A DNA stretch of 64,000 nucleotides from an uncultured candidatus Porisulfidus sp. (GTDB lineage: Bacteria; Pseudomonadota; Gammaproteobacteria; Poriferisulfidales; Poriferisulfidaceae). Every line of letters begins with the position of its first letter. Within the stretch, counting starts at the first letter, position 1. The position numbers were made by a program, and so were the translations under genes. The notes under the pieces were generated by a model. The model saw only the letters and a program-made list of their open reading frames with translations, was not told the DNA's origin and did not search any database. The stretch lies in the NCBI GenBank assembly GCA_965204575.1, contig OZ241993.1, positions 1,568,001 to 1,632,000 of the forward strand, given 5' to 3'. This document shows positions 1 through 64,000 of this stretch, one piece after another.

Positions 1-159
1 GGGCAATGGAAACATTACCTGCACTACAGCATAGCCGACTTCCACGGCGGTGCGCGGGGCATGCCGAAGAAGATGAAATCCCGGCTTGAAGAAGTCATGG
101 AAACCGAGGGCGAAGACGGCCTCGCGGCCCTCATCAACTACTACGCCAGCCAGCAGTAA
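1..159 (+). CDS. fccA: Flavocytochrome c sulfide dehydrogenase, cytochrome c subunit (3' end only)
   Basis: Frame 1 reads [52 protein letters not shown], matching the FccA C-terminus as recalled; it lies directly upstream of fccB. Confidence 0.85.
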
Positions 160-178
160 TCGCGGAGGAGTAAAGATC

Positions 179-1465
179 ATGACAACCCTGACAAGACGCG
201 GCTTCCTGAAAGCGACCGGCGGCATTGCAGCCGTAGGCGCGGTCGGGATGGGCTTCCCTCAGCTTGCCCTCGGCGGCAACAAGAATGTGGTGGTGATTGG
301 CGGTGGCGCTGCTGGCGCGGTCGCAGCCAAGCACATCAAACTGGCGGACTCCGGAATTAACGTCACCTTGATCGAAGCCAACGATCACTATTACACCTGT
401 TTCATGAGCAACGAGGTCATCGGAGGCGACCGGGACATCTCGACCATCCGCCACGGATACGAGGGCCTGGCAAACCACGGCATCGAAGTGGTGCACTCCA
501 AGGCTACGGGAGTCGACACCGATGCTCGCACCGTCACGACCGAGGGCGGGGACAGTTTCCCGTACGACCGGCTCGTCGTCAGCCCCGGCATCGACCTGAA
601 GTGGGATGCGATCGAAGGCTATGACATGGCGGCAGCCGAAGCCATGCCCCATGCCTGGAAGGCCGGCCCGCAAACGGCACTGCTGCGCAGCCAGCTTGAG
701 GCCATGGAAGACGGCGGCACGTTTATCATCTGCCCGCCCGGCAATCCGTTCCGTTGCCCGCCTGGGCCCTACGAGCGGGTCTGCCAAGTTGGCCATTACT
801 TCAAGGAACACAAGCCCAATTCGAAAATCCTGGTGCTGGACGCCAAGGACAAGTTCTCGAAGATGGGCCTGTTCACGCAAGGCTGGGAGCGTCGCTACGA
901 CGGCATGATCGAATGGGTGTCCGGTACGGATACCGCTGGCGGCATCGCGGAGGTCAACACCGCCGACATGACGGTGACCACTGAGTTCGGCGACACCCAC
1001 CAAGGCGCGGTGATCAACGTCATCCCACCGCAAAGCGCAGGGCAGATCGCGCAGGCAGCCGGGCTGACCGACGACTCCGGCTGGTGCCCGGTCCATCTTG
1101 ACACCTTCGAGTCGAAACTGGTGCCGGGCGTACACATCATCGGCGATGCCAGCATCGCTACCGGGCTGCCGAAATCCGGATACGCGGCCAATTCCGAAGG
1201 AAAGGTCTGCGCGGCGGCGGTCGTCGCCATGCTGGCCGACGAGGAACCGGGCACGCCGTCCTATGTCAACACCTGCTACAGCCTGATTGCACCGGATTAC
1301 GGCATTTCGGTTGCAGCGGTCTATCGCCTGGCGGAAGACAAGAGCAAGGTCGCCAAGGTAGCCGGAGGCCTGACGCCCTCGGACGCTTCGGACGAGATGC
1401 TGGCCCGCGAGGTTCAGTATGCGTACAGTTGGTACAACAATATCGTGGCGGACATGTTCGCCTGA
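179..1465 (+). CDS. fccB: Flavocytochrome c sulfide dehydrogenase, flavoprotein subunit
   Basis: GGAGGAG RBS before ATG 179; Tat signal TRRGFLK; GGGAAG FAD motif; RCPPGPYER and NTCYS motifs. Confidence 0.93.
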
Positions 1466-1494
1466 CCCCATCAGGGCGGAACCCGCCAAACTCC

Positions 1495-1526
1495 AAAACG
1501 CGGGGGCCTTAGTGGCCCCCGTTTTT
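1495..1526 (+). terminator. Rho-independent terminator of fccAB, possibly bidirectional
   Basis: AAAACG-CGGGGGCC-ttagt-GGCCCCCG-TTTTT, a perfect 8-bp GC stem followed by a U tract. Confidence 0.85.
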
Positions 1527-4500
1527 GTCTCCCCCCCTTCTCGTGCTTGATCTTCCTCCGCTTCCCGCCGCCGGCTCTCGCCTGGGTTGCGGACAACTGT
1601 ATGGCGCGGCCCGCGCCTTGGCCGTCTCCGATCTCGCCCGCCGGAGTTCCGGCCTCACCCTGGTCGTCGCCCCCGACATCGCCGCCCAGGTCGCGCTGGA
1701 AGTCGAATGCCGATTTTTCCTCGGCCCGCAGACAGACCTCCTGTTGTCGTTTCCCGACTGGGAGACTCTGCCCTACGACCTGACCTCGCCGCATAGCGAG
1801 ATCATCTCTCAGCGCCTGCGGGCACTCCATCGCCTCCAAACCCGAAAGGCAAACAACCTGCTGATCACATCCGCCCCCACTTTGCTGCAACGCCTGTGTC
1901 CGCCCGATCATGTCCACCGCCAAACGACCACCCTTTCCACTGGCGGCAAAATCGAAATCGAACAGTTGCGCCAGCGGCTGGACCTGGCGGGTTACCAGAA
2001 CTGCTCCCAGGTCGTGGCTCCGGGAGAATTCGCCGTGCGTGGGTCGTTGCTTGACCTCTTTCCAATGGGAGCCGAGTCTCCATGCCGACTCGACTTCCTC
2101 GACGACTGCATCGACTCCATCCGCATGTTCGATCCCGAACGCCAGACTTCGACCGAACGGATTGAGCGCCTGGACGTCCTTCCGGCACGCGAGTTTCCGC
2201 TCGACCCGGAGACCATCGAGCGGTTTCGGAAGAATTTCCGCAGGGCGTTTGATATTGACCCGTCGCAAAGTCCCATCTACCGGGATATCAGCGACGCGAT
2301 CGTCCCTGTCGGCATTGAATACTATCTGCCCCTGTTCTTCGAGGAGACCGCCAGCCTTTTCGATTACCTGCCCGCTGAAACCACCATCGTGTGCTGGAAA
2401 GACGTGGACGAGGCCGCAGCTCAAACCCTGAGCGAGATCGAGACCCGTTGCGAAAGTCGGCTCCACGATGTTGAGCATCCGCCTTTGCCGGTTCCGATGC
2501 TGTACCTGAGCGAATCCGAATTCCAAGAGGCCCTGGCAGGCTACCCGCGATTGGATCTCAACCGTTTCGAACACGAGAAGCAGTCAGAGGAAGCCGCCTT
2601 CAACTACGCCTCACGCGCGCTCCCGGAACTTAAGGTACGGCCACAGGACAAGATTCCCGCCCGTGCCCTGCGCCAATTCCTCTCCTCTTCTCCACGGAAA
2701 ATCCTGTTCACGACCCACTCCCCGGGACGGCGCGAGCAGTTGAAGGAACGCCTGGGAGCCCTGAACATCCAAGTCAAGCCCATGGAAGGCTGGGAAGACT
2801 TCCTTCGGCAGGGACCGGACCTGGCGCTGGCGGTCGCGGACATCGAAGAGGGTTTCGAGCTTCCCGAGGCCGGAATCACGGTCATTCCCGAGTCGCATCT
2901 GTTCCCGGACCGCACCCCCCAGCAGCACCGCCAGCGGAGCCGGAGAGACCCCAAGGCCATCCTGTCCGAGCTGGCCAACCTCAAGCACGACAGCCCGGTG
3001 GTTCATGAAGACTATGGCGTCGGCCGCTACCAAGGGTTGCGCAAGCTGGAAATCGACGGAATCGAACAGGAATTCCTGCTCATCCAGTACGCCGACACGG
3101 ACCGGCTGTATGTGCCGATAATGGAATTGCACCGGATTACCCGCTACAGCGGCGCGGACCCGGAAGACGCGCCTCTGCATTCCCTGGGCGGGGATCAATG
3201 GCAGAAAATCAAGAACAGGGCTGCGAAACGTGCCTACGATGCGGCGGCCGAACTGCTGGAGGTCCAAGCCCGTCGCAATGCGCAGGGCGGGTGCACAATC
3301 AAAATCCCGTCGGATTACCCGAAATTCGAAGCGGCCTTCCCTTTCGACGAAACCCCGGACCAGGCGCAAGTCATCCGCGAAGTCCTGGAGGGTCTGGAAA
3401 GCGACTCGCCCATGGACCGGATCGTCTGCGGCGATGTCGGCTTCGGGAAGACCGAGGTCGGAATGCGGGCTGCTTTCGCCGCCGCCTTCAACGGCTTCCA
3501 GGTGGCCGTCTTGACCCCGACCACCCTGCTTGCCCAACAGCACGGCAAGACGTTTCGCGACCGGTTCGCTGATTGGCCGGTCCGGATCGAAGCGATCTCC
3601 CGCTTCCGGACTGCCCGGGAACAGGCCGGCATTCTGGCCGATCTCGCCGAGGGGAAACTAGACATCGTCATCGGCACGCACCGGCTGCTGCAGGACGACG
3701 TGAAATTCCGCAACCTCGGGCTGGTCATCATTGATGAAGAGCAGCGCTTCGGCGTGCGCCACAAGGAGAAGCTGAAGGCGCTGCGGGCCCGGACCAACCT
3801 GCTGACCCTGACCGCCACCCCGATCCCCCGCACCCTGAACATGTCGCTGTCCGGGCTCCGTGACCTCTCGATCATCGCGACCGCGCCCGCCCATCGGCAT
3901 GCGATCAAGACTTACGTCACCCAGTGGAACCAGCAGCAGATCCGGGAGGCCTGCCTGCGTGAACTGAAACGGGGCGGGCAGATCTATGTTCTGCACAACC
4001 GGGTCGCTTCGATCGATCAGGCCGCCGAAACCATGCGGCAGGTCGTGCCAGAAGCCGAAGTGCGGGTCGTGCACGGGCAGATGCGGGAACGCGAACTGGA
4101 AGCCGTCATGCGTGACTTCTACCGTCAGCGGTTCAACATCCTGGTCTGCACCACGATCATCGAGAACGGCATTGACATCCCGACCGCCAATACCATCATC
4201 ATCAACCGTGCGGACCACTTCGGCTTGGCCCAGCTGCATCAACTGCGCGGCCGGGTCGGGCGCTCGCACCACCTCGCCTATGCCTACCTGACTTGCCCGC
4301 CCCTGCAGACCATGACACCCGATGCGAAGAAGCGAATCGAAGCCATCGAAGCCATGGAGGAACTCGGTTCCGGCTTCATGCTGGCGACCCAGGATCTTGA
4401 AATCCGCGGCGCGGGCGAACTGCTGGGCGAAGAACAGAGCGGCCAGATCCAGCAGATCGGATTCGCGCTATACCATCGCCTGCTGCAGCGCGCGGTCGAG

Positions 4501-4995
4501 ACCCTGAAGAAAGGGGCGCTGCCGGAACTCGACAAGCCGCTCGAGCACGGACCCGAGATCGACCTCGGCCTGCAGGCGCTGATTCCGGATGACTACCTCC
4601 CCGACGTCTACCTTCGGCTCACGCTGTACAAGCGGATTGCCGGCGCGACTTCCGACGCGGAACTCGACGACCTGCAGGTCGAGATGATAGACCGTTTCGG
4701 GGCGCTGCCGCAGGCGGTCGCCAACCTGTTCGCCATCACCCGCCTGAAGCTGGAGATCGCGTCATTTGAATTTCTCCGTAAAATACAGCTAGCCCGGCAC
4801 GAAGGTCGGGTCACGTTCGGTGAGCCCGGCCTGGAACCGGAATCCATCGTCCGAATCATCGAGGACTCGTCCCGCCGCTACCGCCTGGACAACAAGATGC
4901 GCCTTCACTTCGAACTGGACATGCCGACCCTGGAGGACCGGATCCACGCTATCCGCGACCTGGCGCACCGGATCGGGACCCGGGAGGCCGCATGA
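1525..4995 (+). CDS. mfd: Transcription-repair coupling factor Mfd
   Basis: FPDWETLPYD, UvrB-like and CarD/RID regions, GDVGFGKT, DEEQRFG, QLRGRVGR and C-terminal TRCF domain; exact start uncertain (TTG 1525 or GTG 1543). Confidence 0.96.
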   Translation: MSPPLLVLDLPPLPAAGSRLGCGQLYGAARALAVSDLARRSSGLTLVVAPDIAAQVALEVECRFFLGPQTDLLLSFPDWETLPYDLTSPHSEIISQRLRALHRLQTRKANNLLITSAPTLLQRLCPPDHVHRQTTTLSTGGKIEIEQLRQRLDLAGYQNCSQVVAPGEFAVRGSLLDLFPMGAESPCRLDFLDDCIDSIRMFDPERQTSTERIERLDVLPAREFPLDPETIERFRKNFRRAFDIDPSQSPIYRDISDAIVPVGIEYYLPLFFEETASLFDYLPAETTIVCWKDVDEAAAQTLSEIETRCESRLHDVEHPPLPVPMLYLSESEFQEALAGYPRLDLNRFEHEKQSEEAAFNYASRALPELKVRPQDKIPARALRQFLSSSPRKILFTTHSPGRREQLKERLGALNIQVKPMEGWEDFLRQGPDLALAVADIEEGFELPEAGITVIPESHLFPDRTPQQHRQRSRRDPKAILSELANLKHDSPVVHEDYGVGRYQGLRKLEIDGIEQEFLLIQYADTDRLYVPIMELHRITRYSGADPEDAPLHSLGGDQWQKIKNRAAKRAYDAAAELLEVQARRNAQGGCTIKIPSDYPKFEAAFPFDETPDQAQVIREVLEGLESDSPMDRIVCGDVGFGKTEVGMRAAFAAAFNGFQVAVLTPTTLLAQQHGKTFRDRFADWPVRIEAISRFRTAREQAGILADLAEGKLDIVIGTHRLLQDDVKFRNLGLVIIDEEQRFGVRHKEKLKALRARTNLLTLTATPIPRTLNMSLSGLRDLSIIATAPAHRHAIKTYVTQWNQQQIREACLRELKRGGQIYVLHNRVASIDQAAETMRQVVPEAEVRVVHGQMRERELEAVMRDFYRQRFNILVCTTIIENGIDIPTANTIIINRADHFGLAQLHQLRGRVGRSHHLAYAYLTCPPLQTMTPDAKKRIEAIEAMEELGSGFMLATQDLEIRGAGELLGEEQSGQIQQIGFALYHRLLQRAVETLKKGALPELDKPLEHGPEIDLGLQALIPDDYLPDVYLRLTLYKRIAGATSDAELDDLQVEMIDRFGALPQAVANLFAITRLKLEIASFEFLRKIQLARHEGRVTFGEPGLEPESIVRIIEDSSRRYRLDNKMRLHFELDMPTLEDRIHAIRDLAHRIGTREAA

Positions 4996-5714
4996 GGAAG
5001 ATTTCCGCCTGGCTCCTGGCCTTCGCGCTCCTGCCTGCCGCAAGCTGGGCCGAGGACCTTTATCGCGTGGAAATCCTCATCTTCGCGCAATCCGCGGAAG
5101 TCGCGGACCCGGCCCGGCATTTCGAATCGGTTCCCGACCTGGAACTGGGTCAGGCGGTGGACTTCCGCCAGTATTTCTGCCTCCCCGCACGGTCGGGCGC
5201 TGAATTCATACGGCGTTTCCTGTCCGAAGAGGAGGTCGCGGAATGCCTGAGCGGATACCTGCGCCTCAACGAACTTCGGCAGCCCATGGTGGGGGAACGG
5301 ATCCGGCTGGAGAAATCCGAGCAATACCGAATCCTTCACCATGCCGCCTGGCAGCAACCGGCCTCGCATCCGGACGAAACCTACCCGGTCCGCCTGACCA
5401 ATGGAAAAGAGTTTTCAGAGGCATCCCCGGACGCCCCGGCACTGGACGGAAGCCTGCGTTTGTCCAAGGAACAGTTTTTGCAGATCGATCTGAATCTGCT
5501 GTATCACTACCCCACCGCAGCTTCGGACGCCGATGGAGAATCCGCTGGATCAGACGGCCTGCTACTTCAGGTCAGCCGCAAGCTCCGCCTCGGCGACCTC
5601 AATTACATGGATCACCCCTTGCTCGGGGTTCTTGCACAGGTCACGCCGGTCGAAGAGGATCCGCTTGATCTCGAGGCGAGTCGAACCACCCGCGCCGTCA
5701 GTTCGGCACGCTGA
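4992..5714 (+). CDS. CsiV-family peptidoglycan-binding periplasmic protein
   Basis: Signal peptide; YRVEILIF, HHAAWQQP and NYMDHPLLGVL motifs; usual position after mfd. Confidence 0.75.
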   Translation: MRKISAWLLAFALLPAASWAEDLYRVEILIFAQSAEVADPARHFESVPDLELGQAVDFRQYFCLPARSGAEFIRRFLSEEEVAECLSGYLRLNELRQPMVGERIRLEKSEQYRILHHAAWQQPASHPDETYPVRLTNGKEFSEASPDAPALDGSLRLSKEQFLQIDLNLLYHYPTAASDADGESAGSDGLLLQVSRKLRLGDLNYMDHPLLGVLAQVTPVEEDPLDLEASRTTRAVSSAR

Positions 5715-5725
5715 TTTTTCCGGCC

Positions 5726-6799
5726 TCAGCCGGACTGTGACTGCACGTGCAGCGTTCGCGTCGGAAACGCGATCTCGGCATCGTTCCGTTCCACGATTTC
5801 CGCTATCGCGAGCAGGAGGTCCTGCTTGATTCGGGTGTATTCCGCACGGTAGACCGTGGGGGTGTAACACTGGATGAAGAAATCCACCGAAGATTCGTTG
5901 AACATGTCGAAACGGGCCAACACCGGCATTTCCTGGTCGACGTCCGGCGATCCTTCTAACAACGCCTGCACTTCGTCGACAATCGCCTTCATCTTCCCCA
6001 GGTCGTCGTAGCGGAGCCCGATGACCTGCTTGATCATCCGGTGAGACATCCGGCTCGGATTTTCGATCACGATGGTCAGGAACATTCCGTTCGGGATGTA
6101 CAGGGCATTTTTCGAATGTGTCCGGATCAAGGTCTGGCGCCATCCGATTCTTTCGACACTCCCCTCGATGTCGCGGTCCGGGGAGCGAATCCAGTCACCG
6201 GTCTTGAACGGACGGTCCATGTGCAGCATCAAACCGCCAAAGAAATTCCCCAGCATGTCCTTGGCCGCGAACCCCACGACCAAGCCGCCGACCCCGCTGA
6301 ACGTGAGAAGGCCCACGATGCTCACGCCGAAGGTCTGCATCAGGCCCATGCCGACGAGCACGACGATGGCTGCCTGCAGGGTCCGGGCGACCGCCAGATA
6401 CAGGTCTTCGTCCAGTTCCTTGCCTTCGGCCCGGGCTCGCTGGCGCGCTCCGGCGCTGTAGTCGCGGATGAGCGAGAACAGGAACCATCCGAGAATCAGG
6501 AAGACCCCTGCTCTCTGAATCTTCGGCAGCCAGGACGCGAAAGAGGACTCTCCCAGCAATAATTGAATGATCAGCGTCAGCGCGATGAACCAGATCAGGG
6601 CCTGTACGGGCCTGGATGCCGAACTCAGCACGGCGTCATCCATGAGGTAGGTCGTGCGTTGCGCGCCGCGTTGCAGAATGCTCAAAAGCCAATGCCCGAC
6701 AACGCTCGCCACCAGCGCTCCGCCCAATAGAAGGAGCACTTGAGACAGTCCTCCTTGCCCCAGATGCGTCTGGCCGATCTCAAGCCACTGTTCGATCAT
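5726..6799 (-). CDS. MscS-family mechanosensitive channel (YnaI-like)
   Basis: Multiple TM segments; GFAAKDMLGNFFGG, DRPFKTGDWI and IAFPTRTL motifs. Confidence 0.92.
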   Translation of the reverse strand: MIEQWLEIGQTHLGQGGLSQVLLLLGGALVASVVGHWLLSILQRGAQRTTYLMDDAVLSSASRPVQALIWFIALTLIIQLLLGESSFASWLPKIQRAGVFLILGWFLFSLIRDYSAGARQRARAEGKELDEDLYLAVARTLQAAIVVLVGMGLMQTFGVSIVGLLTFSGVGGLVVGFAAKDMLGNFFGGLMLHMDRPFKTGDWIRSPDRDIEGSVERIGWRQTLIRTHSKNALYIPNGMFLTIVIENPSRMSHRMIKQVIGLRYDDLGKMKAIVDEVQALLEGSPDVDQEMPVLARFDMFNESSVDFFIQCYTPTVYRAEYTRIKQDLLLAIAEIVERNDAEIAFPTRTLHVQSQSG

Positions 6800-7866
6800 A
6801 GATTCAGCTCCAATTCGTCCTCTTCAGCATAACGGGCCGCCAATTCCACCGCTTCCTTCCACATCGGCAATTGGTGCAAATTCTCGAGCGACTCGGCTCC
6901 CAGAGCACCACGCATTCGGAACAGGCGGAGACTGGCCACCGGATTATGGTCTTCCTTCAAGTGCTCCAGCACTTCGTTGACCGCCGGGCGATTATTGCAC
7001 AGCAGCGCCACATCGCAGCCCGCCTGGAACGCCGCCCGCACCCGGGACTCGATATCTTCGTGCAGATGGGCCGCATGCATGTTCAGGTCGTCGCTGAACA
7101 CCACTCCGGAGAAATTCATCTGGCTGCGCAAAGTGTGCTGCAACCATTTGTGCGAAAAGGTGACCGGGACCTCGTCCACCTCCGGGAAGATGACGTGGGC
7201 CGTCATGACTCCTTCGTCATAGGCCGATCCCAAATGTTCGAACGGAACCAGGTCCTCTCCCCGGATTTCCTGAAAACTGCGCTTGTCGACCGGCATGTCC
7301 TTGTGGGAATCTTCGTGCACGTGCCCATGCCCCGGGAAATGCTTGATCACCGATTTCATCCCGGCCTGGTGCATGCCTGCAATGTAGCGGGAAGCCAGTT
7401 CGGAGACGGTGTACGGATTCCGGTGGAAGGCTCGCCCGCCGATGACCTCGCTGGTCCCCCAGTTCAGATCCACCACGGGAGCGAACGAAATGTCCACGCC
7501 GACTGCCCTCAATTCGGCCGCCATCAGCCAGCCCATCAGCGTACAGGCCCGGTAGGCATGCTCCCGGTCCCGGCGGTACAGCTTGCCGAGCGCCTGGGCG
7601 GCCGGCAGACGCGTAAACCCTTTCCGAAAACGCTGGACTGTCCCGCCTTCCTGATCCACGCAGACCGCCAAGCTTGGCGTCCGAATCTGATGAACCTGTC
7701 GAATCAATTCCTTGAGTTGCTCGGGGGATTCGTAATTCCGTGTAAACAGGATTAGCCCCCCCACCAAGGGATGGGCAAGAACCTCACAATCCTCGGGATC
7801 CAACTCCTTCCCCGACACGTCCACGATCAGCGAACCCAGAGGAAGTTCCAAAGGGCTGGTACCCAT
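6796..7866 (-). CDS. nagZ: Beta-N-acetylhexosaminidase (GH3)
   Basis: DQEGG, KHFPGHG-x-DSH and FSDDL motifs; AGGAGAG RBS before ATG 7866. Confidence 0.95.
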   Translation of the reverse strand: MGTSPLELPLGSLIVDVSGKELDPEDCEVLAHPLVGGLILFTRNYESPEQLKELIRQVHQIRTPSLAVCVDQEGGTVQRFRKGFTRLPAAQALGKLYRRDREHAYRACTLMGWLMAAELRAVGVDISFAPVVDLNWGTSEVIGGRAFHRNPYTVSELASRYIAGMHQAGMKSVIKHFPGHGHVHEDSHKDMPVDKRSFQEIRGEDLVPFEHLGSAYDEGVMTAHVIFPEVDEVPVTFSHKWLQHTLRSQMNFSGVVFSDDLNMHAAHLHEDIESRVRAAFQAGCDVALLCNNRPAVNEVLEHLKEDHNPVASLRLFRMRGALGAESLENLHQLPMWKEAVELAARYAEEDELELNL

Positions 7867-7931
7867 CAAACTCTCCTGCTGCATGATGCGTTACGATAGT
7901 TTGCACGACATTTGGCTTGGGAGGACATACC

Positions 7932-8345
7932 ATGCCTATACAAATCAAACGAGGATTCAAGGAAATGCTGTCCGAGGCCGCCGACCAAGTCGACGAAGTC
8001 TCCGTCGCGGCCGTTGCTCAGGCCCTGAACGAGCCCGGCGTCGTCATCGTCGACGTGCGCGACCAGAATGAACTGGTCCAAACCGGCACGGTGCCCGGTG
8101 CGCACCACGCCTCGCGCGGCATGCTGGAATTCCACGCCGACCCGTCTTCGCCGAAACATCTGCCGATCTTCGCTCAAGCCGAAAACCTGATCCTGTATTG
8201 CGGGACCAGCGGCCGCTCGGCACTGGCTGCCAACACGCTCAAGCAGATGGGCTTCGAAAACGTCAAACATATGGCCGGGGGATTCAAAGCCTGGGTCATG
8301 GCCGGCAATCCCGTGGATCCCTTCACGCCAGAAACCGGCGATTAA
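7932..8345 (+). CDS. Single-domain rhodanese-like sulfurtransferase
   Basis: DVRD..E, SRGMLEF, active-site loop YCGTSGRS and GGFKAW; GGAGG RBS. Confidence 0.88.
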   Translation: MPIQIKRGFKEMLSEAADQVDEVSVAAVAQALNEPGVVIVDVRDQNELVQTGTVPGAHHASRGMLEFHADPSSPKHLPIFAQAENLILYCGTSGRSALAANTLKQMGFENVKHMAGGFKAWVMAGNPVDPFTPETGD

Positions 8346-8390
8346 TCTCGATTCTACCAAGGCCCGGGCGCTTCCGCTTCCGGGCCGCCC

Positions 8391-9719
8391 TCAATTGGCT
8401 GAACGCCTGCGCGCACTTTCCCGGATCTTCTGCAACCATTCCCCGATTGCCTTCTCGTAGCCCCGGTCGACGGGAAAATAAAACGACATGCCTTGCAGGG
8501 ACTCGGGCAGGTAGACTTCGTCAGCCACGTACCCGCTCTCGTGGTCGTGTGCGTACTGATAGTCTTTTCCATAGCCCAGATCCTTCATCAACTGGGTCGG
8601 GGCATTGCGCAAATGCATCGGAACTTCCAAAGTGCCCGATTTCTTGGCCTGCTCCATCGCGGCCTTGTAAGCCATATACACCGCATTGCTTTTGGGCGAG
8701 CAAGCCAGGTAGGCAACTGCCGATGCGATGGCCAGTTCTCCTTCGGGAGAACCCAATCGCTCATAGGCCTGCCAGGCGGACAGGCACAGGTTGAGTGCCT
8801 GTGGGGCGGCGTTTCCAATGTCCTCGCTCGCCATCCGCACCACGCGCCGGGCGATGTACCGGGGGTCGCAGCCTCCGTCCAGCATGCGGCACAGCCAGTA
8901 CAGGGCGGCGTCCGGATCGGAGCCCCGCACCGACTTGTGAAGCGCGGATATCTGGTCGTAGAAATACTCTCCGCCCTTGTCGAACCGCCGGGTGCCCTGC
9001 CCTGCGACCTGCTGCATGATCGCCGCGTCGATGACTTTCTTTCCTTCCTGCTCCGGCGCAAGGTCCAAGCCGATCTCCAACAGATTCAGCAAAACGCGCG
9101 CGTCGCCATCCGCCACCTGGATCATCAGGTCGCGCGCATCGTCCTCCAGCGTGGCCGGGCGTGCGCCCGCTCCCCGCTCTTCGTCCGTCAGCGCCCACTC
9201 AAGCAATTGCGCCAGATCCTCTTTCTCCAGCATCTTCAGGACATAGACGCGGACACGGGACAGCAAGGCGTTGTTGAGTTCGAACGAGGGATTCTCCGTC
9301 GTCGCGCCAAGCAGGTAGATCGTCCCGTCCTCGACATGCGGCAGGAAGACGTCCTGCTGCGCCTTGTTGAGACGATGGACCTCATCGATGAACAGCGCGG
9401 TGGCCTGCTGGTCGCGATCCTGGGCCAGCCGGGCCTCCGCAATCGCCTCGCGGATTTCCTTCACTCCGGCCAGCACGGCCGAAAGGCTGACGAAGCGGGC
9501 CTCGGCATATCGGCTGATCAGTTTCGCCAGCGTGGTCTTGCCCGTGCCCGGAGGCCCCCAGAACACCATGGAGTGGAGCTTCCCGGCCTCGACCGCCTGC
9601 CGCAGAGGCAATCCTTCCGCGAGCAGATGCTGTTGTCCGACGAATTCTTCCAGGTTCTGCGGGCGCATCCGGTCCGCCAGCGGGCGGAATTCTTTTCTCG
9701 AATCGAACAGCTCGCTCAT
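8391..9719 (-). CDS. rarA: Replication-associated recombination protein RarA
   Basis: RPLADRMRP, GPPGTGKTT, DEVHRLNK, GATTENP and SALHKSVRGSDPDAA motifs. Confidence 0.96.
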   Translation of the reverse strand: MSELFDSRKEFRPLADRMRPQNLEEFVGQQHLLAEGLPLRQAVEAGKLHSMVFWGPPGTGKTTLAKLISRYAEARFVSLSAVLAGVKEIREAIAEARLAQDRDQQATALFIDEVHRLNKAQQDVFLPHVEDGTIYLLGATTENPSFELNNALLSRVRVYVLKMLEKEDLAQLLEWALTDEERGAGARPATLEDDARDLMIQVADGDARVLLNLLEIGLDLAPEQEGKKVIDAAIMQQVAGQGTRRFDKGGEYFYDQISALHKSVRGSDPDAALYWLCRMLDGGCDPRYIARRVVRMASEDIGNAAPQALNLCLSAWQAYERLGSPEGELAIASAVAYLACSPKSNAVYMAYKAAMEQAKKSGTLEVPMHLRNAPTQLMKDLGYGKDYQYAHDHESGYVADEVYLPESLQGMSFYFPVDRGYEKAIGEWLQKIRESARRRSAN

Positions 9720-10357
9720 TGGGTCGGCGTGCCGAGAATATCCGTGCCCCGTGGCGGCTGATAGGAAAAGAACTCTGGCTGCAGAGAGGGATTCACCTGG
9801 ACTTGTTCAAACCGGACCTGCACTTCCTGCCCGAACTGATCGATGAAATGCAAGCGTTCCAGTGTGCCCGAACGCAAGCCAATCAAAAGCTCGACCGGCC
9901 GCGAGACATCTGCCCGGGATTGCAACACGACCCAATCGATCCCGTCCTGATGCTGGGTGCGTTCGACCGCGAATAGATCTTCCAAAACCCGCGAGCCCAG
10001 CAAAGCCGAAAGCGGCGTATCGTTTAGCGCGTCTTCCACCCGCGCGACGGTGGCCTGCTCAAGAATCGGATCGTAAGACCAGAAATTGACACCATCGGAA
10101 ACCAGGATCAGGGGTTCGGGCTCCCGATAATTCCAGCGCATGAAATTCGGACGCAACAGGCTCATGTCGCCATGCCCGGAGGACAGGAGCTCCCCGTCCG
10201 CCGACCGGACTTCCTGCTGGAAAAACGCCGTCAGGGATTGAGTCTGTTCGAAAAACCGCTCAAGTTCGCTCTCCGGGGTCGCCGGCACATCCTGAATTGC
10301 GACCAGCCCGAACAGGCCGACAAAAACGAGGGACCGGACCGCCGGAGACGTCATCAC
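9716..10357 (-). CDS. lolA: Outer-membrane lipoprotein chaperone LolA
   Basis: Signal peptide; RPNFMRW and YDPILEQAT motifs; ftsK-lolA-rarA synteny. Confidence 0.92.
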   Translation of the reverse strand: MMTSPAVRSLVFVGLFGLVAIQDVPATPESELERFFEQTQSLTAFFQQEVRSADGELLSSGHGDMSLLRPNFMRWNYREPEPLILVSDGVNFWSYDPILEQATVARVEDALNDTPLSALLGSRVLEDLFAVERTQHQDGIDWVVLQSRADVSRPVELLIGLRSGTLERLHFIDQFGQEVQVRFEQVQVNPSLQPEFFSYQPPRGTDILGTPTQ

Positions 10358-12693
10358 GATTCGTCTGGCGGAGGCAGAAGCACCTCGCGGGCGCCCCCCG
10401 GCTGCACCGCACCGACAATCCCCGCTTTCTCCATTTCCTCGATCATCCGGGCGGCACGGTTGTAACCGACCTTGAGACGCCGCTGCAGGTACGAGACGGA
10501 GGCCTTCCGGTCCCGGCGCACGATCTCCACCGCCGCCTGATACAGCGGATCCTCGGCGCCCTCTTCATCACTTTCCTCGGTCAGCCCGGGAATTGAGACG
10601 GTCGTGTCTTCTTGTGTGACTTCTTCCAGATAGTCGGGCTCGCCACCGTGCTCGCGCAGGTACTTGGCTACCTGGCGGACCTCGTCGTCCGAAATGAACG
10701 CGCCATGGACCCGCTTGGGCAACGTCTCTCCCGAATCCAGGAACAGCATGTCCCCATGCCCCAGCAGTTGTTCCGCTCCGCCCTGGTCCAGAATCGTGCG
10801 CGAGTCGATCTGCGAGGCAACCCGGAAAGAAATACGCGCGGGGATATTCGACTTGATCAGGCCGGTGATCACTTCCCGCGTCGGGCGCTGCGTGGCAAGA
10901 ATCAGGTGGATGCCGGCGGCACGGGCCTTCTGTGCCAGGCGAATGATGTAATCCTCGACCTTTTTCCCGGCCACCATCATCATGTCTGCGAATTCATCAA
11001 TCACGACCACGATATGGGGCAGATGTTCCAACGGCGGCACCTCGTCGTCCTCGCCAAGGCTCTCGTGTGTCGGATTCGGGATGGGTTCCTTGTTCTTGGC
11101 CGCTTCTTCGATCTTCCGGTTGTAGCCGTTCAAGTTGCGCACGCCCAGCCTCGACATGACCGTATAGCGTCGCTCCATCTCGCCCACGCACCACAACAGG
11201 GCCCGGGCCGCCTGCCCCATGTTGGTGACCACCGGGGTCAGCAAATTGGGAATGCCTTCGTAAATGGCGAGTTCCAGCATCTTCGGGTCGATCAGGATCA
11301 ACCGCAGGTCCCGCGGCAGGGCCTTGTACAACAAGCTCAAAATCATGGCGTTGATCGCCACCGACTTCCCGGAGCCGGTCGTCCCGGCCACCAGAAGGTG
11401 CGGCATTTTCGCCAGGTCGCAAACCACCGGTTCGCCGCTGATGCTCTTGCCGAGCGCCAGCGTCAGCAAGGACGGGGACTGGTTGAACGCGGCCGACCGC
11501 AGGATCTCGCTGGCCATCACCATCTCGCGGTCCTCGTTCGGCACCTCCAGGCCGATGACCGCTTTCCCCTCGACCACTTCCTCCACGCGGACGCTGACCA
11601 CCGACAGCGAGCGTGCCAGGTCCTTCGCATAGCTGCTGATCTTGCTGCCCCGCACTCCCGGGGCCGGCTCCAGGTCGAAGCGAGTCACGATCGGGCCGGG
11701 CGTCACGGCCACTACCGTGACGTCAACCTTGAATTCTTCCATTTTGATTTCAATCTGTTTCGACATATTGCTGAGAGCTTCCTCAGAATAGCCCATGCTC
11801 CCTTCCACGGGTTCGTCCAACAGGTCGAGCGGCGGCAATTCCTTGGTGCCGCTGGCGGGCAGCAAGGAAATCTGCTTCTCTTTTGCCTGCCTTTTGATAT
11901 CGGCTTCGATCTGGATCTTGGGTTCGATCCGGGTGGGACTCTTGGCCGCCCTTTTCGCCTTTGTCCGCTTCCGTTTTTCTTCCCGCTGCTGGCGATCCTG
12001 GCGTCCGGAAAAATATTCGCGAATGCGCTGGGTTCCTGCGGCCGCCGCAGTCCCTCCCTCCCAGGCCCATTTTCCGGCCAGATCCACGACCTTCAGCCAC
12101 GAAAAGCTGGTCCACAGGGTGGTGCCGACTAACAGCAGTGCCAGCAGCAGCACCGTTGCACCCACTTCGCTGAACGCTGCGACGAACCCGCTCGCGACGC
12201 CTTTCCCGATCAGCCCGCCGCTTCCGGTCGGCAAGACCGGGGCCAACAGGTAGATTCCGATCAGGGCACAGGCCGCCATCAGCGTCATGAAGAATCCACC
12301 CCAGCGCATCGCGGCCAAACCCCAACCAGGCTTCTTCGCATCCCCTGGGATTGCCCTCTGGCTGTATAGAAGCCAGCCGTGATACCCCAGCATGAACGGA
12401 ACCAGGTATGCGATATAGCCCAACAGGTACAGCAACAAATCGGCCACGATCGCGCCGACCTTTCCGGCTGCGTTCCGGACGCTCCCGTCCCCGGTGTCGA
12501 ACCAACTCGGATCGTCCGGATGGTAAGTAATCAATGCGACCAGCAGGTAGACGGCCAAGGCCGAAAAGACGAGCAGCGCGCCCTCGCGGAACACCGGAGA
12601 CATGCGGGGAGGCTGCGAATCTTGCTTTTTCGCGCGTTTAGGGGGCTTCTTTTTCAAAACGGGAGCGAGATGTTTGCTCAAATTATAGGGCAA
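10354..12693 (-). CDS. ftsK: DNA translocase FtsK
   Basis: N-terminal TM domain; PHLLVAGTTGSGKS and LATQRP motifs; gamma domain LQRRLKVGYNRAAR. Start approximate. Confidence 0.96.
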   Translation of the reverse strand: MPYNLSKHLAPVLKKKPPKRAKKQDSQPPRMSPVFREGALLVFSALAVYLLVALITYHPDDPSWFDTGDGSVRNAAGKVGAIVADLLLYLLGYIAYLVPFMLGYHGWLLYSQRAIPGDAKKPGWGLAAMRWGGFFMTLMAACALIGIYLLAPVLPTGSGGLIGKGVASGFVAAFSEVGATVLLLALLLVGTTLWTSFSWLKVVDLAGKWAWEGGTAAAAGTQRIREYFSGRQDRQQREEKRKRTKAKRAAKSPTRIEPKIQIEADIKRQAKEKQISLLPASGTKELPPLDLLDEPVEGSMGYSEEALSNMSKQIEIKMEEFKVDVTVVAVTPGPIVTRFDLEPAPGVRGSKISSYAKDLARSLSVVSVRVEEVVEGKAVIGLEVPNEDREMVMASEILRSAAFNQSPSLLTLALGKSISGEPVVCDLAKMPHLLVAGTTGSGKSVAINAMILSLLYKALPRDLRLILIDPKMLELAIYEGIPNLLTPVVTNMGQAARALLWCVGEMERRYTVMSRLGVRNLNGYNRKIEEAAKNKEPIPNPTHESLGEDDEVPPLEHLPHIVVVIDEFADMMMVAGKKVEDYIIRLAQKARAAGIHLILATQRPTREVITGLIKSNIPARISFRVASQIDSRTILDQGGAEQLLGHGDMLFLDSGETLPKRVHGAFISDDEVRQVAKYLREHGGEPDYLEEVTQEDTTVSIPGLTEESDEEGAEDPLYQAAVEIVRRDRKASVSYLQRRLKVGYNRAARMIEEMEKAGIVGAVQPGGAREVLLPPPDES

Positions 12694-12719
12694 GGCGCTC
12701 CCGGCTTCCGCTAAAATAG

Positions 12720-13685
<966 letters not shown>

Positions 13686-13781
13686 ATGACGCCAGAACGC
13701 ACACGCCGCGTGTGCCTGGGCTGGTCTCAGCCGCTCACGGCAGCGCAAGACGAAGCCATTCCATCACGTCTCCGTTCAGCG

Positions 13782-16679
13782 TCAAAAACTCATGTGGGCG
13801 GTAATCCTGGCCTTGACTTCCGTATCTTCAGCGGAACTTGAGATGTCGCTCGCAGCGCCCAGTTCTCCCCGCAGGGTCAGTTTGTCCTGCAGTACGCTCC
13901 TTTCTCCGCCCATCGCGATGCGGACACGTGTGCGCGACATGCGCTGGCTAAGTGATGTCCCCGACACGTCTACACTGGTGCCGGTCCCAAACTCCCGCTG
14001 AAACTCAGCGAGCACCCAGCCTTGGCTTCCTTCAAATGTCACGCCAAGCCCGCCCATCGTTCGGTCGTCCGAATCGGACGATACACGCCCTCCGAACTTG
14101 TCCACGAAACTGTCGGGGTCAACTTCCGAATACACAACCCGGACATGCGGCGTGGCGGTCAGTTGGGCCATTTCCAGGCGTCGGCCAGACTCAAGAGCAA
14201 GCGCCCAACCCATGCCATCGACACCGGATTTCAGTGTTCCCCGAGCAGTTCCCGAAAGGTCGATGTCGTACCAGTTCGCAGCACCCTGGGCGTCAAAATA
14301 AACTCCATTTTGAAGGCGCCAGGTCAACGATGCTCCCAACCCGTAACTTTCCGTGTCGATTTCGCCTCCGCCCAAGTCGGGCCTCCCAGAGATGTCCGTA
14401 GATGAGTCGCCGTAGTGGACACTCACCCCCGCTTCGAAACCCTCGCCGACCAGAAACCCGTATCCCGCCTGCAGGACCCAGCGTTCCATTTGCCAGTCGG
14501 TGCCGGTCGTCGAGTCTGTCGGCCCCCGAGTAGCACGGCTGCCTTCCGCCCGCATCCAGAATGGTTCGGCTTGCGATGTCGCACGACCTCGCTCTTGCCA
14601 TGTCGACAGGCGATTCAATGTGTGAAGCGTCTCGGGGAGTGATTCATATATGAAAGCGCGCGGTCCAAATTCCCGGCCAAACTCGACAATGTCGAAGTCC
14701 GGGTCGCCATCGGCCTTCCTGACCGTCAGGTCGAAAACAGATTCAGGCGTGGGGGCTGTCCGCTGGATCACCTCGCCGTTGTCGACGAGTTTCGCTCCGT
14801 GCGCTTCCACGTCCAAATTATGACCATCCCTGTTCTGGTTCCAGACCTGCTGGCCATCGATACGCGGGTTGCCGCGAAGGATGACGTCAAGATCCCCACC
14901 CGTATTGTGAGCCGCCACTTTCGTCTCCGCGACGATTTGCCCTTCGATCGTGATGATGCTCCTTCCTTGAGTCTTTATCCCATATCCATCGCCTTTGATC
15001 TCGATCCATGAATTGATGCCGGTCCGGACCATATTCGTGCCGGTCCCGCCCGTGCCGTCCACATGGATTCCATGTCCGTCGCCGCTCGCGGTGATTCGCC
15101 CCTCGACCGTGACGTCGCTCGCTCCCTGGGCGTAGATCCCCGCGCCTGCCCCTTCAATCTCGATTCGTGAATTGGCACCGGTCCGGATCGTACTCCTGTC
15201 GGTTCCGCCCGTGCCGTCCACGTGGATTCCATGCCCGTCGCCACCCACGGTGATTCGCCCCCCGGCCGTGATGTCGCTCTTTCCCTGGACGAAGATTCCC
15301 GCGCCTCCCCCTTCGACCTCGATTCGTGAATTGGTGCCGGTCCCGATCGTATTCGTGCCGGTACTGCTTACATAGACTCCATGCCCACCGCTGCCCGCGG
15401 TGATTCGCCCCCCGACCGTGATGTCGCTTTCTCCTTGGGCGAAGATTCCATACCCGCCGTCTCCGGTCTCTATTTGTGAAGTGGAATCCATTGTGATGCG
15501 ATTGGCGCCCGTGTTGTCCGGATTTTCCTGGCGGTAGATCAGAATCCCGTGGACATTGGCGGCGGTCGTCACGACCTTGCTGTTGACGAGGTTGATGTCA
15601 ATATCCAGATTGTCCGCCGCTTCCGGGTTGGTCGAGTGCACGGGATTCCGCGTGAAAATGCCGTAACTCGCCACACCCTCCGTGACGATGCTGCTGTTGC
15701 TCAGGAGAATGTCGATCTTTCCGGAGCCCTGATGCCGCGCGTAAAGTCCATACGCGGCAAACCTCGGAGTACTGGTTCGAATCTCCGAGTCTCTCACCTT
15801 CAGCGAAAGCGTCTTATCTCCCGGGTCCGGGGCCCGGCCGAACTTTTTCGCATTCCATACGACGCCGTTTACGCCATAGCCATCCGCAGTGATGATTTTC
15901 ACGCGTTCCGCATTGACGCTCACGTTGCCGTTCGCATCATGCCAACCCCCAATGGCATGGCCACTTGGGCCGGTGGTGGTGATCTGCGTATCCGCCACGT
16001 CGACCCGGACATCGCCTGTGCCGACATGCACGCCGTTGATGGCACGGGCATACGTGCTGAAGGTGCTCTTTTCAACGGTCAGGGCAAGATCTCGGCGCGT
16101 TGCGGAGGTATCCGCATCGTGCGCAGAGAGAGTCAGGTTGAAACCCCTCGCATTGGCGCTGCCTGCATCCGCCTCGGTCGTCGTCAACTCGACCCCTGAG
16201 ACCAAGGCCGACAAGTTGCCCGGACCATTGTGCTCAATCCAGACGCCATTGGGTCGTGTCGGGAAATAGTCGTGGGGGTCATCCACACTATCGTTGATCA
16301 CGATTCCGTTCCCGCCTTTCAGGTCCCGGAACTCGATCGTGTAATCGTTCGTCTCCGGGGGTGGATAGCCTAGCCGGTAGACGATATTTCCATCCGTTGC
16401 CGGGTCGTAGGTCTCCGCATCACAAACGATGGTCCCTCCGGAAGCCGGGGCTGCACCGCATTCATCGTCCGCCAGAGCCGTCTGGCCTGCCAGTCCCAGC
16501 ACAGCGATAGATAGGAAAAGCCCTCTCAGGGGAAGGCCAATGACTGAAAACTTCTTTGGGAGGCGAACTAAAGCGGCAATTCGCCGCGAAAAACAAGGTG
16601 ATTCTAATTTAAGGGGGGGGGGGGGGTCAACGCCGCAACATCGCAGCAGGAACCCTCTGGAGATAAAGAACCCATTCAC
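13782..16679 (-). CDS. Type Va autotransporter (beta-helical passenger plus C-terminal beta-barrel), probable adhesin
   Basis: AGGAGG RBS before GTG 16679; long N-region then a signal peptide ending ALA|DDE; Gly/Ile/Thr-rich repeats; barrel motifs (YFDAQGAANWY, ALESGRRL) and terminal Phe. Confidence 0.85.
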   Translation of the reverse strand: MNGFFISRGFLLRCCGVDPPPPLKLESPCFSRRIAALVRLPKKFSVIGLPLRGLFLSIAVLGLAGQTALADDECGAAPASGGTIVCDAETYDPATDGNIVYRLGYPPPETNDYTIEFRDLKGGNGIVINDSVDDPHDYFPTRPNGVWIEHNGPGNLSALVSGVELTTTEADAGSANARGFNLTLSAHDADTSATRRDLALTVEKSTFSTYARAINGVHVGTGDVRVDVADTQITTTGPSGHAIGGWHDANGNVSVNAERVKIITADGYGVNGVVWNAKKFGRAPDPGDKTLSLKVRDSEIRTSTPRFAAYGLYARHQGSGKIDILLSNSSIVTEGVASYGIFTRNPVHSTNPEAADNLDIDINLVNSKVVTTAANVHGILIYRQENPDNTGANRITMDSTSQIETGDGGYGIFAQGESDITVGGRITAGSGGHGVYVSSTGTNTIGTGTNSRIEVEGGGAGIFVQGKSDITAGGRITVGGDGHGIHVDGTGGTDRSTIRTGANSRIEIEGAGAGIYAQGASDVTVEGRITASGDGHGIHVDGTGGTGTNMVRTGINSWIEIKGDGYGIKTQGRSIITIEGQIVAETKVAAHNTGGDLDVILRGNPRIDGQQVWNQNRDGHNLDVEAHGAKLVDNGEVIQRTAPTPESVFDLTVRKADGDPDFDIVEFGREFGPRAFIYESLPETLHTLNRLSTWQERGRATSQAEPFWMRAEGSRATRGPTDSTTGTDWQMERWVLQAGYGFLVGEGFEAGVSVHYGDSSTDISGRPDLGGGEIDTESYGLGASLTWRLQNGVYFDAQGAANWYDIDLSGTARGTLKSGVDGMGWALALESGRRLEMAQLTATPHVRVVYSEVDPDSFVDKFGGRVSSDSDDRTMGGLGVTFEGSQGWVLAEFQREFGTGTSVDVSGTSLSQRMSRTRVRIAMGGERSVLQDKLTLRGELGAASDISSSAEDTEVKARITAHMSF
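14960..15480 (-). repeat. 3-4 imperfect tandem repeats of 150-159 bp (50-53 aa) in the autotransporter passenger
   Basis: GTGATTCGCCC recurs at 15091, 15250 and 15400; protein unit resembles SRIEIEGxGxGIxAQGxSDITVxGRITAGxDGHGIHVDGTGGT. Confidence 0.85.
16613..16626 (-). repeat. Homopolymer G14 (C14 on the coding strand) in the autotransporter 5' coding region
   Basis: Counted directly; it reads GAC CCC CCC CCC CCC CTT (DPPPPL). Confidence 0.95.
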
Positions 16680-16879
16680 AGCTCCTCCTGTTAGGAATTT
16701 TCTTCGTGGACTGGCCGAAATTCTAGCACATCCTTCGGCCCGCACGGTGCAAGTTCAGGTCGAGAAAGCCTGACCTGCAGCTGTCAACTAATCGCTATAA
16801 GACTCCTTGAGAGTCTGATGCACTTGCACACACAATCCCGACCGCAATAATCACGCAGGCTGCGTTCGGCGGGCGAAAA

Positions 16880-17908
16880 TCACTCGGGCTCCTCGCCTCC
16901 CTCCAGAATGTCGGCCCAGCGCAGTGCCATGCTGTCGTGGGCGAAGGACGGGATTCGGAACGCCCAGTCCTCAAGGTGTCGGGCAAGCATACTCGCCCGG
17001 GCACGATCCTCGTCGCTCATGTCCTCTCCCAAGTGCACCGCAAAGCGGGCATACCGTTCCACATCCACCGGGAACAAGCGCGCCTCCAGGCTATAGCCCT
17101 GATAGAACTCGTACCGGGCCCGGGCCGCGTCTTCCAGGTAAACCTCGGCCTGGGATACCGGCATGACATCCTCCAGCGACAGGCTGGTGATGGCGCTGGC
17201 CATGCGGTTGAGCGCGTACTCGTTTTTCAGCATCGCGCCTTCGGGGAGGTCGAGTACGGTGAATTTCACGTCCGCGGCGTCTTCCGCACGTTGTCCCTCG
17301 ATTCTTTCGCCATCCGGGTGCACGACTTCCATCCGGCGTATATGCTCCATCCCGATATCCAGTAGCTCCGGGTCGAGCCAGCGCCGCGGTTCGTTTGGGA
17401 TCGTGAACGTCCGGTCCACAAGCCAGCCCTGATCGTCATCGGCATTTCGTACATAAGTGGCGCTGCGTCCATCCGGGTTCGCGCCAATGCGAACCGACCG
17501 GGCACCTTCCGCGGAATGAAGCGCGACCTGCTGTCCTTTTGCCTCAAGCCGTTCGATTCCACCCAGGCCCAACTGGGCATGCTGCGCCGGATCATGGGTC
17601 TTGCGCTCAAGCAGTTTCGCTTTCGACAAATCCAGCAACAGGCTGCGGATGGTGCCTACATTCGCAGGATAGTGCTGGCGCTGCACCACTCCCCACCCTT
17701 CCGGGCGACGCTCCAGGGTGACCTGCGGCATGCTCCCCGGCCCGGTGACGTCGATGCGGGTTACGGAGTTGATATCGAGATTCTCAAGCCACAAGCTCCC
17801 GATGTATTCCTGGTCGCCGGACTGGTAGCGAATGTTGTACGTCGCGGCAGTCAGGAGCAGCACGACCCCAGTCAGGATCGCCAGGGTGCTCAGTTCGCGA
17901 CGGTTCAT
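16880..17908 (-). CDS. DUF4340-domain membrane-anchored protein
   Basis: N-terminal TM; YPAN, KT.DP..HAQLGL and TYVR motifs; ATG overlaps the stop of the GldG-like gene. Confidence 0.72.
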   Translation of the reverse strand: MNRRELSTLAILTGVVLLLTAATYNIRYQSGDQEYIGSLWLENLDINSVTRIDVTGPGSMPQVTLERRPEGWGVVQRQHYPANVGTIRSLLLDLSKAKLLERKTHDPAQHAQLGLGGIERLEAKGQQVALHSAEGARSVRIGANPDGRSATYVRNADDDQGWLVDRTFTIPNEPRRWLDPELLDIGMEHIRRMEVVHPDGERIEGQRAEDAADVKFTVLDLPEGAMLKNEYALNRMASAITSLSLEDVMPVSQAEVYLEDAARARYEFYQGYSLEARLFPVDVERYARFAVHLGEDMSDEDRARASMLARHLEDWAFRIPSFAHDSMALRWADILEGGEEPE

Positions 17909-19788
17909 GAGGTCACCCTCCGGGAACGGCGCCGGCGCTGAAACAGCCACAGGCCGACTGCAGCCATCGTGACCAAGACCGGAACCAGCCAGATATTGAC
18001 CAGGCGCAGGACGAAGCCGAGATGTTCGATATCCCGGTCCAGTTCGTGTCGAACCGAGCGCAACTCACGGCGCACCCGCAACCGCTCCTGCTGGAACGCC
18101 TCGATTTCAGCCCGCTGCTGTTCCGTCAACAGGCTCTGCTCCCCTTCCTGTCTCAGCTGCTGGATCCGGCTGATGCTCTCCTCCGCCTCCTGCAGCCGCT
18201 GCTGGAGCTCCTCCTCCTTGGCATGGAACCGCTGCTCCGCCTGTCGCCGCAGTTGTTCGACCACATGGAACGGTCGCGAGAATTCGGAACGGCCCCGCAA
18301 GCCGATCAGGTCACCACTGCCAGCCAGGCTCTCCAGCGCATTGACTACGAAATCACCGTTGCTGGCCCAGGCCTGTACGATCCGCTGCCCGAAAAAGTTC
18401 TGTACCCGCGCCCACAAGGTATCCGACAGCATGTCGGCATCCGCGACCACGATCGCATCGACCACCTCCCGCGCCTCGGCCAGATGTCCATCCGCAGGCT
18501 GAGCCGCATCCGCGGGCGGACCCTCCGGGAACATGCTGCCCGGCTGCAGCCGCACCCAAGCAGCCAGCGTCAAGGGGATGCCGCCGGGTTCGAACCACTC
18601 CAGCAAGGCAGTCGGGTCGGGAAGGTGCCGGTAGCGCGGTTTTGGAATCTCGCCGGAGTCCTCCGACGTGTACAAGAGCGGCTCGAACTCGCCCTGAAAC
18701 GCATCCGTCTTCTTGATCTGGCCCGCGAACCCGAACGTGACCCGGGACAGCTGGGCGGAGATCAGGTTGTCCTTGTTGATTCGTTCCTCGTCGAGCCCGA
18801 TGAACGAGATATGGCGAATCGGCCGCTGGATGTTCGGGCTTTGCACCGGCAGGGCCAGGGCCCGGTCGGCCACGATCGCGTCCATGTCGATCTCGAGTCC
18901 CCACGCGTCCAGCAACCGGTCGATGTCGGAGGCCTGAATCCCGCCCGAATCCGGAGGATTGCTGGCATCCTGGAACATGGGGTCCTTGTCCGCGTACGGG
19001 TCGGCAAACAGCATCAACCGGCCCCCGCGCATCAGGAATTGGTCCACCGCATACAGCATTTTCTCGGACAGGTCCTTCGGGTGAATCAGTATCAGGATCC
19101 GAATGTCCGGGTCGATCACTCCGGCTTCGACGTCGATCTGGCGGGCCTCGAACAGCCGTTCGATATGGTCGAGAATCGCCCACTGGGGCGTGGACCGCTG
19201 GCTCGCCAGGTCAAACCCGCCGAACACCTGCAGGCCGGTGAGAATTCCCACCACAGGTTTTGCCGGATTCGTCAGGGCATAAATCAACTGGCTGATGTCG
19301 TACTCAAGGAAAGCTTCGCGGTCCGGCTGAAAGAATTCGATGACCTCGACGTCATCCACCACGTTCGTGCCAACCAGGCCGAAATACAACTTGTCGCCGC
19401 CCTGCACCGGGAGCGATTGCAGGTTGAACTCCGTCGCCCGGTCCTCCTCTTCCGAATACGGCGCCGGATCGATCACGTGCAGGATCAGCCGACCGTCCGA
19501 GTAATGCGCATACTCTTCCAGCAATTCCCGAACCCGCCGCGCGTAGTTGCGCAGGGGCGCGTTCTCCGCGCTGGCCCGGTCCGAGAAGAACAGGTACAGG
19601 TTGATCGGCTGCTGGATGCTGTCGATCACCCTCAGGGTGCCCTCGCTCATGGTATAGAGCTTCTGCTCGGTCAGATCCAGCCGCATGTTGTCCAGGGCCA
19701 GGTTGCTCAACATGATGGAGGAGACAAACAGCACGGCCAGCAGGCCGAGCCCTGCCGCCGTATAGGTCTTTCTGTTCGAGCCGTTCAT
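17905..19788 (-). CDS. GldG-family ABC transporter auxiliary component
   Basis: RLDLTEQKLYTMSEGT, YFGLVG, EYDISQLI, DQFLMRGG and ADADML motifs; C-terminal coiled coil and TM. The real start is ATG 19788. Confidence 0.88.
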   Translation of the reverse strand: MNGSNRKTYTAAGLGLLAVLFVSSIMLSNLALDNMRLDLTEQKLYTMSEGTLRVIDSIQQPINLYLFFSDRASAENAPLRNYARRVRELLEEYAHYSDGRLILHVIDPAPYSEEEDRATEFNLQSLPVQGGDKLYFGLVGTNVVDDVEVIEFFQPDREAFLEYDISQLIYALTNPAKPVVGILTGLQVFGGFDLASQRSTPQWAILDHIERLFEARQIDVEAGVIDPDIRILILIHPKDLSEKMLYAVDQFLMRGGRLMLFADPYADKDPMFQDASNPPDSGGIQASDIDRLLDAWGLEIDMDAIVADRALALPVQSPNIQRPIRHISFIGLDEERINKDNLISAQLSRVTFGFAGQIKKTDAFQGEFEPLLYTSEDSGEIPKPRYRHLPDPTALLEWFEPGGIPLTLAAWVRLQPGSMFPEGPPADAAQPADGHLAEAREVVDAIVVADADMLSDTLWARVQNFFGQRIVQAWASNGDFVVNALESLAGSGDLIGLRGRSEFSRPFHVVEQLRRQAEQRFHAKEEELQQRLQEAEESISRIQQLRQEGEQSLLTEQQRAEIEAFQQERLRVRRELRSVRHELDRDIEHLGFVLRLVNIWLVPVLVTMAAVGLWLFQRRRRSRRVTS

Positions 19789-20519
19789 GCGGCCTTGCGA
19801 GCCCGGACCACGATCATGTTCGCGTACAGCCAGGCCGAGATCAGGATCACGAAGTAGGACAGGTCCCGCAAGTCGATCACGCCCTTGTTGATCGAGGAAA
19901 AGTGGGTCAGGAAGCTCAGCGACGCGATGGCATCGACGACCGGCTGCGGGAGCCATAGCTGGAAGAAGTCCAGCACCAGCGGGAAGCCGCTCAGCAGGAA
20001 CAGGAAGCAAGTCACCAGGCTGAGGATGAATGCCACGACCTGGTTGCGCGTGGTCGCGGAAATGCAGGCGCCGATGGCCATGAACCCGCCCGCCATCAGG
20101 AAACTGCCTAGGTAGGCGCCCAGGATGATGCCGTTGTCCGGATCGCCCAGATAGTTGACCGTGAGCCAGATCGGGAACGTCAGGAACAACGCGATGCCGG
20201 TGAAAATCCAGGCTGCCAGGAACTTCCCGAGTACCGCCTGCGGCACGGTCACCGGGAGCGTCATCAGCAGTTCGATGCTGCCGGTCTTCCGCTCCTCCGC
20301 CCACAGGCGCATGGAGATGGCCGGGACCAGGAACAGGTACAGCCAGGGGTGGAACGTGAAGAATGCGCCCAGGTCCGCCTGCTCGCGCTCGTAGAAATTT
20401 CCCAGGTAGAAGCTCAGCGTCCCGGACAGCAGGAGGAAGATCATGATAAAGACATAGGCCACCGGTGTCTGGAAATAGCCAACCAGCTCCCGGCGCAGAA
20501 TCGCGATCAGGTTATTCAT
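19785..20519 (-). CDS. ABC-2 permease (GldF-like)
   Basis: RRELVGYFQTPVAYV, SMRLWAEERKTGSIELL and LGKFLA motifs. Confidence 0.92.
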   Translation of the reverse strand: MNNLIAILRRELVGYFQTPVAYVFIMIFLLLSGTLSFYLGNFYEREQADLGAFFTFHPWLYLFLVPAISMRLWAEERKTGSIELLMTLPVTVPQAVLGKFLAAWIFTGIALFLTFPIWLTVNYLGDPDNGIILGAYLGSFLMAGGFMAIGACISATTRNQVVAFILSLVTCFLFLLSGFPLVLDFFQLWLPQPVVDAIASLSFLTHFSSINKGVIDLRDLSYFVILISAWLYANMIVVRARKAA

Positions 20520-21438
20520 GGACGTTATGGGTCAGGGTGTGGAACACGTCGTCCAGCCGCCCGGCCTGGATGTGCAGCGGAACTTCCTTCAGGTTGTGCC
20601 GCAACAGGACATCGCGGACCGCGCCTTCCAGCGTGCAGCCGGGCCGGGGGATCAGGGTCAGACCCTGATTGCGCTCCGGCTCCACCACCGCGACGTCTTC
20701 GAGTTCGCCAAGCGCGACGCGCACCGGCTCCTTCAATTCCGCCTGGACCGTGACGGCATTGCAGTACCGGGAGCGGCGGCGCAACTCCCCGGGGGTTTCG
20801 TCGACCAGGATCTTGCCGGCGGAGACAATGATGGCCCGCGTGCAGATGGCCTCGACCTCCTCGAGAATGTGCGTCGAGATGATGATGGTCTTGTCCTTCG
20901 CCATCTCATTGATGAAGTCGCGCACCTGGCGCTTCTGGTTCGGATCCAGTCCGTCGGTCGGTTCGTCCATGATCAACACGCGCGGGTCGTGCAGCATGGC
21001 CTGCGCCAGGCCGACCCGGCGGCGGTATCCTTTCGACAGGGTGTCGACCGGGCGGTGCAGCACGGGTTCCAATCCCAACTGCCCGATGACCCAGTCCAGT
21101 CGCCCCCGACGATCTTCGGGCCGGCGGATGTCCGCCACGAAATTCAGGAACTGCCACGGCGTCATCTCGCTGTACGCCGGGGCCCCCTCCGGCAGGTAGC
21201 CCAGGCATCTCTTGGCCGCCTCCGGCTGGGTCTCGGCCGGGTGGCCGCAAACCGTCACGCGGCCCGAGGTTGGCGGCAGGAAGCCGGTGATGATCTTCAT
21301 GGTCGTGGACTTTCCGGCGCCGTTCGGTCCGAGAAAACCCAAGACCTCGCCGGACCCGACCTCAAAGCTCAGGTCGTCCACGGCATGCAGGTCACCGTAG
21401 ATCTTGACTAGGTTTTCAACCACAACAGACCCGGACAT
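20512..21438 (-). CDS. ABC transporter ATP-binding protein (GldA-like)
   Basis: GPNGAGKS, LSKGYRRRVG, DEPTDGLDP and STHILEEV motifs. Confidence 0.94.
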   Translation of the reverse strand: MSGSVVVENLVKIYGDLHAVDDLSFEVGSGEVLGFLGPNGAGKSTTMKIITGFLPPTSGRVTVCGHPAETQPEAAKRCLGYLPEGAPAYSEMTPWQFLNFVADIRRPEDRRGRLDWVIGQLGLEPVLHRPVDTLSKGYRRRVGLAQAMLHDPRVLIMDEPTDGLDPNQKRQVRDFINEMAKDKTIIISTHILEEVEAICTRAIIVSAGKILVDETPGELRRRSRYCNAVTVQAELKEPVRVALGELEDVAVVEPERNQGLTLIPRPGCTLEGAVRDVLLRHNLKEVPLHIQAGRLDDVFHTLTHNVHE

Positions 21439-21557
21439 GTGAGCGCTCCTCTCTTTCTTGTGTATACGGGAGTTCAGGCGTCGCCGATTAATATGGGGCT
21501 TGCCCCTGCCGTTTCAAGCGGATTCCGGTTGCTGCGCATGGTCGAGCGACGGCCCCT

Positions 21558-22457
21558 TCAATCCGCATAGTAGTAGTCGTAGCGCCTCAGCAGGTCCAGC
21601 GAAAACTCCCAGCCCTCCTGATAGGTCAGGTTGCTGTCCATCGGGATCACGATCCGGACGAACAACTTGTTCCCGTGTTCCTCTTTGAGTCGCGACAGGG
21701 CCTGGTGCATTTCTTCCTGACCGACGGGTTCGAATTGCTCGGCGTCCGGGAACTTGAGCATGAACAACGGCTGCCCCTCCACCTTCATGTAGCGAACGGC
21801 CGTGACCACCTTGCCCATGGGGCTGCGGGCCGGCTTGGACAATGCGGCGTATTTCTCGCCCATCTCCTCGTACTCTTTCTGCAGGAGTTCCAGCTCCTCC
21901 CGAGTCTGCCGCTGCTGTTTCTCAACCTCGACGTACATCTGCTCGCGCAATACGTTTTCGTCCCGCATCTTCTCCAATTGCTGCTGTACTTCGAGCAATT
22001 CCTGCTCGCGCTCCGCGCTCACGTCCTGGCTCATCCTCATCTCCGTCTGTACGCGCGCATATTCCTCCTGCATGTCCATCAACTGTATCTGCTGCTCGGC
22101 CAACGCGCCCTGCGCACCGGCCAGGTCTTCCTCCCGCTGTTCCAACTGCCCGGTCTTGGCTTCCAGTGCCTCGCGGGTTTTTCCCATGCGGCCCTGCATC
22201 TCTTCCAACTCGAGTTGAAGCAGCATGCGGCGCAGGTTCAGGTCTTCCGCCCTTTCCCTGGCCTGCCGCTCGAGTGCGACCGTTTCCTGAACCTGTCTGG
22301 ACAGGTCCCAGTTGTGCAGCACGGCGACCGTGCTGGACATCAGGAACACGATGACCACGACCATCATGATGTCGGTGAAGGACGGCCAGAAGTTCTCCTC
22401 GTTGATCGAGGAGAGATGGGAGGCGTAGTCGGGAAACGAGGATTGGCCGCCGATCAT
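21558..22457 (-). CDS. MotB/ExbD-like membrane protein with long coiled coil (hypothetical)
   Basis: EENFWPSFTDIMM plus TM with Asp; about 150-aa Glu/Gln-rich coiled coil; small C-terminal domain; no OmpA motif. Confidence 0.7.
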   Translation of the reverse strand: MIGGQSSFPDYASHLSSINEENFWPSFTDIMMVVVIVFLMSSTVAVLHNWDLSRQVQETVALERQARERAEDLNLRRMLLQLELEEMQGRMGKTREALEAKTGQLEQREEDLAGAQGALAEQQIQLMDMQEEYARVQTEMRMSQDVSAEREQELLEVQQQLEKMRDENVLREQMYVEVEKQQRQTREELELLQKEYEEMGEKYAALSKPARSPMGKVVTAVRYMKVEGQPLFMLKFPDAEQFEPVGQEEMHQALSRLKEEHGNKLFVRIVIPMDSNLTYQEGWEFSLDLLRRYDYYYAD

Positions 22458-22462
22458 GGTCC

Positions 22463-23383
22463 TTACTGGTCCAACCGGAACCCCTTCATCAGGGTCTTGT
22501 CGATGCTTTGCAGCGCTTCCATCAACTTCTTGCTGTGTTCGTTCTGCACGTGCCGCTCGTGGCGCATGGCTTCAAGGTGCGGAGCCAGGCGGTCCTGGAC
22601 TTCCGCCAAGGCAATGGCCACTTCGTTGAGGTCCTTCAGCCTGAGCGCCAAGGTGTGGGCCAGGTTTCCTCCTTCCCGTGACACCAGTGGCAGTAGCCGG
22701 CGCAAGGTCAACATCTCGATCTGCTGGCACACGCTGGACTGGCTCGCCACCAGCCGGGAAAAGATGAGCGTCAGCACCAAGTAGGCTGCAATAGCGGTCA
22801 TCGTGGTGGAAAGCGCGGTCGCCATCCCGTGGACCACCAGGCCGATGCCGCCTCCATTCTGCGGGAAGGACAGCAGGTCGGAAGCCCCAACCAGGGCCAA
22901 GGACAGCGATGCGACCGTCCCGAACACGCCGAGCAGGATCAGCAAGCTCTGTATCAAGCGGATCAGGCCGAGACGCGTCATCTCCTGGTTCAGCAGGATG
23001 GCCGACAGGGCCGCCTGCTGGGGGCGGTCCAGTTCCGATCGACCCTGCTGCAGGACGCGGTAACGCTGTACGATCAGGGATTCGGACAGGCCTTCGATGC
23101 CGGCCTCGGTCAGGCCGAAATCCACCTGCTCCTCGAACAGGGCAATGGTGCGGCTCTCGTGAGTGTAGGCGAACAACAGGTAGAAAACCCGAGCCAACGC
23201 CACCAGAAACAACACCCCGATGATGCCGTTGACGACCATGCCGAGTTGCGTCGCCAAGGGTCCCAAGTAGACTTCTTCCAGGGTCGCCCTTTGCCAGTAC
23301 AACAAGGCGGCGAACAGGAGCAGCGCGATGCCCGCCTGCAGTATCATGAAGTTCGGGCGGCTTGTAAAAATCTTTTGAATCAT
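22463..23383 (-). CDS. MotA/TolQ/ExbB proton-channel family protein
   Basis: LILLGVFGTV and GMATALSTT TM motifs; four hydrophobic segments. Confidence 0.82.
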   Translation of the reverse strand: MIQKIFTSRPNFMILQAGIALLLFAALLYWQRATLEEVYLGPLATQLGMVVNGIIGVLFLVALARVFYLLFAYTHESRTIALFEEQVDFGLTEAGIEGLSESLIVQRYRVLQQGRSELDRPQQAALSAILLNQEMTRLGLIRLIQSLLILLGVFGTVASLSLALVGASDLLSFPQNGGGIGLVVHGMATALSTTMTAIAAYLVLTLIFSRLVASQSSVCQQIEMLTLRRLLPLVSREGGNLAHTLALRLKDLNEVAIALAEVQDRLAPHLEAMRHERHVQNEHSKKLMEALQSIDKTLMKGFRLDQ

Positions 23384-23480
23384 GGCGTTAGCGATGAAAT
23401 TGTCGTTCGCTTCCAGCCCTCCTTAGGCCGGGGAAGTATATCAGAACGGCTTGTTTTCATGCTGGTTTTTCGGGGGAATG

Positions 23481-23782
23481 TGGTGCGGGCGGAGGGATTC
23501 GAACCCCCACGGGCAAAGCCCAGCGGATTTTCGCACCAGCTACGGCTTTCGCCGCCGCCGCTGTGCGGCGTTTGTGGTCCGGACTATCCCTTCACCTTAG
23601 CCATCCGGCCTTAGGCGCTGCCCGTCTAGTCTCTACACCTTCCCGGAAATTCCTTCCCAGGCTTGGCTCGGGATCGCCATTTGACAGGGTTCCCCGAATT
23701 TGAGCAGTTCTACATCCCCGGTTTCCCGGGGAGCACTCAAAAGCCTCAAGTCCGCAGCGTCTACCGGTTCCGCCACGCCCGC
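23481..23782 (-). tRNA. leuZ: tRNA-Leu(UAA), intron-containing (exons 23748-23782 and 23481-23531)
   Basis: Joined exons give an 86-nt cloverleaf: acceptor GCGGGCG/CGCCCGC-ACCA, anticodon arm GCGGA-CTT^AAAA-TCCGC, long variable arm and GTTCGAATC; third gene of a Gly-Cys-Leu operon. Confidence 0.93.
23532..23747 (-). ncRNA. Group I self-splicing intron (IC3 / trnL-type), 216 nt, no ORF
   Basis: The 5' exon ends in U pairing with GAGU (U.G wobble); core elements AAATTCGGGGAA, ATCCCGAGCC, GTGTAGAGACTAGACGG and AAGGGATAGTCC; terminal G. Confidence 0.92.
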
Positions 23783-23819
23783 AACGCGCCCATCATAGTA
23801 CATAGGGAGTGGAGATTGA

Positions 23820-23893
23820 TGGAGGCTGAGGTCGGAATCGAACCGGCGTCCACGGCTTTGCAGGCCGCTGCATAACCACTCTGCCACTCAGCC
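23820..23893 (-). tRNA. cysT: tRNA-Cys(GCA)
   Basis: GGCTGAGTGGCAGAGTGG...GCGGC-CTGCAAA-GCCGT...GGTTCGATTCC...CTCAGCCTCCA, 74 nt. Confidence 0.96.
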
Positions 23894-23907
23894 CCAAAGC
23901 AAGGAAC

Positions 23908-23983
23908 TGGAGCGGGAAACCGGGTTCGAACCGGCGACCTTAACCTTGGCAAGGTTACGCTCTACCAACTGAGCTATTCCCGC
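23908..23983 (-). tRNA. glyW: tRNA-Gly(GCC)
   Basis: GCGGGAATAGCTCAGTTGGTAGAGC...TAACC-TTGCCAA-GGTTA...GGTTCGAACCC...TTCCCGCTCCA, 76 nt. Confidence 0.97.
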
Positions 23984-23996
23984 TCCGCGCGGCAGA

Positions 23997-24025
23997 ATTG
24001 TCGCACCCCCACCCGGGGCTGTCAA
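23997..24025 (-). promoter_or_regulatory. Sigma70 promoter of the tRNA operon
   Basis: TTGACA-17 bp-GACAAT followed by a GC-rich discriminator just upstream of tRNA-Gly. Confidence 0.75.
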
Positions 24026-24170
24026 ATGAAAAGGCAAAAAAACCCGGGAGCAGTCGCATCGATCTTCGACTTCGGAGCCAATTAATTCCGTTTCTGTTAA
24101 AATTGCCCGGTTAGCCTTTCCGGGTTCGCGATTTCGCGTCGCGCCGGGCAAGGTTGCCCTAATCAATGAG

Positions 24171-25490
24171 ATGAGGAACTCTCAAGTGGATCGAGAAAAA
24201 CAGATTGAAGCCCTACAGAAAGACTGGGATAGCAACCCTCGCTGGAGCGACGTACGTCGCGGCTACACAGCGGAAGATGTCGTGCGCCTGCGCGGCTCGC
24301 GCGTGCCTGCCAACACCACCGCGACGGAAGGTGCCGAGAAGCTCTGGCGCCTGGTCAACGGCGAGGCGCGCAAGGGTTACGTTAACTGCCTCGGCGCCCT
24401 GACCGGCGGCCAGGCGGTGCAGCAGGTCAAGGCTGGCATCGAGGCCATCTACCTGTCCGGCTGGCAGGTTGCTGCTGACGCCAACACATCCGAAACCATG
24501 TACCCGGACCAGTCCCTGTACGCCTACGATTCGGTGCCGACCGTGGTACGCCGCATCAATAACGCGTTCAAGCGCGCGGACGAGATCCAGTGGTCGCGCG
24601 GCACCAATCCCGGCGATGAGGAATTCGTCGACTATTTCGCCCCGATCGTGGCCGATGCCGAGGCCGGGTTCGGCGGCGTGCTCAACGCCTTCGAGCTGAT
24701 GAAAAACATGATCAACAACGGTGCCGCCGGGGTCCACTACGAGGACCAGCTGGCCGCCGTCAAGAAGTGCGGCCACATGGGCGGAAAAGTGCTGGTGCCG
24801 ACCCAGGAGGCGGTCCAGAAACTGGTCGCGGCCCGGCTGGCCGCCGACGTCATGGGCGTCCCCACCGTGGTACTGGCGCGCACCGATGCGGAAGCCGCCA
24901 ACCTCGTGACCTCCGACTTCGACGAGAACGACAAGCCTTTCCTGACCGGCGAGCGGACCTCCGAAGGGTTCTACCGTGTGCGCAACGGCCTCGACCAAGC
25001 AATCTCGCGCGGCCTGGCGTACGCGCCTTACGCGGACCTAGTCTGGTGCGAGACCGGCACGCCGGATCTGGAATTCGCCGGGGCGTTCGCGGAAGCCCTG
25101 CGCAAGGAGTACCCAAATCAGCTGCTGGCTTACAACTGCTCCCCCTCCTTCAACTGGCGGAAGAACCTGGACGACGCGACGATCGCGAAGTTCCAGCGCG
25201 AGCTGTCGGCGATGGGCTATAAATACCAGTTCATCACCCTGGCCGGCATCCACAGCATGTGGTACAACATGTTCGACCTTGCCTACGACTACGCGGGCGA
25301 GGAAGGCATGAAGCATTACGTGGAGAAAGTCCAGGAGCCGGAGTTCGCTTCGGCAGACCGGGGCTACACGTTCGTCAGCCACCAGCAGGAGGTCGGGGCC
25401 GGCTACTTCGATGACGTGACCACCGTCATCCAGGGCGGGCAGTCTTCCGTCACGGCACTGACCGGGTCCACTGAAGAAGAGCAGTTCTGA
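24171..25490 (+). CDS. aceA: Isocitrate lyase
   Basis: [19 protein letters not shown] and [10 protein letters not shown] motifs. Confidence 0.98.
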
Positions 25491-25513
25491 CGGCCCTCGG
25501 CCAAGGGTGCGGC

Positions 25514-26857
<1,344 letters not shown>

Positions 26858-26901
26858 CGCGGGTCTTGCTATAATTGTTATTCCCCGATCACGGCAGTGT
26901 C

Positions 26902-27234
26902 ATGCAAGAACCAGAGCCGATCTACAAAGTGATTTTCTTCTCCAACGGGGAAATCTACGAGATCTACGCGGAGCACGTCTACTCCTCCGACCTGTATGGC
27001 TTCATCGTCATCGAGGGAATCATTTTCGGCGAGAAAGCGAAAGTGGTGGTCGACCCGAGTGAAGAACGGCTGAAGGCCGAGTTTGAGTCCGTCCCTCGGA
27101 CCTATATCCCGATGCACTCGGTCATGCGCATCGACGAGGTGGAGAAAGCGGGAACCGGCGAAATCCGCAAGGCCGAAGGAAACGTCACGTACCTGCCCCC
27201 GATGGCGGGAACGGGCGACATCCAGAAAGCCTGA
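26902..27234 (+). CDS. DUF1820-family protein
   Basis: IYKVIF..GEIYEIYA, VVVDPSEERLKAEF and IPMHSVMRIDEVEK motifs. Confidence 0.8.
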   Translation: MQEPEPIYKVIFFSNGEIYEIYAEHVYSSDLYGFIVIEGIIFGEKAKVVVDPSEERLKAEFESVPRTYIPMHSVMRIDEVEKAGTGEIRKAEGNVTYLPPMAGTGDIQKA

Positions 27235-27255
27235 GGCTTCCACCGGAGGGATCCC

Positions 27256-27346
<91 letters not shown>

Positions 27347-27485
27347 GATCTTGCGGTCGGCTAATGACCTCATCTGAAACCTTGAAACAGCCTGATGTCG
27401 CCATGATTCCTATCCAGATCGACCCCCTCAAACCGACTAAATAACAAGACGAAAATTATCCGAACGGGGTATACTTTCCGGGATT

Positions 27486-28835
27486 ATGCCTTCTCTGTCT
27501 CGCGTCGCGCCCGTACTCCCGCTTGCAGCCATCCTCACCCTGCCCGCCTGGGCGGCGTTCCCTTGGGAAGGCAGCGAGGATTCGCTGCCTTCGCTGGCCC
27601 CGATGCTCGAAAAAACCGTGCCGGCGGTCGTCAATATCTCCACCGCCCACGAAGAGGTGGTGCGCACGGGCCCGTTGTTCCGAGACCCTTTCTTCCAGCA
27701 TTTTTTCGGCCTGCCCGGCCAACAGACCCGGAAACGGGTGCGACGAGGCCTCGGCACCGGCGTGATCCTGGATGCGGAAAAAGGCCATGTCGTCACCAAC
27801 CATCACCTGATCGCGCGAGCCGATGACATCACGGTGGCCCTGAGCGACGGGCGTGAAGTCAAGGCCGAATTGATCGGCTCGGACAGCGAAACGGACGTGG
27901 CCATGCTGCGTATCGAGACCGGGGACCTGACCAGCCTGCCATTCGCCGATCCCGAGCAACTTCGAGTCGGCGATTTCGTCGTGGCGATCGGCAATCCTTT
28001 CGGCTTAGGCCAGACCGTAACTTCCGGGATCGTCAGCGCGCTGGGCCGCAGCGGCGTATTCGACAACTACGGCTACGAGGACTTCATCCAGACCGACGCC
28101 TCTATCAACCCCGGAAATTCCGGCGGCGCCCTGGTGAACTTGCGCGGTGAACTGGTCGGCATCAATACCGCGATCCTGAGCCGGTCCGGCGGCAATATCG
28201 GGATCGGTTTCGCGATCCCCATCCACATGGTGCTACAGGTGGCCGACCAGTTGACCGAATTCGGCCAGGTACAGCGCGGCCAACTCGGGGTACAGGCTCA
28301 AGCCATGACCCCGGAACTGACGGAAGCATTCGGCCTCAAACAAACTGAGGGCGTCGTCATCACCGAAGTGGTGGAAGGATCCCCGGCCGACCAAGCCGGA
28401 ATTGTCCCGGGAGACATTCTGGTGCGCATTGATGGAGAAGAGATCCGTGATGTCAAGGACATGCGCAATGTGCTGGGCCTGCTGCGTGCTGGCCGAGAAG
28501 TGGAGATTGAACTGCTCCGCGGCCGCGAGACCGTAACCGTCCGCGCGGCGACCGCGACCCTGCGCATCGACGGGGCCAATCTCCACTCGGCCCTGGCCGG
28601 GCTGACGCTGTCGACCCAGCGGGATGCCGAGACGACGTTCGTCGAAATCGTCAAGGCCGAGCCCGGTTATCCTGCCACGCAAGCCGGAATTCGCGCCGGC
28701 GACCGGTTGCGTTCCGTCAACCGCCGCCCCGTGAAGAGCGTGGAGGATGTCCGCGCCACCATCAACCGGGGTTCCGCTCAAGTGCTGCTTCAGGTCCAGC
28801 GCGGAACACGCAGCCAGTTCATTTTGCTGCCCTGA
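27486..28835 (+). CDS. Do-family (DegQ/DegP) serine endopeptidase with two PDZ domains
   Basis: Signal peptide; TNHH, DVA and INPGNSGG catalytic triad motifs; two PDZ domains. Confidence 0.93.
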   Translation: MPSLSRVAPVLPLAAILTLPAWAAFPWEGSEDSLPSLAPMLEKTVPAVVNISTAHEEVVRTGPLFRDPFFQHFFGLPGQQTRKRVRRGLGTGVILDAEKGHVVTNHHLIARADDITVALSDGREVKAELIGSDSETDVAMLRIETGDLTSLPFADPEQLRVGDFVVAIGNPFGLGQTVTSGIVSALGRSGVFDNYGYEDFIQTDASINPGNSGGALVNLRGELVGINTAILSRSGGNIGIGFAIPIHMVLQVADQLTEFGQVQRGQLGVQAQAMTPELTEAFGLKQTEGVVITEVVEGSPADQAGIVPGDILVRIDGEEIRDVKDMRNVLGLLRAGREVEIELLRGRETVTVRAATATLRIDGANLHSALAGLTLSTQRDAETTFVEIVKAEPGYPATQAGIRAGDRLRSVNRRPVKSVEDVRATINRGSAQVLLQVQRGTRSQFILLP

Positions 28836-28837
28836 CC

Positions 28838-30673
28838 ATGACTCCCGCCACCCAGAAAGGCGATCTTCACCGCAGTGCCGCCCAGACCCACCAGCGGTTG
28901 CGCTTGCTGGTCGGTTTCGGAAGCCTGTTGTTGTTGCTGTTACTGCTGCGGATCGGCTGGATGCAGACGATTCACACCGCGCACTTCACTGCGTTGTCAA
29001 CGAAAAACCACCTGCGCCAGATTCCCCTTCCTCCTCCGCGCGGCCTGATCTTCGACCGCCACGGCACCCTGCTCGCGGATAACAGCGTCGAATACAGCCT
29101 GAGCCTGGTTCCTTCCCAAGTTGACGACCTGGATGCCACGATTTCAAAATTGCGGGAACTGGCCGACATCCATGACCGGGAAGTCCAGCGATTCCAGCAA
29201 CACGATCAAAGCAGTAAATTTGAAACGACTCCACTCAAGATCGATCTGTCGGAAGAGACGATCGCACGCATCGCCGTGCAATTGCACCAGTTGCCGAGTG
29301 TTTACCTGGAGGCCTATGCCGTACGCCGCTACACGTACGGCGAATCAACGGCTCATGTACTCGGCCACCTGGCCAGCATCAGCAAGAAAGACCGGGAACG
29401 CATTGATTTACACCGTTACCGGGGAACCCGGAGGATCGGTCGGGTCGGGATCGAGCATCAATATGAATCTCTTCTGCTCGGGATCCCCGGCCTGCAACAA
29501 GCTGAAATCAATGCACAGGGCCGTTCCCTGATGGTGCACGACCGCAAGGCGCCCACCCCCGGCAGCAACCTGGTGCTTACGCTGGATGCCGGCCTGCAGC
29601 GGGTGGCAAGCGACGCCATGGCTGGACGGGAAGGTGCAATCGTCGCCCTTGAACCCTCAACTGGCGATATTCTGGCATTGGTCAGCACGCCCAGTTTCGA
29701 CCCGGACGTGTTCGGGCACAGCATTGATCCCGGCGACTACCAGAACTTGATCCGGGACGCGAAAAATCCGCTTCTCAATCGCGCCATCCAGGGGCAGTAT
29801 GCGCCGGGCTCCACCATCAAGCCCTTTGTCGCCCTCGCCGGGCTCGAGTCTGGCCACGCCATCCCGGACAAACAATTTTTCGCCGCCCCCCAATTCAAGA
29901 TCCCGAACTATCGCCGCCCTTTCCGGGATTGGAAGGACGAGGGTCACGGCTGGGTCACGGTCAGTTCCTCGATCACCCAGTCCTGCGACGTTTACTTTTA
30001 CTCGCTGGCCTACCGCATGGGGATCGAGGCACTAGAACCTTTCCTGGCGCAATTCGGGCTCGGCCAGACCCAGCAACTCGACCTGCCCGGAGAACGCGCC
30101 GGGCTGCTTCCCAACGAAACATGGAAGCAACAGATGTACGGGCAACCCTGGTACCCGGGCGAAACCGTCATCATGGGCATCGGTCAGGGATACCTGCTGC
30201 TGACGCCTTTGCAACTTGCCACTGCAACCGCGGCGCTGGCGACCCGCGGCATCCGCATGAAGCCGCGCCTGCTGCGCGCCTACGAACAGGATGGAGAGAT
30301 CATCGAGAACCCGCCGGAAGAACTCGGGCGCGTGACGCTCTCCAACCCGGCCTGGTGGGACCTGGTCACGAACGCCATGGTGGATGTGGTTCACGCCGAG
30401 AACGGAACCGCCCGGCGCTCTGGACTGGATGCGCCATATCGCATCGCAGGCAAGACCGGAACCGCACAGGTCATCAACTACGGCGAAAAACGCCCTGATT
30501 CCGAAGACCTCCCCGAACATATCCGCGACCATTCCCTGTTCATCGCTTTCGCCCCCGCCGAAGCACCGGAAATCGCCCTTGCGGTCATTGTCGAACATGG
30601 GGGCCACGGCTCCACCATGGCCGCGCCCATCGCCCGCCGGCTCCTGGACGCCTACCTCTTGAGATCCTTGTAA
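28838..30673 (+). CDS. mrdA: Penicillin-binding protein 2
   Basis: PPRGLIFDR, STIK, SCD and KTGTAQV motifs. Confidence 0.95.
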   Translation: MTPATQKGDLHRSAAQTHQRLRLLVGFGSLLLLLLLLRIGWMQTIHTAHFTALSTKNHLRQIPLPPPRGLIFDRHGTLLADNSVEYSLSLVPSQVDDLDATISKLRELADIHDREVQRFQQHDQSSKFETTPLKIDLSEETIARIAVQLHQLPSVYLEAYAVRRYTYGESTAHVLGHLASISKKDRERIDLHRYRGTRRIGRVGIEHQYESLLLGIPGLQQAEINAQGRSLMVHDRKAPTPGSNLVLTLDAGLQRVASDAMAGREGAIVALEPSTGDILALVSTPSFDPDVFGHSIDPGDYQNLIRDAKNPLLNRAIQGQYAPGSTIKPFVALAGLESGHAIPDKQFFAAPQFKIPNYRRPFRDWKDEGHGWVTVSSSITQSCDVYFYSLAYRMGIEALEPFLAQFGLGQTQQLDLPGERAGLLPNETWKQQMYGQPWYPGETVIMGIGQGYLLLTPLQLATATAALATRGIRMKPRLLRAYEQDGEIIENPPEELGRVTLSNPAWWDLVTNAMVDVVHAENGTARRSGLDAPYRIAGKTGTAQVINYGEKRPDSEDLPEHIRDHSLFIAFAPAEAPEIALAVIVEHGGHGSTMAAPIARRLLDAYLLRSL

Positions 30674-31779
30674 TGGCGCCGCGCTTTTACACTTCTGCCG
30701 TGTCCAGGCTGGTGGAACCACTGGATCGTACCCTGCTGGCATTGCTCTTGGCGGTCCTGGCGCTCAGCCTGACGATTCAGTACAGCGCCAACGACATGAG
30801 TCTTCAAGCGACCCAGCAGCATGCCATTCGAATCGGAATCGGCCTGCTCGCGCTTCTGGTCATGGCGCACATCACCCCGCAACGCCTGAGGCGATGGGCC
30901 CCTGCCTTGTTCCTGCTCAACCTGCTGCTGCTGGTGGCCGTCATATTCTATGGCAGCGGCAGCACCGCCCAGCGCTGGCTGTCGTACGGTCCGATTGCCC
31001 TCCAACCGTCCGAACTCCTCAAACTCACCATTCCCATGATCGTGGCCTACATCCTGGGGCCCTCCCTGCCGCCCCTGTCCTCTCTCCGCGTCAGTTTGGC
31101 CTTGGGGCTGGTGGCCCTCGCGACCTGGCTGGTTGCGATCCAGCCGGACCTGGGCACGGCGCTTCTGGTCTCCGCGATCGGGGTCTCGGTCACCCTGCTG
31201 GCCGGGATTTCAAGGCGGTGGATTCTCGGCCTGGGAGCACTGTCCGGCATCAGCCTGCCGTTCGTGTGGCAGTACGCCTTGCGCGAATACCAGAAAGACC
31301 GGATCCGGATCTTCTTCAACCCGGAGGCCGACCCGCTCGGCAGCGGCTACAACGTCATCCAGTCCAAGATCGCCGTCGGCTCCGGCGGCCTCTCCGGCAA
31401 GGGCTGGACCCAAAGTACCCAGGCGCAGTTCAATTTCCTGCCGGAGCACTCCACCGATTTCATCTTTTCCGTCTACGCCGAGGAATTCGGCCTGATCGGG
31501 GTGGCCCTGCTGATCATCCTGTACCTGGCGATCCTGTGGCGGGTGGTGGCTCTGAGTCGAGCCGGACCGGACCGATTCAGCCAGCTGCTGATCGGCGGGC
31601 TCGGCCTGTCCCTGCTCATGCATGTCCTGATCAACATCGCGATGACTGTCGGCTATGCCCCCGTGACCGGGTCGCCGCTGCCTCTGCTAAGCTATGGGGG
31701 AAGCGCCATGATCAGCACTCTGGCCGCATTCGGTATGATGATGGCGACCCGGCATTACGCCCACGCGCGTCACAAATAA
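30673..31779 (+). CDS. mrdB: Rod shape-determining protein RodA
   Basis: QPSE, QPDLGT, QSKIAVGSGG, PEHSTDFIF and SYGGS motifs. Confidence 0.95.
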   Translation: MAPRFYTSAVSRLVEPLDRTLLALLLAVLALSLTIQYSANDMSLQATQQHAIRIGIGLLALLVMAHITPQRLRRWAPALFLLNLLLLVAVIFYGSGSTAQRWLSYGPIALQPSELLKLTIPMIVAYILGPSLPPLSSLRVSLALGLVALATWLVAIQPDLGTALLVSAIGVSVTLLAGISRRWILGLGALSGISLPFVWQYALREYQKDRIRIFFNPEADPLGSGYNVIQSKIAVGSGGLSGKGWTQSTQAQFNFLPEHSTDFIFSVYAEEFGLIGVALLIILYLAILWRVVALSRAGPDRFSQLLIGGLGLSLLMHVLINIAMTVGYAPVTGSPLPLLSYGGSAMISTLAAFGMMMATRHYAHARHK

Positions 31780-31793
31780 AGCGAGGAGCCTGC

Positions 31794-32771
31794 ATGATAT
31801 TCAGAAATCGCTGGCTTTTGCTGTGTCTTCTGCCGGGCTGTGCCCTGGCAAGCGAAAACCCCGTCCCGTACATTGAACGCCCCGAGGTCCGCGCCTGGGC
31901 CGAACAGGTCGTGAACGAGCACGGCCTGTCCTTCGAACGCATCCACAAGCTGATCGCGGAGTGCCAGCGCCAAGCCCAAGTCATTGCCAGCGCTCAACGC
32001 CCCGCCGAATCCAAGCCCTGGCACTGGTACCGGAATATTTTCCTCACCAGCGACCGCATTCGCCGGGGGCGCACCTATCTCAGGGAACATGCCGACCTGC
32101 TCGGGGAAGCGGAGCGCGCCTACCAAGTGCCAGCCGAAGTAATCACCGCCATTATTGCAGCCGAATCCAATTTCGGGCGCAATACCGGAGCGCACCCGGT
32201 GCTGGATACCTTGGTGACCTTGGGGTTCGACTACCCGCCTCGCGGGGAATTCTTCCGCCAGCAGTTGGAGCAATTGTTCCTGCTGGAACGCGAAGCCGGG
32301 CTGGACATCCAGAACCTGCGCGGCTCATGGGCCGGCGCGCTCGGACAGGCCCAGTTCATTCCCAGCAGCTACCGGCATTTCGCCGTCGACGGCGATCGCG
32401 ACGGCCGGCGCGACCTGTGGGACAGCCCGGCCGACATCATATTCAGCATCGCGAACTACTTCCAGAAGCATCACTGGCGCCCGGACGAACCGGTCGCGGA
32501 ACTGATTCACCCCGAAAACCCCAATCAGGTTCCGCTGAGCAAGGCCCTGCTTCCGGATATCCCGTCGGAACGATTGGCCGCATCCGGAATCATGCTGCAG
32601 AACCCGACCGCCGAACCGGTGGCCGTGCACAGATTCGAGAACTCTAAATCACCCGAATATTGGGTCGGCTATCACAACTTTTACGTCATCACGCGTTACA
32701 ACCACAGCGCCCTGTACGCGCTGATGATCCACCAGTTGAGCCAGGCCCTGAAGAATGATCCGGGGCTCTGA
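31794..32771 (+). CDS. mltB: Lytic murein transglycosylase B
   Basis: GAGGAG RBS before ATG 31794; ESNFG, GSWAGALGQAQFIPSSY, EF-hand DGDRDG and ITRYNHS motifs. Confidence 0.93.
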   Translation: MIFRNRWLLLCLLPGCALASENPVPYIERPEVRAWAEQVVNEHGLSFERIHKLIAECQRQAQVIASAQRPAESKPWHWYRNIFLTSDRIRRGRTYLREHADLLGEAERAYQVPAEVITAIIAAESNFGRNTGAHPVLDTLVTLGFDYPPRGEFFRQQLEQLFLLEREAGLDIQNLRGSWAGALGQAQFIPSSYRHFAVDGDRDGRRDLWDSPADIIFSIANYFQKHHWRPDEPVAELIHPENPNQVPLSKALLPDIPSERLAASGIMLQNPTAEPVAVHRFENSKSPEYWVGYHNFYVITRYNHSALYALMIHQLSQALKNDPGL

Positions 32772-33516
32772 CCGCGCCGCCTGGCTGCTGGCCTTGGCCT
32801 TGGCTGGCAGTGGGTGCAGCGTCTACGACTACGTCGCCGACACCTTCTCCGACTCCGGCTCGGGGCCCGCGAGCCGGTCCGGCGCTTCCTCCAGCTACGT
32901 CGCCCTCGGCGTTCGCTATCACGTGCTGGACTCGGCCGAGGGTTACGTCGAGCGCGGACTGGCGTCCTGGTACGGGCCGCAGTTTCACGGCAGGAAGACC
33001 TCTAGCGGCGAGGTTTTCGACATGAATCAGGTCACCGCCGCGCACAAGAGCCTGCCCCTGTCCACCTGGGTCAAGGTCACCCATCTCGAGACCGGCCACT
33101 CCATCACCGTCCGCGTGAACGACCGAGGCCCCTTCAAGGAGGGCCGCATCATCGACCTGTCCCGCCAGGCTGCCTTGGCCCTGGGTATTGTTGACGAGGG
33201 GCTGGCTCCGGTCGAGGTGCGCACCATCCGCGGCCCCAGTACGGCTCCCCAGACCGCCGAACACCAGTTCCTGCAACTTGGCGCTTTCGCGATCCGGAGC
33301 AATGCGGAGGCTTTTGTGCAAAAATTGCGCCGCCAAGGACTGGTCCGGCTTTCCGTCCGGACCCGAGAGCGGAACACGACCCTGCACCGAGTCCTGCAAG
33401 GCCCATTCGATGACAGCACCAAACTCGACCAAGCCATCGCGAAACTCGAAGCTCTCGGCATTACCGAATACACCCCAGTCAACATTCCCTACTGGAAACC
33501 CATAAGGAAAAAATGA
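32755..33516 (+). CDS. rlpA: Septal ring lytic transglycosylase RlpA
   Basis: Lipobox; ASWYG, AAHKSLP, VNDRGPF and IIDLS motifs; SPOR domain. Confidence 0.93.
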   Translation: MIRGSDRAAWLLALALAGSGCSVYDYVADTFSDSGSGPASRSGASSSYVALGVRYHVLDSAEGYVERGLASWYGPQFHGRKTSSGEVFDMNQVTAAHKSLPLSTWVKVTHLETGHSITVRVNDRGPFKEGRIIDLSRQAALALGIVDEGLAPVEVRTIRGPSTAPQTAEHQFLQLGAFAIRSNAEAFVQKLRRQGLVRLSVRTRERNTTLHRVLQGPFDDSTKLDQAIAKLEALGITEYTPVNIPYWKPIRKK

Positions 33517-34646
33517 TTCGCTTGATTCTTGCCGCACTGCTGTTGGCTGGCCCGGCCTGGGCCCAACTCCCGATCCCACCCGTCCCCTCGCTGGACGCCC
33601 CCAGCTACATCCTGATGGACACGCAAACCGGCGAGGTCCTGGCCGAGGCCAATGCTGACCAACCGGTCGAGCCGGCTAGCCTGACGAAGATCATGACCAC
33701 GTACCTGGCCTTTCGGGCCTTGGGAGACGGCCTGATCGGGGAACAGGACCTGGTGACGATCAGCCGCAAGGCACGCCGGGCGATCGGCTCCCGGATGTTC
33801 GTGGAGGTCAATAGCCAAGTCCCGGTCATCGACTTGCTGCGCGGCATCATCGTGCAGTCCGGCAATGACGCCAGCATCGCACTTGCGGAACACATCGCCG
33901 GCAGTGAAGAGTCTTTCGCCGACATGATGAACGCGGAAGCCGAGCGTCTGGGCATGAGCAAGAGTCGTTTCATCGACGCATCCGGGCTCGGCGGGCCGGA
34001 CCACTACATGTCGGCCCGCGACATCGCCATTCTGTCCGCCGCCATGATCAACGAGTTTCCTGAGCTCTACGCGATGTTCCGGGAGCAGGAATACACTTGG
34101 AACGGCATCAAGCAACCCAATCGCAACCGTCTTTTAAAACTGCACCCGACGGTGGACGGCATCAAGACCGGTTACACCGAAGCGGCGAAATATTGCCTGG
34201 CCGCAAGTGCCATGCGCCCGGACTTGGACGAGATGCGGCTGGTTTCGGTTGTCCTCGGTGCCAAAAGTGGGCGGGCCCGGCTGCGCGACAGCCGATCCCT
34301 GCTGAACTGGGGATTCCGTTTCTTCCGCACGCGGAAAGTTCATACCGGCATGGACCCATTGACAGAAATCCCGGTATGGTTCGCGGAAACCGAGCGGGTG
34401 CCGGTGGGATTGGCCGAAGACCTGGTGATGACCTTGCCGGTCGCGGCATATGAGGAACTGGAAACCACCTACCACCTGGAGCCGGAGGTGGAAGCGCCGC
34501 TCGCGAAGGGGCAGCCGGTCGGGCGAATTACCGTGCGCCATGAAAACCGGATCCTGGCTCAGATGCCCGCCGTAATCCTGACCGATGTGTCGCAGGTCGG
34601 CTTTTTCACCCGACTCTGGCACCGGCTGCGGCGATTGATGAACTAG
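33513..34646 (+). CDS. dacA: D-alanyl-D-alanine carboxypeptidase (PBP5/6)
   Basis: PASLTK, SGNDA and KTGYT motifs. Confidence 0.93.
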   Translation: MIRLILAALLLAGPAWAQLPIPPVPSLDAPSYILMDTQTGEVLAEANADQPVEPASLTKIMTTYLAFRALGDGLIGEQDLVTISRKARRAIGSRMFVEVNSQVPVIDLLRGIIVQSGNDASIALAEHIAGSEESFADMMNAEAERLGMSKSRFIDASGLGGPDHYMSARDIAILSAAMINEFPELYAMFREQEYTWNGIKQPNRNRLLKLHPTVDGIKTGYTEAAKYCLAASAMRPDLDEMRLVSVVLGAKSGRARLRDSRSLLNWGFRFFRTRKVHTGMDPLTEIPVWFAETERVPVGLAEDLVMTLPVAAYEELETTYHLEPEVEAPLAKGQPVGRITVRHENRILAQMPAVILTDVSQVGFFTRLWHRLRRLMN

Positions 34647-34814
34647 TCGCGCGTTGATCCGCCACCCGGGTTCGTGCCCGGAGCCCAGCAACACCCCTTG
34701 CGGAATGCCGTCCACCGGTTCCATAATAGGAATCTCGGGTCGGGAGACATCGGTATGGACGACATGAAACTGCCAAGACGGGATCATTACGGCGATTCGA
34801 GCCCATAAGCCGCC

Positions 34815-35651
34815 ATGTCGATTCCTGCCTACTACAACGGCGAATACCGCCCTCTTGAAGGACTCACGGTCCCGATCATGGATCACGGCTTCCTGTTTGC
34901 CGACGGCGTCTACGAATTGATCCCCGTCTACTGCAAACGCCCGCGCTGCCTAGATGACCACCTGGAACGCCTGAAAAACAGCCTGGCCGCGATCCACATC
35001 AACGATACGCCGGAAGAATCCACCTGGCGGGAAATCTGCACTCATCTAATCGGGCAGAGCGCGGACGAGTGTTTCGTGTACTTTCAGGTCACACGCGGCG
35101 TCATTCCGGATGGAGCCCCATTCCGCAAGCAGTTTTTGGACGGCCCGCCCACTATTTTCGCCATGGCGCAGCCCCTGCCGGCAAGACCCGACTCAATCTC
35201 CGCCATCATCCGCGAAGACCAGCGCTGGGGGCGTTGCCACATCAAGTCCATCATGCTGCTGGAAACCGTTCTCGCGACGCAGGGCGCGGTAGACCAACAG
35301 GCGGGGGAAGCCATCCTGCATCGGGGAGAAGAAGTGATGGAAGGCGCGACCAGCAATGTCTTTGCCGTGGTGGACGGGCAAATCCGGACGCCCGCGCTGA
35401 GTCCTCGGATCCTGCCCGGTGTGACCCGGAAACTGGTGCTGAAGTTGATGCGCGAGAACGGAATGGAATATCAAGAAGGCCTGTTGCGCGTCGATGAATT
35501 GCGTGGCGCTGAAGAAGTCTGGGTCACCGGCTCCACCCGCGGCGTCATGCCCGTGGTCGAACTCGACGGCAACCCGGTGAGCGACGGGGCCATCGGCCCG
35601 GTCACACAGCGTGTCCGAAACTGGTACAGCGAATTCTGCAACGCACCATGA
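34815..35651 (+). CDS. Class IV aminotransferase, D-amino-acid transaminase-like
   Basis: [18 protein letters not shown] (catalytic Lys), EGATSN and ILPGVTR motifs. Confidence 0.88.
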
Positions 35652-36277
35652 TTCCTGCGCCCCGAATCCGGCACTGGGACTTGTACGACTACGAGCCCTG
35701 CGCCGAGGCCATGCGCCGGCAAACCGAAACAAGGGACGAGAACAGCGCCGACGAGATCTGGTTGCTGCAGCATCCGAGCGTCCTGACCCTCGGAGTCGGC
35801 GCCGACCCCTCCCACATCCATCCCCAGTGCCCGTTGCCGGTAGTCCGCAGCAGCCGCGGCGGCCAGGTGACCTGCCACATGCCCGGCCAGCTGGTCGTTT
35901 ACACCTTGCTGGATCTGCGCCGGATGCGCCTCGGGGTTCGCGCACTAGTCGAACGGCTGGAAAGCGCGGTCTTGACTCTGTTGGAGGAAGCCCGGATGCC
36001 CGCCCGTCGGAAAAATGGCATGCCCGGGGTCTATGTGGAAGGAAAGAAGATCATGTCCATCGGCTTGCGGATCAGCCGCGCCCAAAGCTCCCACGGACTG
36101 GCACTGAATGTCCACCCGGACCTGAGCCTGTTCCGCCAAATCGACATCTGCGGCAACCCAAAACTCGAAGCCACGAGTCTGCGGGAGTGCGGGGTGGATT
36201 GGGGCATCGACGAGACCGCCCGGAAGTTCCTGCCGCACCTGCTGCACACCCTGTATCCGAACCAGGTCTACGCATGA
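35648..36277 (+). CDS. lipB: Octanoyltransferase LipB
   Basis: [21 protein letters not shown] and HGLALN motifs. Confidence 0.92.
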
Positions 36278-37233
36278 GCCTCCCGCCCGGCATCAAGCAG
36301 ACGACAGAGCAAAAACTCTCGCGCATTCCAATCAAGCCATCCTTCGATGACCCGGTCCTGCGCAAACCACCTTGGCTGCGCATCCGCCTCCGGCATGCCC
36401 CCCAGGTTCGGCAGATGCGCGAACTCCTGCGCCTGCAGTCCCTGCACACTGTCTGCGAGGAAGCTTCCTGTCCGAACCTGCCGGAATGCTTCGGACACGG
36501 CACCGCGACGTTCATGATCCTCGGCGACCTTTGCACGCGGCGCTGCCCTTTCTGCGACGTGGCCCACGGGCGACCGCTTCCGGTGGATGCCGACGAACCG
36601 ATGCGCTTGGCGAAAGCCGTTTCAGAGCTGGGTTTGCGCTACGTGGTTATCACCTCGGTGGACCGAGACGACCTGCACGACGGCGGTGCCCGGCATTTCG
36701 CGGAATGCGTTCGAGCAGTCCGCACACGCAGCCCCGGTATCCGCGTAGAGATCCTGGTTCCCGACTTCCGCGGCCGGCTTGATCGAGCACTGGAGGAATT
36801 GGATGCCGGAGTTCCGGACGTGTTCAACCATAACCTCGAAACCGTTCCCCAGCTATACCGTGCCGCGCGCCCGGGAGCCGACTACCTCCACTCCTTGAAA
36901 CTGCTGCAACAATTTGGCCACGCCCACCCGGACACCCCAACCAAATCGGGTCTGATGCTGGGCCTCGGCGAGACCCCGCAACAGGCTCTGGCCGTCATGC
37001 AGGACCTGTTGGACCACGGCTGCCGGATGCTGACCCTGGGGCAGTACCTGCAACCGACCCGGCACCACCTCCCGGTTCGCCGCTACGTACCACCAGAGGA
37101 GTTCGACGCGCTAGGCGACGAAGCCAAGCGGCTCGGATTCCTGGAAGTCGCCAGCGGGCCCCTCGTGCGTTCCTCCTACCATGCGGACCGGCAGGCGGCG
37201 GGAATTCTAGGGCAGCGGGCAGGTACGGCCTGA
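36274..37233 (+). CDS. lipA: Lipoyl synthase
   Basis: [20 protein letters not shown] and VRSSYHA motifs; start ATG 36274. Confidence 0.97.
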
Positions 37234-37291
37234 ACTTGCCGCAGAAGGAAGTCCGACTTGACTATAATCTGTCGCGCAAGGAAAAACCGCC

Positions 37292-37393
37292 ATGAAAATC
37301 GAAATCAACCGTACCGACATTGTTTTCATGATGATGGCCGCCGGTCTCTGCGGTGCAGGACTCGCGTTGGTCGTCAGCATCGTACTCTGCTAG
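37292..37393 (+). CDS. Putative 33-aa single-TM small protein
   Basis: TATAAT at 37263-37268, AAGGA RBS, MKIEINRTDIVFMMMAAGLCGAGLALVVSIVLC*. Confidence 0.55.
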   Translation: MKIEINRTDIVFMMMAAGLCGAGLALVVSIVLC

Positions 37394-37459
37394 TCTGAAA
37401 GACCCCGACCCGCTTTGCACCTTAGGCTCCGCAGGATCGCCAAGAAGCAACTGCGTTCC

Positions 37460-38578
37460 TCAACGGCAAGCCGGCGGATCGACTTTCAGCCCGTCTTTCA
37501 CCAACAGAATCTGCCACAACTGGCTCTGTCGCGCCCGAAAAGAACCTGCGCAACAGCTCAGATAATACCGCCACATGCGGAAAAACCGTTCATCGTAGCG
37601 CTCGCGAAGGGATTCCCATGCGGACTCGAAATTGGTCCGCCACACCATCAGGGTACGGTCGTAATCCCGACCGAACGTATGCCAATCCTCCATCACGAAC
37701 AGGTTCTCGATGGATTGCCCGATTTGCCGGATCGAGGGCACCATGCCGTGCGGGAAGATGTACCGGTTAATCCAGGGATCGGTGCTGACCCCCGAAACAT
37801 TGCGGCCAATGGTATGGAGAAGGAATCGGCCTCCGGGTGGCAGCAGTTCATGCGCTTTGCGCATGAAGGCCCGGTAATTTTTGTAGCCGACATGCTCGAA
37901 CATCCCAATCGAATAGATTGCGTCGAACGTTTCACCTGACGGCAGGTCCCGGTAGTCCTGCTGGAGAATCTGGACGGCATGCCCCTCACAATGCTCGCGA
38001 GCAAGACTGGCCTGCTCCCCCGACAAGGTCACCCCGGTCACCTCCACGCCGTAGCGTTCGGCGAAGAACCGGCACGCACCGCCCCACCCGCAGCCGACAT
38101 CCAAGATCCGGGTATTCGGCTGAAGTTCCAGCTTGCAGGCGATCAACTCCAGTTTCGCCTCCTGAGCCTCATCCAAGGTTTCGGCTCGGCGCCAGTAGCC
38201 GCAGGAATACATCATCATTTGATCCAGCATCTTGCTGTAGAGATCGTTCCCCACGTCGTAGTGTTGCCGGGCGACCTGCTTGGATCGGGTACGGTTTTGC
38301 ATGTTCAGGAGCCGCGAAAGTCCACGGACCATGATCTTGTTGAACCCCGTTACCTGGTGATCCAAGCCGGAACCCAGCACCCGGGCAAAAAATTCATCCA
38401 ATGCCTCGCAGTCCCACCAGCCATCCATATAGGATTCACCGAGACCCAGCGAGCCCTGCGTCATAATCCGCCAGTAGAGCTTGGGGTTGTGCACTTGGAT
38501 GTCCCAAGGCCGGGAACCGTTCTCTTCGATTCCGGCTATTGCCAGAATCTTCAACGCCCATTTCTTCGCAACGGACAT
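37460..38578 (-). CDS. cfa: Cyclopropane fatty acyl phospholipid synthase
   Basis: GLGESYMDGWW, HYDVGN, LDVGCGWG, SIGMFEHVG and RMWRYYL motifs. Confidence 0.96.
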   Translation of the reverse strand: MSVAKKWALKILAIAGIEENGSRPWDIQVHNPKLYWRIMTQGSLGLGESYMDGWWDCEALDEFFARVLGSGLDHQVTGFNKIMVRGLSRLLNMQNRTRSKQVARQHYDVGNDLYSKMLDQMMMYSCGYWRRAETLDEAQEAKLELIACKLELQPNTRILDVGCGWGGACRFFAERYGVEVTGVTLSGEQASLAREHCEGHAVQILQQDYRDLPSGETFDAIYSIGMFEHVGYKNYRAFMRKAHELLPPGGRFLLHTIGRNVSGVSTDPWINRYIFPHGMVPSIRQIGQSIENLFVMEDWHTFGRDYDRTLMVWRTNFESAWESLRERYDERFFRMWRYYLSCCAGSFRARQSQLWQILLVKDGLKVDPPACR

Positions 38579-38580
38579 GC

Positions 38581-39153
38581 TCAGCCTCCGTCGGACGATT
38601 TGAACTGGTGCGCTTCTACTGTCCAGCCTTCTCCATCAATTGTCAACATCAGGCAGGAGGGCCCATCGTGGACCCGGGTTCGGCCAGCCGCGCCAGGATT
38701 CAGCACCCAAGGGAGAGTTCCCTGGTCACAGACCAGCCTGTGCGTGTGCCCGTAGACAATGACCCTAGCGTCCGGCCATGCCTCCCTCAAGCTCTCATGC
38801 GCCGGAGCCGCGCCGAACTGATCGCCGTGTGTCACGACTAGTATCCCCCCCGGAAGCCGAACCTCGGCTACGGTCGGCAAATCGTCTCCATTAGCCGCCC
38901 TGCCCCCGACGTCGTTATTGCCCGCCACAGCCACGACCTGCTTTTGTCCCGCTAATCCCTCAAGGGTCTGCAACACCGATATCCCCAGCACATCACCCGC
39001 GTGCACGATGCAGTCGACACCCGCCAAGGTTTTCTGGATGTTCGGGTCGATCCACCCGTGCGTATCCGACAACACTCCGATTCTGACTTTGCGGCAAGAG
39101 GCTCCCGACGCCACCACCTCGGATCGAGGTTCGACCTGAGACTTACTCCCCAT
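38581..39153 (-). CDS. Calcineurin-like metallophosphoesterase (YfcE-like)
   Basis: SDTHG, HAGD, GNND, THGD, GHTH and NPG motifs; start uncertain. Confidence 0.9.
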   Translation of the reverse strand: MGSKSQVEPRSEVVASGASCRKVRIGVLSDTHGWIDPNIQKTLAGVDCIVHAGDVLGISVLQTLEGLAGQKQVVAVAGNNDVGGRAANGDDLPTVAEVRLPGGILVVTHGDQFGAAPAHESLREAWPDARVIVYGHTHRLVCDQGTLPWVLNPGAAGRTRVHDGPSCLMLTIDGEGWTVEAHQFKSSDGG

Positions 39154-40039
39154 ACTGCTGCTTCTGAAGGTCTTCCTTGTGCTTCGCGACCTGCTGCTGC
39201 CGACGCTGAGCCCAAACTGCCTGGCGTTCCCTGATTCGTTGCTCCCGAGCGCCGGGCCTGACTTTCACCGAACCGACGCCGAACAGCACCTGCTCCAGAA
39301 AACTCATGGCAAACTCGAGCAGGCTTTCTTCATTGTCCATCAGTTCCCGTTCCTGTCCCGGCGGCAGGTTCACGATGTCTTTGAATTTCGAATTCTGTAT
39401 AAATTCGCGGAAGCCGTCCAGGTCATAACTGCACATGTCGAACAGTTGCAGGCTCCGTTCCGACGGCGAGCCCACCGTGGGGCCGGCCGAACGCTTTTTC
39501 AGAATCAGCCTGCGCCAATGGTTGTTCATCTCGTCAAATTTGTCCAAACCCTGCTCAACCCGATATTCCGCCACAGTCTGCTCGTGCGGTTCCTCATGGC
39601 CCCGACAATGTGCCTCGCGCACGACAAAGTAGGCATCCTCGATTTCCCCGGCCTCCTTTTTCCGTACCGCGACGTTGCCCAGGGCGTAATAGCGGCAGGC
39701 GGCCGGTCGGTCTTCATAGACGCCGCACCCTTCCTCGGTCAGGTGGATGCACTCCGATGTGCCCGGCTTGGTCGTCATTTTCAGCCCGGGCATGCCATGG
39801 GCGTCCATCTCGAACGGCACGGTGTAGCGTGCAACGAATTCGCTGGAAGTCAGACCCAAACGGTTCTTCAGCTGCAGGATGTCGTACGGAGTAAGCTGCA
39901 GATCAATGTTCCGGCAACATGCGTTGAAACAGGCAATCTCTTTGTGACAACGGAACTGGAAGATACTGTCGAGACTCAGCTCCACGGGCTGAATGGGAGA
40001 AGCCTGGAGAGGCGTCGCAGACTTCGCTGGAGAACTCAT
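39143..40039 (-). CDS. YkgJ-family cysteine-cluster protein
   Basis: FRCH...CFNACC and C..L...GCGVYEDRPAACRYY motifs. Confidence 0.88.
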   Translation of the reverse strand: MSSPAKSATPLQASPIQPVELSLDSIFQFRCHKEIACFNACCRNIDLQLTPYDILQLKNRLGLTSSEFVARYTVPFEMDAHGMPGLKMTTKPGTSECIHLTEEGCGVYEDRPAACRYYALGNVAVRKKEAGEIEDAYFVVREAHCRGHEEPHEQTVAEYRVEQGLDKFDEMNNHWRRLILKKRSAGPTVGSPSERSLQLFDMCSYDLDGFREFIQNSKFKDIVNLPPGQERELMDNEESLLEFAMSFLEQVLFGVGSVKVRPGAREQRIRERQAVWAQRRQQQVAKHKEDLQKQQYGE

Positions 40040-40642
40040 GAAAAAGCGTTAAGGACCACTTTGCGCATTTTATCGTATGACCGCATTGGGAAAAAAGCCG
40101 AAAGTGCCGAATGATGCCTCGTTGAGGGTCACCACCGTCCGACACATGGTGAGCGCATGAAGCAAGCGGGTTGGCCGTTCTGGCCATAATGGCGCCATTT
40201 GCTTGTAGCGGATGAAAAGCCAGCAATGACGGCCGCGTGTGCCGGTTTTCCGTAGTTTCATTGGGGTTTCAAATATCATATATTTCAATATCTTGTATAA
40301 AAAGTCAGTCAATTCTATTGAAAGGTTGCCCCATGTTGCCGAAACGATACGGGAACTATATGTTGTATACTGTGAACATTGAGGCCACAGACCGAAGCGC
40401 ACATGCGCCGGGAATGTGGGCCTTTTGAACGAGTCACAGCAAAAAGTCTCCGTGATTGTTACCGACCATCATCGCAAACCGGACCCAGTCGAAAGACTTT
40501 TTGCCGCCTGCCCTGCATGAGCGCTATACGCGAACGAGAGATATGAATCCAAGCATCTGCGAATCACATCTTGATGCGCGCGCCGCATGGTCCGATGCTC
40601 TCGACTGCACGGCGGGTGTTCTGCAACCGTTGAAGGATCATC

Positions 40643-42670
40643 ATGAAACGAATTCTTGTAAACGCCACGCAGCAGGAAGAACTGCGCGTGGCCATGGTCG
40701 ATGGCCAAGAGCTGTACGATCTCGACATTGAACTAACGGGGAACAAGCAAAAGAAATCGAATATCTACAAAGCAAAAATCGTTCGCATCGAGCCTAGCCT
40801 TGAAGCGGCATTTGTGGATTACGGCGCACCGCGCCACGGATTTCTCCCATTTCGGGAAATCGCCCCGACCCACTTCAAGAGCCGAAATGCGACTTTGATT
40901 CGCGAGGCCGTAAACAACGGCCAGGAATTGATCGTCCAGGTCTCCCAGGACGAGCGGGGCAACAAGGGCGCCGCGCTGACCACGTATCCCAGCCTGCCCG
41001 GCCGCTACTTGGTGCTGACGCCAAACAACTCGCGCGCCAGCGGAATCTCAAGGCAAATCGAAGGCGAGGACCGCGACGAACTCCAAAAACTTGCCTCCCA
41101 GTTGACTCCGGTTGAGGGAGCCGGGGTCATCATCCGGACCGCGGGCATCGGTCACAGCATTGAAGAACTTCAGTGGGACCTCGACAACCAAGTCCGACTT
41201 TGGAAGGCAATCCAGGAAGCCGCCAAAAAGTCCGCACCCTTCCTCATCTACAGCGACAATGATGCCGTTATCCGCGCGTTGCGGGACAACCTCCGCGACG
41301 ACATCGGCGAAGTCCTGATCGATGACGAAGAGACTCACAGGGAAGCCTGCAGGTTTGTCGAGCGAATGGCTCCGCAATACCAAAAGAACATCAAGCTGTA
41401 TCAGGAAACCGTTCCTCTGTTCAGTCATTACCAGATCGAAAGCCAGATCGAGTCCGCGCATGATCGCATGGTCGACTTGCCGTCCGGCGGCACAATTGCG
41501 ATCGACCATACCGAAGCGCTGGTTTCGATCGATATTAATTCGGCACGCGCCACCAAAAGTGGCGACATCGAAACAACCGCCTTGAACACGAACCTGGAAG
41601 CGGCCAGAGAAATCGCACGCCAACTGCGGCTACGCGACCTAGGCGGCCTGATCGTGATTGATTTCATCGACATGGTCAGCTCCTCCAACCAGAAAAAAGT
41701 GGAGAACGAATTCCGGGAACGCACCCGGCTAGATCGGGCACGGGTCCAGATCGGCCGCATTTCCCGCTTCGGACTTTTAGAACTGTCCCGGCAGCGGCTC
41801 CGCCCGGCTCTCGGAGAATTCACTCAGATCACCTGCCCCCGCTGCAATGGCCATGGCACGATCCGGACCATCCAGTCCTTGTCTCTCGCCATTCTCCGCC
41901 TGATCGAAGAAGAAGCGATGAAGGAGAACACGGGGATAGTGGTGACAGAACTTCCCATAGAGGTCACTGCCTACCTGCTCAACGAGAAGCGCGACAGCAT
42001 CGAGAAAATCACTCAGCGGCATGGCCCTCACGTTCGTTTGCTTCCAACCCCAGGATTGGAGACCCCGCATTACCGCGTTCACCGCTATCGGGAAGATGAT
42101 CCAGAGGCATCTCGCCACTTCGATTACCAATCTTCGATGGCCCACAAACCGGCCGAACCGGAAAAATCCCGCACCGCCAGACCTGCGCCGAGTCAGCGCA
42201 GACACCGGGAGCGTCCGGCCATCGATGTGGCGGAACATATCACCGACTCTCCGAACAACAAAGGCCTTACACGTGGTCTTCGCCGGTTCTTTAATTTGTT
42301 CTCAGGTTCCAGCGCCCCGCTCCCCGTAGAAACCAAGACCGAGCCGAGCTCCTCGGAAAAATCCAGGAAATCCGAATCTGATCGCCGGCGACGCCGCTCT
42401 CGGCGACACCGCGGAGGCGGCCAGCAGGCACAACGGGAACAACGTGCCACCAGTGATGATTCCAAGCAGGGCAGCGGCCAACCGCGCCGGCGGCGACGCG
42501 GCCGAAGAGGAGGACGCAACCGCAGACGCACCGCCACGGCCGAGTCTGCCGGCACTGGTTCCAACGGCGGCACGCCGCCTCAGGGAACGCCCAAAACTGA
42601 GGCCAAGCCTCCGGCCGCCCCTAAGGTGCCATCGCCACCTCCGGTGGAGACACCTCCTGCCGGCGAGTAA
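40643..42670 (+). CDS. rne: Ribonuclease E (compact, 675 aa)
   Basis: [18 protein letters not shown]1 domain, [14 protein letters not shown] and CPRCNG motifs; Arg-rich C-terminal region. Confidence 0.96.
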
Positions 42671-42672
42671 CC

Positions 42673-45600
42673 CTACTCTTCCGAACCTGGCTCGGCTTCC
42701 GAAATCTCTTCGATGATCGGGTCCGACCAAGGGCCGGTGACCCGGTAGGTGACTGCCGTCGCGTCGTCAATGCCGAGGCCAAGCCATTCCAGCACTTTGT
42801 TGCCGACATAGACCCCGGCAACCCCGAGCGGCCCTCCAACCGCGCCGATCACCGGCAACAATGCACTGGTTTCAGGCGTGGCCACCACTGTCAGATCGTA
42901 GTCTTCGTCTTCGACTCCGATGCGGCCAATGATCAGGAACTGTGCCGATGGGCCGATGATGCGGAATTCACTGGTGTTCAGATTGCCCTGCAGAAAACTG
43001 AATTCTCCCTCTGCCGTCTCATAGGTGAATCCACCCCGGACCACGTCATCGAAATCAAGCGACAGGCGTTTGAAAATCATTTCGAGGTTCAGCAACGCTA
43101 GGATGCGGGCCAGTTCCGGGGCCACATTCCGAATCCGTCCGTCTTTCCCGTTTATATCGATCTTGCCCTGAAGATTCCTGAATTTGTAGTCCTGAGGGGC
43201 TCCGGGCCACTGGAGGGCCACATCCATATCGATCACTCCCTTGCGCAAAGGGTTCTGAACCGACCAGTGATTCAGTGTCTCGTGCAAGTCATCCGTGTGT
43301 GCCTTACCTTGAAGCAGGGTAAGGTGTTTGCCATTCTCCAGCTTCCAATACCCTTTCAAGTCCATGTCGAATTCGCGGGATTTCGCCTGCAGCTGGTCGA
43401 TCGTGATCTGCCGGTCACCCGGAGATGTCACAAGCGTTGCGTCGTGCATTTCGTAGAGCCCGATTTGCAGTAGTTTAAATTCCAGGGCCAGAGGCGGGAT
43501 GCTCTGGGGCTTGAGGTCCGTACTTTCCACATCCGCCACGGTCTCCAGGTATGATCCGGGAAGACGTAGCCAGTTAAAAGCCCCTCTGGCCCGCTTTCCT
43601 TCCCCTTTGGGAAAATCGACCACGCCTTGCATGATCGGCGCGTCAATGGCAAATCGATCAAATTCCTCGGCAAATCGTACCGACACTTCCGCATCGTGAA
43701 TCTCAAAACTGCCGACTTTCAGGAGGCCCAGCTCCAGGCCCTCGATTTTCAGCCAGAGACCTTCCGGTCCCGCACGCTGTTCTCTCCAGTCAATCCAGTC
43801 CTGCACACTGGTTTCCGGCAAACTTCCGGTCAGAATTAATTGGGAATCCGAACGCGGTTGCGGCATTTCCGATCCCAGGCTAACGGTTCCACTCACCTCT
43901 CCCTCAGGAGTCACTTCGATCCGCGCACGTGCCCGGTCCACATATTCGACCGTGAAGCTCCCCCTGCCATCAAATTCGATGTCCGCTTCTACCTGGATCG
44001 GCTGCTCACTCTTCGCCACCTTGCCCAGAGGCTCCGGCAAATCGATCGAGATTCCGCGAAAGTCGCTGCTTGCCTGCACGGTTAGATTCTTCTGGAGGGA
44101 TTTTTCTGCCACGCCGGGGAGCAACATTTCGATGTTCCAGGCAGAATGCCCCTCAAGCCAGGAAAAAGCCGGTCGAATCTCTCGCGGCATGTAATCCGTG
44201 ATCGATGCAGACGCCTGCATCTTGATCTGCATATCTCCTGTCGAAACCGTTGCGAGTCCAATGCGGGCAGGGTGTCCTGCAAACCGGGCATCCAAGGAGC
44301 CGAACAATGCCTCATCTTCGTATTCCAGGTTCCCTTTGATCGCGTCCAGCCGGACATCGTTGGCCGTAATGTCGAGGTGGTTACCGGAAAGCTTCAGAAT
44401 CCCTTTCAACGCGAACTCGTGATCCAAGCGTTCGTCCAACGGAAGATTCAACTGGAGATCCAATGTTGAATCCCCCCCGAACTTGAGAACCTGGTTGAAC
44501 GTCGGTGCCATCCATTCGACTTGCTCAAGAAATTCCGGGACATCGCTCACCGGCCCGTTCACGACACTGCTTGAATGCAGGTCCATCAGGCTCAGGTCAT
44601 CAATCCAGAGCGCTCCGTAGCTGATGTTGGACTCTTTGAGCCTCGCCTCTCGAATGGTGAGATGCAGTGACGCCTTGTCGAGAAAAACTTTCCCATTGAT
44701 GCCTCTGAAAATAGGCAATCCCGGTTCATAGTCCAGATCGACCTCGTGCAGGCTGCCATCCATGGTCAATTCCGAACCGGCTGCCGCAAGCATGTCGGGC
44801 GAAAACGGCCCAGCCAAACGCAATCGCGCATTGCTCAAGCGACCTGCCTTGAATGCCGACCGGACCCATCGCTCATCGGCTTCCAGCAGCAGGCCGGGAG
44901 GCACCCATTGCGACACGACAGCCAAATCCGCATGTTCGATGTCAAGATCTGCATGGAGCTTGCGCAGTTCCCCAGCCCCCATCGAAATGTCGCCGCGGAA
45001 TTGCAGGGCGGGGTTCGACACCTGAAGATCTGTCAGCCTGAACGCGCAACAGTCTTCGGCCGGCCACCAATCCAGCTGGAACTTCGCCGGACCCGGCCGA
45101 AATTTGTCCAGATGCCATGGCGCGTAGGAAATCGTCGAGTCTTTCGAGTCCAGACTGAGGCGGATGCCCTGTTCGGACCCATCCACCGTGCCGTCAAGGC
45201 CCGTCACCCGAAAATCTTGCTCTGGCATCGAAATCTCGAGCCCTTCCATTCCTGCATGGATACGGTAGCGGGGCGGGTCGTCCCAATTGATCTCTCCGGT
45301 CAACCGGGAAAGAATCCCGGACGTAATACTGCCGGGAAGGAAATCCTCCATCCGATACCCGGCGATCCCGGCAACTCGCCTCGCGCGTTTGATGTCCAGC
45401 GAAGTCAGATAACCGCGGGTGAACTTTTCGCCATGTTCGATGTATACCCCATCCGCAACCTCATGCTGATCCAGTTCCAGTTGTTCCAACGCAACCGCGT
45501 AACCTTCTTCCAGAGTCCGCCATTTAAGTGCCGCCGCCAACCGCCGCCAATCCGATCCTTCAGAACGCGGCTGCTCCAATTCAATCCACACTCCGGCCAG

Positions 45601-46374
45601 TTGCGGAACATCGGTCTCCCAAACCAACTGCGCTTCGGTCCGCAAGCGTGCGTTTTCCGGCAACCGCTTCGCCAGCGGCAGCGCATTCTCCGGAAGCCAG
45701 GGCAGCAACTGTGCCAACCGCATGCGTTCAAGCCGGATTATCCCGTTCCCTGAGTTCATGGAGTTGAATTCCGCCTGCAGTTCGAAGCCTAAGTCGTTTG
45801 GTTCCTTCGTCCGATTTCGCACCAATACTTCGAGGCCCCACAAGCCGAAGGCCATGTCCATATCCACCTCGCCCAGATCCAGCCGATTGTCGGTCTTCTG
45901 GTCAAACAGCACGGTCGCGACCTTCCGCAGGTGGATGCGATCAACAGGAAAATCCAGGCTTGGGCCAAGCTGCCCCATCGGCATCCCTTTCAACCCCCAC
46001 TGCCCGTCCTGCAGGCGTTGCAGCCGAATGGCGCCGCCGCTCACGGAGATTCGCTCCGGAACCAAAGACAGGGAAAACAGGCTCTTGAGCAGGTCGAGGT
46101 TAAGCGCCACTTGGCCGAAACGATGCTCGACTTTCGCATCATCAAATTTCAGCGTTACATCATCCAGGATGATGGAAGGATAGACTCCTCGCCACTCGCT
46201 GGCAGCCTGCCCGATCTCCATCTGCACTTCGAATGCTTCGGAAGCCCAGTGGCTCAAATAAGGGTGGACATCATCCAGCGTCAGCAAGGCGATGCGCAAT
46301 GCTGTCGAGATCAGGGCCAGCACCCCTACGACCGAGGCCAGCGCCAGACCTAGATAGCCGCCGAGTTTGTTCAT
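42673..46374 (-). CDS. yhdP: YhdP / AsmA-like lipid-bridge protein
   Basis: 1233 aa; N-terminal TM, beta-rich repeats, RLSLDFDDV and terminal YRVTGPWSDP; downstream of maf. Confidence 0.85.
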   Translation of the reverse strand: MNKLGGYLGLALASVVGVLALISTALRIALLTLDDVHPYLSHWASEAFEVQMEIGQAASEWRGVYPSIILDDVTLKFDDAKVEHRFGQVALNLDLLKSLFSLSLVPERISVSGGAIRLQRLQDGQWGLKGMPMGQLGPSLDFPVDRIHLRKVATVLFDQKTDNRLDLGEVDMDMAFGLWGLEVLVRNRTKEPNDLGFELQAEFNSMNSGNGIIRLERMRLAQLLPWLPENALPLAKRLPENARLRTEAQLVWETDVPQLAGVWIELEQPRSEGSDWRRLAAALKWRTLEEGYAVALEQLELDQHEVADGVYIEHGEKFTRGYLTSLDIKRARRVAGIAGYRMEDFLPGSITSGILSRLTGEINWDDPPRYRIHAGMEGLEISMPEQDFRVTGLDGTVDGSEQGIRLSLDSKDSTISYAPWHLDKFRPGPAKFQLDWWPAEDCCAFRLTDLQVSNPALQFRGDISMGAGELRKLHADLDIEHADLAVVSQWVPPGLLLEADERWVRSAFKAGRLSNARLRLAGPFSPDMLAAAGSELTMDGSLHEVDLDYEPGLPIFRGINGKVFLDKASLHLTIREARLKESNISYGALWIDDLSLMDLHSSSVVNGPVSDVPEFLEQVEWMAPTFNQVLKFGGDSTLDLQLNLPLDERLDHEFALKGILKLSGNHLDITANDVRLDAIKGNLEYEDEALFGSLDARFAGHPARIGLATVSTGDMQIKMQASASITDYMPREIRPAFSWLEGHSAWNIEMLLPGVAEKSLQKNLTVQASSDFRGISIDLPEPLGKVAKSEQPIQVEADIEFDGRGSFTVEYVDRARARIEVTPEGEVSGTVSLGSEMPQPRSDSQLILTGSLPETSVQDWIDWREQRAGPEGLWLKIEGLELGLLKVGSFEIHDAEVSVRFAEEFDRFAIDAPIMQGVVDFPKGEGKRARGAFNWLRLPGSYLETVADVESTDLKPQSIPPLALEFKLLQIGLYEMHDATLVTSPGDRQITIDQLQAKSREFDMDLKGYWKLENGKHLTLLQGKAHTDDLHETLNHWSVQNPLRKGVIDMDVALQWPGAPQDYKFRNLQGKIDINGKDGRIRNVAPELARILALLNLEMIFKRLSLDFDDVVRGGFTYETAEGEFSFLQGNLNTSEFRIIGPSAQFLIIGRIGVEDEDYDLTVVATPETSALLPVIGAVGGPLGVAGVYVGNKVLEWLGLGIDDATAVTYRVTGPWSDPIIEEISEAEPGSEE

Positions 46375-46483
46375 AGATAGTGCGGGCGGAGTTGCTTGGT
46401 TCGGTGCGCAGATTCGATTATCCGGCGCACCCGAAGTACGGGCGGCCGGTTAACCCCTGTATTGTAAGAGAATTGAAACGGGG

Positions 46484-47074
46484 CTACTGCGCCGGAACGG
46501 CCCTTGGATTCAGGATGATTCCGAATTCCGACAATGCGGAACAAGTCTCGTACAACGGCAACCCGACCACGTTGGTATAACTGCCGCGAATTTCCCGTAT
46601 CCGGCTCCCCGCCCGACCCTGTATTGCGTACCCGCCCGCCTTGTCTTTTGGTTCGCCGCTTTCCCAGTACGCCTTGATCCAGGCTGAAGACAGACGGCCA
46701 AACACGACCGTGGTCACGCAGTGAAAAACTTTCTGTTGGCCTTCCGAAACGACGCAGACACCACTGATCACATCATGAGAAGCATCGCTGAATGCTTCCA
46801 TCATCGCCGCGTAATCCTCGTAATCCCTGGGCTTGCCCCGGGGCTCCCCCCGGCATAAGACTACAGTATCTGCTGCCAGCACCACCGCCCCGGGATGTTT
46901 CTGCAGACAAGCTTCGGCCTTGCCTTGCGCCAACCGTATCACTAGCCCGGCACCGTTTTCCTCCGAACGGGGCGACTCATCGATCGAAACCGGATGCGGT
47001 TCAAAATCAATCCCCGCCATGCAAAGCAATTCGGCCCGCCTCGGCGAAGCCGAAGCCAGAATCAAGCGACTCAT
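46484..47074 (-). CDS. maf: Maf-family nucleotide pyrophosphatase
   Basis: LILASASPRR, ADTVV, DKAGGYAIQG and NVVGLP motifs. Confidence 0.94.
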   Translation of the reverse strand: MSRLILASASPRRAELLCMAGIDFEPHPVSIDESPRSEENGAGLVIRLAQGKAEACLQKHPGAVVLAADTVVLCRGEPRGKPRDYEDYAAMMEAFSDASHDVISGVCVVSEGQQKVFHCVTTVVFGRLSSAWIKAYWESGEPKDKAGGYAIQGRAGSRIREIRGSYTNVVGLPLYETCSALSEFGIILNPRAVPAQ

Positions 47075-47418
47075 TGACCGGCGCTGGCGCGCACTTCAGC
47101 CGGCGGGACCGACCAAAGTTTCTCCAGGGCATACAGCTGACGAGTTTCCGGCAGCATGACATGCACCACGACGTCTCCCACATCCAATAAGACCCAATCG
47201 CGGCTGCTTTCTTCGGAGACCCGGCCCATGCGGGCTTCACGCACTCTCTCCACAACCCGATCCGCGATGCTGCGCACGTGCCGGTCGGAACGCCCGCTCG
47301 CGACGACCATATAGATTGTTATTGTTGTCTTGTCCCGAACATCCAGCACCGCCATCTCTTCGGCTTTCATGTCCTCCAATGCATCGATCACCAACTGCTT
47401 GAGTGCATCGGCTTCCAT
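47071..47418 (-). CDS. rsfS: Ribosome silencing factor
   Basis: SGRSDRHV, WVLLDVGDVVVHVM and YALEKLW motifs. Confidence 0.95.
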   Translation of the reverse strand: MEADALKQLVIDALEDMKAEEMAVLDVRDKTTITIYMVVASGRSDRHVRSIADRVVERVREARMGRVSEESSRDWVLLDVGDVVVHVMLPETRQLYALEKLWSVPPAEVRASAGQ

Positions 47419-47447
47419 TCGGAAATCAGTCTCCAGCAGCGCTCAGC

Positions 47448-48065
47448 CTAGTCTAGATACAGGCGATGGTGACGAATGTAGGCCCATACGGGGCCTGGAA
47501 CACAATAACGCGGCGGCGTGCCGGCACGGATGAGATCGCGGATCTGAGTGGACGAAAAATCGTACAAGGTCCCTTGGTGCAGATAAATCCTACCACAGGG
47601 TGATTGCCGCAGGGTTTCGGGGTCTCGGGTACAACGCGAACTCCACGAATCCGGCAGAGATTGTTCCAATTCACTTCCCGGGCGCGCAACGGCAGCCACA
47701 TGGCACAACTGGATCAGCTCCTCGGCGCGATGCCAGGACGGGAGCCCCTGCAACGCGTCAGCCCCAACCAGAAGGCATAAAGGAGTTGGATCCTCGTCCT
47801 TTAGGGAACACAGCGTGTTATAGGTATAGGACGGCTCCGGACTCTTCAGTTCCCGGTCATCCGCGACCATTTTCACGCCATCCGTGACCAGCCGCACCAT
47901 GTTCCAGCGGTGCTCCGCGGAAGCTTGCGGCGATACGCGGTGCACCGGGTGGCCGCAGGGAATCATGCGAATCTCTGTCAGGCCCAGGATCGGCATCAGT
48001 TCCAGCGCAGGCCGGTAATGCCCGAAATGGATGGGGTCGAACACTCCACCGAGAATGCCACGCAT
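47448..48065 (-). CDS. nadD: Nicotinate-nucleotide adenylyltransferase
   Basis: GGVFDPIHFGH, SYTYNTL, GAD and SSTQIR motifs. Confidence 0.94.
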   Translation of the reverse strand: MRGILGGVFDPIHFGHYRPALELMPILGLTEIRMIPCGHPVHRVSPQASAEHRWNMVRLVTDGVKMVADDRELKSPEPSYTYNTLCSLKDEDPTPLCLLVGADALQGLPSWHRAEELIQLCHVAAVARPGSELEQSLPDSWSSRCTRDPETLRQSPCGRIYLHQGTLYDFSSTQIRDLIRAGTPPRYCVPGPVWAYIRHHRLYLD

Positions 48066-48068
48066 GGG

Positions 48069-49808
48069 CTAAAGCGACTCGATGTGTTGGATGTTCAACA
48101 TGCAGGATCGGTGCCCCTGATACTCATCCACGCTCAGTTCGTACACTAGCCTGAACCGAGAACTCTCCGGATCCCAGTCGAAGCGGTCGTGAGAAAACGC
48201 CATGGCCTTGATTCGGCGTTCCGGATGTCCGATTGGATTGAGATGGAACCGAGTGTGGGCACCCTTGAAAGTCCGACGATCCTGAATCTCGAACTCGCCC
48301 TCGAACAGCGGCGGCAGGAAATCCCTTCCCCAAGGATGGCCGAGTACGGCGAATTCTGCATTTTCAAGCGTCAATTCATCGCTAGCCAGTTCGCCGTCCG
48401 TCTCAATGGTCTGGCTCGGCCGCACGCCCCCTAACGCTTTCGAGACAGCCTGTTCCAGCAGAGCCTGAAATCGCTCCAGCCGACTTTCCTCCAACGTCAA
48501 CCCCACCGCCATCGCATGGCCCCCGTAACGCTGCATCAGCCCTGGCTCCGCCTGCTCCACATCGACCAGCGCGTCCCGGAGGTTGAGGCCCGAAACCGAG
48601 CGCCCGGACCCTTTCAAAAGGTTGTCCTGACTTTGGGCAAACACGATGGTCGGCAAACCGCACCGCTCCTTGATGCGCGACGCGATGATGCCCACCACAC
48701 CCTCGTGCCAATTCGGCCGGTAAAGGCATAGGCTCATTGCCTGGTCGGTTTCAAGGGACAACTGTTCGACCTCGCGCAACGCTTCGGCATGCATCGAGCC
48801 TTCCTCGTCACGCCGCCGGGTGTTGATCTGATTCAACTGCTCGGCGAGATCGTGGGCTTCGACACGGCCTTCCGCAAGGAGGCACCGGATTCCGATCGCG
48901 ATGTCTTCCATTCTCCCGGCCGCATTGATGCGCGGCGCCACCGCGAATGCCAGGTCCGTGCTGCCGACCTGCCTCGGGTCGCGTCTGCCGTAGCGAAGAA
49001 GAGAAACGATCCCGGGAGCCCCCCGACCTTGCCGGATACACCGCAACCCATGTTCCACCAGAATTCGGTTGTTCCGGTCCAGCGGCACAACATCGGCCAC
49101 CGTGCCCAGCGCCACCAGGTCCAGGAACTGAGCCATGTTTGGTGCTTCGATGCCCTTTTGGGCAAACCATCCTTCCTTCTCCAAGTGCTGGCGCAAAGCC
49201 AGCATCACGTAAAACATGACTCCGACACCCGCAAGAGCCGTGCTTGCAAAACTGTCGGGGGGGCTGTTTGGGTTGACGATGCAATCAGCCTCGGGCAGAT
49301 CGTCACTTGGAAGGTGATGGTCGGTAATCAGCACCCGGATGCCACGCTTGCGGGCCTCTGCCACTGCCGCCTGGCTCGACATCCCATTGTCGACCGTCAC
49401 AATCAGGGCGGGATCTCGCTGCTCGACTTCCTCCATCAATTCCGGGCAGAACCCGTAGCCGTGCTGGAAACGATCCGGCACCAGATAGTCCACATTCCCG
49501 TAGCCCATCGCATGCAGGCTGCGTATCGCGACGGCCACGCCTGTCGCACCGTCCGCGTCGTAATCGCCAACCAACAGAATGTGCCCGTCCTCGCGCATCA
49601 CGGAATGCATCATTTCTGCCGCCTGAACACAGGCTGGGAATTCGTTGACCGAGTGTAGCTGCCGCAGCGACAGTTCAAGCTCGTCCGGATCGGTGATTCC
49701 GCGCTGGGCGAACACCCGCCGTTGTAGCGGCGGCAAGGCCTGAAGCGCATCCAGCGCTTCTGGAGAAGCGCTCCTGCGGGTGATTTTGGGTTGAGGCCGA
49801 GTATTCAA
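48069..49808 (-). CDS. recJ: ssDNA exonuclease RecJ
   Basis: DYDADG, DNG, DHH, GTVADVV and GGHAMA motifs. Confidence 0.96.
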   Translation of the reverse strand: MNTRPQPKITRRSASPEALDALQALPPLQRRVFAQRGITDPDELELSLRQLHSVNEFPACVQAAEMMHSVMREDGHILLVGDYDADGATGVAVAIRSLHAMGYGNVDYLVPDRFQHGYGFCPELMEEVEQRDPALIVTVDNGMSSQAAVAEARKRGIRVLITDHHLPSDDLPEADCIVNPNSPPDSFASTALAGVGVMFYVMLALRQHLEKEGWFAQKGIEAPNMAQFLDLVALGTVADVVPLDRNNRILVEHGLRCIRQGRGAPGIVSLLRYGRRDPRQVGSTDLAFAVAPRINAAGRMEDIAIGIRCLLAEGRVEAHDLAEQLNQINTRRRDEEGSMHAEALREVEQLSLETDQAMSLCLYRPNWHEGVVGIIASRIKERCGLPTIVFAQSQDNLLKGSGRSVSGLNLRDALVDVEQAEPGLMQRYGGHAMAVGLTLEESRLERFQALLEQAVSKALGGVRPSQTIETDGELASDELTLENAEFAVLGHPWGRDFLPPLFEGEFEIQDRRTFKGAHTRFHLNPIGHPERRIKAMAFSHDRFDWDPESSRFRLVYELSVDEYQGHRSCMLNIQHIESL

Positions 49809-49902
49809 AAAACAGTGTGCTCGAATCTACAGCCACCCTAGGAATTCAGGTGGGTGAGCCGCAGGTTGGATTTTACAGGACTGCTTCCGACCGTATTCCG
49901 AC

Positions 49903-50190
49903 CTAAGCAGCCACGATTCGTTCGATGTTAATTTTGTGCTCCAAATCGCGCGACTGGGCAAGATCGAAAGCCAACTGCATACCGAGCCACGTTTCAGGGG
50001 TCGAGCCGAACGCCTTCGATAGACGGTAAGCCATCTCAATGGAAACGGATGCTTTCTCGTTGACCAGATTAGAAAGCGTCTGGCGTCCGACCCCCAGCCG
50101 ACTGGCAGCTTCTGTCACCGATAGGCCCAGAGGTTTCAAACACTCTTCCCGCACGATGATGCCGGGATGCACAGGATTTTTCATTGCCAT
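49903..50190 (-). CDS. higA: HigA-family antitoxin (HTH), separated from its RBS by the insertion
   Basis: MAMKNPVHPG..REE.LKPLGLSVTEAA..LGV.RQTLS and AFGSTPETWLGMQ motifs. Confidence 0.9.
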   Translation of the reverse strand: MAMKNPVHPGIIVREECLKPLGLSVTEAASRLGVGRQTLSNLVNEKASVSIEMAYRLSKAFGSTPETWLGMQLAFDLAQSRDLEHKINIERIVAA

Positions 50191-50195
50191 TTCAG

Positions 50196-50330
50196 GGAAA
50201 TTATGTATGAAAGTTGACAGAGGATTCCTCGCCAACTTTCACCATTTCTTGACGCTTCCCAGGCCGACTGTGGCGGGATGCCCCGCCGGTGTCGCCACCT
50301 CCACGTCCAGTCGCCCCATTCCCGAAGGCC
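50196..50330 (-). ncRNA. Predicted omegaRNA scaffold overlapping the tnpB 3' end and right TIR
   Basis: Hairpin GCCTT-CGGGAAT-GGGGC, hairpin GGCGGG-GCAT-CCCGCC, long terminal stem 50203-50245, and loop GGGAAT complementary to terminal ATTTCC. Folded by eye. Confidence 0.62.
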
Positions 50331-51459
50331 AAGATGTTTAATGCGGCGTTCACATCCGCATCGTCCGCGTGCCCGCAAGCGGTGCACTTGAAGTCTGTTC
50401 CATTTCTGTTTTCTCATCGACGTGCCCGCATGAATGGCACGTCTGGCTAGTGTACGCCGGATGCACATGGCGCATTTCCATCTTGTAGTTCAGACACAGC
50501 TCCAGCGTGCCCCATGCGCTGGCCAGGATCTTCCGGTTGAGTCCTGACTTCTGTTTCACGTTCTTGCCGGGTTTCTCCACCGTGCCCTTGGCCGACTTCG
50601 TCATGCCCCGGATGTTCAGTTTTTCTACGTAAGCGACATCGTACTCGGAGGCAATGCTCTTGCTGACGTGGTGCGCCCAGTTGAGGCGGGCGAAGCGTTC
50701 CGCCTGGTACGCCTTCTGCAACTTCACCTTGGTGATCGCCCTACGGTTGCTTCCCTTCACCTGCCGTGCCATCTTGCGCTGGTAGCGCCTACGTTTTGCC
50801 ACCTTCCTCCCCAAGTCCGGGCCCGGGTACTTCGTGCCGTCCGAAAGAACCGCCCAACCATTCTCGTTTACATTGCGGTCGATTCCGACTTCCCGAATGC
50901 TGTGCGGAAGACTCGCTTCCGCCTGGACTTCATAGGTCAGGTAGGCGTACCACTTGCCGCATTCGTATCTGATCCGCCCGGACTTGAACTCGCCGTCCGG
51001 GTACGGATTGTTGCCGACCAGCTTCATCCAGCCGACCTTCTACACGAGCAGGCTTTCTCCCGCTACTCGTGCTGATTGATAATCAATCGGAAAACTTGGA
51101 ATAGTGCTGTACTTGCCGTGAAACTGCGGCAGTTTCCGGTTCAGTTTCCCGCCGGTCTCCCGATCCTTGAAGAATTCCTTGTAGGCCGTTTCGATAGGCT
51201 TCAAAGAGGTCCGGACCGCTTTTGACGAATAGCCCTGCAGCCACTTCGTCGTGCCATCCTCCCTCCGCATGACGGTGAAGACATGACACAGCGAATAGTG
51301 CCGAAAGTCCGGCTTGATTCCGAATTCGTACTCGTCCCTGAGCTTCCCGACCATGTGGTTCCAGACGAAGCGGCAGGCCCCGGCGGTGCCGTGCAACTGC
51401 TGGTTTTTTCGTGCAGAACCCGGATGCAGGCGGTAGCGGACGGTGCGGGGGACTTTCAT
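50201..51459 (-). pseudogene. tnpB: RNA-guided endonuclease TnpB, disrupted by an in-frame TAG (51040-51042) and a 1-nt deletion (A4 at 50409-50412)
   Basis: RYRLHP..GACRFVWN N-terminus; RuvC motifs GIDRN, VEKL and DADVNAALNI; Zn finger CHSC...CTAC; the repaired ORF is about 419 codons and ends at a TAA inside the TIR. Confidence 0.9.
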
Positions 51460-51465
51460 AGGAAG

Positions 51466-51493
51466 ATTGTCTTCAAGGCTCCCTATTTGTCAA
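51466..51493 (-). promoter_or_regulatory. Putative tnpB promoter with -35 inside the left TIR (leaderless mRNA)
   Basis: TTGACA-16 bp-GACAAT-6 bp-ATG; no SD sequence adjacent to the ATG. Confidence 0.5.
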
Positions 51494-51525
51494 CTTTCAT
51501 ACATAATTCCCCATTCCAGTATCTC

Positions 51526-51591
51526 CTGGTGGTAATCAAGACAGGCAACATCCAAGACCTTCCCCTCCTCGAATCGAAATGTCCTGATTAT
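51526..51591 (-). pseudogene. higB: higB toxin remnant (internal deletion, start codon lost)
   Basis: Reads IIRTFRFEEGKVLDVACLDYHQ, i.e. a HigB-type N-terminus (MIRTFR) fused to a C-terminus (TFRF...DYH); upstream of higA in the reconstructed empty site. Confidence 0.72.
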
Positions 51592-51675
51592 TTGCTTATT
51601 GTTGGTGTCTATTGGCAACAGTCAACCTGAATCCGGACAAATCCCCTTGCTAAAATTGTTTTCAGGCTCACATTC

Positions 51676-53091
51676 ATGACCGAAAAAATCCTTTTCCTGA
51701 CCGGGAAGCTTGCCGAGCGGAGCCTGCATCGCGTGCTGGAATCCATGCAACCGACGGACTTCGACTACGAAGTTCGCCAGGTCGGCGCGAGCGTTGCCGC
51801 GCTGATGACCCCCAAGTTGATCCAGAAACGGCTTGAACTCCCTCCAGGAATCGACCGCATCCTGCTTCCCGGCCGAGTGCGCGGGGATCTGGAACCACTG
51901 GAAGCGCAATTCGGAGTGCCGGTCGAACGGGGTCCCGATGAACTCAAGGATCTTCCCACCTATTTCGGTCGAGCCGCGATGGCGGAAGATCTGACCCGTT
52001 ACGATGTCCGGATCTTCGCCGAAATTACCGAAGCGCCAAACCTTGACCTAGACGAAATCCTGGCCGAGGCCCGCCGCTATCAGGAAGACGGTGCCGACAT
52101 CATCGATGTCGGCTGCCTGCCGGGAGTGGAATTCCCGCATCTGGCCGAAACCGTGCAAATGCTCAAGCAGGAAGATTTCGTCGTGAGTGTCGACTCGCTC
52201 GAAACGCAGGACCTACTCACCGGGGGGCAGGCCGGTGCGGACTTTCTCCTGAGCCTGAAGTCGGACAGCCTGTGGGTTGCCGACGAAGTCGAATCCGTCC
52301 CTATCCTGATCGGCGACAGCAACACAGACCTTGAGTCCCTGTACGCCTGCATTGAAAACTGTTTGGAGAAAGACCAACCGTTTATCGCCGATCCGATCCT
52401 GGATCCCGTCCATTTCGGCTGCGCCGACTCTATCGCCCGGTACGTTGAACTCCGCCGGCGCTATCCAGATATTCAGATGATGATGGGCATCGGCAACCTG
52501 ACCGAGCTGACCCATGCGGATACGGCCGGGATGAATGCTCTCCTGTTCGGCCTGATCTCCGAACTGAAAATCCAATACGCACTGACCACCCAAGTCAGCG
52601 AACACTGCCGGACTTCACTGCGTGAAGCGGATCGTGCCCGAAGAATCATGCGGGCTGCTGCGGCTCATGGAATTCCCCCAAAGGGCATCGACGACCAGTT
52701 GATGATGCTGCACGAGCGACACCCATTCCCATACAGCCCGGAGGAAATCGCCGAATTTGCCGCCCAGGTGAAAGACCCCAATTTCCGAATCCAAGTCGCC
52801 GAAGATGGCGTTCACCTGTACAATCGGGATGGTGAACTGATTCATACGGATCCGCTCGACTTCTATCCGGACCTGAACCTGGACGACGATCCCGGCCACT
52901 TGTTTTATTTGGGCATTGAACTGACACGGGCTCAGATTGCATGGCAGCTTGGCAAACGTTACGAGCAGGACGAAGATTTCCTGTGGGGATGTGCAGTGAC
53001 GGCGTCAACCAAGGATCTGTCGGCTTTCAGGGAAGTCGGCCCTACCCGCCAAAAACACAAGGACGCGATCAAACATAGGAAGGATTCCTGA
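51676..53091 (+). CDS. Dihydropteroate-synthase-like protein (DUF6513; methanopterin biosynthesis Orf20-like)
   Basis: ILFLTGKLAE, RGPDELKDLP, GADIIDVGCLP, DPILDP, GNLTELT and WQLGKRYEQDE motifs. Confidence 0.8.
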   Translation: MTEKILFLTGKLAERSLHRVLESMQPTDFDYEVRQVGASVAALMTPKLIQKRLELPPGIDRILLPGRVRGDLEPLEAQFGVPVERGPDELKDLPTYFGRAAMAEDLTRYDVRIFAEITEAPNLDLDEILAEARRYQEDGADIIDVGCLPGVEFPHLAETVQMLKQEDFVVSVDSLETQDLLTGGQAGADFLLSLKSDSLWVADEVESVPILIGDSNTDLESLYACIENCLEKDQPFIADPILDPVHFGCADSIARYVELRRRYPDIQMMMGIGNLTELTHADTAGMNALLFGLISELKIQYALTTQVSEHCRTSLREADRARRIMRAAAAHGIPPKGIDDQLMMLHERHPFPYSPEEIAEFAAQVKDPNFRIQVAEDGVHLYNRDGELIHTDPLDFYPDLNLDDDPGHLFYLGIELTRAQIAWQLGKRYEQDEDFLWGCAVTASTKDLSAFREVGPTRQKHKDAIKHRKDS

Positions 53092-53666
53092 TGCCAAAAA
53101 TCCTGGAAAGCATCGTGACGACTCGCGGTGCCGACGATCAGACGCACATCGCGCCCATGGGCGTGCACTGTGCGGATCGGAGGTTATTGCTCAAGCCATT
53201 CCGACCTTCGCAGACCTTGGAAAACCTTCAGCGAGAGGGCTGTGCGGTTGTGAATCGCCCAGGTGATGTCCGCATCTACGCCGGATGCTTGACCGGACAT
53301 TATGATTGGCCCTTGACCAGTGCCGAGATCGTTCCCTGCCAGCGATTGGCGGGCTGCCTGTCACATGCGGAAGTGGAAGTGGAAGACTTCGATGACGACC
53401 CGGTGCGCCCCACCTTCACCTGCAAGATCGTGCATGAGACGGCCCATGCCCCTTTCCAAGGCTATAACCGGGCGCAGGCGGCTGTCATCGAACTCGCCAT
53501 CCTAGTCAGCCGTCTGAATCGGCTGCCGGATGAGAAAATACGCGGCGAAATCGAATATCTTGAAATCGCAGTCGAAAAAACCGCCGGGGAGATTGAACTG
53601 GAAGCATGGAACTGGCTCATGGAACGAGTCCACAAACACTTTTCGACCAAAGAGGCCGTATCATGA
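53091..53666 (+). CDS. DUF447-family protein
   Basis: ESIVTT, HIAPMG, PFRPSQTLENL, NRAQAAVIE and IAVEKTAG motifs. Confidence 0.8.
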   Translation: MPKILESIVTTRGADDQTHIAPMGVHCADRRLLLKPFRPSQTLENLQREGCAVVNRPGDVRIYAGCLTGHYDWPLTSAEIVPCQRLAGCLSHAEVEVEDFDDDPVRPTFTCKIVHETAHAPFQGYNRAQAAVIELAILVSRLNRLPDEKIRGEIEYLEIAVEKTAGEIELEAWNWLMERVHKHFSTKEAVS

Positions 53667-54409
53667 CCCGCATTCTTGGAAGTGTGCGCAATCCCCAGGA
53701 AGCGGAACTGCTTCTTCGAACCTCAATCTCAATCCTAGACCTGAAAGATCCTGAACGCGGCGCGTTGGGCGCGGCGGATCCCGCGATCGTCCGCCAAGTC
53801 GTCAACCAGGTCGAAGGTCGGCGTCATGTGAGTGCCGCCGCTGGCTCTGCAGACGACAGAAACATAATGGACAAGGCTCACCAGCTGTCCCTGGAGGGCA
53901 TTGATTTCGTCAAAGTCGGGTTCTCCTGCGCATCGCAGCAATCTTTATTGCCCGAGCTGCGGATCGCCATCGCGACTCAGGCTCAGGCTGTCGCGGTGCT
54001 GTTCGCAGACAGTCCCGAAATCGACCCGATGCAATGGATCGAGCCCGCCCGCATGGCGGGATTTGCTGGACTGATGCTGGACACTGCCGACAAGCACTCT
54101 GGCTCGCTGGACCAGCACATGGATTTGCCCCAAGTGAAGCGCTGGACGCAAGCCACCAAAGAAGCCGGGTTGCTGTGTGGCTTGGCTGGCCGGCTGAATG
54201 CCGAATCCGCACGGTATTTCCTGCCTGCCTGCCCGGACTATCTAGGCTTCCGGGGTGCCTTGTGCAACCGTTCTACCAGAACCGAGCCGGTCTGTCTGGA
54301 AACGACCCTGAAATTGCTGGAATCCTTGCACGAACCCAAAGTCGAATTGCCGGATTTGCCATTGACTGGCGATTCACGTCTGGCACTGGCTCACGGCCGC
54401 GCCCTGTAA
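53663..54409 (+). CDS. (5-formylfuran-3-yl)methyl phosphate synthase (MfnB/DUF556-like)
   Basis: SVRN..EA, DLKDPERGALGA, FVKVG, MLDTADK, GLAGRL and PDYLGFRGALC motifs; ATG 53663 overlaps the upstream stop. Confidence 0.8.
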   Translation: MTRILGSVRNPQEAELLLRTSISILDLKDPERGALGAADPAIVRQVVNQVEGRRHVSAAAGSADDRNIMDKAHQLSLEGIDFVKVGFSCASQQSLLPELRIAIATQAQAVAVLFADSPEIDPMQWIEPARMAGFAGLMLDTADKHSGSLDQHMDLPQVKRWTQATKEAGLLCGLAGRLNAESARYFLPACPDYLGFRGALCNRSTRTEPVCLETTLKLLESLHEPKVELPDLPLTGDSRLALAHGRAL

Positions 54410-54436
54410 GTCACCCTGCAAAGCTGTCCAGCTGCG

Positions 54437-55969
54437 TTAGAGTCTCTTTGAGAATGTTAAATACTTTGATTTTTCGCGTTGATAGAAACAAAACATAAGA
54501 GTCAATAGGAAGAGCAAGACAAACGTCCACTCCCCGAACCGGACATACGGCGTTACCCCCTCTCGGGGCTGCACCTCGCCGACCAGGATCGCGGTCGCGA
54601 ATTGAGGGGCAGAAGCACGGACAGCCCCATCCGCGTCGATGATCGCGGTCACGCCCGTGCTCGCGACCCGGAGGAGTTCCCGGGCGGCCTCCGCCGCACG
54701 CAAGCGACTGGATTCCAGATGTTGCCACGGTGCCCGGCTTTCCCCGAACCATGCGTCATTGCTCACGTTCACCAAATAAGCAGCGTCTGGAAAAGCCAAA
54801 CGGGTAATTGACGGGTAGACCGATTCGTAGCAGATCGTCACGCCGACCGGGGTGCCCCGAACCTGAAGCAAGGGCCGATCCTCGGAAGGCTCTAAAGCGC
54901 GCATCCTAAAGTGAATCTGCTCATACAGCGGGCCCAGCCAATCGTCCAGCGGGGAATATTCCCCGAAAGGAACCAACCGGCGTTTCCCGTAACGTTGGCC
55001 GGTCTTGTGGTTCATCAGCCCGTTGAACGGCCCGGATTGATCCTCATTGCGATAGAACACGCCCGCAATCAAGGTCGCATCGTCACCCAGAACCTCTGCT
55101 TTCAGGTTTTCGTAAAAATCTTCTACTTGGCTGTAATACTGTGGAATGGCAGCTTCAGGCCAGATGATTAGCGGGGTTTCGGCTACCTGCTGTGTCATTT
55201 CCCAATAGGTTTCCTTGATCAAACCCCGGTTTTTCAGGCGCCAGCGCGCGTCTTGGCTCAGGTTAGGCTGAATCAGGGCGGCTTCAATGGATTCGCCGGA
55301 TGGCGTACTCCAGGAAATGAGCCAAAGGGCTTCTCCACCTCCCACTATCAGTAATGCGGCGCCCAGCCAAACCGCCCGCATGGAAAATGGCCGCCGAAGC
55401 CATGCCGCCATCCATCCTGCCGCCAGCAGGAGCATCAATCCGGTTCCATACGCGCCCAACAGCGGCAGGTAGCCCGCCCAAGGGCTGTCCAGACTGCCCT
55501 GCCCAATCAGAGCCCATGGAAATCCGGTGAGCAGTGTCCCGCGCAGCCATTCCGCCCCCGCCAGCAACACGGCCATTCCAGTCAGGCGTCTTGCACCCTT
55601 CGGTAACAAGCGTGCGGCTAATCCTGCCGCCAGCATCGGATACAGGGACAGGTAGACCACCAGAAGCGCAGAAAGTGCGAGAGACAGCCATAGCGGCGTA
55701 CTGGCGTAGTGATAGAGACTGTAGTAGACCCAGTAGACTCCGAAACCAAAATACCCCAGACCGAAGAGTCCGCCCCGCTTTATGGCCGTCGCCACCGTGC
55801 CTGAATGAAGCGTGCAGAAGAAAAGGATCAATCCGACCCAGAGCGCCGGACGAAAAGCGTATGGAGCGAATCCGAATGAAGCGACAATGCCGCCAGCCAA
55901 GGCACTGACATGGCCCCACGGCAACCTGCCAAGTCCGCGCCAAAGCCTAAGCGGACCGGACACGTTCAT
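54437..55969 (-). CDS. lnt: Apolipoprotein N-acyltransferase
   Basis: TGFPW, WPE, KRRLVPFGEY, ICYE and SNDAWFG motifs. Confidence 0.95.
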   Translation of the reverse strand: MNVSGPLRLWRGLGRLPWGHVSALAGGIVASFGFAPYAFRPALWVGLILFFCTLHSGTVATAIKRGGLFGLGYFGFGVYWVYYSLYHYASTPLWLSLALSALLVVYLSLYPMLAAGLAARLLPKGARRLTGMAVLLAGAEWLRGTLLTGFPWALIGQGSLDSPWAGYLPLLGAYGTGLMLLLAAGWMAAWLRRPFSMRAVWLGAALLIVGGGEALWLISWSTPSGESIEAALIQPNLSQDARWRLKNRGLIKETYWEMTQQVAETPLIIWPEAAIPQYYSQVEDFYENLKAEVLGDDATLIAGVFYRNEDQSGPFNGLMNHKTGQRYGKRRLVPFGEYSPLDDWLGPLYEQIHFRMRALEPSEDRPLLQVRGTPVGVTICYESVYPSITRLAFPDAAYLVNVSNDAWFGESRAPWQHLESSRLRAAEAARELLRVASTGVTAIIDADGAVRASAPQFATAILVGEVQPREGVTPYVRFGEWTFVLLFLLTLMFCFYQREKSKYLTFSKRL

Positions 55970-55970
55970 G

Positions 55971-56819
55971 TCATCCCCCGGATGGTGCCCGCGACACGTC
56001 TAGCAGGCGGATTCTCCGATCCGAGACCCTCACCACCGTAAACACGAACCTTTCGATCTCGACCTGTTCCTCGATTGCGGGAAGGTAGCCGATCTTCTTC
56101 AGCACAAGCCCTCCGATGGTTTCCTGTCCCGCCGGATCCAACGAAGACTTGAAGTGCTGGTTGAAGTCCGCGATTGGCACGGTTGCATTGACTTCGTGGT
56201 GCCCCCCTCCGACTACGCGGATCGACGGCGATTCCATTTCCCGGTCGTGTTCATCCTCGATTTCACCGACGATCTCCTCCAGGACATCTTCGATCGTCAC
56301 CAAGCCCGACGCTTCCCCATACTCATTGATCACGATGCCCATGTGGCTGCGTTTGTGCTGGAAATCCCGCAGCAGCGAACTGAGTCGTTTGCTCTCCGGA
56401 AGCGTGTGCGGTGGCAGCATCATGTCCTTGATCGAGAAATCCCGGTTCTCCGAGGCCCCTACCCGGGTTAGTACATCTTTAGCCAATAGAATTCCCTCGA
56501 CCACGCCGCGATCATCGTCAATCACCGGATAGCGGGAGTGGCCGTGCTGGATCACGCTTTCAATCACATCCTCACGCGAAGCATCAATCTGGATCACCTT
56601 CATCTCCGAACGCGGGATCATGATGTCCGAGGCCCGCAAGCGCGAAATATTGAAGGCTCCCTCAAGCATATTTCGCAGGCTTTCGCTTAACAGGTCCCTC
56701 CAATGGAATTCCCGGATCAAGGTCCGCGCTTCGTCCTGAGTCTTCGGCTGCATCCAAACCCTTCGCCACACCCAACGCCGGATGCGCGAGTCCAGGTTCT
56801 GCCAAAATTTAAGGTTCAT
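55971..56819 (-). CDS. corC: CBS/CorC-domain Mg/Co efflux protein
   Basis: IMIPRS, HSRYPV and GLVTIEDVLEEIVGEIEDE motifs. Confidence 0.92.
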   Translation of the reverse strand: MNLKFWQNLDSRIRRWVWRRVWMQPKTQDEARTLIREFHWRDLLSESLRNMLEGAFNISRLRASDIMIPRSEMKVIQIDASREDVIESVIQHGHSRYPVIDDDRGVVEGILLAKDVLTRVGASENRDFSIKDMMLPPHTLPESKRLSSLLRDFQHKRSHMGIVINEYGEASGLVTIEDVLEEIVGEIEDEHDREMESPSIRVVGGGHHEVNATVPIADFNQHFKSSLDPAGQETIGGLVLKKIGYLPAIEEQVEIERFVFTVVRVSDRRIRLLDVSRAPSGG

Positions 56820-57262
56820 CCCAGTTCGTAAGGGTTCGAATAACCCAGCCGCTCCATTACGGCGCGTTCCACTCCTTCCATGCGGGCCGCCGCCCCGGTA
56901 TCACCGTGGCCGTAACCCAGGAGATGCAGCAGTCCATGGATCGTCATGTGCGCAAATCTGGCTTCCGGCACGTGCCCGTACTGACGCGCTTCCCGGAACA
57001 CTTCCGGAGCGCAAATCACCACATCGCCCAGGCAGCCCTGTTCACGTTCGGCCTGATCCGCCTCGAAGGCCAAAACATTGGTCGCGCCTGATTTTCCGCG
57101 ATAGCGTTCATTGAGTTGCTCCATCTCCGCCTCGTCGACGACCCGGATGCATGCCGAAACCTCTGTCGGGTGATCGATGGCCTTCGCCCAGCACTGAAAC
57201 CGCTCTGCCGAAGGCACCCCGGAGGAAGAAAGGGCGTGCTGGACTTCCGCCTGAATGGCCAT
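56816..57262 (-). CDS. ybeY: rRNA maturation endoribonuclease YbeY
   Basis: LNERYRGK..TNVLAF, LGDVVIC and HGLLHLLGYGH motifs; start ATG 57262. Confidence 0.93.
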   Translation of the reverse strand: MAIQAEVQHALSSSGVPSAERFQCWAKAIDHPTEVSACIRVVDEAEMEQLNERYRGKSGATNVLAFEADQAEREQGCLGDVVICAPEVFREARQYGHVPEARFAHMTIHGLLHLLGYGHGDTGAAARMEGVERAVMERLGYSNPYELG

Positions 57263-57263
57263 A

Positions 57264-58214
57264 TTAATTCTTCCGGGAATAAGCCTTGATGACCTGCCGC
57301 ACCAATGGATGCCGTACGACATCATGCTCCGTGAAATGCACACACGCAATGCCCGGCATTCCACCGAGGAGTTCCAGGGCCTCCTCCAGCCCTGAACAGT
57401 CGCCTGACGGCAGGTCGGTCTGGGTCAAGTCGCCCGTGACCACGGTTCGCGAACCGAAGCCGAGCCGGGTCAGGAACATCTTCATCTGCCCGCGTGAGGC
57501 GTTCTGCGCCTCGTCCAGAATCACGAACGCATCTTTCAGGGTTCGCCCGCGCATGTAAGCCAGGGGTGCGATCTCGATGACATTGCTTTCCATCCGCCGC
57601 ATCATCCGGTCATGTCCCATCAGTTCGTCCAGCGCGTCGTACATCGGCCGCAAATAGGGATCGATTTTCTGTGTCAGGTCGCCGGGCAGAAATCCCAACC
57701 GCTCCCCGGTTTCCAGCACCGGGCGCACCAGGACGACTTTCTGGACGAGATCCTGTTCCAACGCGTAGATCGCCTGGGCAATCGCCAGGTAGGTCTTGCC
57801 GGTGCCTGCAGGCCCTACCCCGAAAACCAGGTCGTGATCCTGTAAGGCCGCCAGATAACTCTCCTGGTTCTCTCCATAAGCACGCAGGCGCGAATGGCGA
57901 AGCACCAGATCCTTCACCTGTCCCGATACCGCTTCCTCATCGTGCCCGGAAGTCAGCAGGAACCGGTTGACGCTGTCTTCCGAAAGTTCCGCATGTTCCG
58001 TCTGGCGGTATAGGGCCTGTAATGCCCCGGCCGCCGCCGCCACGGATGCTTCCTCGCCAAGCAGCTGGAAATCATGGCCACGGTGCTGGATTTCGACGCC
58101 GAACCGTGCCTCCAGTTGATGCAGGTGTGCGTTGAGCGGGCCGCAAAGGCTAGCCAAGCGCGGATTGTCCGCAGGCTGCAGAAGTAACTTCAGGGTGCTG
58201 GCCTGAGCGCTCAA
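57264..58214 (-). CDS. ybeZ: PhoH-family ATPase
   Basis: [26 protein letters not shown] and DEAQN motifs. Confidence 0.94.
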
Positions 58215-59545
58215 TTCTGTGGGGCGGACGCCCAGTCTCCACGCAGCGAATGGGCCCGCATCTCAGTCACACGGACCGGTTGAAACGTTCCGATCAGGTC
58301 ATCAGGGCCCTTGAAGTTGATGACACGGTTATCCGAGGCCCGCCCCGCCAGCTCCGTCGGGTCGCGGCGCGAAGGGCCTTCCACCAGAACTTGCTGAACC
58401 GTGTCGAGGCGGGTCTTTGCGATCTCGGCCCCCTGTGCCTCCAGTTGCTTCTGGAGCCGCGCCAAACGGGCTTTTCTTTCTTCCAGCGGCGTGTCGTTGT
58501 CCAGTTCCGCGGCCGGCGTGCCGGGGCGCGGGCTGTAGAGGAAGCTGAAGCTCTGGTCGAACCCGACTTCTTCCGCCAAGCGGCAGGTGCGGTCAAAGTC
58601 TTCTTCGGTCTCTCCGGGGAACCCGACAATGAAGTCAGAAGAAACAGATACCTCCGGACGTGCGGCCTTGAGCCTACGGATGATGGACTTGTATTCCAGT
58701 GCCGTGTAACCGCGCTTCATCGCTGCCAACACCCGATCCGAACCACTTTGAACCGGCAGGTGCACATGCGCCGCCAACTCCTCGACTTCCGCATGCGCCC
58801 GGATCAACGAGTCGGTAAATTCCCGCGGATGAGACGTGGTATATCGAACCCGTTCGAGGCCGTCAATCGCGGAAACATAACGCAGGAGGAGTGCAAAGTC
58901 GGCAGGCTCCCCGTCGTGCAGGCTGTGCCTCCAGGCGTTGACGTTCTGTCCGAGCAACGTCACCTCTCGAACGCCGCGTTCAACCAAGCCCACCACTTCC
59001 TGGATGATGCTGTCGAAGGGCCGGCTGACTTCTTCCCCGCGGGTATAGGGGACCACGCAGAATGAACAGTACTTGCTGCACCCTTCCATGATCGACACGA
59101 ATGCCGACGCGCCCTGCACCGAAGGTTCGGGCAGGCAGTCGAACTTCTCGATTTCCGGGAAACTGACGTCCACCGCATTCTCGTTCTGGCGGGCCCGCGT
59201 GATCAGGTCCGGCAAGCGATGCAGGGTCTGCGGCCCGAACACGAGGTCGACCTGCGGCGCGCGCTGGCGCAGGGCCTCCCCCTCCTGGCTGGCCACGCAA
59301 CCGCCGACGCCGATCAGCACATCGGGCCTGGATTCCTTGTGGCGGGCAAGCCGGCCCAAGCGGCTGAACACTTTCTCCTGAGCCTTCTCGCGCACCGAGC
59401 AGGTATTCAAAAGAAACAGGTCCGCCTCGGCTTCATCCGAAGTCAGGGTCATACCCAGTCGATCCTGCAGCACGTCCCGCATCCTTGCGGAATCGTACTC
59501 ATTCATCTGACACCCGTGGGTCTCGATGTAGACCTTGCCGGCCAT
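58211..59545 (-). CDS. miaB: tRNA methylthiotransferase MiaB
   Basis: [18 protein letters not shown] and CSKYCSFC motifs; TRAM domain. Confidence 0.97.
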
Positions 59546-59587
59546 CACTCCTTCCGCCGCCGCGGCATGGAATGCCCGCGCGGGTCT

Positions 59588-60064
59588 CTAAAACGGAATG
59601 TCGTCATCAAAGTCGGCATCATCCCCCGCCGGGGGCCCTCCCGAACCTGGACCATTGCCGCCGCTCGGCCTCGAGTTTTCCGACACATAGTTCCCCTGGC
59701 TTTCCGATGCATAGCCGCCGCTGCTGCCGCGTGCCCCCAACAACTGCATGTCGTTGGCGATCACTTCCGTGCTGTAGCGGTTATTCCCCTCCCGATCCTG
59801 CCATTTCCGGGTTCGCAGCTTGCCCTCAATATACACCTGAGATCCTTTTTTCAGGTAGCGTTCCGCTACTTCGGCCAAGCGTTTGAATAACACGATATTG
59901 TGCCATTCGGTCGTTTCCACCCGTTCATTCGTTGCGCTGTCCCGCCGCCAGTCGTTCGTAGCGATTCGCATATTGCAGACACTGGACCCGCTGTTGGTTT
60001 GGCGAAGCTCGGGATCGGCTCCCAAAGTCCCCACCAGAATCACTTTATTGACTCCTCTCGACAT
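59588..60064 (-). CDS. ssb: Single-stranded DNA-binding protein
   Basis: [13 protein letters not shown] and C-terminal DDDIPF. Confidence 0.98.
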
Positions 60065-60181
60065 CGTTCATCCTCCAGACTTTCATGCTTTCGCTTCCGT
60101 GCGATAATACTTAAGCATATTTTTATTATTATTCAACGCACTACCGCTCATAACTAGAAATTTTATTACCTTGCGGTTGCC

Positions 60182-61381
60182 TTATATGCGCCGTTCCTCC
60201 GACAATTCTAGCCCATTCAGCAACAGAGCCCAAAACACGGCGAAACCCGCCAGGGTCAGGTACAGAGTTTCCGCATTCTGCCCTTCCAGGAACAACCCGG
60301 CCAGAAGCCCGCCCAGAAACGCCCCCATGAACTGGGCCGTGGAGAAGACGCCCAGCGCCATGCCCTTGAGATCCACCGGGCACAGGCGGGACACCTGGGC
60401 CGGCAGCTGAGCCTCCAAAAAGTTGAAGACAATGAAAAACACCAGCAGCACGCCGCCCAGCAACATCACTTCATGGCGCACGAAGATCAACCCCACTTCA
60501 GAGACAACCAATATCAATGCGAAAGTCCGCATCCATCCCGCGACACGGGACTGCGCCAGACGGAGAATCGGAAAGAGGAACAGTGCCGACCCGGCCAGGA
60601 CGACCAGGTAAAACATGCTGTGCTGCTCGACCGGGAGGCCGGCGAGGTCCCGCATCGCGAGCGGCAGCGACATGAAATTCGCGGTCAGCAACATATGAAT
60701 GATGGAGGCGCCCAAACTCAGGCGCAACAGCCTGGGATCCCGCAAGACCTCTCCCATGTCGCTCCACGAGCCCGCAGCTCGTTGGGATGCGGTCCGCCCT
60801 GCCGGAATCAGCACCAGCACCATAAACATAGCCAGTACGGCCAGGCCCGCCACCAATGCGAATATGCCGTCCACCCCGATCTTTCCGGCCAACAGCGGTC
60901 CGGCGATCAAGGAAATAATGAAAGTCGAGCCGATCAGCATTCCGATCATTCCCATCACCCGGGCCCGCACTTGTTCCCGGCTCAGGTCGGCCACCCATGC
61001 GGTCAAGGCCGCGGAGATCGCGCCCGCCCCCTGCAACGCGCGTCCGACGATCATCTGCTCGATGCTGGCGGCATCCGCCGCCACCAGGCTCCCCACCATG
61101 AATACCGTCAGCCCCAGCAACACGACGGCACGGCGGCCGAAGCGGTCCGACAGCCAGCCCATCGGCACCTGAAGCATCGCCTGCGTCAATCCGTAAATTC
61201 CCACCGCAATGCCCGCAAGCATTGGAGTCGAGTTTTGCAAGGTCTCCGCGTAAATGGCAAAGACCGGGAGGATGATGAACAGGCCCAGCATGCGCAGGGC
61301 GTACACTCCTCCGAGGGTGCCCACTGCTCTGTATTCCAGAGCGGTGAGGGAAGAATCAGTCAGGGGGGAATTACGGCCCAT
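60182..61381 (-). CDS. MFS transporter (YajR-like)
   Basis: LRMLGLF, SDRFGRR and GRALQGAGAI motifs; lies between ssb and uvrA; start uncertain. Confidence 0.9.
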   Translation of the reverse strand: MGRNSPLTDSSLTALEYRAVGTLGGVYALRMLGLFIILPVFAIYAETLQNSTPMLAGIAVGIYGLTQAMLQVPMGWLSDRFGRRAVVLLGLTVFMVGSLVAADAASIEQMIVGRALQGAGAISAALTAWVADLSREQVRARVMGMIGMLIGSTFIISLIAGPLLAGKIGVDGIFALVAGLAVLAMFMVLVLIPAGRTASQRAAGSWSDMGEVLRDPRLLRLSLGASIIHMLLTANFMSLPLAMRDLAGLPVEQHSMFYLVVLAGSALFLFPILRLAQSRVAGWMRTFALILVVSEVGLIFVRHEVMLLGGVLLVFFIVFNFLEAQLPAQVSRLCPVDLKGMALGVFSTAQFMGAFLGGLLAGLFLEGQNAETLYLTLAGFAVFWALLLNGLELSEERRI

Positions 61382-61550
61382 TGGTTTTCGTGGCATGCAG
61401 GCCTGATGCGGCAAGTGCATGGGCCGTTGCTATTTTATCAACAGCAACACAAACCTCGTCTTTCGAGTGCTTGGCGGTGCCCACCGGTCAGGTAGCGGGC
61501 AAGTTCGGTTCTGTCGTATAGTAGGGGGCTAACCTGACGGAAGCCTCGAC

Positions 61551-64000
61551 ATGGAACAAATCCGGGTCCGCGGAGCACGGACGCACAATCTCGACAACAT
61601 CGATCTGGACATTCCGCGCGACCGGTTGACCGTGGTAACCGGCCTGTCCGGGTCCGGCAAATCCTCGCTCGCCTTCGACACCATCTTCGCCGAAGGGCAG
61701 CGCCGCTACGTCGAATCCCTGTCGGCGTACGCCCGCCAGTTCCTCGCGCGCATGGAAAAGCCCGACGTGGACAGCATCGAAGGGCTGTCCCCGGCTATTT
61801 CGATCGAACAGAAGAGTGCCTCGCACAATCCCCGCTCCACCGTCGGCACGATCACCGAAATTCACGATTACCTGCGCCTGATGTACGCCCGGGTCGGCAT
61901 CCCCCGGTGCCCGCGCCACGGCCACGACCTGCAGGCCCAGACCATCACCGAAATGACGGATCACGTGCAGGCCCTGCCGGAAGGCCGGCGGGTCATGATT
62001 CTCGCGCCCGTCGTGCGCGATCGAAAAGGAGAGCACCAGGAACTCCTGCAAGGGCTGCAAGCGCAAGGCTTCCTGCGCGCGCGCATCGATGGCAAGGCCC
62101 ATGAACTCGACGAACCGATCCGTCTGGACCTCCGCCGCAAGCACACGATCGAGGTCATCGTCGACCGCCTGAAAGTTCGCGACGGAATCCGCACCCGCAT
62201 TGCCGAATCCTTCGAAACCGCGCTAAGGCTCGGGCAAGGAGTGGCGCGCGTGGTCAACATGGACGGTGAACCCATCGACGAAACCTTCTCCAGCCAGTAC
62301 GCCTGCCCGGAATGCGGCTACAGCCTCAACGAACTGGAACCCCGGCTGTTTTCCTTCAACAGCCCGGTCGGCGCCTGCAGCGAATGCGACGGCCTCGGCG
62401 TGCAGACGTTCTTCGACGAGGCCAAGGTGATCCATTCCGACCGTTCCCTGCGCCACGGCGCGATCCGCGGATGGGATTCGCGGAACGTGGCCTATTTCCG
62501 GATGATCAAAACCTTGGCAAAGCGTTACAAGTTTTCCGTCGATACTCCCTTCCAGCGCCTGCCGCGCCGTGCGCGCGACATCATCCTGTACGGCTCCAAC
62601 GGCGAATCCATCACGTTTGAATACACCGACACCCATGGGCGCCGGATGCGTTCCCGGCATCCGTTCGAGGGTGTGCTCCCGAACATGGAGCGCCGCTACC
62701 GCGACACGGAATCTCCGGCCGTGCGCGACGAACTCTCGCGCTACCGCAGTCAGCGCGCCTGCCCGGCCTGCGAAGGCGAGCGCCTGTGCGAGGCCGCCCG
62801 AAACGTCTTTATCGACGGCACCCCCCTGCCCCAATTGCTGCACTGGCCCATTGCCGATGTCTTCGGATTCTTCGAAAGGTTGGATCTTCCCGGGTACCGG
62901 GCGCAAATTGCCGCAAAGATCATTGCCGAAATTGGCCAACGGCTTCGGTTTTTGGTTGATGTCGGCCTGGAGTACCTGAGCCTGGAGCGTCGCGCCGAAA
63001 CCCTGTCCGGCGGCGAAGCGCAGCGCATCCGCCTGGCCAGCCAGATCGGTGCCGGGTTGGTCGGCGTAACTTACATCCTGGACGAGCCGTCCATCGGCCT
63101 GCACCAACGGGACAATGCCCGGCTCCTGAGGACGCTCGCCCACCTGCGCGATCTCGGAAACACCGTCATCGTCGTGGAGCACGACGAAAGCGCCATGCGC
63201 AGCGCCGACCACCTGGTCGACCTCGGCCCCGGTGCAGGAATCCATGGCGGCCGCGTAGTCGCCCAAGGCTCGGCGGAAGAAGTCTCCCGAGTGAAGGACT
63301 CTTTGACAGCCCAATACCTTTCAGGGCAGCAGAAGATCGAAATCCCCACGCAACGGGTACGCGCGCAGAAAGACCGGCAGTTGATCGTCCGCAAGGCCTC
63401 TGGCAACAACCTGCGCGACTTGGACGTGTCGATCCCGGTCGGCCTCCTCACCTGCGTCACCGGCGTCTCTGGGTCCGGAAAGTCAACACTCGTGAACGAC
63501 ACCCTGTACGGGCAGATGATCCAACCGAAGGATTGGATTCCCGGCCCTTGCGAAAAGCTAGAGGGCCTGGACCTGATCGACAAGGTTATCCGTATTGATC
63601 AGAGCCCGATCGGGCGTACTCCCCGTTCGAACCCGGCCACTTACACCGGCCTGTTCGGCCCGGTGCGGGAACTGTTCGCGGGTACCCAGGAAGCCCGTTC
63701 CCGGGGTTACCGGCCGGGCCGGTTCAGTTTCAATGTCCGGGGCGGCCGTTGCGAAGCCTGCCAGGGCGACGGCGTCATCAAGGTTGAAATGCACTTCCTG
63801 CCCGATGTTTACGTGCCCTGCGATGTCTGCGGGGGACTGCGGTACAACCGGGAGACGCTCGACATCCGCTACAAGAACAAGAACATAGCGGAAGTCCTCG
63901 ACATGACGGTCGAGACGGCCCGCGAATTCTTCGAAAATATCCCCGTGATACGCCGCAAGCTCGACACCTTGGCGCAGGTCGGCCTGCCCTATCTCCACCT
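61551..64000 (+). CDS. uvrA: Excinuclease ABC subunit A (runs off the window end)
   Basis: [28 protein letters not shown], Zn fingers, [12 protein letters not shown] and [10 protein letters not shown] motifs; absent from the ORF track because it has no stop in the window. Confidence 0.97.

Follow-up and report, generated by a model that had tools for sequence, protein, structure and literature searches.

In the cryo-EM account of the ISDra2 omegaRNA (PMC10097598), positions -5 to -3, together with -6 and -2, form a pseudoknot with positions -103 to -105 between the two strands of stem 1, and stem 2 joins -35 to -32 with -81 to -84. The pseudoknot and stem 4 are described there as a crRNA-repeat-like part that precedes the guide, with -1A between pseudoknot and guide. 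Associations between TnpB and DDE transposases are called rare, and of unclear benefit, in a 2026 review (PMC13565253). The window, the 64,000-nucleotide stretch of DNA analysed here, carries an element with tnpB as its only gene, and the RNA predicted 3' of its RuvC-III codons corresponds part for part to the solved ISDra2 omegaRNA (stems 1-4 and pseudoknot), with the right TIR forming part of the scaffold. A TIR within such a scaffold has known eukaryotic relatives; this bacterial type is so far undescribed.

The element occupies 1316 bp on the minus strand (50196-51511) and is assigned to group A, TIR subtype A1. Its left TIR, GGGAATTATGTATGAAAGTTGACA, lies at 51488-51511 and its right TIR at 50196-50219, both on the minus strand; the inner part of the right TIR coincides with the 3' strand of stem 4 and its tip with the 3' strand of the pseudoknot. 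A repeat search returned arms of 25 nt (50195-50219 and 51488-51512) that are 96% complementary, the TIR itself being 24 nt long, and the TIR motif matched twice in the window as against no match in 100 shuffles. Seven copies (71-100% identical) are present in the 1.82-Mb genome. Homology ends at ...AUUCCC in all seven, both element ends are exact limits of homology, and left and right ends vary in concert in copies c2, c5 and c7. Flanking the element is an 8-bp TSD, of which the left copy, CTGGAATG (51512-51519, minus strand), carries one transition, and the right copy, CTGAAATG (50188-50195, minus strand), ends in the ATG that starts higA. The insertion lies between the higB stop and this ATG, and higB is internally deleted in the window genome. 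An orthologous insertion in another genome (L020) has CTGAAATG on either side, and two related genomes, G009 and G016, have intact higB and higA genes with an empty site between them that reads ...GGAGGT(A/G)TTGAAATGGCAATG. Across the wider family, an 8-bp TSD with at most one mismatch was detected automatically in 40 of 78 elements; after de-duplication 38 unique sites were retained (27 perfect, 11 mismatched), L053 having been left out of the table for a spurious 2290-bp pairing. A search of same-genus DNA yielded no further insertion sites. The window element is one decayed copy of a non-autonomous, tnpB-only insertion family with ISL3-like ends, that is, TIRs of about 24 nt and 8-bp TSDs.

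The tnpB of this copy (50201-51459, minus strand) is a pseudogene, interrupted by an in-frame TAG (51042-51040) and shifted in frame by the loss of 1 nt near 50410; when it is read as intact, its stop codon lies within the right TIR. It is the same gene as that of the intact paralogue c4 (87% DNA identity), broken in the window, and the window copy could therefore act only with TnpB supplied by paralogues. Five of the seven copies (c3-c7) have intact frames of 411-429 aa, with c4 at genome positions 443,467-444,772, and the window copy and c2 are the pseudogenes. In a protein alignment of seven lineages D194, E279 and D369 are invariant, and from the motifs GIDRN, E-x-L-N and D-x-N-A-A we take these columns to be the RuvC catalytic residues. 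The c4 protein scores 204.4 bits against the NCBIfam model NF040570 guided_TnpB (cut-off 100), has all three Pfam domains above cut-off (OrfB_IS605 and Cas12f1-like_TNB among the family profiles) and aligns over residues 9-386 with ISDra2 TnpB (8BF8/8EXA; E = 1e-23). Several identical copies of lineage D with perfect TSDs are found in genome G001, which indicates that this lineage was recently active. In the tree 51 leaves without TIRs come first in the leaf order and the 70 leaves of the TIR lineages follow; a TIR score of at least 13, a threshold that under-calls old copies, was reached by 34 of the 70 TIR-lineage leaves and by none of the 51 others (10 not scorable). A single origin of the TIR-bearing tnpB lineages is no more than suggested by this order.

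The predicted RNA reads in the sense of tnpB, that is, on the minus strand. Stem 1 (50313-50332), placed by RNAalifold and pair counts, holds in its loop the pseudoknot 5' strand, GGGAAU (50323-50318). Stem 2 pairs GACGU (50307-50303) with GCGUC (50255-50251) and encloses the stem 3 region (stem 2 as a whole, 50251-50307; RNAalifold), whereas stem 4 (50203-50245), placed by per-sequence folds and strand comparison, and the pseudoknot 3' strand AUUUCC (50196-50201), placed by the loop/tip matrix and pair counts, draw on the TIR. The first-pass annotation had described four elements of this layout from the letters alone, and each was recovered: a hairpin GCCUU-CGGGAAU-GGGGC at 50329-50313, directly 3' of the D-A-D-V-N-A-A-L-N-I codons (50362-50333); a hairpin GGCGGG-GCAU-CCCGCC at 50287-50272, within the stem 3 region; a long stem in which the internal TIR-like segment AUGGUGAAAGUUGGCGAGG (50245-50227) pairs with CCUCUGUCAACUUUCAUACAU of the inner TIR (50223-50203); and complementarity between the loop and the terminal six bases of the element (50201-50196). 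The folding energy of the 140-nt region is -66.6 kcal/mol (z = -5.13; none of 200 shuffles equal), and that of the long-stem segment -21.4 kcal/mol (z = -6.0). In the single-sequence minimum-energy fold of the window copy the second hairpin and the long stem are present and stem 1 with the first hairpin is replaced by other pairing, so the support for that hairpin is comparative. Rfam gave no match at E <= 10 for window positions 49000-52500.

Some 70 related 3' ends, drawn from 10-11 lineages, made up the comparison set; L056, in which a deletion took away stem 1, was left out of the RNA alignments. In two further members, L118 and L119, a TIR-like repeat lies about 100 nt past the predicted RNA end, which does not fit the model. 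Among 43 sequences outside group A, RNAalifold recovered 13 pairs, and compensatory changes occur in 10. Stem 1 was paired in 99.4% of cells, with changes on both sides in all four pairs, and stem 2 in 98.8%, with three of four pairs changed on both sides (CG 27/GC 16; AU 33/GC 10; GC 38/AU 3); the base of stem 3 was paired in 96.5%. Counts for stem 2 come from alignment A4, which leaves out group A, and for that group, where the stem is invariant, from A3, the MAFFT alignment A1 having misaligned the group A 3' strand. With register 0 the pseudoknot was paired in 81.2% of cells and unpaired in 18.8%, and three of its five pairs had changed on both sides. For the structure as a whole, 93.3% of cells were paired, as against 34-59% with slid partners, and its covariation score was reached by none of 500 shuffles.

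The pseudoknot itself can be followed lineage by lineage. Stem-1 loop and TIR tip covary as GGGAAU/AUUCCC, GGCGCU/AGCGCC, GGUAGUG/CACUACC and GGGAC/GUCCC, among others, and in an alignment of 59 sequences its core was paired in 97.5% of cells (GC 45/CG 6/UA 5/GU 3 and AU 50/GC 6/other 3). Covariation of this loop with the TIR had been put forward in the first-pass annotation as the check on the pseudoknot, and the pairs do change together across lineages, in the 11 representatives as in the 43- and 59-sequence alignments. Each representative's own loop can form a helix with its own tip, of 6, 4, 6, 7, 6, 5, 7, 5, 5, 5 and 3 bp; the diagonal sum of the loop-tip matrix, 59.55 against a permutation mean of 44.4, was reached in 29 of 100,000 permutations of the 11 lineages, and in seven of the 11 the stem-1 loop is the tip's best partner across the whole RNA. 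The register shifts by one base with lineage, ending at -1 in A, B, C, E, H, I and J and at -2 in D, Dx and F. Some lineages conform less closely: the helix of group B is limited to 4 bp; in I and J the tip pairs better with the 3' arm of stem 1, over 7 bp, than with the loop; and in K (L110), where stem 1 is displaced, the fixed loop window gives 3 bp, with a possible GGGAU/AUUCC pairing to the folded loop UGGGAU that was seen by eye and left uncounted. Since loop and tip are nearly invariant within group A, support for the pseudoknot comes from comparison between groups, which are related, non-independent lineages. An order of 5' hairpin loop, pseudoknot with the element end, terminal TIR stem and then guide, as the annotation had it, fits the ISDra2 omegaRNA, and stems 1-3 and the pseudoknot covary.

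Stem 4 was judged from per-sequence folds, as RNAalifold on A3 gave only 4 bp with three TIR subtypes that could not be aligned; the segment from stem 2 to the last 6 nt folds into a single long hairpin in every sequence listed. In 52 of 70 sequences stem 4 is more stable when read as sense than as antisense (p = 5e-7), and G-U accounts for 176 of 1141 sense-strand base pairs as against 97 of 960 antisense ones. It could be argued that all this belongs to the DNA: TIRs are by definition transposase sites, the internal copy might be a second such site or a DNA hairpin, the loop GGGAAU stands in conserved codons (A-F-G-N-G-A) and might match the tip by chance or through constraint on the protein, lineage F has its entire stem 4 within a TIR of about 50 bp, and hence at both ends, and any omegaRNA would then be free of TIR. 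This account is very improbable. For the whole RNA the sense strand is the stabler in 62 of 70 sequences (p = 9e-11), and G-U pairs are in excess on it; the loop varies with the tip (GGCGCU, GGUAGUG, GGGAC, GGGGA, GGGGC) although the peptide varies too; the left end of group A elements has no matching internal copy; and the layout equals that of the solved omegaRNA element for element, as described for ISDra2 (PMC10097598).

The ends of the element are ISL3-like. ISL3-family elements typically have an 8-bp TSD and TIRs of 15-39 bp, and the ISL3 copies tabulated here have perfect 8-bp TSDs in 13 rows and TIRs of about 24 nt that begin with GG; the window element has an 8-bp TSD and TIRs of ISL3 length, as do the ISL3 copies examined. 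Group C TnpB elements of the same genome share their TIRs with an ISL3 that is resident there in three identical copies, and with an ISL3 from the same genus. Mobilisation in trans by an ISL3 transposase is supported by these shared ends for sister group C, and it might extend to the group A of the window. Apart from ISL3, whose ends are group-C-like, the genome itself has just two IS110-type elements and one further IS; the ISL3 of G001 has different ends, and same-genus ISL3 copies again have group-C-like ones. Neither the own genome nor G001 nor any of 60 relatives yielded a transposase with GGGAATTAT-type ends, and of the seven same-genus genomes with group A copies, five match PF01610 no more than weakly and in part. 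A fourth PF01610 match in the own genome, a 441-aa frame, was considered as a transposase and set aside, being unlike one by eye.

With a scaffold that ends at the TIR tip, where it covaries with the stem-1 loop, the guide would consist of the TSD and its flank. Counted from a scaffold end at 50196 and for an assumed length of 20 nt, it would lie at 50176-50195 on the minus strand; the guide proposed earlier, CUGAAAUGGCAAUGAAAAAU, is indeed 50195-50176, the TSD followed by the start of higA. By a count made by eye, 19 of the 20 positions of this putative guide match the empty site of G009 and G016. A TAM within GGAGATA had also been proposed, of which only a purine at position -1 held up. Comparison of the bases 5' of TSDs across insertions, which had been proposed alongside a TAM assay, disclosed an asymmetric signal: of 38 TnpB-element insertions, 28 have G and 36 a purine at -1 of the left TSD, and to the right of the TSD no corresponding base signal was found in the same 38. 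Among 13 rows for autonomous ISL3 elements, from 12 copies of which one entered in both orientations, a single row has G there (Fisher p = 4e-5). Within group A the base is degenerate (A 7, G 6 of 13). The G 5' of the left TSD looks like a TAM; it could instead reflect the target preference of a transposase.

A structure that is real may nonetheless belong to a system that is here a relic or has been re-used, in which case a read-through RNA over the start of higA might affect higA expression and have nothing to do with homing. The two pseudogene copies, the TSD mismatches at 11 of 38 sites, copies that are 4-29% divergent and the lack of a cognate transposase in the genomes searched (own, G001 and 60 relatives) speak for this reading, as does the position between the higB stop and the higA ATG, next to a higB with an internal deletion. 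We nevertheless regard this as very improbable: five of seven own copies keep intact frames with invariant D/E/D columns, lineage D in G001 has been active recently, as its identical copies and perfect TSDs attest, and both the -1 G signal and the conservation of the structure suggest that function has been under selection.

TCAA forms the right terminus of some IS605-family elements, and every lineage has a conserved motif, GUCAA, GUGAA or GCCAA, 45-60 nt short of the end, followed by a segment that resembles the TIR in left-end orientation; the scaffold might thus end at GUCAA, with the fixed internal TIR-like segment GAAAUGGUGAAAGUUGG... as guide and TnpB hard-wired to its own TIRs and not to the host flank. 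This is scarcely credible, as the CGUC of the motif pairs with a GACG just after stem 1 (GACG/CGUC, GACAG/CUGUC, CACG/CGUG, GGCG/CGCC and CGCG/CGCG in different sequences), as GUCAA stands at the stem 2 position of ISDra2, 30-35 nt upstream of the guide in the published structure (PMC10097598), as the segment after it departs from the TIR by 1-nt indels and by G for A, a change that makes a G-U pair in the hairpin and a mismatch in a guide-target duplex, and as the covariation of loop and tip would go unexplained. A scaffold-guide boundary after GCGUCAA, which the first-pass annotation had named as the finding that would refute its scheme, is disfavoured likewise, the motif being the covarying 3' strand of stem 2, with a conserved hairpin after it. 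A variant that takes GUCAA as an ancestral IS605-type right end with an internal guide was dropped on the ISDra2 layout and the stem 2 covariation.

We consider it likely that the TIR serves as stem 4 and pseudoknot strand, that the guide would be read from the flank and that intact paralogues would cut empty sites; an ISL3-type transposase may mobilise the element in trans. In this model the omegaRNA would be transcribed in the sense of tnpB, starting in the final tnpB codons, and would present in order stem 1, with a loop that supplies the pseudoknot's 5' strand, stem 2, with the CGUC of the conserved GUCAA motif as its 3' strand, stem 3, stem 4, formed by the internal TIR-like segment and the inner half of the right TIR, the pseudoknot 3' strand, made of the terminal 5-7 bases of the TIR, and the guide. 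As the TIR tip is engaged in the pseudoknot, the scaffold would end at, or one base before, the element boundary, and read-through into host DNA would supply the 8-bp TSD and the right flank as guide. Such a guide would match the unoccupied allele, where the bases left of the single TSD copy would act as TAM; at the occupied locus the target would be preceded by the TIR tip ...CCC and hence be spared. The RNA would be made and would end in the flank, intact paralogues would load it and cut empty sites, for homing or retention as with IS605 TnpB, and an ISL3-family DDE transposase would move the element in trans. RNA libraries offer weak evidence for an RNA across the right end: a 727-nt contig from a sponge metatranscriptome covers 49826-50538 (TIR, TSD and higA), and a 155-nt contig from a second run crosses a right end and extends 41 nt into another flank, each about 93% alike and each a possible carry-over of DNA. 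These contigs stem from small shares of two runs (X1 and X2), in which gaps in coverage are uninformative and neither strand, ends nor expression level can be read.

The most far-reaching interpretation, which we offer as a speculation with the odds against it, is that the element is a prokaryotic counterpart of Fanzor, its RNA fused to a DDE TIR and its persistence decided by the cutting of empty alleles; in the boldest form, TnpB homing, and not transposase activity, would maintain and spread group A in genomes without a matching transposase. If this were true, the TIR tip would be triply constrained, as left end, as right end and as part of the RNA pseudoknot, and RNA-guided cutting of empty alleles would explain the G 5' of the TSD. 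Five of the seven same-genus carriers of group A are in the state that the boldest form supposes, with no matching transposase. More generally, the natural covariation suggests that a guide RNA has been re-fitted to another transposition chemistry, the TIR to which a transposase would bind serving as last stem and pseudoknot strand and the TSD as the seed end of the guide. This would connect a bacterial TnpB with the arrangement reported for eukaryotic Fanzors, and it offers a specific example on which the partnership of TnpB with a DDE-type element, whether cut-and-paste or copy-paste, can be tested. The natural scaffold variants, about ten in number and each with its matched pseudoknot, may also be of use in engineering. 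The asymmetric G beside the TSD is a possible in-genome footprint of selection by TnpB; if confirmed, it would be direct genomic evidence of homing outside IS605 and IS607.

How the element relates to known systems can be specified for each of them. With ISDra2 it shares, on the cryo-EM description (PMC10097598), a protein alike from end to end, an RNA beginning within the last tnpB codons, the order of stems and a guide from the right flank. However, ISDra2 has neither TIRs nor TSD, is moved by the Y1 transposase TnpA and uses the TnpA target as TAM, whereas in the window element the 3' strands of stem 4 and pseudoknot are TIR and the first eight guide bases would be TSD. Membership of IS200/IS605 is ruled out by the 24-nt TIRs, the 8-bp TSD and the zero matches to the Y1 transposase profile PF01797 in the 98.75%-complete single-contig genome. 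TIRs and TSD likewise speak against IS607, a family that has neither and that moves by a serine recombinase TnpA; this comparison covered the ends of the element. Features are also shared with the DDE-associated TnpB branches of Altae-Tran et al. 2023 (PMC10691335), as presented in that paper: TnpB inside inverted terminal repeats, a tnpB 3' end near the transposon end, and solo TnpBs with the ends of transposase elements. Those branches are defined by a tnpB 3' end at most 250 bp from the transposon end, and here the stop of the frame lies within the right TIR. The main text of the paper names IS630 and contains no occurrence of ISL3, though its supplements may list these lineages, and its passages on these branches give neither an RNA structure nor covariation between TIR and pseudoknot. 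The ISL3 family shares with the element the 8-bp TSDs, TIRs of about 24 nt and, through group C, the TIRs of resident copies; unlike ISL3, the element has no transposase gene, and none of the ISL3 copies found has ends that match the group A TIR, GGGAATTAT.... A likeness in design is also seen with the reRNAs of Fanzor1 and Fanzor2* (Yoon et al. 2023, PMC10711439), for which that study predicts TIRs in the scaffold, an RNA that reaches past the element into the flank and non-autonomous elements with a nuclease only. The Fanzor elements described there are eukaryotic or viral, with a short fixed TSD in the scaffold and, in Fanzor1, no pseudoknot, whereas the window element has a bacterial host, a variable 8-mer as TSD and a pseudoknot that is kept and formed with the TIR tip. 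Because its TSD is a variable 8-mer, it must belong to the guide and not to the scaffold. The element would work like the TIR-containing reRNAs of the Fanzor type, without being one of them.

The element occupies 1,316 bp on the minus strand of the window (50196-51511) and consists of tnpB and two 24-nt terminal inverted repeats (TIRs), the left one being GGGAATTATGTATGAAAGTTGACA (51511-51488, minus) and the right one the complement of GGGAATTATGTATGAAAGTTGACA with one transition (50219-50196, minus). A repeat search of the window returned these arms as 25 nt with 96% complementarity, and the TIR motif matched the window twice and 100 shuffles not at all. An 8-bp target-site duplication (TSD) flanks the element (CTGGAATG on the left, CTGAAATG on the right); at L020, an orthologous insertion in another assembly, CTGAAATG stands on both flanks. 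Two same-genus genomes, G009 and G016, carry the empty site, in which an intact higB is followed by ...GGAGGT(A/G)TTGAAATGGCAATG..., the start of higA; therefore, the insertion point is the 8 bp ending with the higA ATG. The higB stop lies on one side of the element and the higA ATG on the other. Upstream of it, the window's higB toxin gene lacks about 200 bp of its interior (51513-51640, minus, compared with L232:1660-1950 and L231:1240-1540), apparently through a deletion between the short direct repeats ACATTTCG and ATATTTCG, whereas both empty-site genomes have higB intact.

The host genome, a single 1.82-Mb contig, holds seven copies of this family (group A) at 71-100% identity, and one fragment. 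Two lesions, an in-frame TAG (51042-51040) and the loss of one nucleotide near 50410, break the window tnpB into three ORF pieces; five copies are intact (411-429 aa), with their stop codon inside the right TIR. One intact copy, c4, scores 204 bits against NCBIfam guided_TnpB (cut-off 100), matches the three Pfam TnpB domains and gives an end-to-end alignment to structures of ISDra2 TnpB (E = 1e-23). In a MAFFT alignment of the seven copies, right-end similarity breaks off at one identical base, ...AUUCCC, and the TIRs vary among copies while left and right ends co-vary within each. Across the gene, copy c2 (L002, G000:C1:435815-437063) has 96-97% identity to the window copy and the same frameshift. 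Both of its ends, however, are of TIR subtype A2, and it has no counterpart of the hairpin at 50287-50272; such a mosaic may reflect gene conversion or recombination between subfamilies. The intact copy c3 (G000:C1:834207-835522) reads H-A-G-N-A-D just before V-N-A-A, compared with H-A-D-D-A-D in other copies, and keeps the D immediately preceding V-N-A-A. Elsewhere on the contig are a solo A2-type left end (395875) and an element of about 570 bp (16583-17150) that resembles a MITE. The latter has A2-type TIRs (GAGAATTATGTAGCAAAATC... / ...GATTTTGCTACATAATCCCC), keeps a ...CCTGTCAA motif beside the right one and probably arose from a TnpB element by internal deletion.

The region 3' of the RuvC-III codons corresponds element by element to the published description of the ISDra2 omegaRNA, the TnpB guide RNA, which has stems 1-4 and a pseudoknot that joins positions -5 to -3, together with -6 and -2, to positions -103 to -105, a segment flanked by the two arms of stem 1 (PMC10097598). 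Stem 2 of ISDra2 pairs -35..-32 with -81..-84, its pseudoknot and stem 4 are equated with the part preceding the guide, and -1A lies between pseudoknot and guide (PMC10097598). All on the minus strand, the window counterparts are stem 1 (50332-50313); stem 2, GACGU with the GCGUC of a conserved GUCAA (50307-50303 / 50255-50251); stem 3, a region containing the hairpin at 50287-50272; stem 4, an internal TIR-like segment paired with the inner TIR (50245-50203); and the pseudoknot, loop GGGAAU with TIR tip AUUUCC (50323-50318 / 50201-50196). The first-pass annotation had named four of these, namely hairpins (i) and (ii), which fall in stems 1 and 3, stem (iii), which is stem 4, and the loop/tip pairing, and all four are present at these coordinates. 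No Rfam family matches the predicted omegaRNA region.

RNAalifold predicted stems 1-3 independently in group A, and in 43 sequences from other lineages it predicted 13 pairs, 10 of them with compensatory changes. In this 43-sequence alignment, stem 1 is 99.4% paired (4/4 pairs changed on both sides), stem 2 98.8% (3/4), the base of stem 3 96.5%, and the pseudoknot, held to one fixed register, 81.2% (3/5); all pairs together fill 93.3% of cells compared with 34-59% for slid partners, and none of 500 shuffles matched the covariation score. The 4-bp pseudoknot core is 97.5% paired across 59 sequences, with GC/CG/UA and AU/GC exchanges. When each loop was set against every tip for 11 lineage representatives, own pairs reached 6, 4, 6, 7, 6, 5, 7, 5, 5, 5 and 3 bp, a sum attained by just 29 of 100,000 tip permutations, and the loop was the tip's best partner in the whole RNA in 7/11 lineages. 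Loop and tip change together among group A (GGGAAU/AUUCCC), its sister tnpB group C (GGCGCU/AGCGCC) and the further lineages D (GGGAUUG/UAAUUCC), E (GGGAC/GUCCC), F (GGUAGUG/CACUACC), H (GGGGA/UCCCC) and I (GGGGC/GCCCC). Group B, a further tnpB group of the host genome, has GGGG/CCCC only, lineages I and J offer a 7-bp alternative pairing with the 3' arm of stem 1, and lineage K is mis-registered in the fixed loop window. Stem 4 formed in every sequence folded (window copy -21.4 kcal/mol, z = -6.0), and its arms differ among the three TIR subtypes of group A yet stay complementary. For the window RNA alone z is -5.13, and its MFE structure replaces stem 1 by an alternative. Folding the tnpB-sense strand gives a more stable structure than folding the antisense in 62/70 RNAs (by 7 kcal/mol on average, p = 9e-11) and in 52/70 stem 4 windows, with G-U pairs at 176/1141 in sense versus 97/960 in antisense; this bias argues for structure at the RNA rather than the DNA level. 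Loop/tip covariation, the conserved stem 4 and the ISDra2-like layout together support the earlier proposal that the scaffold is co-fitted with the TIR.

Since the TIR tip supplies the pseudoknot's 3' strand, the scaffold should end at the element boundary or one base before it; depending on the lineage, the pairing extends to the final base or stops one base short of it. We therefore regard it as quite probable that the TIR belongs to the scaffold and that the guide would be drawn from the flank, starting with the TSD, which favours the TSD-plus-higA guide of the first-pass annotation. Counted by eye, the predicted 20-nt guide matches the G009/G016 empty site at 19/20 positions. Two sponge metatranscriptome runs contain small parts of the window: a 727-nt contig, about 93% alike, covers 49826-50538 and spans the tnpB 3' part, TIR, TSD and higA, and in the other run a 155-nt contig passes over a right end and reads on for 41 nt into a different flank. 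Both contigs fit read-through without proving it, as they carry neither strand nor end information and could reflect DNA carry-over.

An automatic search (at most one mismatch, adjoining a TIR tip) detected TSDs in 40/78 elements, and 38 sites were left after dropping duplicates and one spurious pairing, 27 of them perfect. Directly 5' of the left TSD stands a G in 28/38 insertions and a purine in 36/38 (A or G in group A), C is almost absent from the next two positions, and no comparable signal lies to the right of the TSD in the 38 insertions. Autonomous ISL3 copies have G there in 1/13 rows, which represent 12 copies in three genomes because one copy was entered in both orientations; the G excess has p = 4e-5 against ISL3 (Fisher) and p = 2e-12 against local background (binomial); in the host genome, G precedes 4/4 group C elements versus 0/3 ISL3 copies with shared TIRs. 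At the occupied locus, guide-matching DNA is preceded by ...CCC. Together, these fit the pattern that a target-adjacent motif (TAM) acting on empty sites would leave, but the -1 G could also reflect the target preference of a transposase. An alternative to the flank-derived guide is an internal boundary after GCGUCAA, which the first-pass annotation had itself named, but a fixed TIR-like guide beginning there is disfavoured, as GUCAA is part of the covarying stem 2 and the segment 3' of it forms one arm of a conserved hairpin, differing from the TIR by indels and G-for-A changes that fit RNA pairing, not DNA targeting.

As to mobilisation, the host genome has no Y1 transposase and three identical ISL3-family copies with perfect 8-bp TSDs (G000:C1:36846-38195, 236195-237543 and 396973-398321). 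The six group C tnpB elements, and an ISL3 from the same genus, have TIRs that align with the TIRs of these copies, which gives group C the look of a non-autonomous passenger of ISL3. For group A ends (GGGAATTAT...), no transposase partner was found in the host genome, the related genome G001 or 60 relatives, so ISL3-type mobilisation is what we infer from TSD length, TIR form and the sister group. Five of seven same-genus genomes with group A copies have just a weak partial match to PF01610 (ISL3 DDE). The host's own weak match (G000:C1:793189-793509) lies within a 441-aa frame that by eye is membrane desaturase-like, not a transposase, and the same match recurs in most same-genus genomes.

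The TIR/omegaRNA design is found in groups B (3 copies) and C (6 copies) of the host genome at 30-38% amino acid identity, and at about 40% identity in Rhodothermales, Caldilineaceae and Pseudomonadales assemblies and metagenome contigs. A repeat score of 13, a threshold that under-calls old copies, is reached by 34/70 leaves of TIR lineages and by 0/51 (10 not scorable) of the metagenome relatives at about 30% identity, in which no TIR was seen. In lineage F (L096, L100 and L103, metagenome contigs), the TIR is about 50 bp and holds the whole of stem 4, placing a hairpin at both ends, and about 300 nt separate the left end from tnpB downstream of it. At L118 (1900-2220) and L119, the predicted omegaRNA appears to stop about 100 nt before an ISL3-like TIR (ATGGCTCTAATAAC...) whose tip the loop mismatches; these are possibly canonical elements nested in another element.

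A survey has described TnpB within inverted-terminal-repeat elements with DDE transposases in six branches, with IS630 named in its text, and solo TnpBs carrying the same ends (PMC10691335); the association is termed rare in a 2026 review (PMC13565253). For the eukaryotic Fanzor1 and Fanzor2*, the TIR and a short TSD are predicted within the reRNA scaffold, and the RNAs reach about 15 nt past the TSD (PMC10711439). The TIR-in-scaffold principle has already been reported for eukaryotic relatives, and work on bacteria hints at it. In the main texts searched, no paper tied TnpB to ISL3 or described a bacterial TIR/pseudoknot fusion. What appears to be new is the bacterial ISL3-like case, with the 8-bp TSD as the putative guide start and a TAM-like footprint, and a predicted pseudoknot that is retained, built with the TIR tip and covarying across about ten lineages.

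Follow-up and report, generated by a model that had tools for sequence, protein, structure and literature searches.

Within the 64,000-nucleotide stretch of DNA that we analysed (the window), a 1,316-bp unit (50196-51511) lies between two 8-bp direct repeats, with a higA-like gene on one side and a remnant of higB on the other. The unit is bounded by 24-nucleotide terminal inverted repeats (TIRs) with one mismatch, and its sole gene is a broken tnpB on the minus strand (50201-51459). In the orientation of tnpB, the left TIR (51488-51511) reads GGGAATTATGTATGAAAGTTGACA, and its inner edge is 28 nucleotides upstream of the tnpB ATG (51457-51459). The right TIR, on the 3′ side of tnpB (50196-50219), ends with TGTCAACTTTCATACATAATTTCC in the same orientation. 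When the ends were compared as 25-nucleotide arms (50195-50219 and 51488-51512) they were 96% complementary, and the 24-nucleotide TIR pattern occurred exactly twice in the window, against none expected from 100 shuffles. The flanking 8-mers are identical at seven of eight positions. On the plus strand they read CATTTCAG next to the tnpB 3′ end (50188-50195), with the higA ATG lying within, and CATTCCAG next to the tnpB 5′ end (51512-51519); in tnpB orientation these are CTGAAATG and CTGGAATG respectively, the latter with one later substitution. The inverted and direct repeats reported in the initial annotation were confirmed by the arm comparison, the shuffles and the alleles of sister genomes described below.

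Fragments of the tnpB reading frame match HTH_OrfB_IS605, OrfB_IS605 and Cas12f1-like_TNB. Read as in its intact paralogues, the frame stops at a TAA codon (50201-50203) that lies within the right TIR; the earlier reading of tnpB as the only gene, starting close to one TIR and, once repaired, stopping inside the other, is borne out. Two lesions make the window copy a pseudogene. A TAG codon interrupts the frame at 51040-51042, and one nucleotide is missing near 50408 (-1 frameshift); contigs of other strains have an extra T behind 50408. The intact paralogues encode proteins of 411-434 amino acids, as listed by longest open reading frame. One of them (P0001) matches NF040570 with 200.9 bits (cut-off 100) and has all three Pfam domains (HTH, RuvC OrfB_IS605 and zinc-ribbon TNB), and the RuvC triad D194/E279/D369 is invariant in 13 clade members.

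The higA-like gene (49903-50190, minus strand) encodes an HTH antitoxin (HTH_3 match, 1.1e-12) for which orthologues and empty alleles are known. The insertion parts higA from its upstream GGAGG. Comparison of the higB remnant (51522-51618, minus strand) with the intact alleles of three sister genomes (L197, L198 and L199) showed that it has lost its start codon, about 225 bp of internal sequence and its stop codon; its 42-amino-acid open reading frame had no Pfam match. In the same three sister genomes the higB-higA junction is uninterrupted and holds a single copy of the 8-mer, so that the empty alleles sought on the strength of the initial annotation do exist. In a further sister genome (L037/L196) the element sits at this very site, flanked on each side by a perfect copy of CTGAAATG. 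The sister genome's perfect duplicate and the single copy in the empty alleles together establish that the 7/8 repeat in the window is a true target-site duplication (TSD).

The genome contains seven full-length copies of the element, 71-100% identical, with GGGAATTAT or a closely similar sequence at the start of every TIR. Further inward the TIRs vary among the copies, but within any one copy both ends agree. TSDs are perfect in two copies, match at 7/8 positions in three and at 5/8 in one, and are absent from one. Copies c1 and c2 have one -1 frameshift in common yet occupy different sites, and copies with a broken tnpB have transposed. When the search was extended to 79 related public loci, both end motifs were present at 60, and the remaining 19 lacked one or both motifs or ran into a contig edge. 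Among the 60 two-ended loci the TSD matched at 8/8 positions in 25 and at 7/8 in 8, giving at least 7/8 in 33 of 60 compared with 0 of 60 when the next 8 nucleotides outward were used as a control; the other 27 matched at 6/8 positions or fewer. Automated end detection missed TIRs with insertions or deletions (c4, c6, L039, L042 and L061), which were read by eye and stand outside these counts. When signs of recent transposition were sought, the closest pair among the sampled unique sites (L124 and L159) proved to be 97.4% identical, and one genome (G009) holds six copies that are 95-99.3% identical, four of them with TSDs. Further copies with ends of the same style and different 8-bp duplications, as predicted at the outset, are therefore found both in the genome and in public loci, and the association of this TnpB with TIRs holds clade-wide, down to about 42% TnpB identity.

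We then looked for transposases between ends of the same kind. A 2,680-bp element (L066) in a genome of the same genus (G005) has GGGAATTATGTAGCAAAATCTGCAAGCGCA at both TIRs and an 8/8 TSD, and carries an intact IS1595 transposase (NF033547, 200.6 bits; PF12762 and PF12760) together with a methyltransferase-HNH gene. This TIR is also borne by tnpB-only copies: L042 and L061 in G005 itself, and c2, at 25/26 positions, in the genome of the window. TIR pairs of the element's style were present at 23 of the 50 transposase loci examined, and 20 of these 23 had 8/8 TSDs. Identity between the TIRs of transposase-bearing and tnpB-only elements reached 26/26 (L185 and L192). The IS1595 DDE transposase that the initial annotation named as supporting evidence thus occurs, intact, in sister genomes, between TIRs of the same style and with 8-bp TSDs. 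Among 61 related genomes, IS1595 DDE transposases are present in 32 and the TnpB clade in 21, and both are absent from all 17 genomes of one family (f2). Ends of the form GGnnATTAT are typical of the ISNwi1 group of the IS1595 family, and the GGGAATTAT ends fit this motif, which makes ISNwi1 a possible subgroup; proteins homologous to the L066 transposase bear the name 'IS1595 family transposase', with no subgroup specified.

Among the 79 tnpB loci, a tblastn search with two IS1595 transposases found only one (L163) with an IS1595-like transposase and tnpB between a single pair of outer ends. This locus was considered as an ancestral two-gene form and rejected: it has no TSD and contains an internal fused-TIR remnant, and we read it as two adjacent elements that have fused.

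The right end of the element overlaps a conserved structured region that resembles an ωRNA (50196-50331, minus strand), modelled with RNAalifold on an alignment of 35 sequences. Stem 1 carries a loop that reads GGGAAT (50318-50323), stem 2 is variable, the linker GAAGCGTCAA is conserved, and a terminal hairpin occupies 50207-50242; the final ATTTCC (50196-50201) is predicted to pair with the GGGAAT loop. At the level of the clade the terminal motif is ATTCCC. The pairing of loop and terminus was predicted de novo by RNAalifold alone, and the example of columns 52 and 180 shows the base changes (AU 22, UG 5, GU 3, CG 2, UA 1, broken 2). In the full model 94.1% of cells were paired against 80.8% in shuffled alignments (0/500), and the covariation score was 0.374 against 0.147 (0/500), shuffle controls that overstate significance because the sequences are related; slid controls gave at most 65%. 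The 3′ arm of the terminal hairpin consists of TIR positions 11-26 in all 35 sequences, and the hairpin has a z-score below -2 in only 22 of them. The right TIR thus lies inside a predicted covarying structure that appears to extend to the last base of the element, a candidate ωRNA. A scan of 49900-51800 against Rfam, with E-values up to 1, gave no match. Small shares of two metatranscriptome runs yielded contigs 90-95% alike to the window; these contigs lack RNA ends and the libraries may contain DNA, and none of them, including one that spans 49901-50538 across the right TIR into higA, is used to argue for an ωRNA or for read-through.

We considered whether the locus could instead be an ordinary tnpB-only element of the IS200/IS605 family (IS1341 type), moved as single-stranded DNA by a Y1 TnpA, with TIRs and 8-mer incidental. 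The NCBIfam IS200/IS605 TnpB model does match the protein, though below its cut-off (153 bits against 425), and there is a hairpin in the right end, as in IS605 ends. IS1341-group elements are likewise about 1.3 kb, contain tnpB alone and occur in several copies, and they have an ωRNA over the 3′ end of the gene, as is predicted for the present element. According to the relevant part of a 2026 review (PMC13565253), however, they lack TIRs, produce no TSD and rely on Y1 TnpA, whereas the element in the window is bounded by TIRs and an 8-bp TSD, and TnpA is absent. Y1 HUH TnpA (PF01797) had no match in the complete genome or in any of 15 genomes of the genus, and serine recombinase/resolvase (PF00239) had none in the complete genome, so the serine-recombinase TnpA of IS607 elements, which also lack TIRs and TSDs, is missing as well. 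The TSDs of at least 7/8 at 33 of 60 loci, the empty sites with one 8-mer and the occurrence of the same TIRs around DDE transposase elements all argue against movement by Y1 TnpA, which we regard as highly improbable. The element's exclusion from the IS200/IS605 and IS607 groups in the initial annotation therefore stands. A domesticated, immobile tnpB that regulates the adjacent higBA genes in the manner of TldR is exceedingly improbable. The element does sit between higB and higA and cuts higA from its ribosome-binding site, but the window copy is a pseudogene, higB is itself a remnant, many copies occupy unrelated sites, intact copies keep the RuvC triad, and the insertion is common to only one sister genome while three have the empty site.

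Two other readings accept the TIRs and explain them differently. An IS605-type tnpB element might have inserted into a short IS1595-derived MITE, the composite then spreading. IS1595 elements of related genomes do accept cargo, in the form of methyltransferase genes, and such nesting could well be the ancient origin of the family. As an account of the present elements it is quite unlikely: separate IS605 ends are absent, the ATG is about 40-53 nucleotides from the TIR in all seven genome copies except c6 (which has an internal deletion in its TIR) and the diverged c7, and the tnpB stop codon is within the other TIR. The arrangement persists to about 42% TnpB identity, and relatives with inner IS605 ends are absent clade-wide, which speaks against recent nesting. 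Simple nesting had already been judged unlikely from the lack of space, and it is so because bases of the TIR itself are predicted to pair within the conserved, covarying RNA structure that overlaps the 3′ end of tnpB. The ends might also belong to, or be used by, a transposase outside the IS1595 family, either another DDE family with 8-bp TSDs or TnpB itself. A survey of 53 genomes from the order found no transposase whose ends match the TIR variant of the window exactly, the nearest agreeing at 21/24 positions, and two other tnpB families in the genome have TIRs of different sequence for which this analysis found no partner. Against this, every transposase found between such TIRs is of the IS1595 family, and TIR identity to tnpB-only elements is complete in the best cases. 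Transposition of copies with a broken tnpB disfavours tnpB itself as the mover. We consider a non-IS1595 mover quite unlikely.

The reading that we prefer, and hold with good confidence, is that positions 50196-51511 are a dead copy of a non-autonomous, TIR-bounded DDE element of the IS1595 family with tnpB and its putative ωRNA as sole cargo. Autonomous relatives share the TIRs and the 8-bp TSD and encode a transposase with DDE_Tnp_IS1595 and zinc-ribbon domains. The DDE_Tnp_IS1595 domain with an N-terminal zinc ribbon is absent from the element itself; as it has no transposase of its own, it is at most a non-autonomous derivative of the family. Since it combines IS1595-type TIRs and 8-bp TSDs with TnpB as the only cargo, the transposase that moved it most likely had its gene elsewhere and acted in trans. 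Both cargo-carrying and non-autonomous forms, with cargo between the IS ends, exist in the IS1595 family, and Siguier et al. are said to have included members with passenger genes in their 2009 account of it. Formally the element is a mobile insertion cassette, a concept set out in the relevant part of PMC3129680: it has IS-type TIRs and a TSD, a passenger gene and no transposase, and a cognate transposase is found elsewhere, from which mobilisation would follow.

Fanzor, a eukaryotic counterpart, was reportedly placed in TIR/TSD transposons by Bao and Jurka in 2013. Like the Fanzor1 and Fanzor2* elements covered in the consulted part of Yoon et al. 2023 (PMC10711439), the family described here places a TnpB-family nuclease in transposons of cut-and-paste style with TIRs and TSDs, often non-autonomous. 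It differs in being bacterial, in having an ordinary TnpB with a standard RuvC triad and in its IS1595-family partner; in addition, the TSD would here more likely be the start of the guide than part of the scaffold, unlike in Fanzor. We regard the element as the closest bacterial analogue of the eukaryotic Fanzor arrangement.

In bacteria, Altae-Tran et al. 2023 (PNAS, PMC10691335) describe, in the sections consulted, six DDE-associated TnpB branches (DDE-1 to DDE-6) with inverted terminal repeats, as well as solo TnpBs whose ends are near-identical to those of transposase-bearing elements and which were probably mobilised in trans. The present family resembles these branches, as far as those sections describe them, in placing a prokaryotic TnpB within TIR transposons with the tnpB 3′ end near the transposon end, and in having solo copies that share ends with transposase elements; it may correspond to the DDE-5 branch. 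The main text of that paper, in the part consulted, names only IS630, for DDE-6, and the consulted part of the 2026 review (PMC13565253) gives ISL2, IS630 and IS1031 as the DDE partners. Neither source, in those parts, mentions IS1595 among the partners of TnpB, and in the corresponding supplementary information of PMC10691335 it appears only in a profile list. A search of titles and abstracts yielded no paper linking TnpB with IS1595, the papers on IS1595 passenger genes that it returned were without TnpB, and those mentioning ISNwi1 were unrelated; within this literature TnpB is not reported as cargo of the IS1595 family. The interpretation first offered for the locus, a non-autonomous DDE-mobilised element carrying a TnpB-ωRNA module, is accordingly supported by the copies, the partner ends and the empty sites, while its novelty was overstated, as the part of Altae-Tran et al. 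2023 (PMC10691335) cited above is earlier. The general idea of TnpB on DDE/TIR transposons in bacteria is already in print, and the value of the present case lies in this particular family, its proposed doubly coded end and its candidate TAM.

The flanks of 32 independent tnpB-element sites were compared with those of 20 transposase-bearing elements. A purine was present at position -9, directly 5′ of the left TSD copy, in 31/32 tnpB elements compared with 11/20 transposase-bearing elements (Fisher p 3.5e-4), and C at -10 was found in 0/32 and 7/20 respectively (Fisher p 5.8e-4). The same comparison revealed no mirror motif on the right flank. In the window the two positions (51520-51521, minus strand) are A at -9 and T at -10 in tnpB orientation. 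This asymmetric T-purine is a weak candidate for a TAM, the short motif that TnpB requires next to its target, a suggestion drawn from flank statistics on one or two bases that may have causes other than TnpB. The relevant published passage of PMC10691335 agrees with a T-purine directly 5′ of the 8-bp TSD here.

These observations can be combined into a possible cycle. An IS1595-family transposase encoded elsewhere would recognise the 24-30-nucleotide TIRs and make a staggered cut at insertion, giving the 8-bp TSD. The ωRNA scaffold would be encoded by the stretch that covers both the 3′ end of tnpB and the right TIR; the putative ωRNA would begin near the GGCCTTCGGGAAT stem, its last six element bases (AUUCCC) would pair with the internal GGGAAU loop, and TIR positions 11-26 would supply the 3′ arm of the last hairpin. 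The guide would then correspond to the sequence immediately beyond the right end, composed of the TSD and the downstream flank. In an empty allele T-purine is followed by a single TSD and then the right flank, so that this allele would be a target for TnpB, and an occupied site, with TCCC at the TAM position, would be spared. Repair of the cut empty allele from the occupied copy would result in retention or homing, as in IS605-type elements.

Our tentative proposal, which we place somewhat short of probable, is that the outer TIR bases are doubly coded, serving as the transposase's end while also forming the 3′ pseudoknot and the final hairpin of the guide-RNA scaffold, with the guide starting at the TSD, and that the T-purine is a population-level footprint of TnpB retention or homing, insertions without a TAM being preferentially lost. 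If this is true, TnpB retention or homing is at work on a bacterial transposon that makes TSDs. What is known of TnpB comes from IS605 and IS607 elements, whose excision leaves no scar and which make no target duplication, and a TSD-making DDE transposon carrying TnpB offers a natural setting for testing how guide and TAM logic adapts to it. The benefit of homing to such an element depends on whether IS1595 transposition is cut-and-paste or copy-and-paste. The family is convenient for testing, since it is present in many copies, has empty sites that are known and autonomous partners that match, and combines these with a predicted RNA structure that overlaps the predicted binding site of the transposase. 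In the window's own genome the TnpB family is largely fossil, since the sole IS1595 transposase gene is degraded and the window copy and one other are pseudogenes.

The 1,316-bp element (50196–51511) is bounded by two inverted arms (50195–50219 and 51488–51512; 25 nt, 96% complementary), which are adjoined by the direct-repeat flanks CATTTCAG (50188–50195) and CATTCCAG (51512–51519). The window contains exactly two occurrences of the 24-nt terminal inverted repeat (TIR) pattern, and 100 shuffles gave none. A single minus-strand gene lies between the arms, and matches HTH_OrfB_IS605, OrfB_IS605 and the Cas12f1-like TNB zinc ribbon. Its ATG (51457–51459) is 28 nt from one arm, and its TAA stop (50201–50203), in the frame read from intact paralogues, falls within the other. 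The initial annotation had described the same TIRs, direct repeat, lone tnpB and start and stop positions. The window's copy of tnpB is dead, and is broken twice, by an in-frame TAG (51040–51042) and by a 1-nt deletion near 50408, where contigs from other strains contain an extra T.

Empty alleles were found in three genomes of the genus (loci L197, L198 and L199), as had been proposed for higBA. In these, HigA orthologues of 91–96% identity lie directly behind an intact higB, and the junction reads ...GGAGGT[A/G]TTGAAATGGCAATG..., with a single copy of the 8-mer. A fourth genome carries the same insertion (L196, the same locus as L037), flanked on either side by a perfect CTGAAATG; the one mismatch in the window (7/8) therefore arose by later substitution. 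The insertion point is between GGAGG and the ATG of higA, which is thus cut off from its GGAGG, and the duplicated 8-mer includes this ATG. The window's higA is intact (49903–50195). Its higB (51522–51618) is a remnant that has lost start and stop, with approximately 225 bp deleted between short repeats. A 727-nt sponge metatranscriptome contig, 93% alike, covers 49901–50538, running from the 3′ part of tnpB through the TIR into higA. It is compatible with read-through, and may also stem from DNA carry-over.

The window's genome (G000, a single contig of 1.82 Mb) contains seven full-length copies, c1 (the window's) to c7, with 71–100% identity. When these were aligned with their flanks, the TIRs of all seven began with GGGAATTAT or a closely similar sequence. 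Further in, the TIRs vary among copies, yet agree between both ends of each copy (c2, GGGAATTATGyAGCAAAATCyGC; c5, GGGrATTACTAACATAACTTGACAGACTC). The 8-bp flanks are identical at 8/8 positions in c4 and c6, 7/8 in c1, c2 and c5, and 5/8 in c3, with no match in c7. Five copies encode an intact TnpB of 411–434 aa in a longest-ORF listing, and 13 clade members all retain the RuvC residues D194, E279 and D369. A frameshift is common to c1 and c2, which occupy different sites; therefore at least one transposition occurred with a broken tnpB. The interiors of c1 and c2 (G000:C1:435815–437025) are 96% identical, and their TIR variants and last hairpins differ; this comparison suggests that end modules may be exchanged between elements by recombination.

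The TnpB clade was present in 21 of 61 related genomes (10/15 in family f1, 9/19 in f3 and 0/17 in f2). Scanning a public genome collection yielded 79 loci, with record titles indicating MAGs that include Candidatus Porisulfidus, Oxydemutatoraceae, Arenicellales, Azotimanducus and one Opitutales. Both end motifs were recognised at 60 of these, with 8-bp flanks matching at 8/8 in 25 and at 7/8 in eight; the next 8 nt outward, taken as a control, matched at 7/8 or better in 0/60. The remaining 19 loci lie at contig edges or have no recognisable motif; in some of them, an Arenicellales group, the left end is 300–670 nt upstream, with perfect target-site duplications (TSDs) in two (L158 and L171). 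These TSD and end-motif counts therefore extend the TIR/TSD anatomy to TnpBs as low as approximately 42% identity. The proposed checks, for further copies with the same style of ends and different 8-bp TSDs and for a clade-wide TIR association, thus came out in favour of the earlier reading in the seven copies and the 60 public loci. One of the Arenicellales elements (L171:1624–5234; 3.6 kb, perfect TSD ATAAATAG) has, upstream of tnpB, a 525-aa ORF that probably represents a second, nested transposase.

IS1595-type DDE transposase genes were found in 32 of the 61 genomes (f1, 13/15; f3, 16/19; f2, 0/17). G000 has one, degraded, with an upstream end resembling the element TIRs. TIR pairs of the GGGAATTAT style were present at 23 of 50 transposase loci examined, 20 of them with perfect 8-bp TSDs. 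A 2,680-bp element of the same genus (L066, genome G005), with GGGAATTATGTAGCAAAATCTGCAAGCGCA as both TIRs and an 8/8 TSD, carries an intact transposase gene (NF033547, 200.6 bits; PF12762, PF12760) alongside a DNA methyltransferase-HNH gene. Its type of TIR recurs in the tnpB-only copies L042 and L061 of G005, and in c2 (25/26). The best TIR match between transposase-bearing and tnpB-only elements was 26/26 (L185, L192), and in genome G044 a transposase element (L074) and a tnpB element (L063) have GGGAAyTATATACnATTCTGCACA in common. An IS1595 DDE transposase within the same TIRs, anticipated by the initial annotation, is therefore found in L066. Across 53 genomes of the order, the TIR variant seen in the window matches a transposase-bearing TIR at 21/24 at best. 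No Y1 TnpA or resolvase-type gene was found in G000; Y1 TnpA was found in 0/15 genomes of the genus and 2/19 of f3.

These results support the earlier reading of a non-autonomous, DDE-mobilised IS1595-type cassette with TnpB and a predicted ωRNA. The copy in the window is a fossil, and the IS1595 transposase of its own genome is degraded. We hold the anatomy and family assignment with good confidence.

DNA methyltransferase passengers occur in several IS1595-type elements of the same TIR style (L066:44–2723, L077:1–2409 and the 2,549-bp element L191), the L066 passenger being N6_N4_Mtase fused to an HNH endonuclease. Beyond the window, at G000:C1:1081543–1083483, a degraded transposase is followed by a DNA methyltransferase gene. 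At L163:2722–5235 (Arenicellales), one outer-TIR pair encloses both tnpB and an IS1595-like transposase of 296 aa on the minus strand, with a fused inner-TIR remnant near 3716–3750 and no TSD, the sole such case among the 79 loci.

DDE-transposon-borne TnpB is a kind already known, since six TnpB branches are associated with DDE transposases, all with inverted terminal repeats; some solo TnpBs have near-identical ends, interpreted as trans-mobilisation, and IS630 is the sole family named in the main text (Altae-Tran et al. 2023, PMC10691335). In an extract of its supplementary information IS1595 appears solely within a list of profiles, and an extract of a 2026 review gives ISL2, IS630 and IS1031 as DDE partners (PMC13565253). 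Our literature search for TnpB with IS1595 returned no report of association. Details that may be new are the partnership with IS1595, the dual coding of the element's end and the asymmetry of the flanks. The TnpB family studied here may already be the published DDE-5 branch.

Conservation of the element's last ~140 nt is far above the need of the flanking coding sequence. From an alignment of 35 diverse 3′ ends, the sole consensus prediction of RNAalifold was a long-range helix in which a GGGAAU loop (window 50318–50323) pairs with the element's last six bases. Its pair 52/180 is AU in 22 sequences, UG in five, GU in three, CG in two, UA in one and broken in two. To this helix we added stem 1, which bears the GGGAAU loop, and stem 2. 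In the full model 94.1% of cells were paired, against 80.8% in shuffles (0/500), and the covariation score was 0.374 against 0.147 (0/500). Relatedness among the sequences inflates the significance of these shuffle comparisons, and the case is better made by the slid controls (at most 65% paired) and by the variety of pair types. In all 35 sequences the stretch that separates the conserved GAAGCGTCAA from the last 10 nt also forms a hairpin (window 50207–50242), its 3′ arm being TIR positions 11–26 (median 11/16 nt paired; z-score below –2 in 22/35). The helix and hairpin thus place the right TIR, as modelled, in an ωRNA-like scaffold ending at the element's last base. TIR and TSD have been shown to enter the guide-RNA scaffold of Fanzor elements (Yoon et al. 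2023, PMC10711439). Characterised TnpBs, such as those covered by the 2026 review (PMC13565253), suggest by analogy that the guide would be the DNA beyond the right end, first the TSD and then the flank.

Flanks were compared between 32 independent tnpB-element sites (TSD at least 7/8) and 20 transposase-bearing elements. Position –9, which in tnpB orientation immediately precedes the left TSD on its 5′ side, is a purine in 31/32 versus 11/20 (Fisher p 3.5e-4). Position –10 is C in 0/32 versus 7/20 (p 5.8e-4), and T in 17/32 of the tnpB elements. On the opposite side, beyond the right TSD, the corresponding positions gave no signal (+9 pyrimidine, 15/32 versus 6/20). This asymmetric motif, opposite the guide and confined to tnpB-bearing elements, would resemble a TAM, the short motif that TnpB needs beside its target, in an empty allele of the form T-purine, TSD, right flank. 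These positions read TA in the window (51520–51521) and TA or TG in the empty sister alleles. From these flank sequences we infer that the motif may function as a TAM; the guide, TAM and homing mechanism are put forward tentatively, with a chance a little short of even.

All 16 tnpB genes of G000 thus appear to be without IS605 ends, since inverted repeats also bound two further families, 37–46% identical to the studied clade. One lies around G000:C1 226635, 266716 and 362245, and another around 106698, 164489, 410193, 1158596, 1454030 and 1468320. The inverted repeats are GGGAATTGTATACGATAATCCGCAA in one of the two families and GGSGCTTCGAGGTTTTGTGTGGAAA in the other, the latter with 8-bp duplications such as ATAATAGG.
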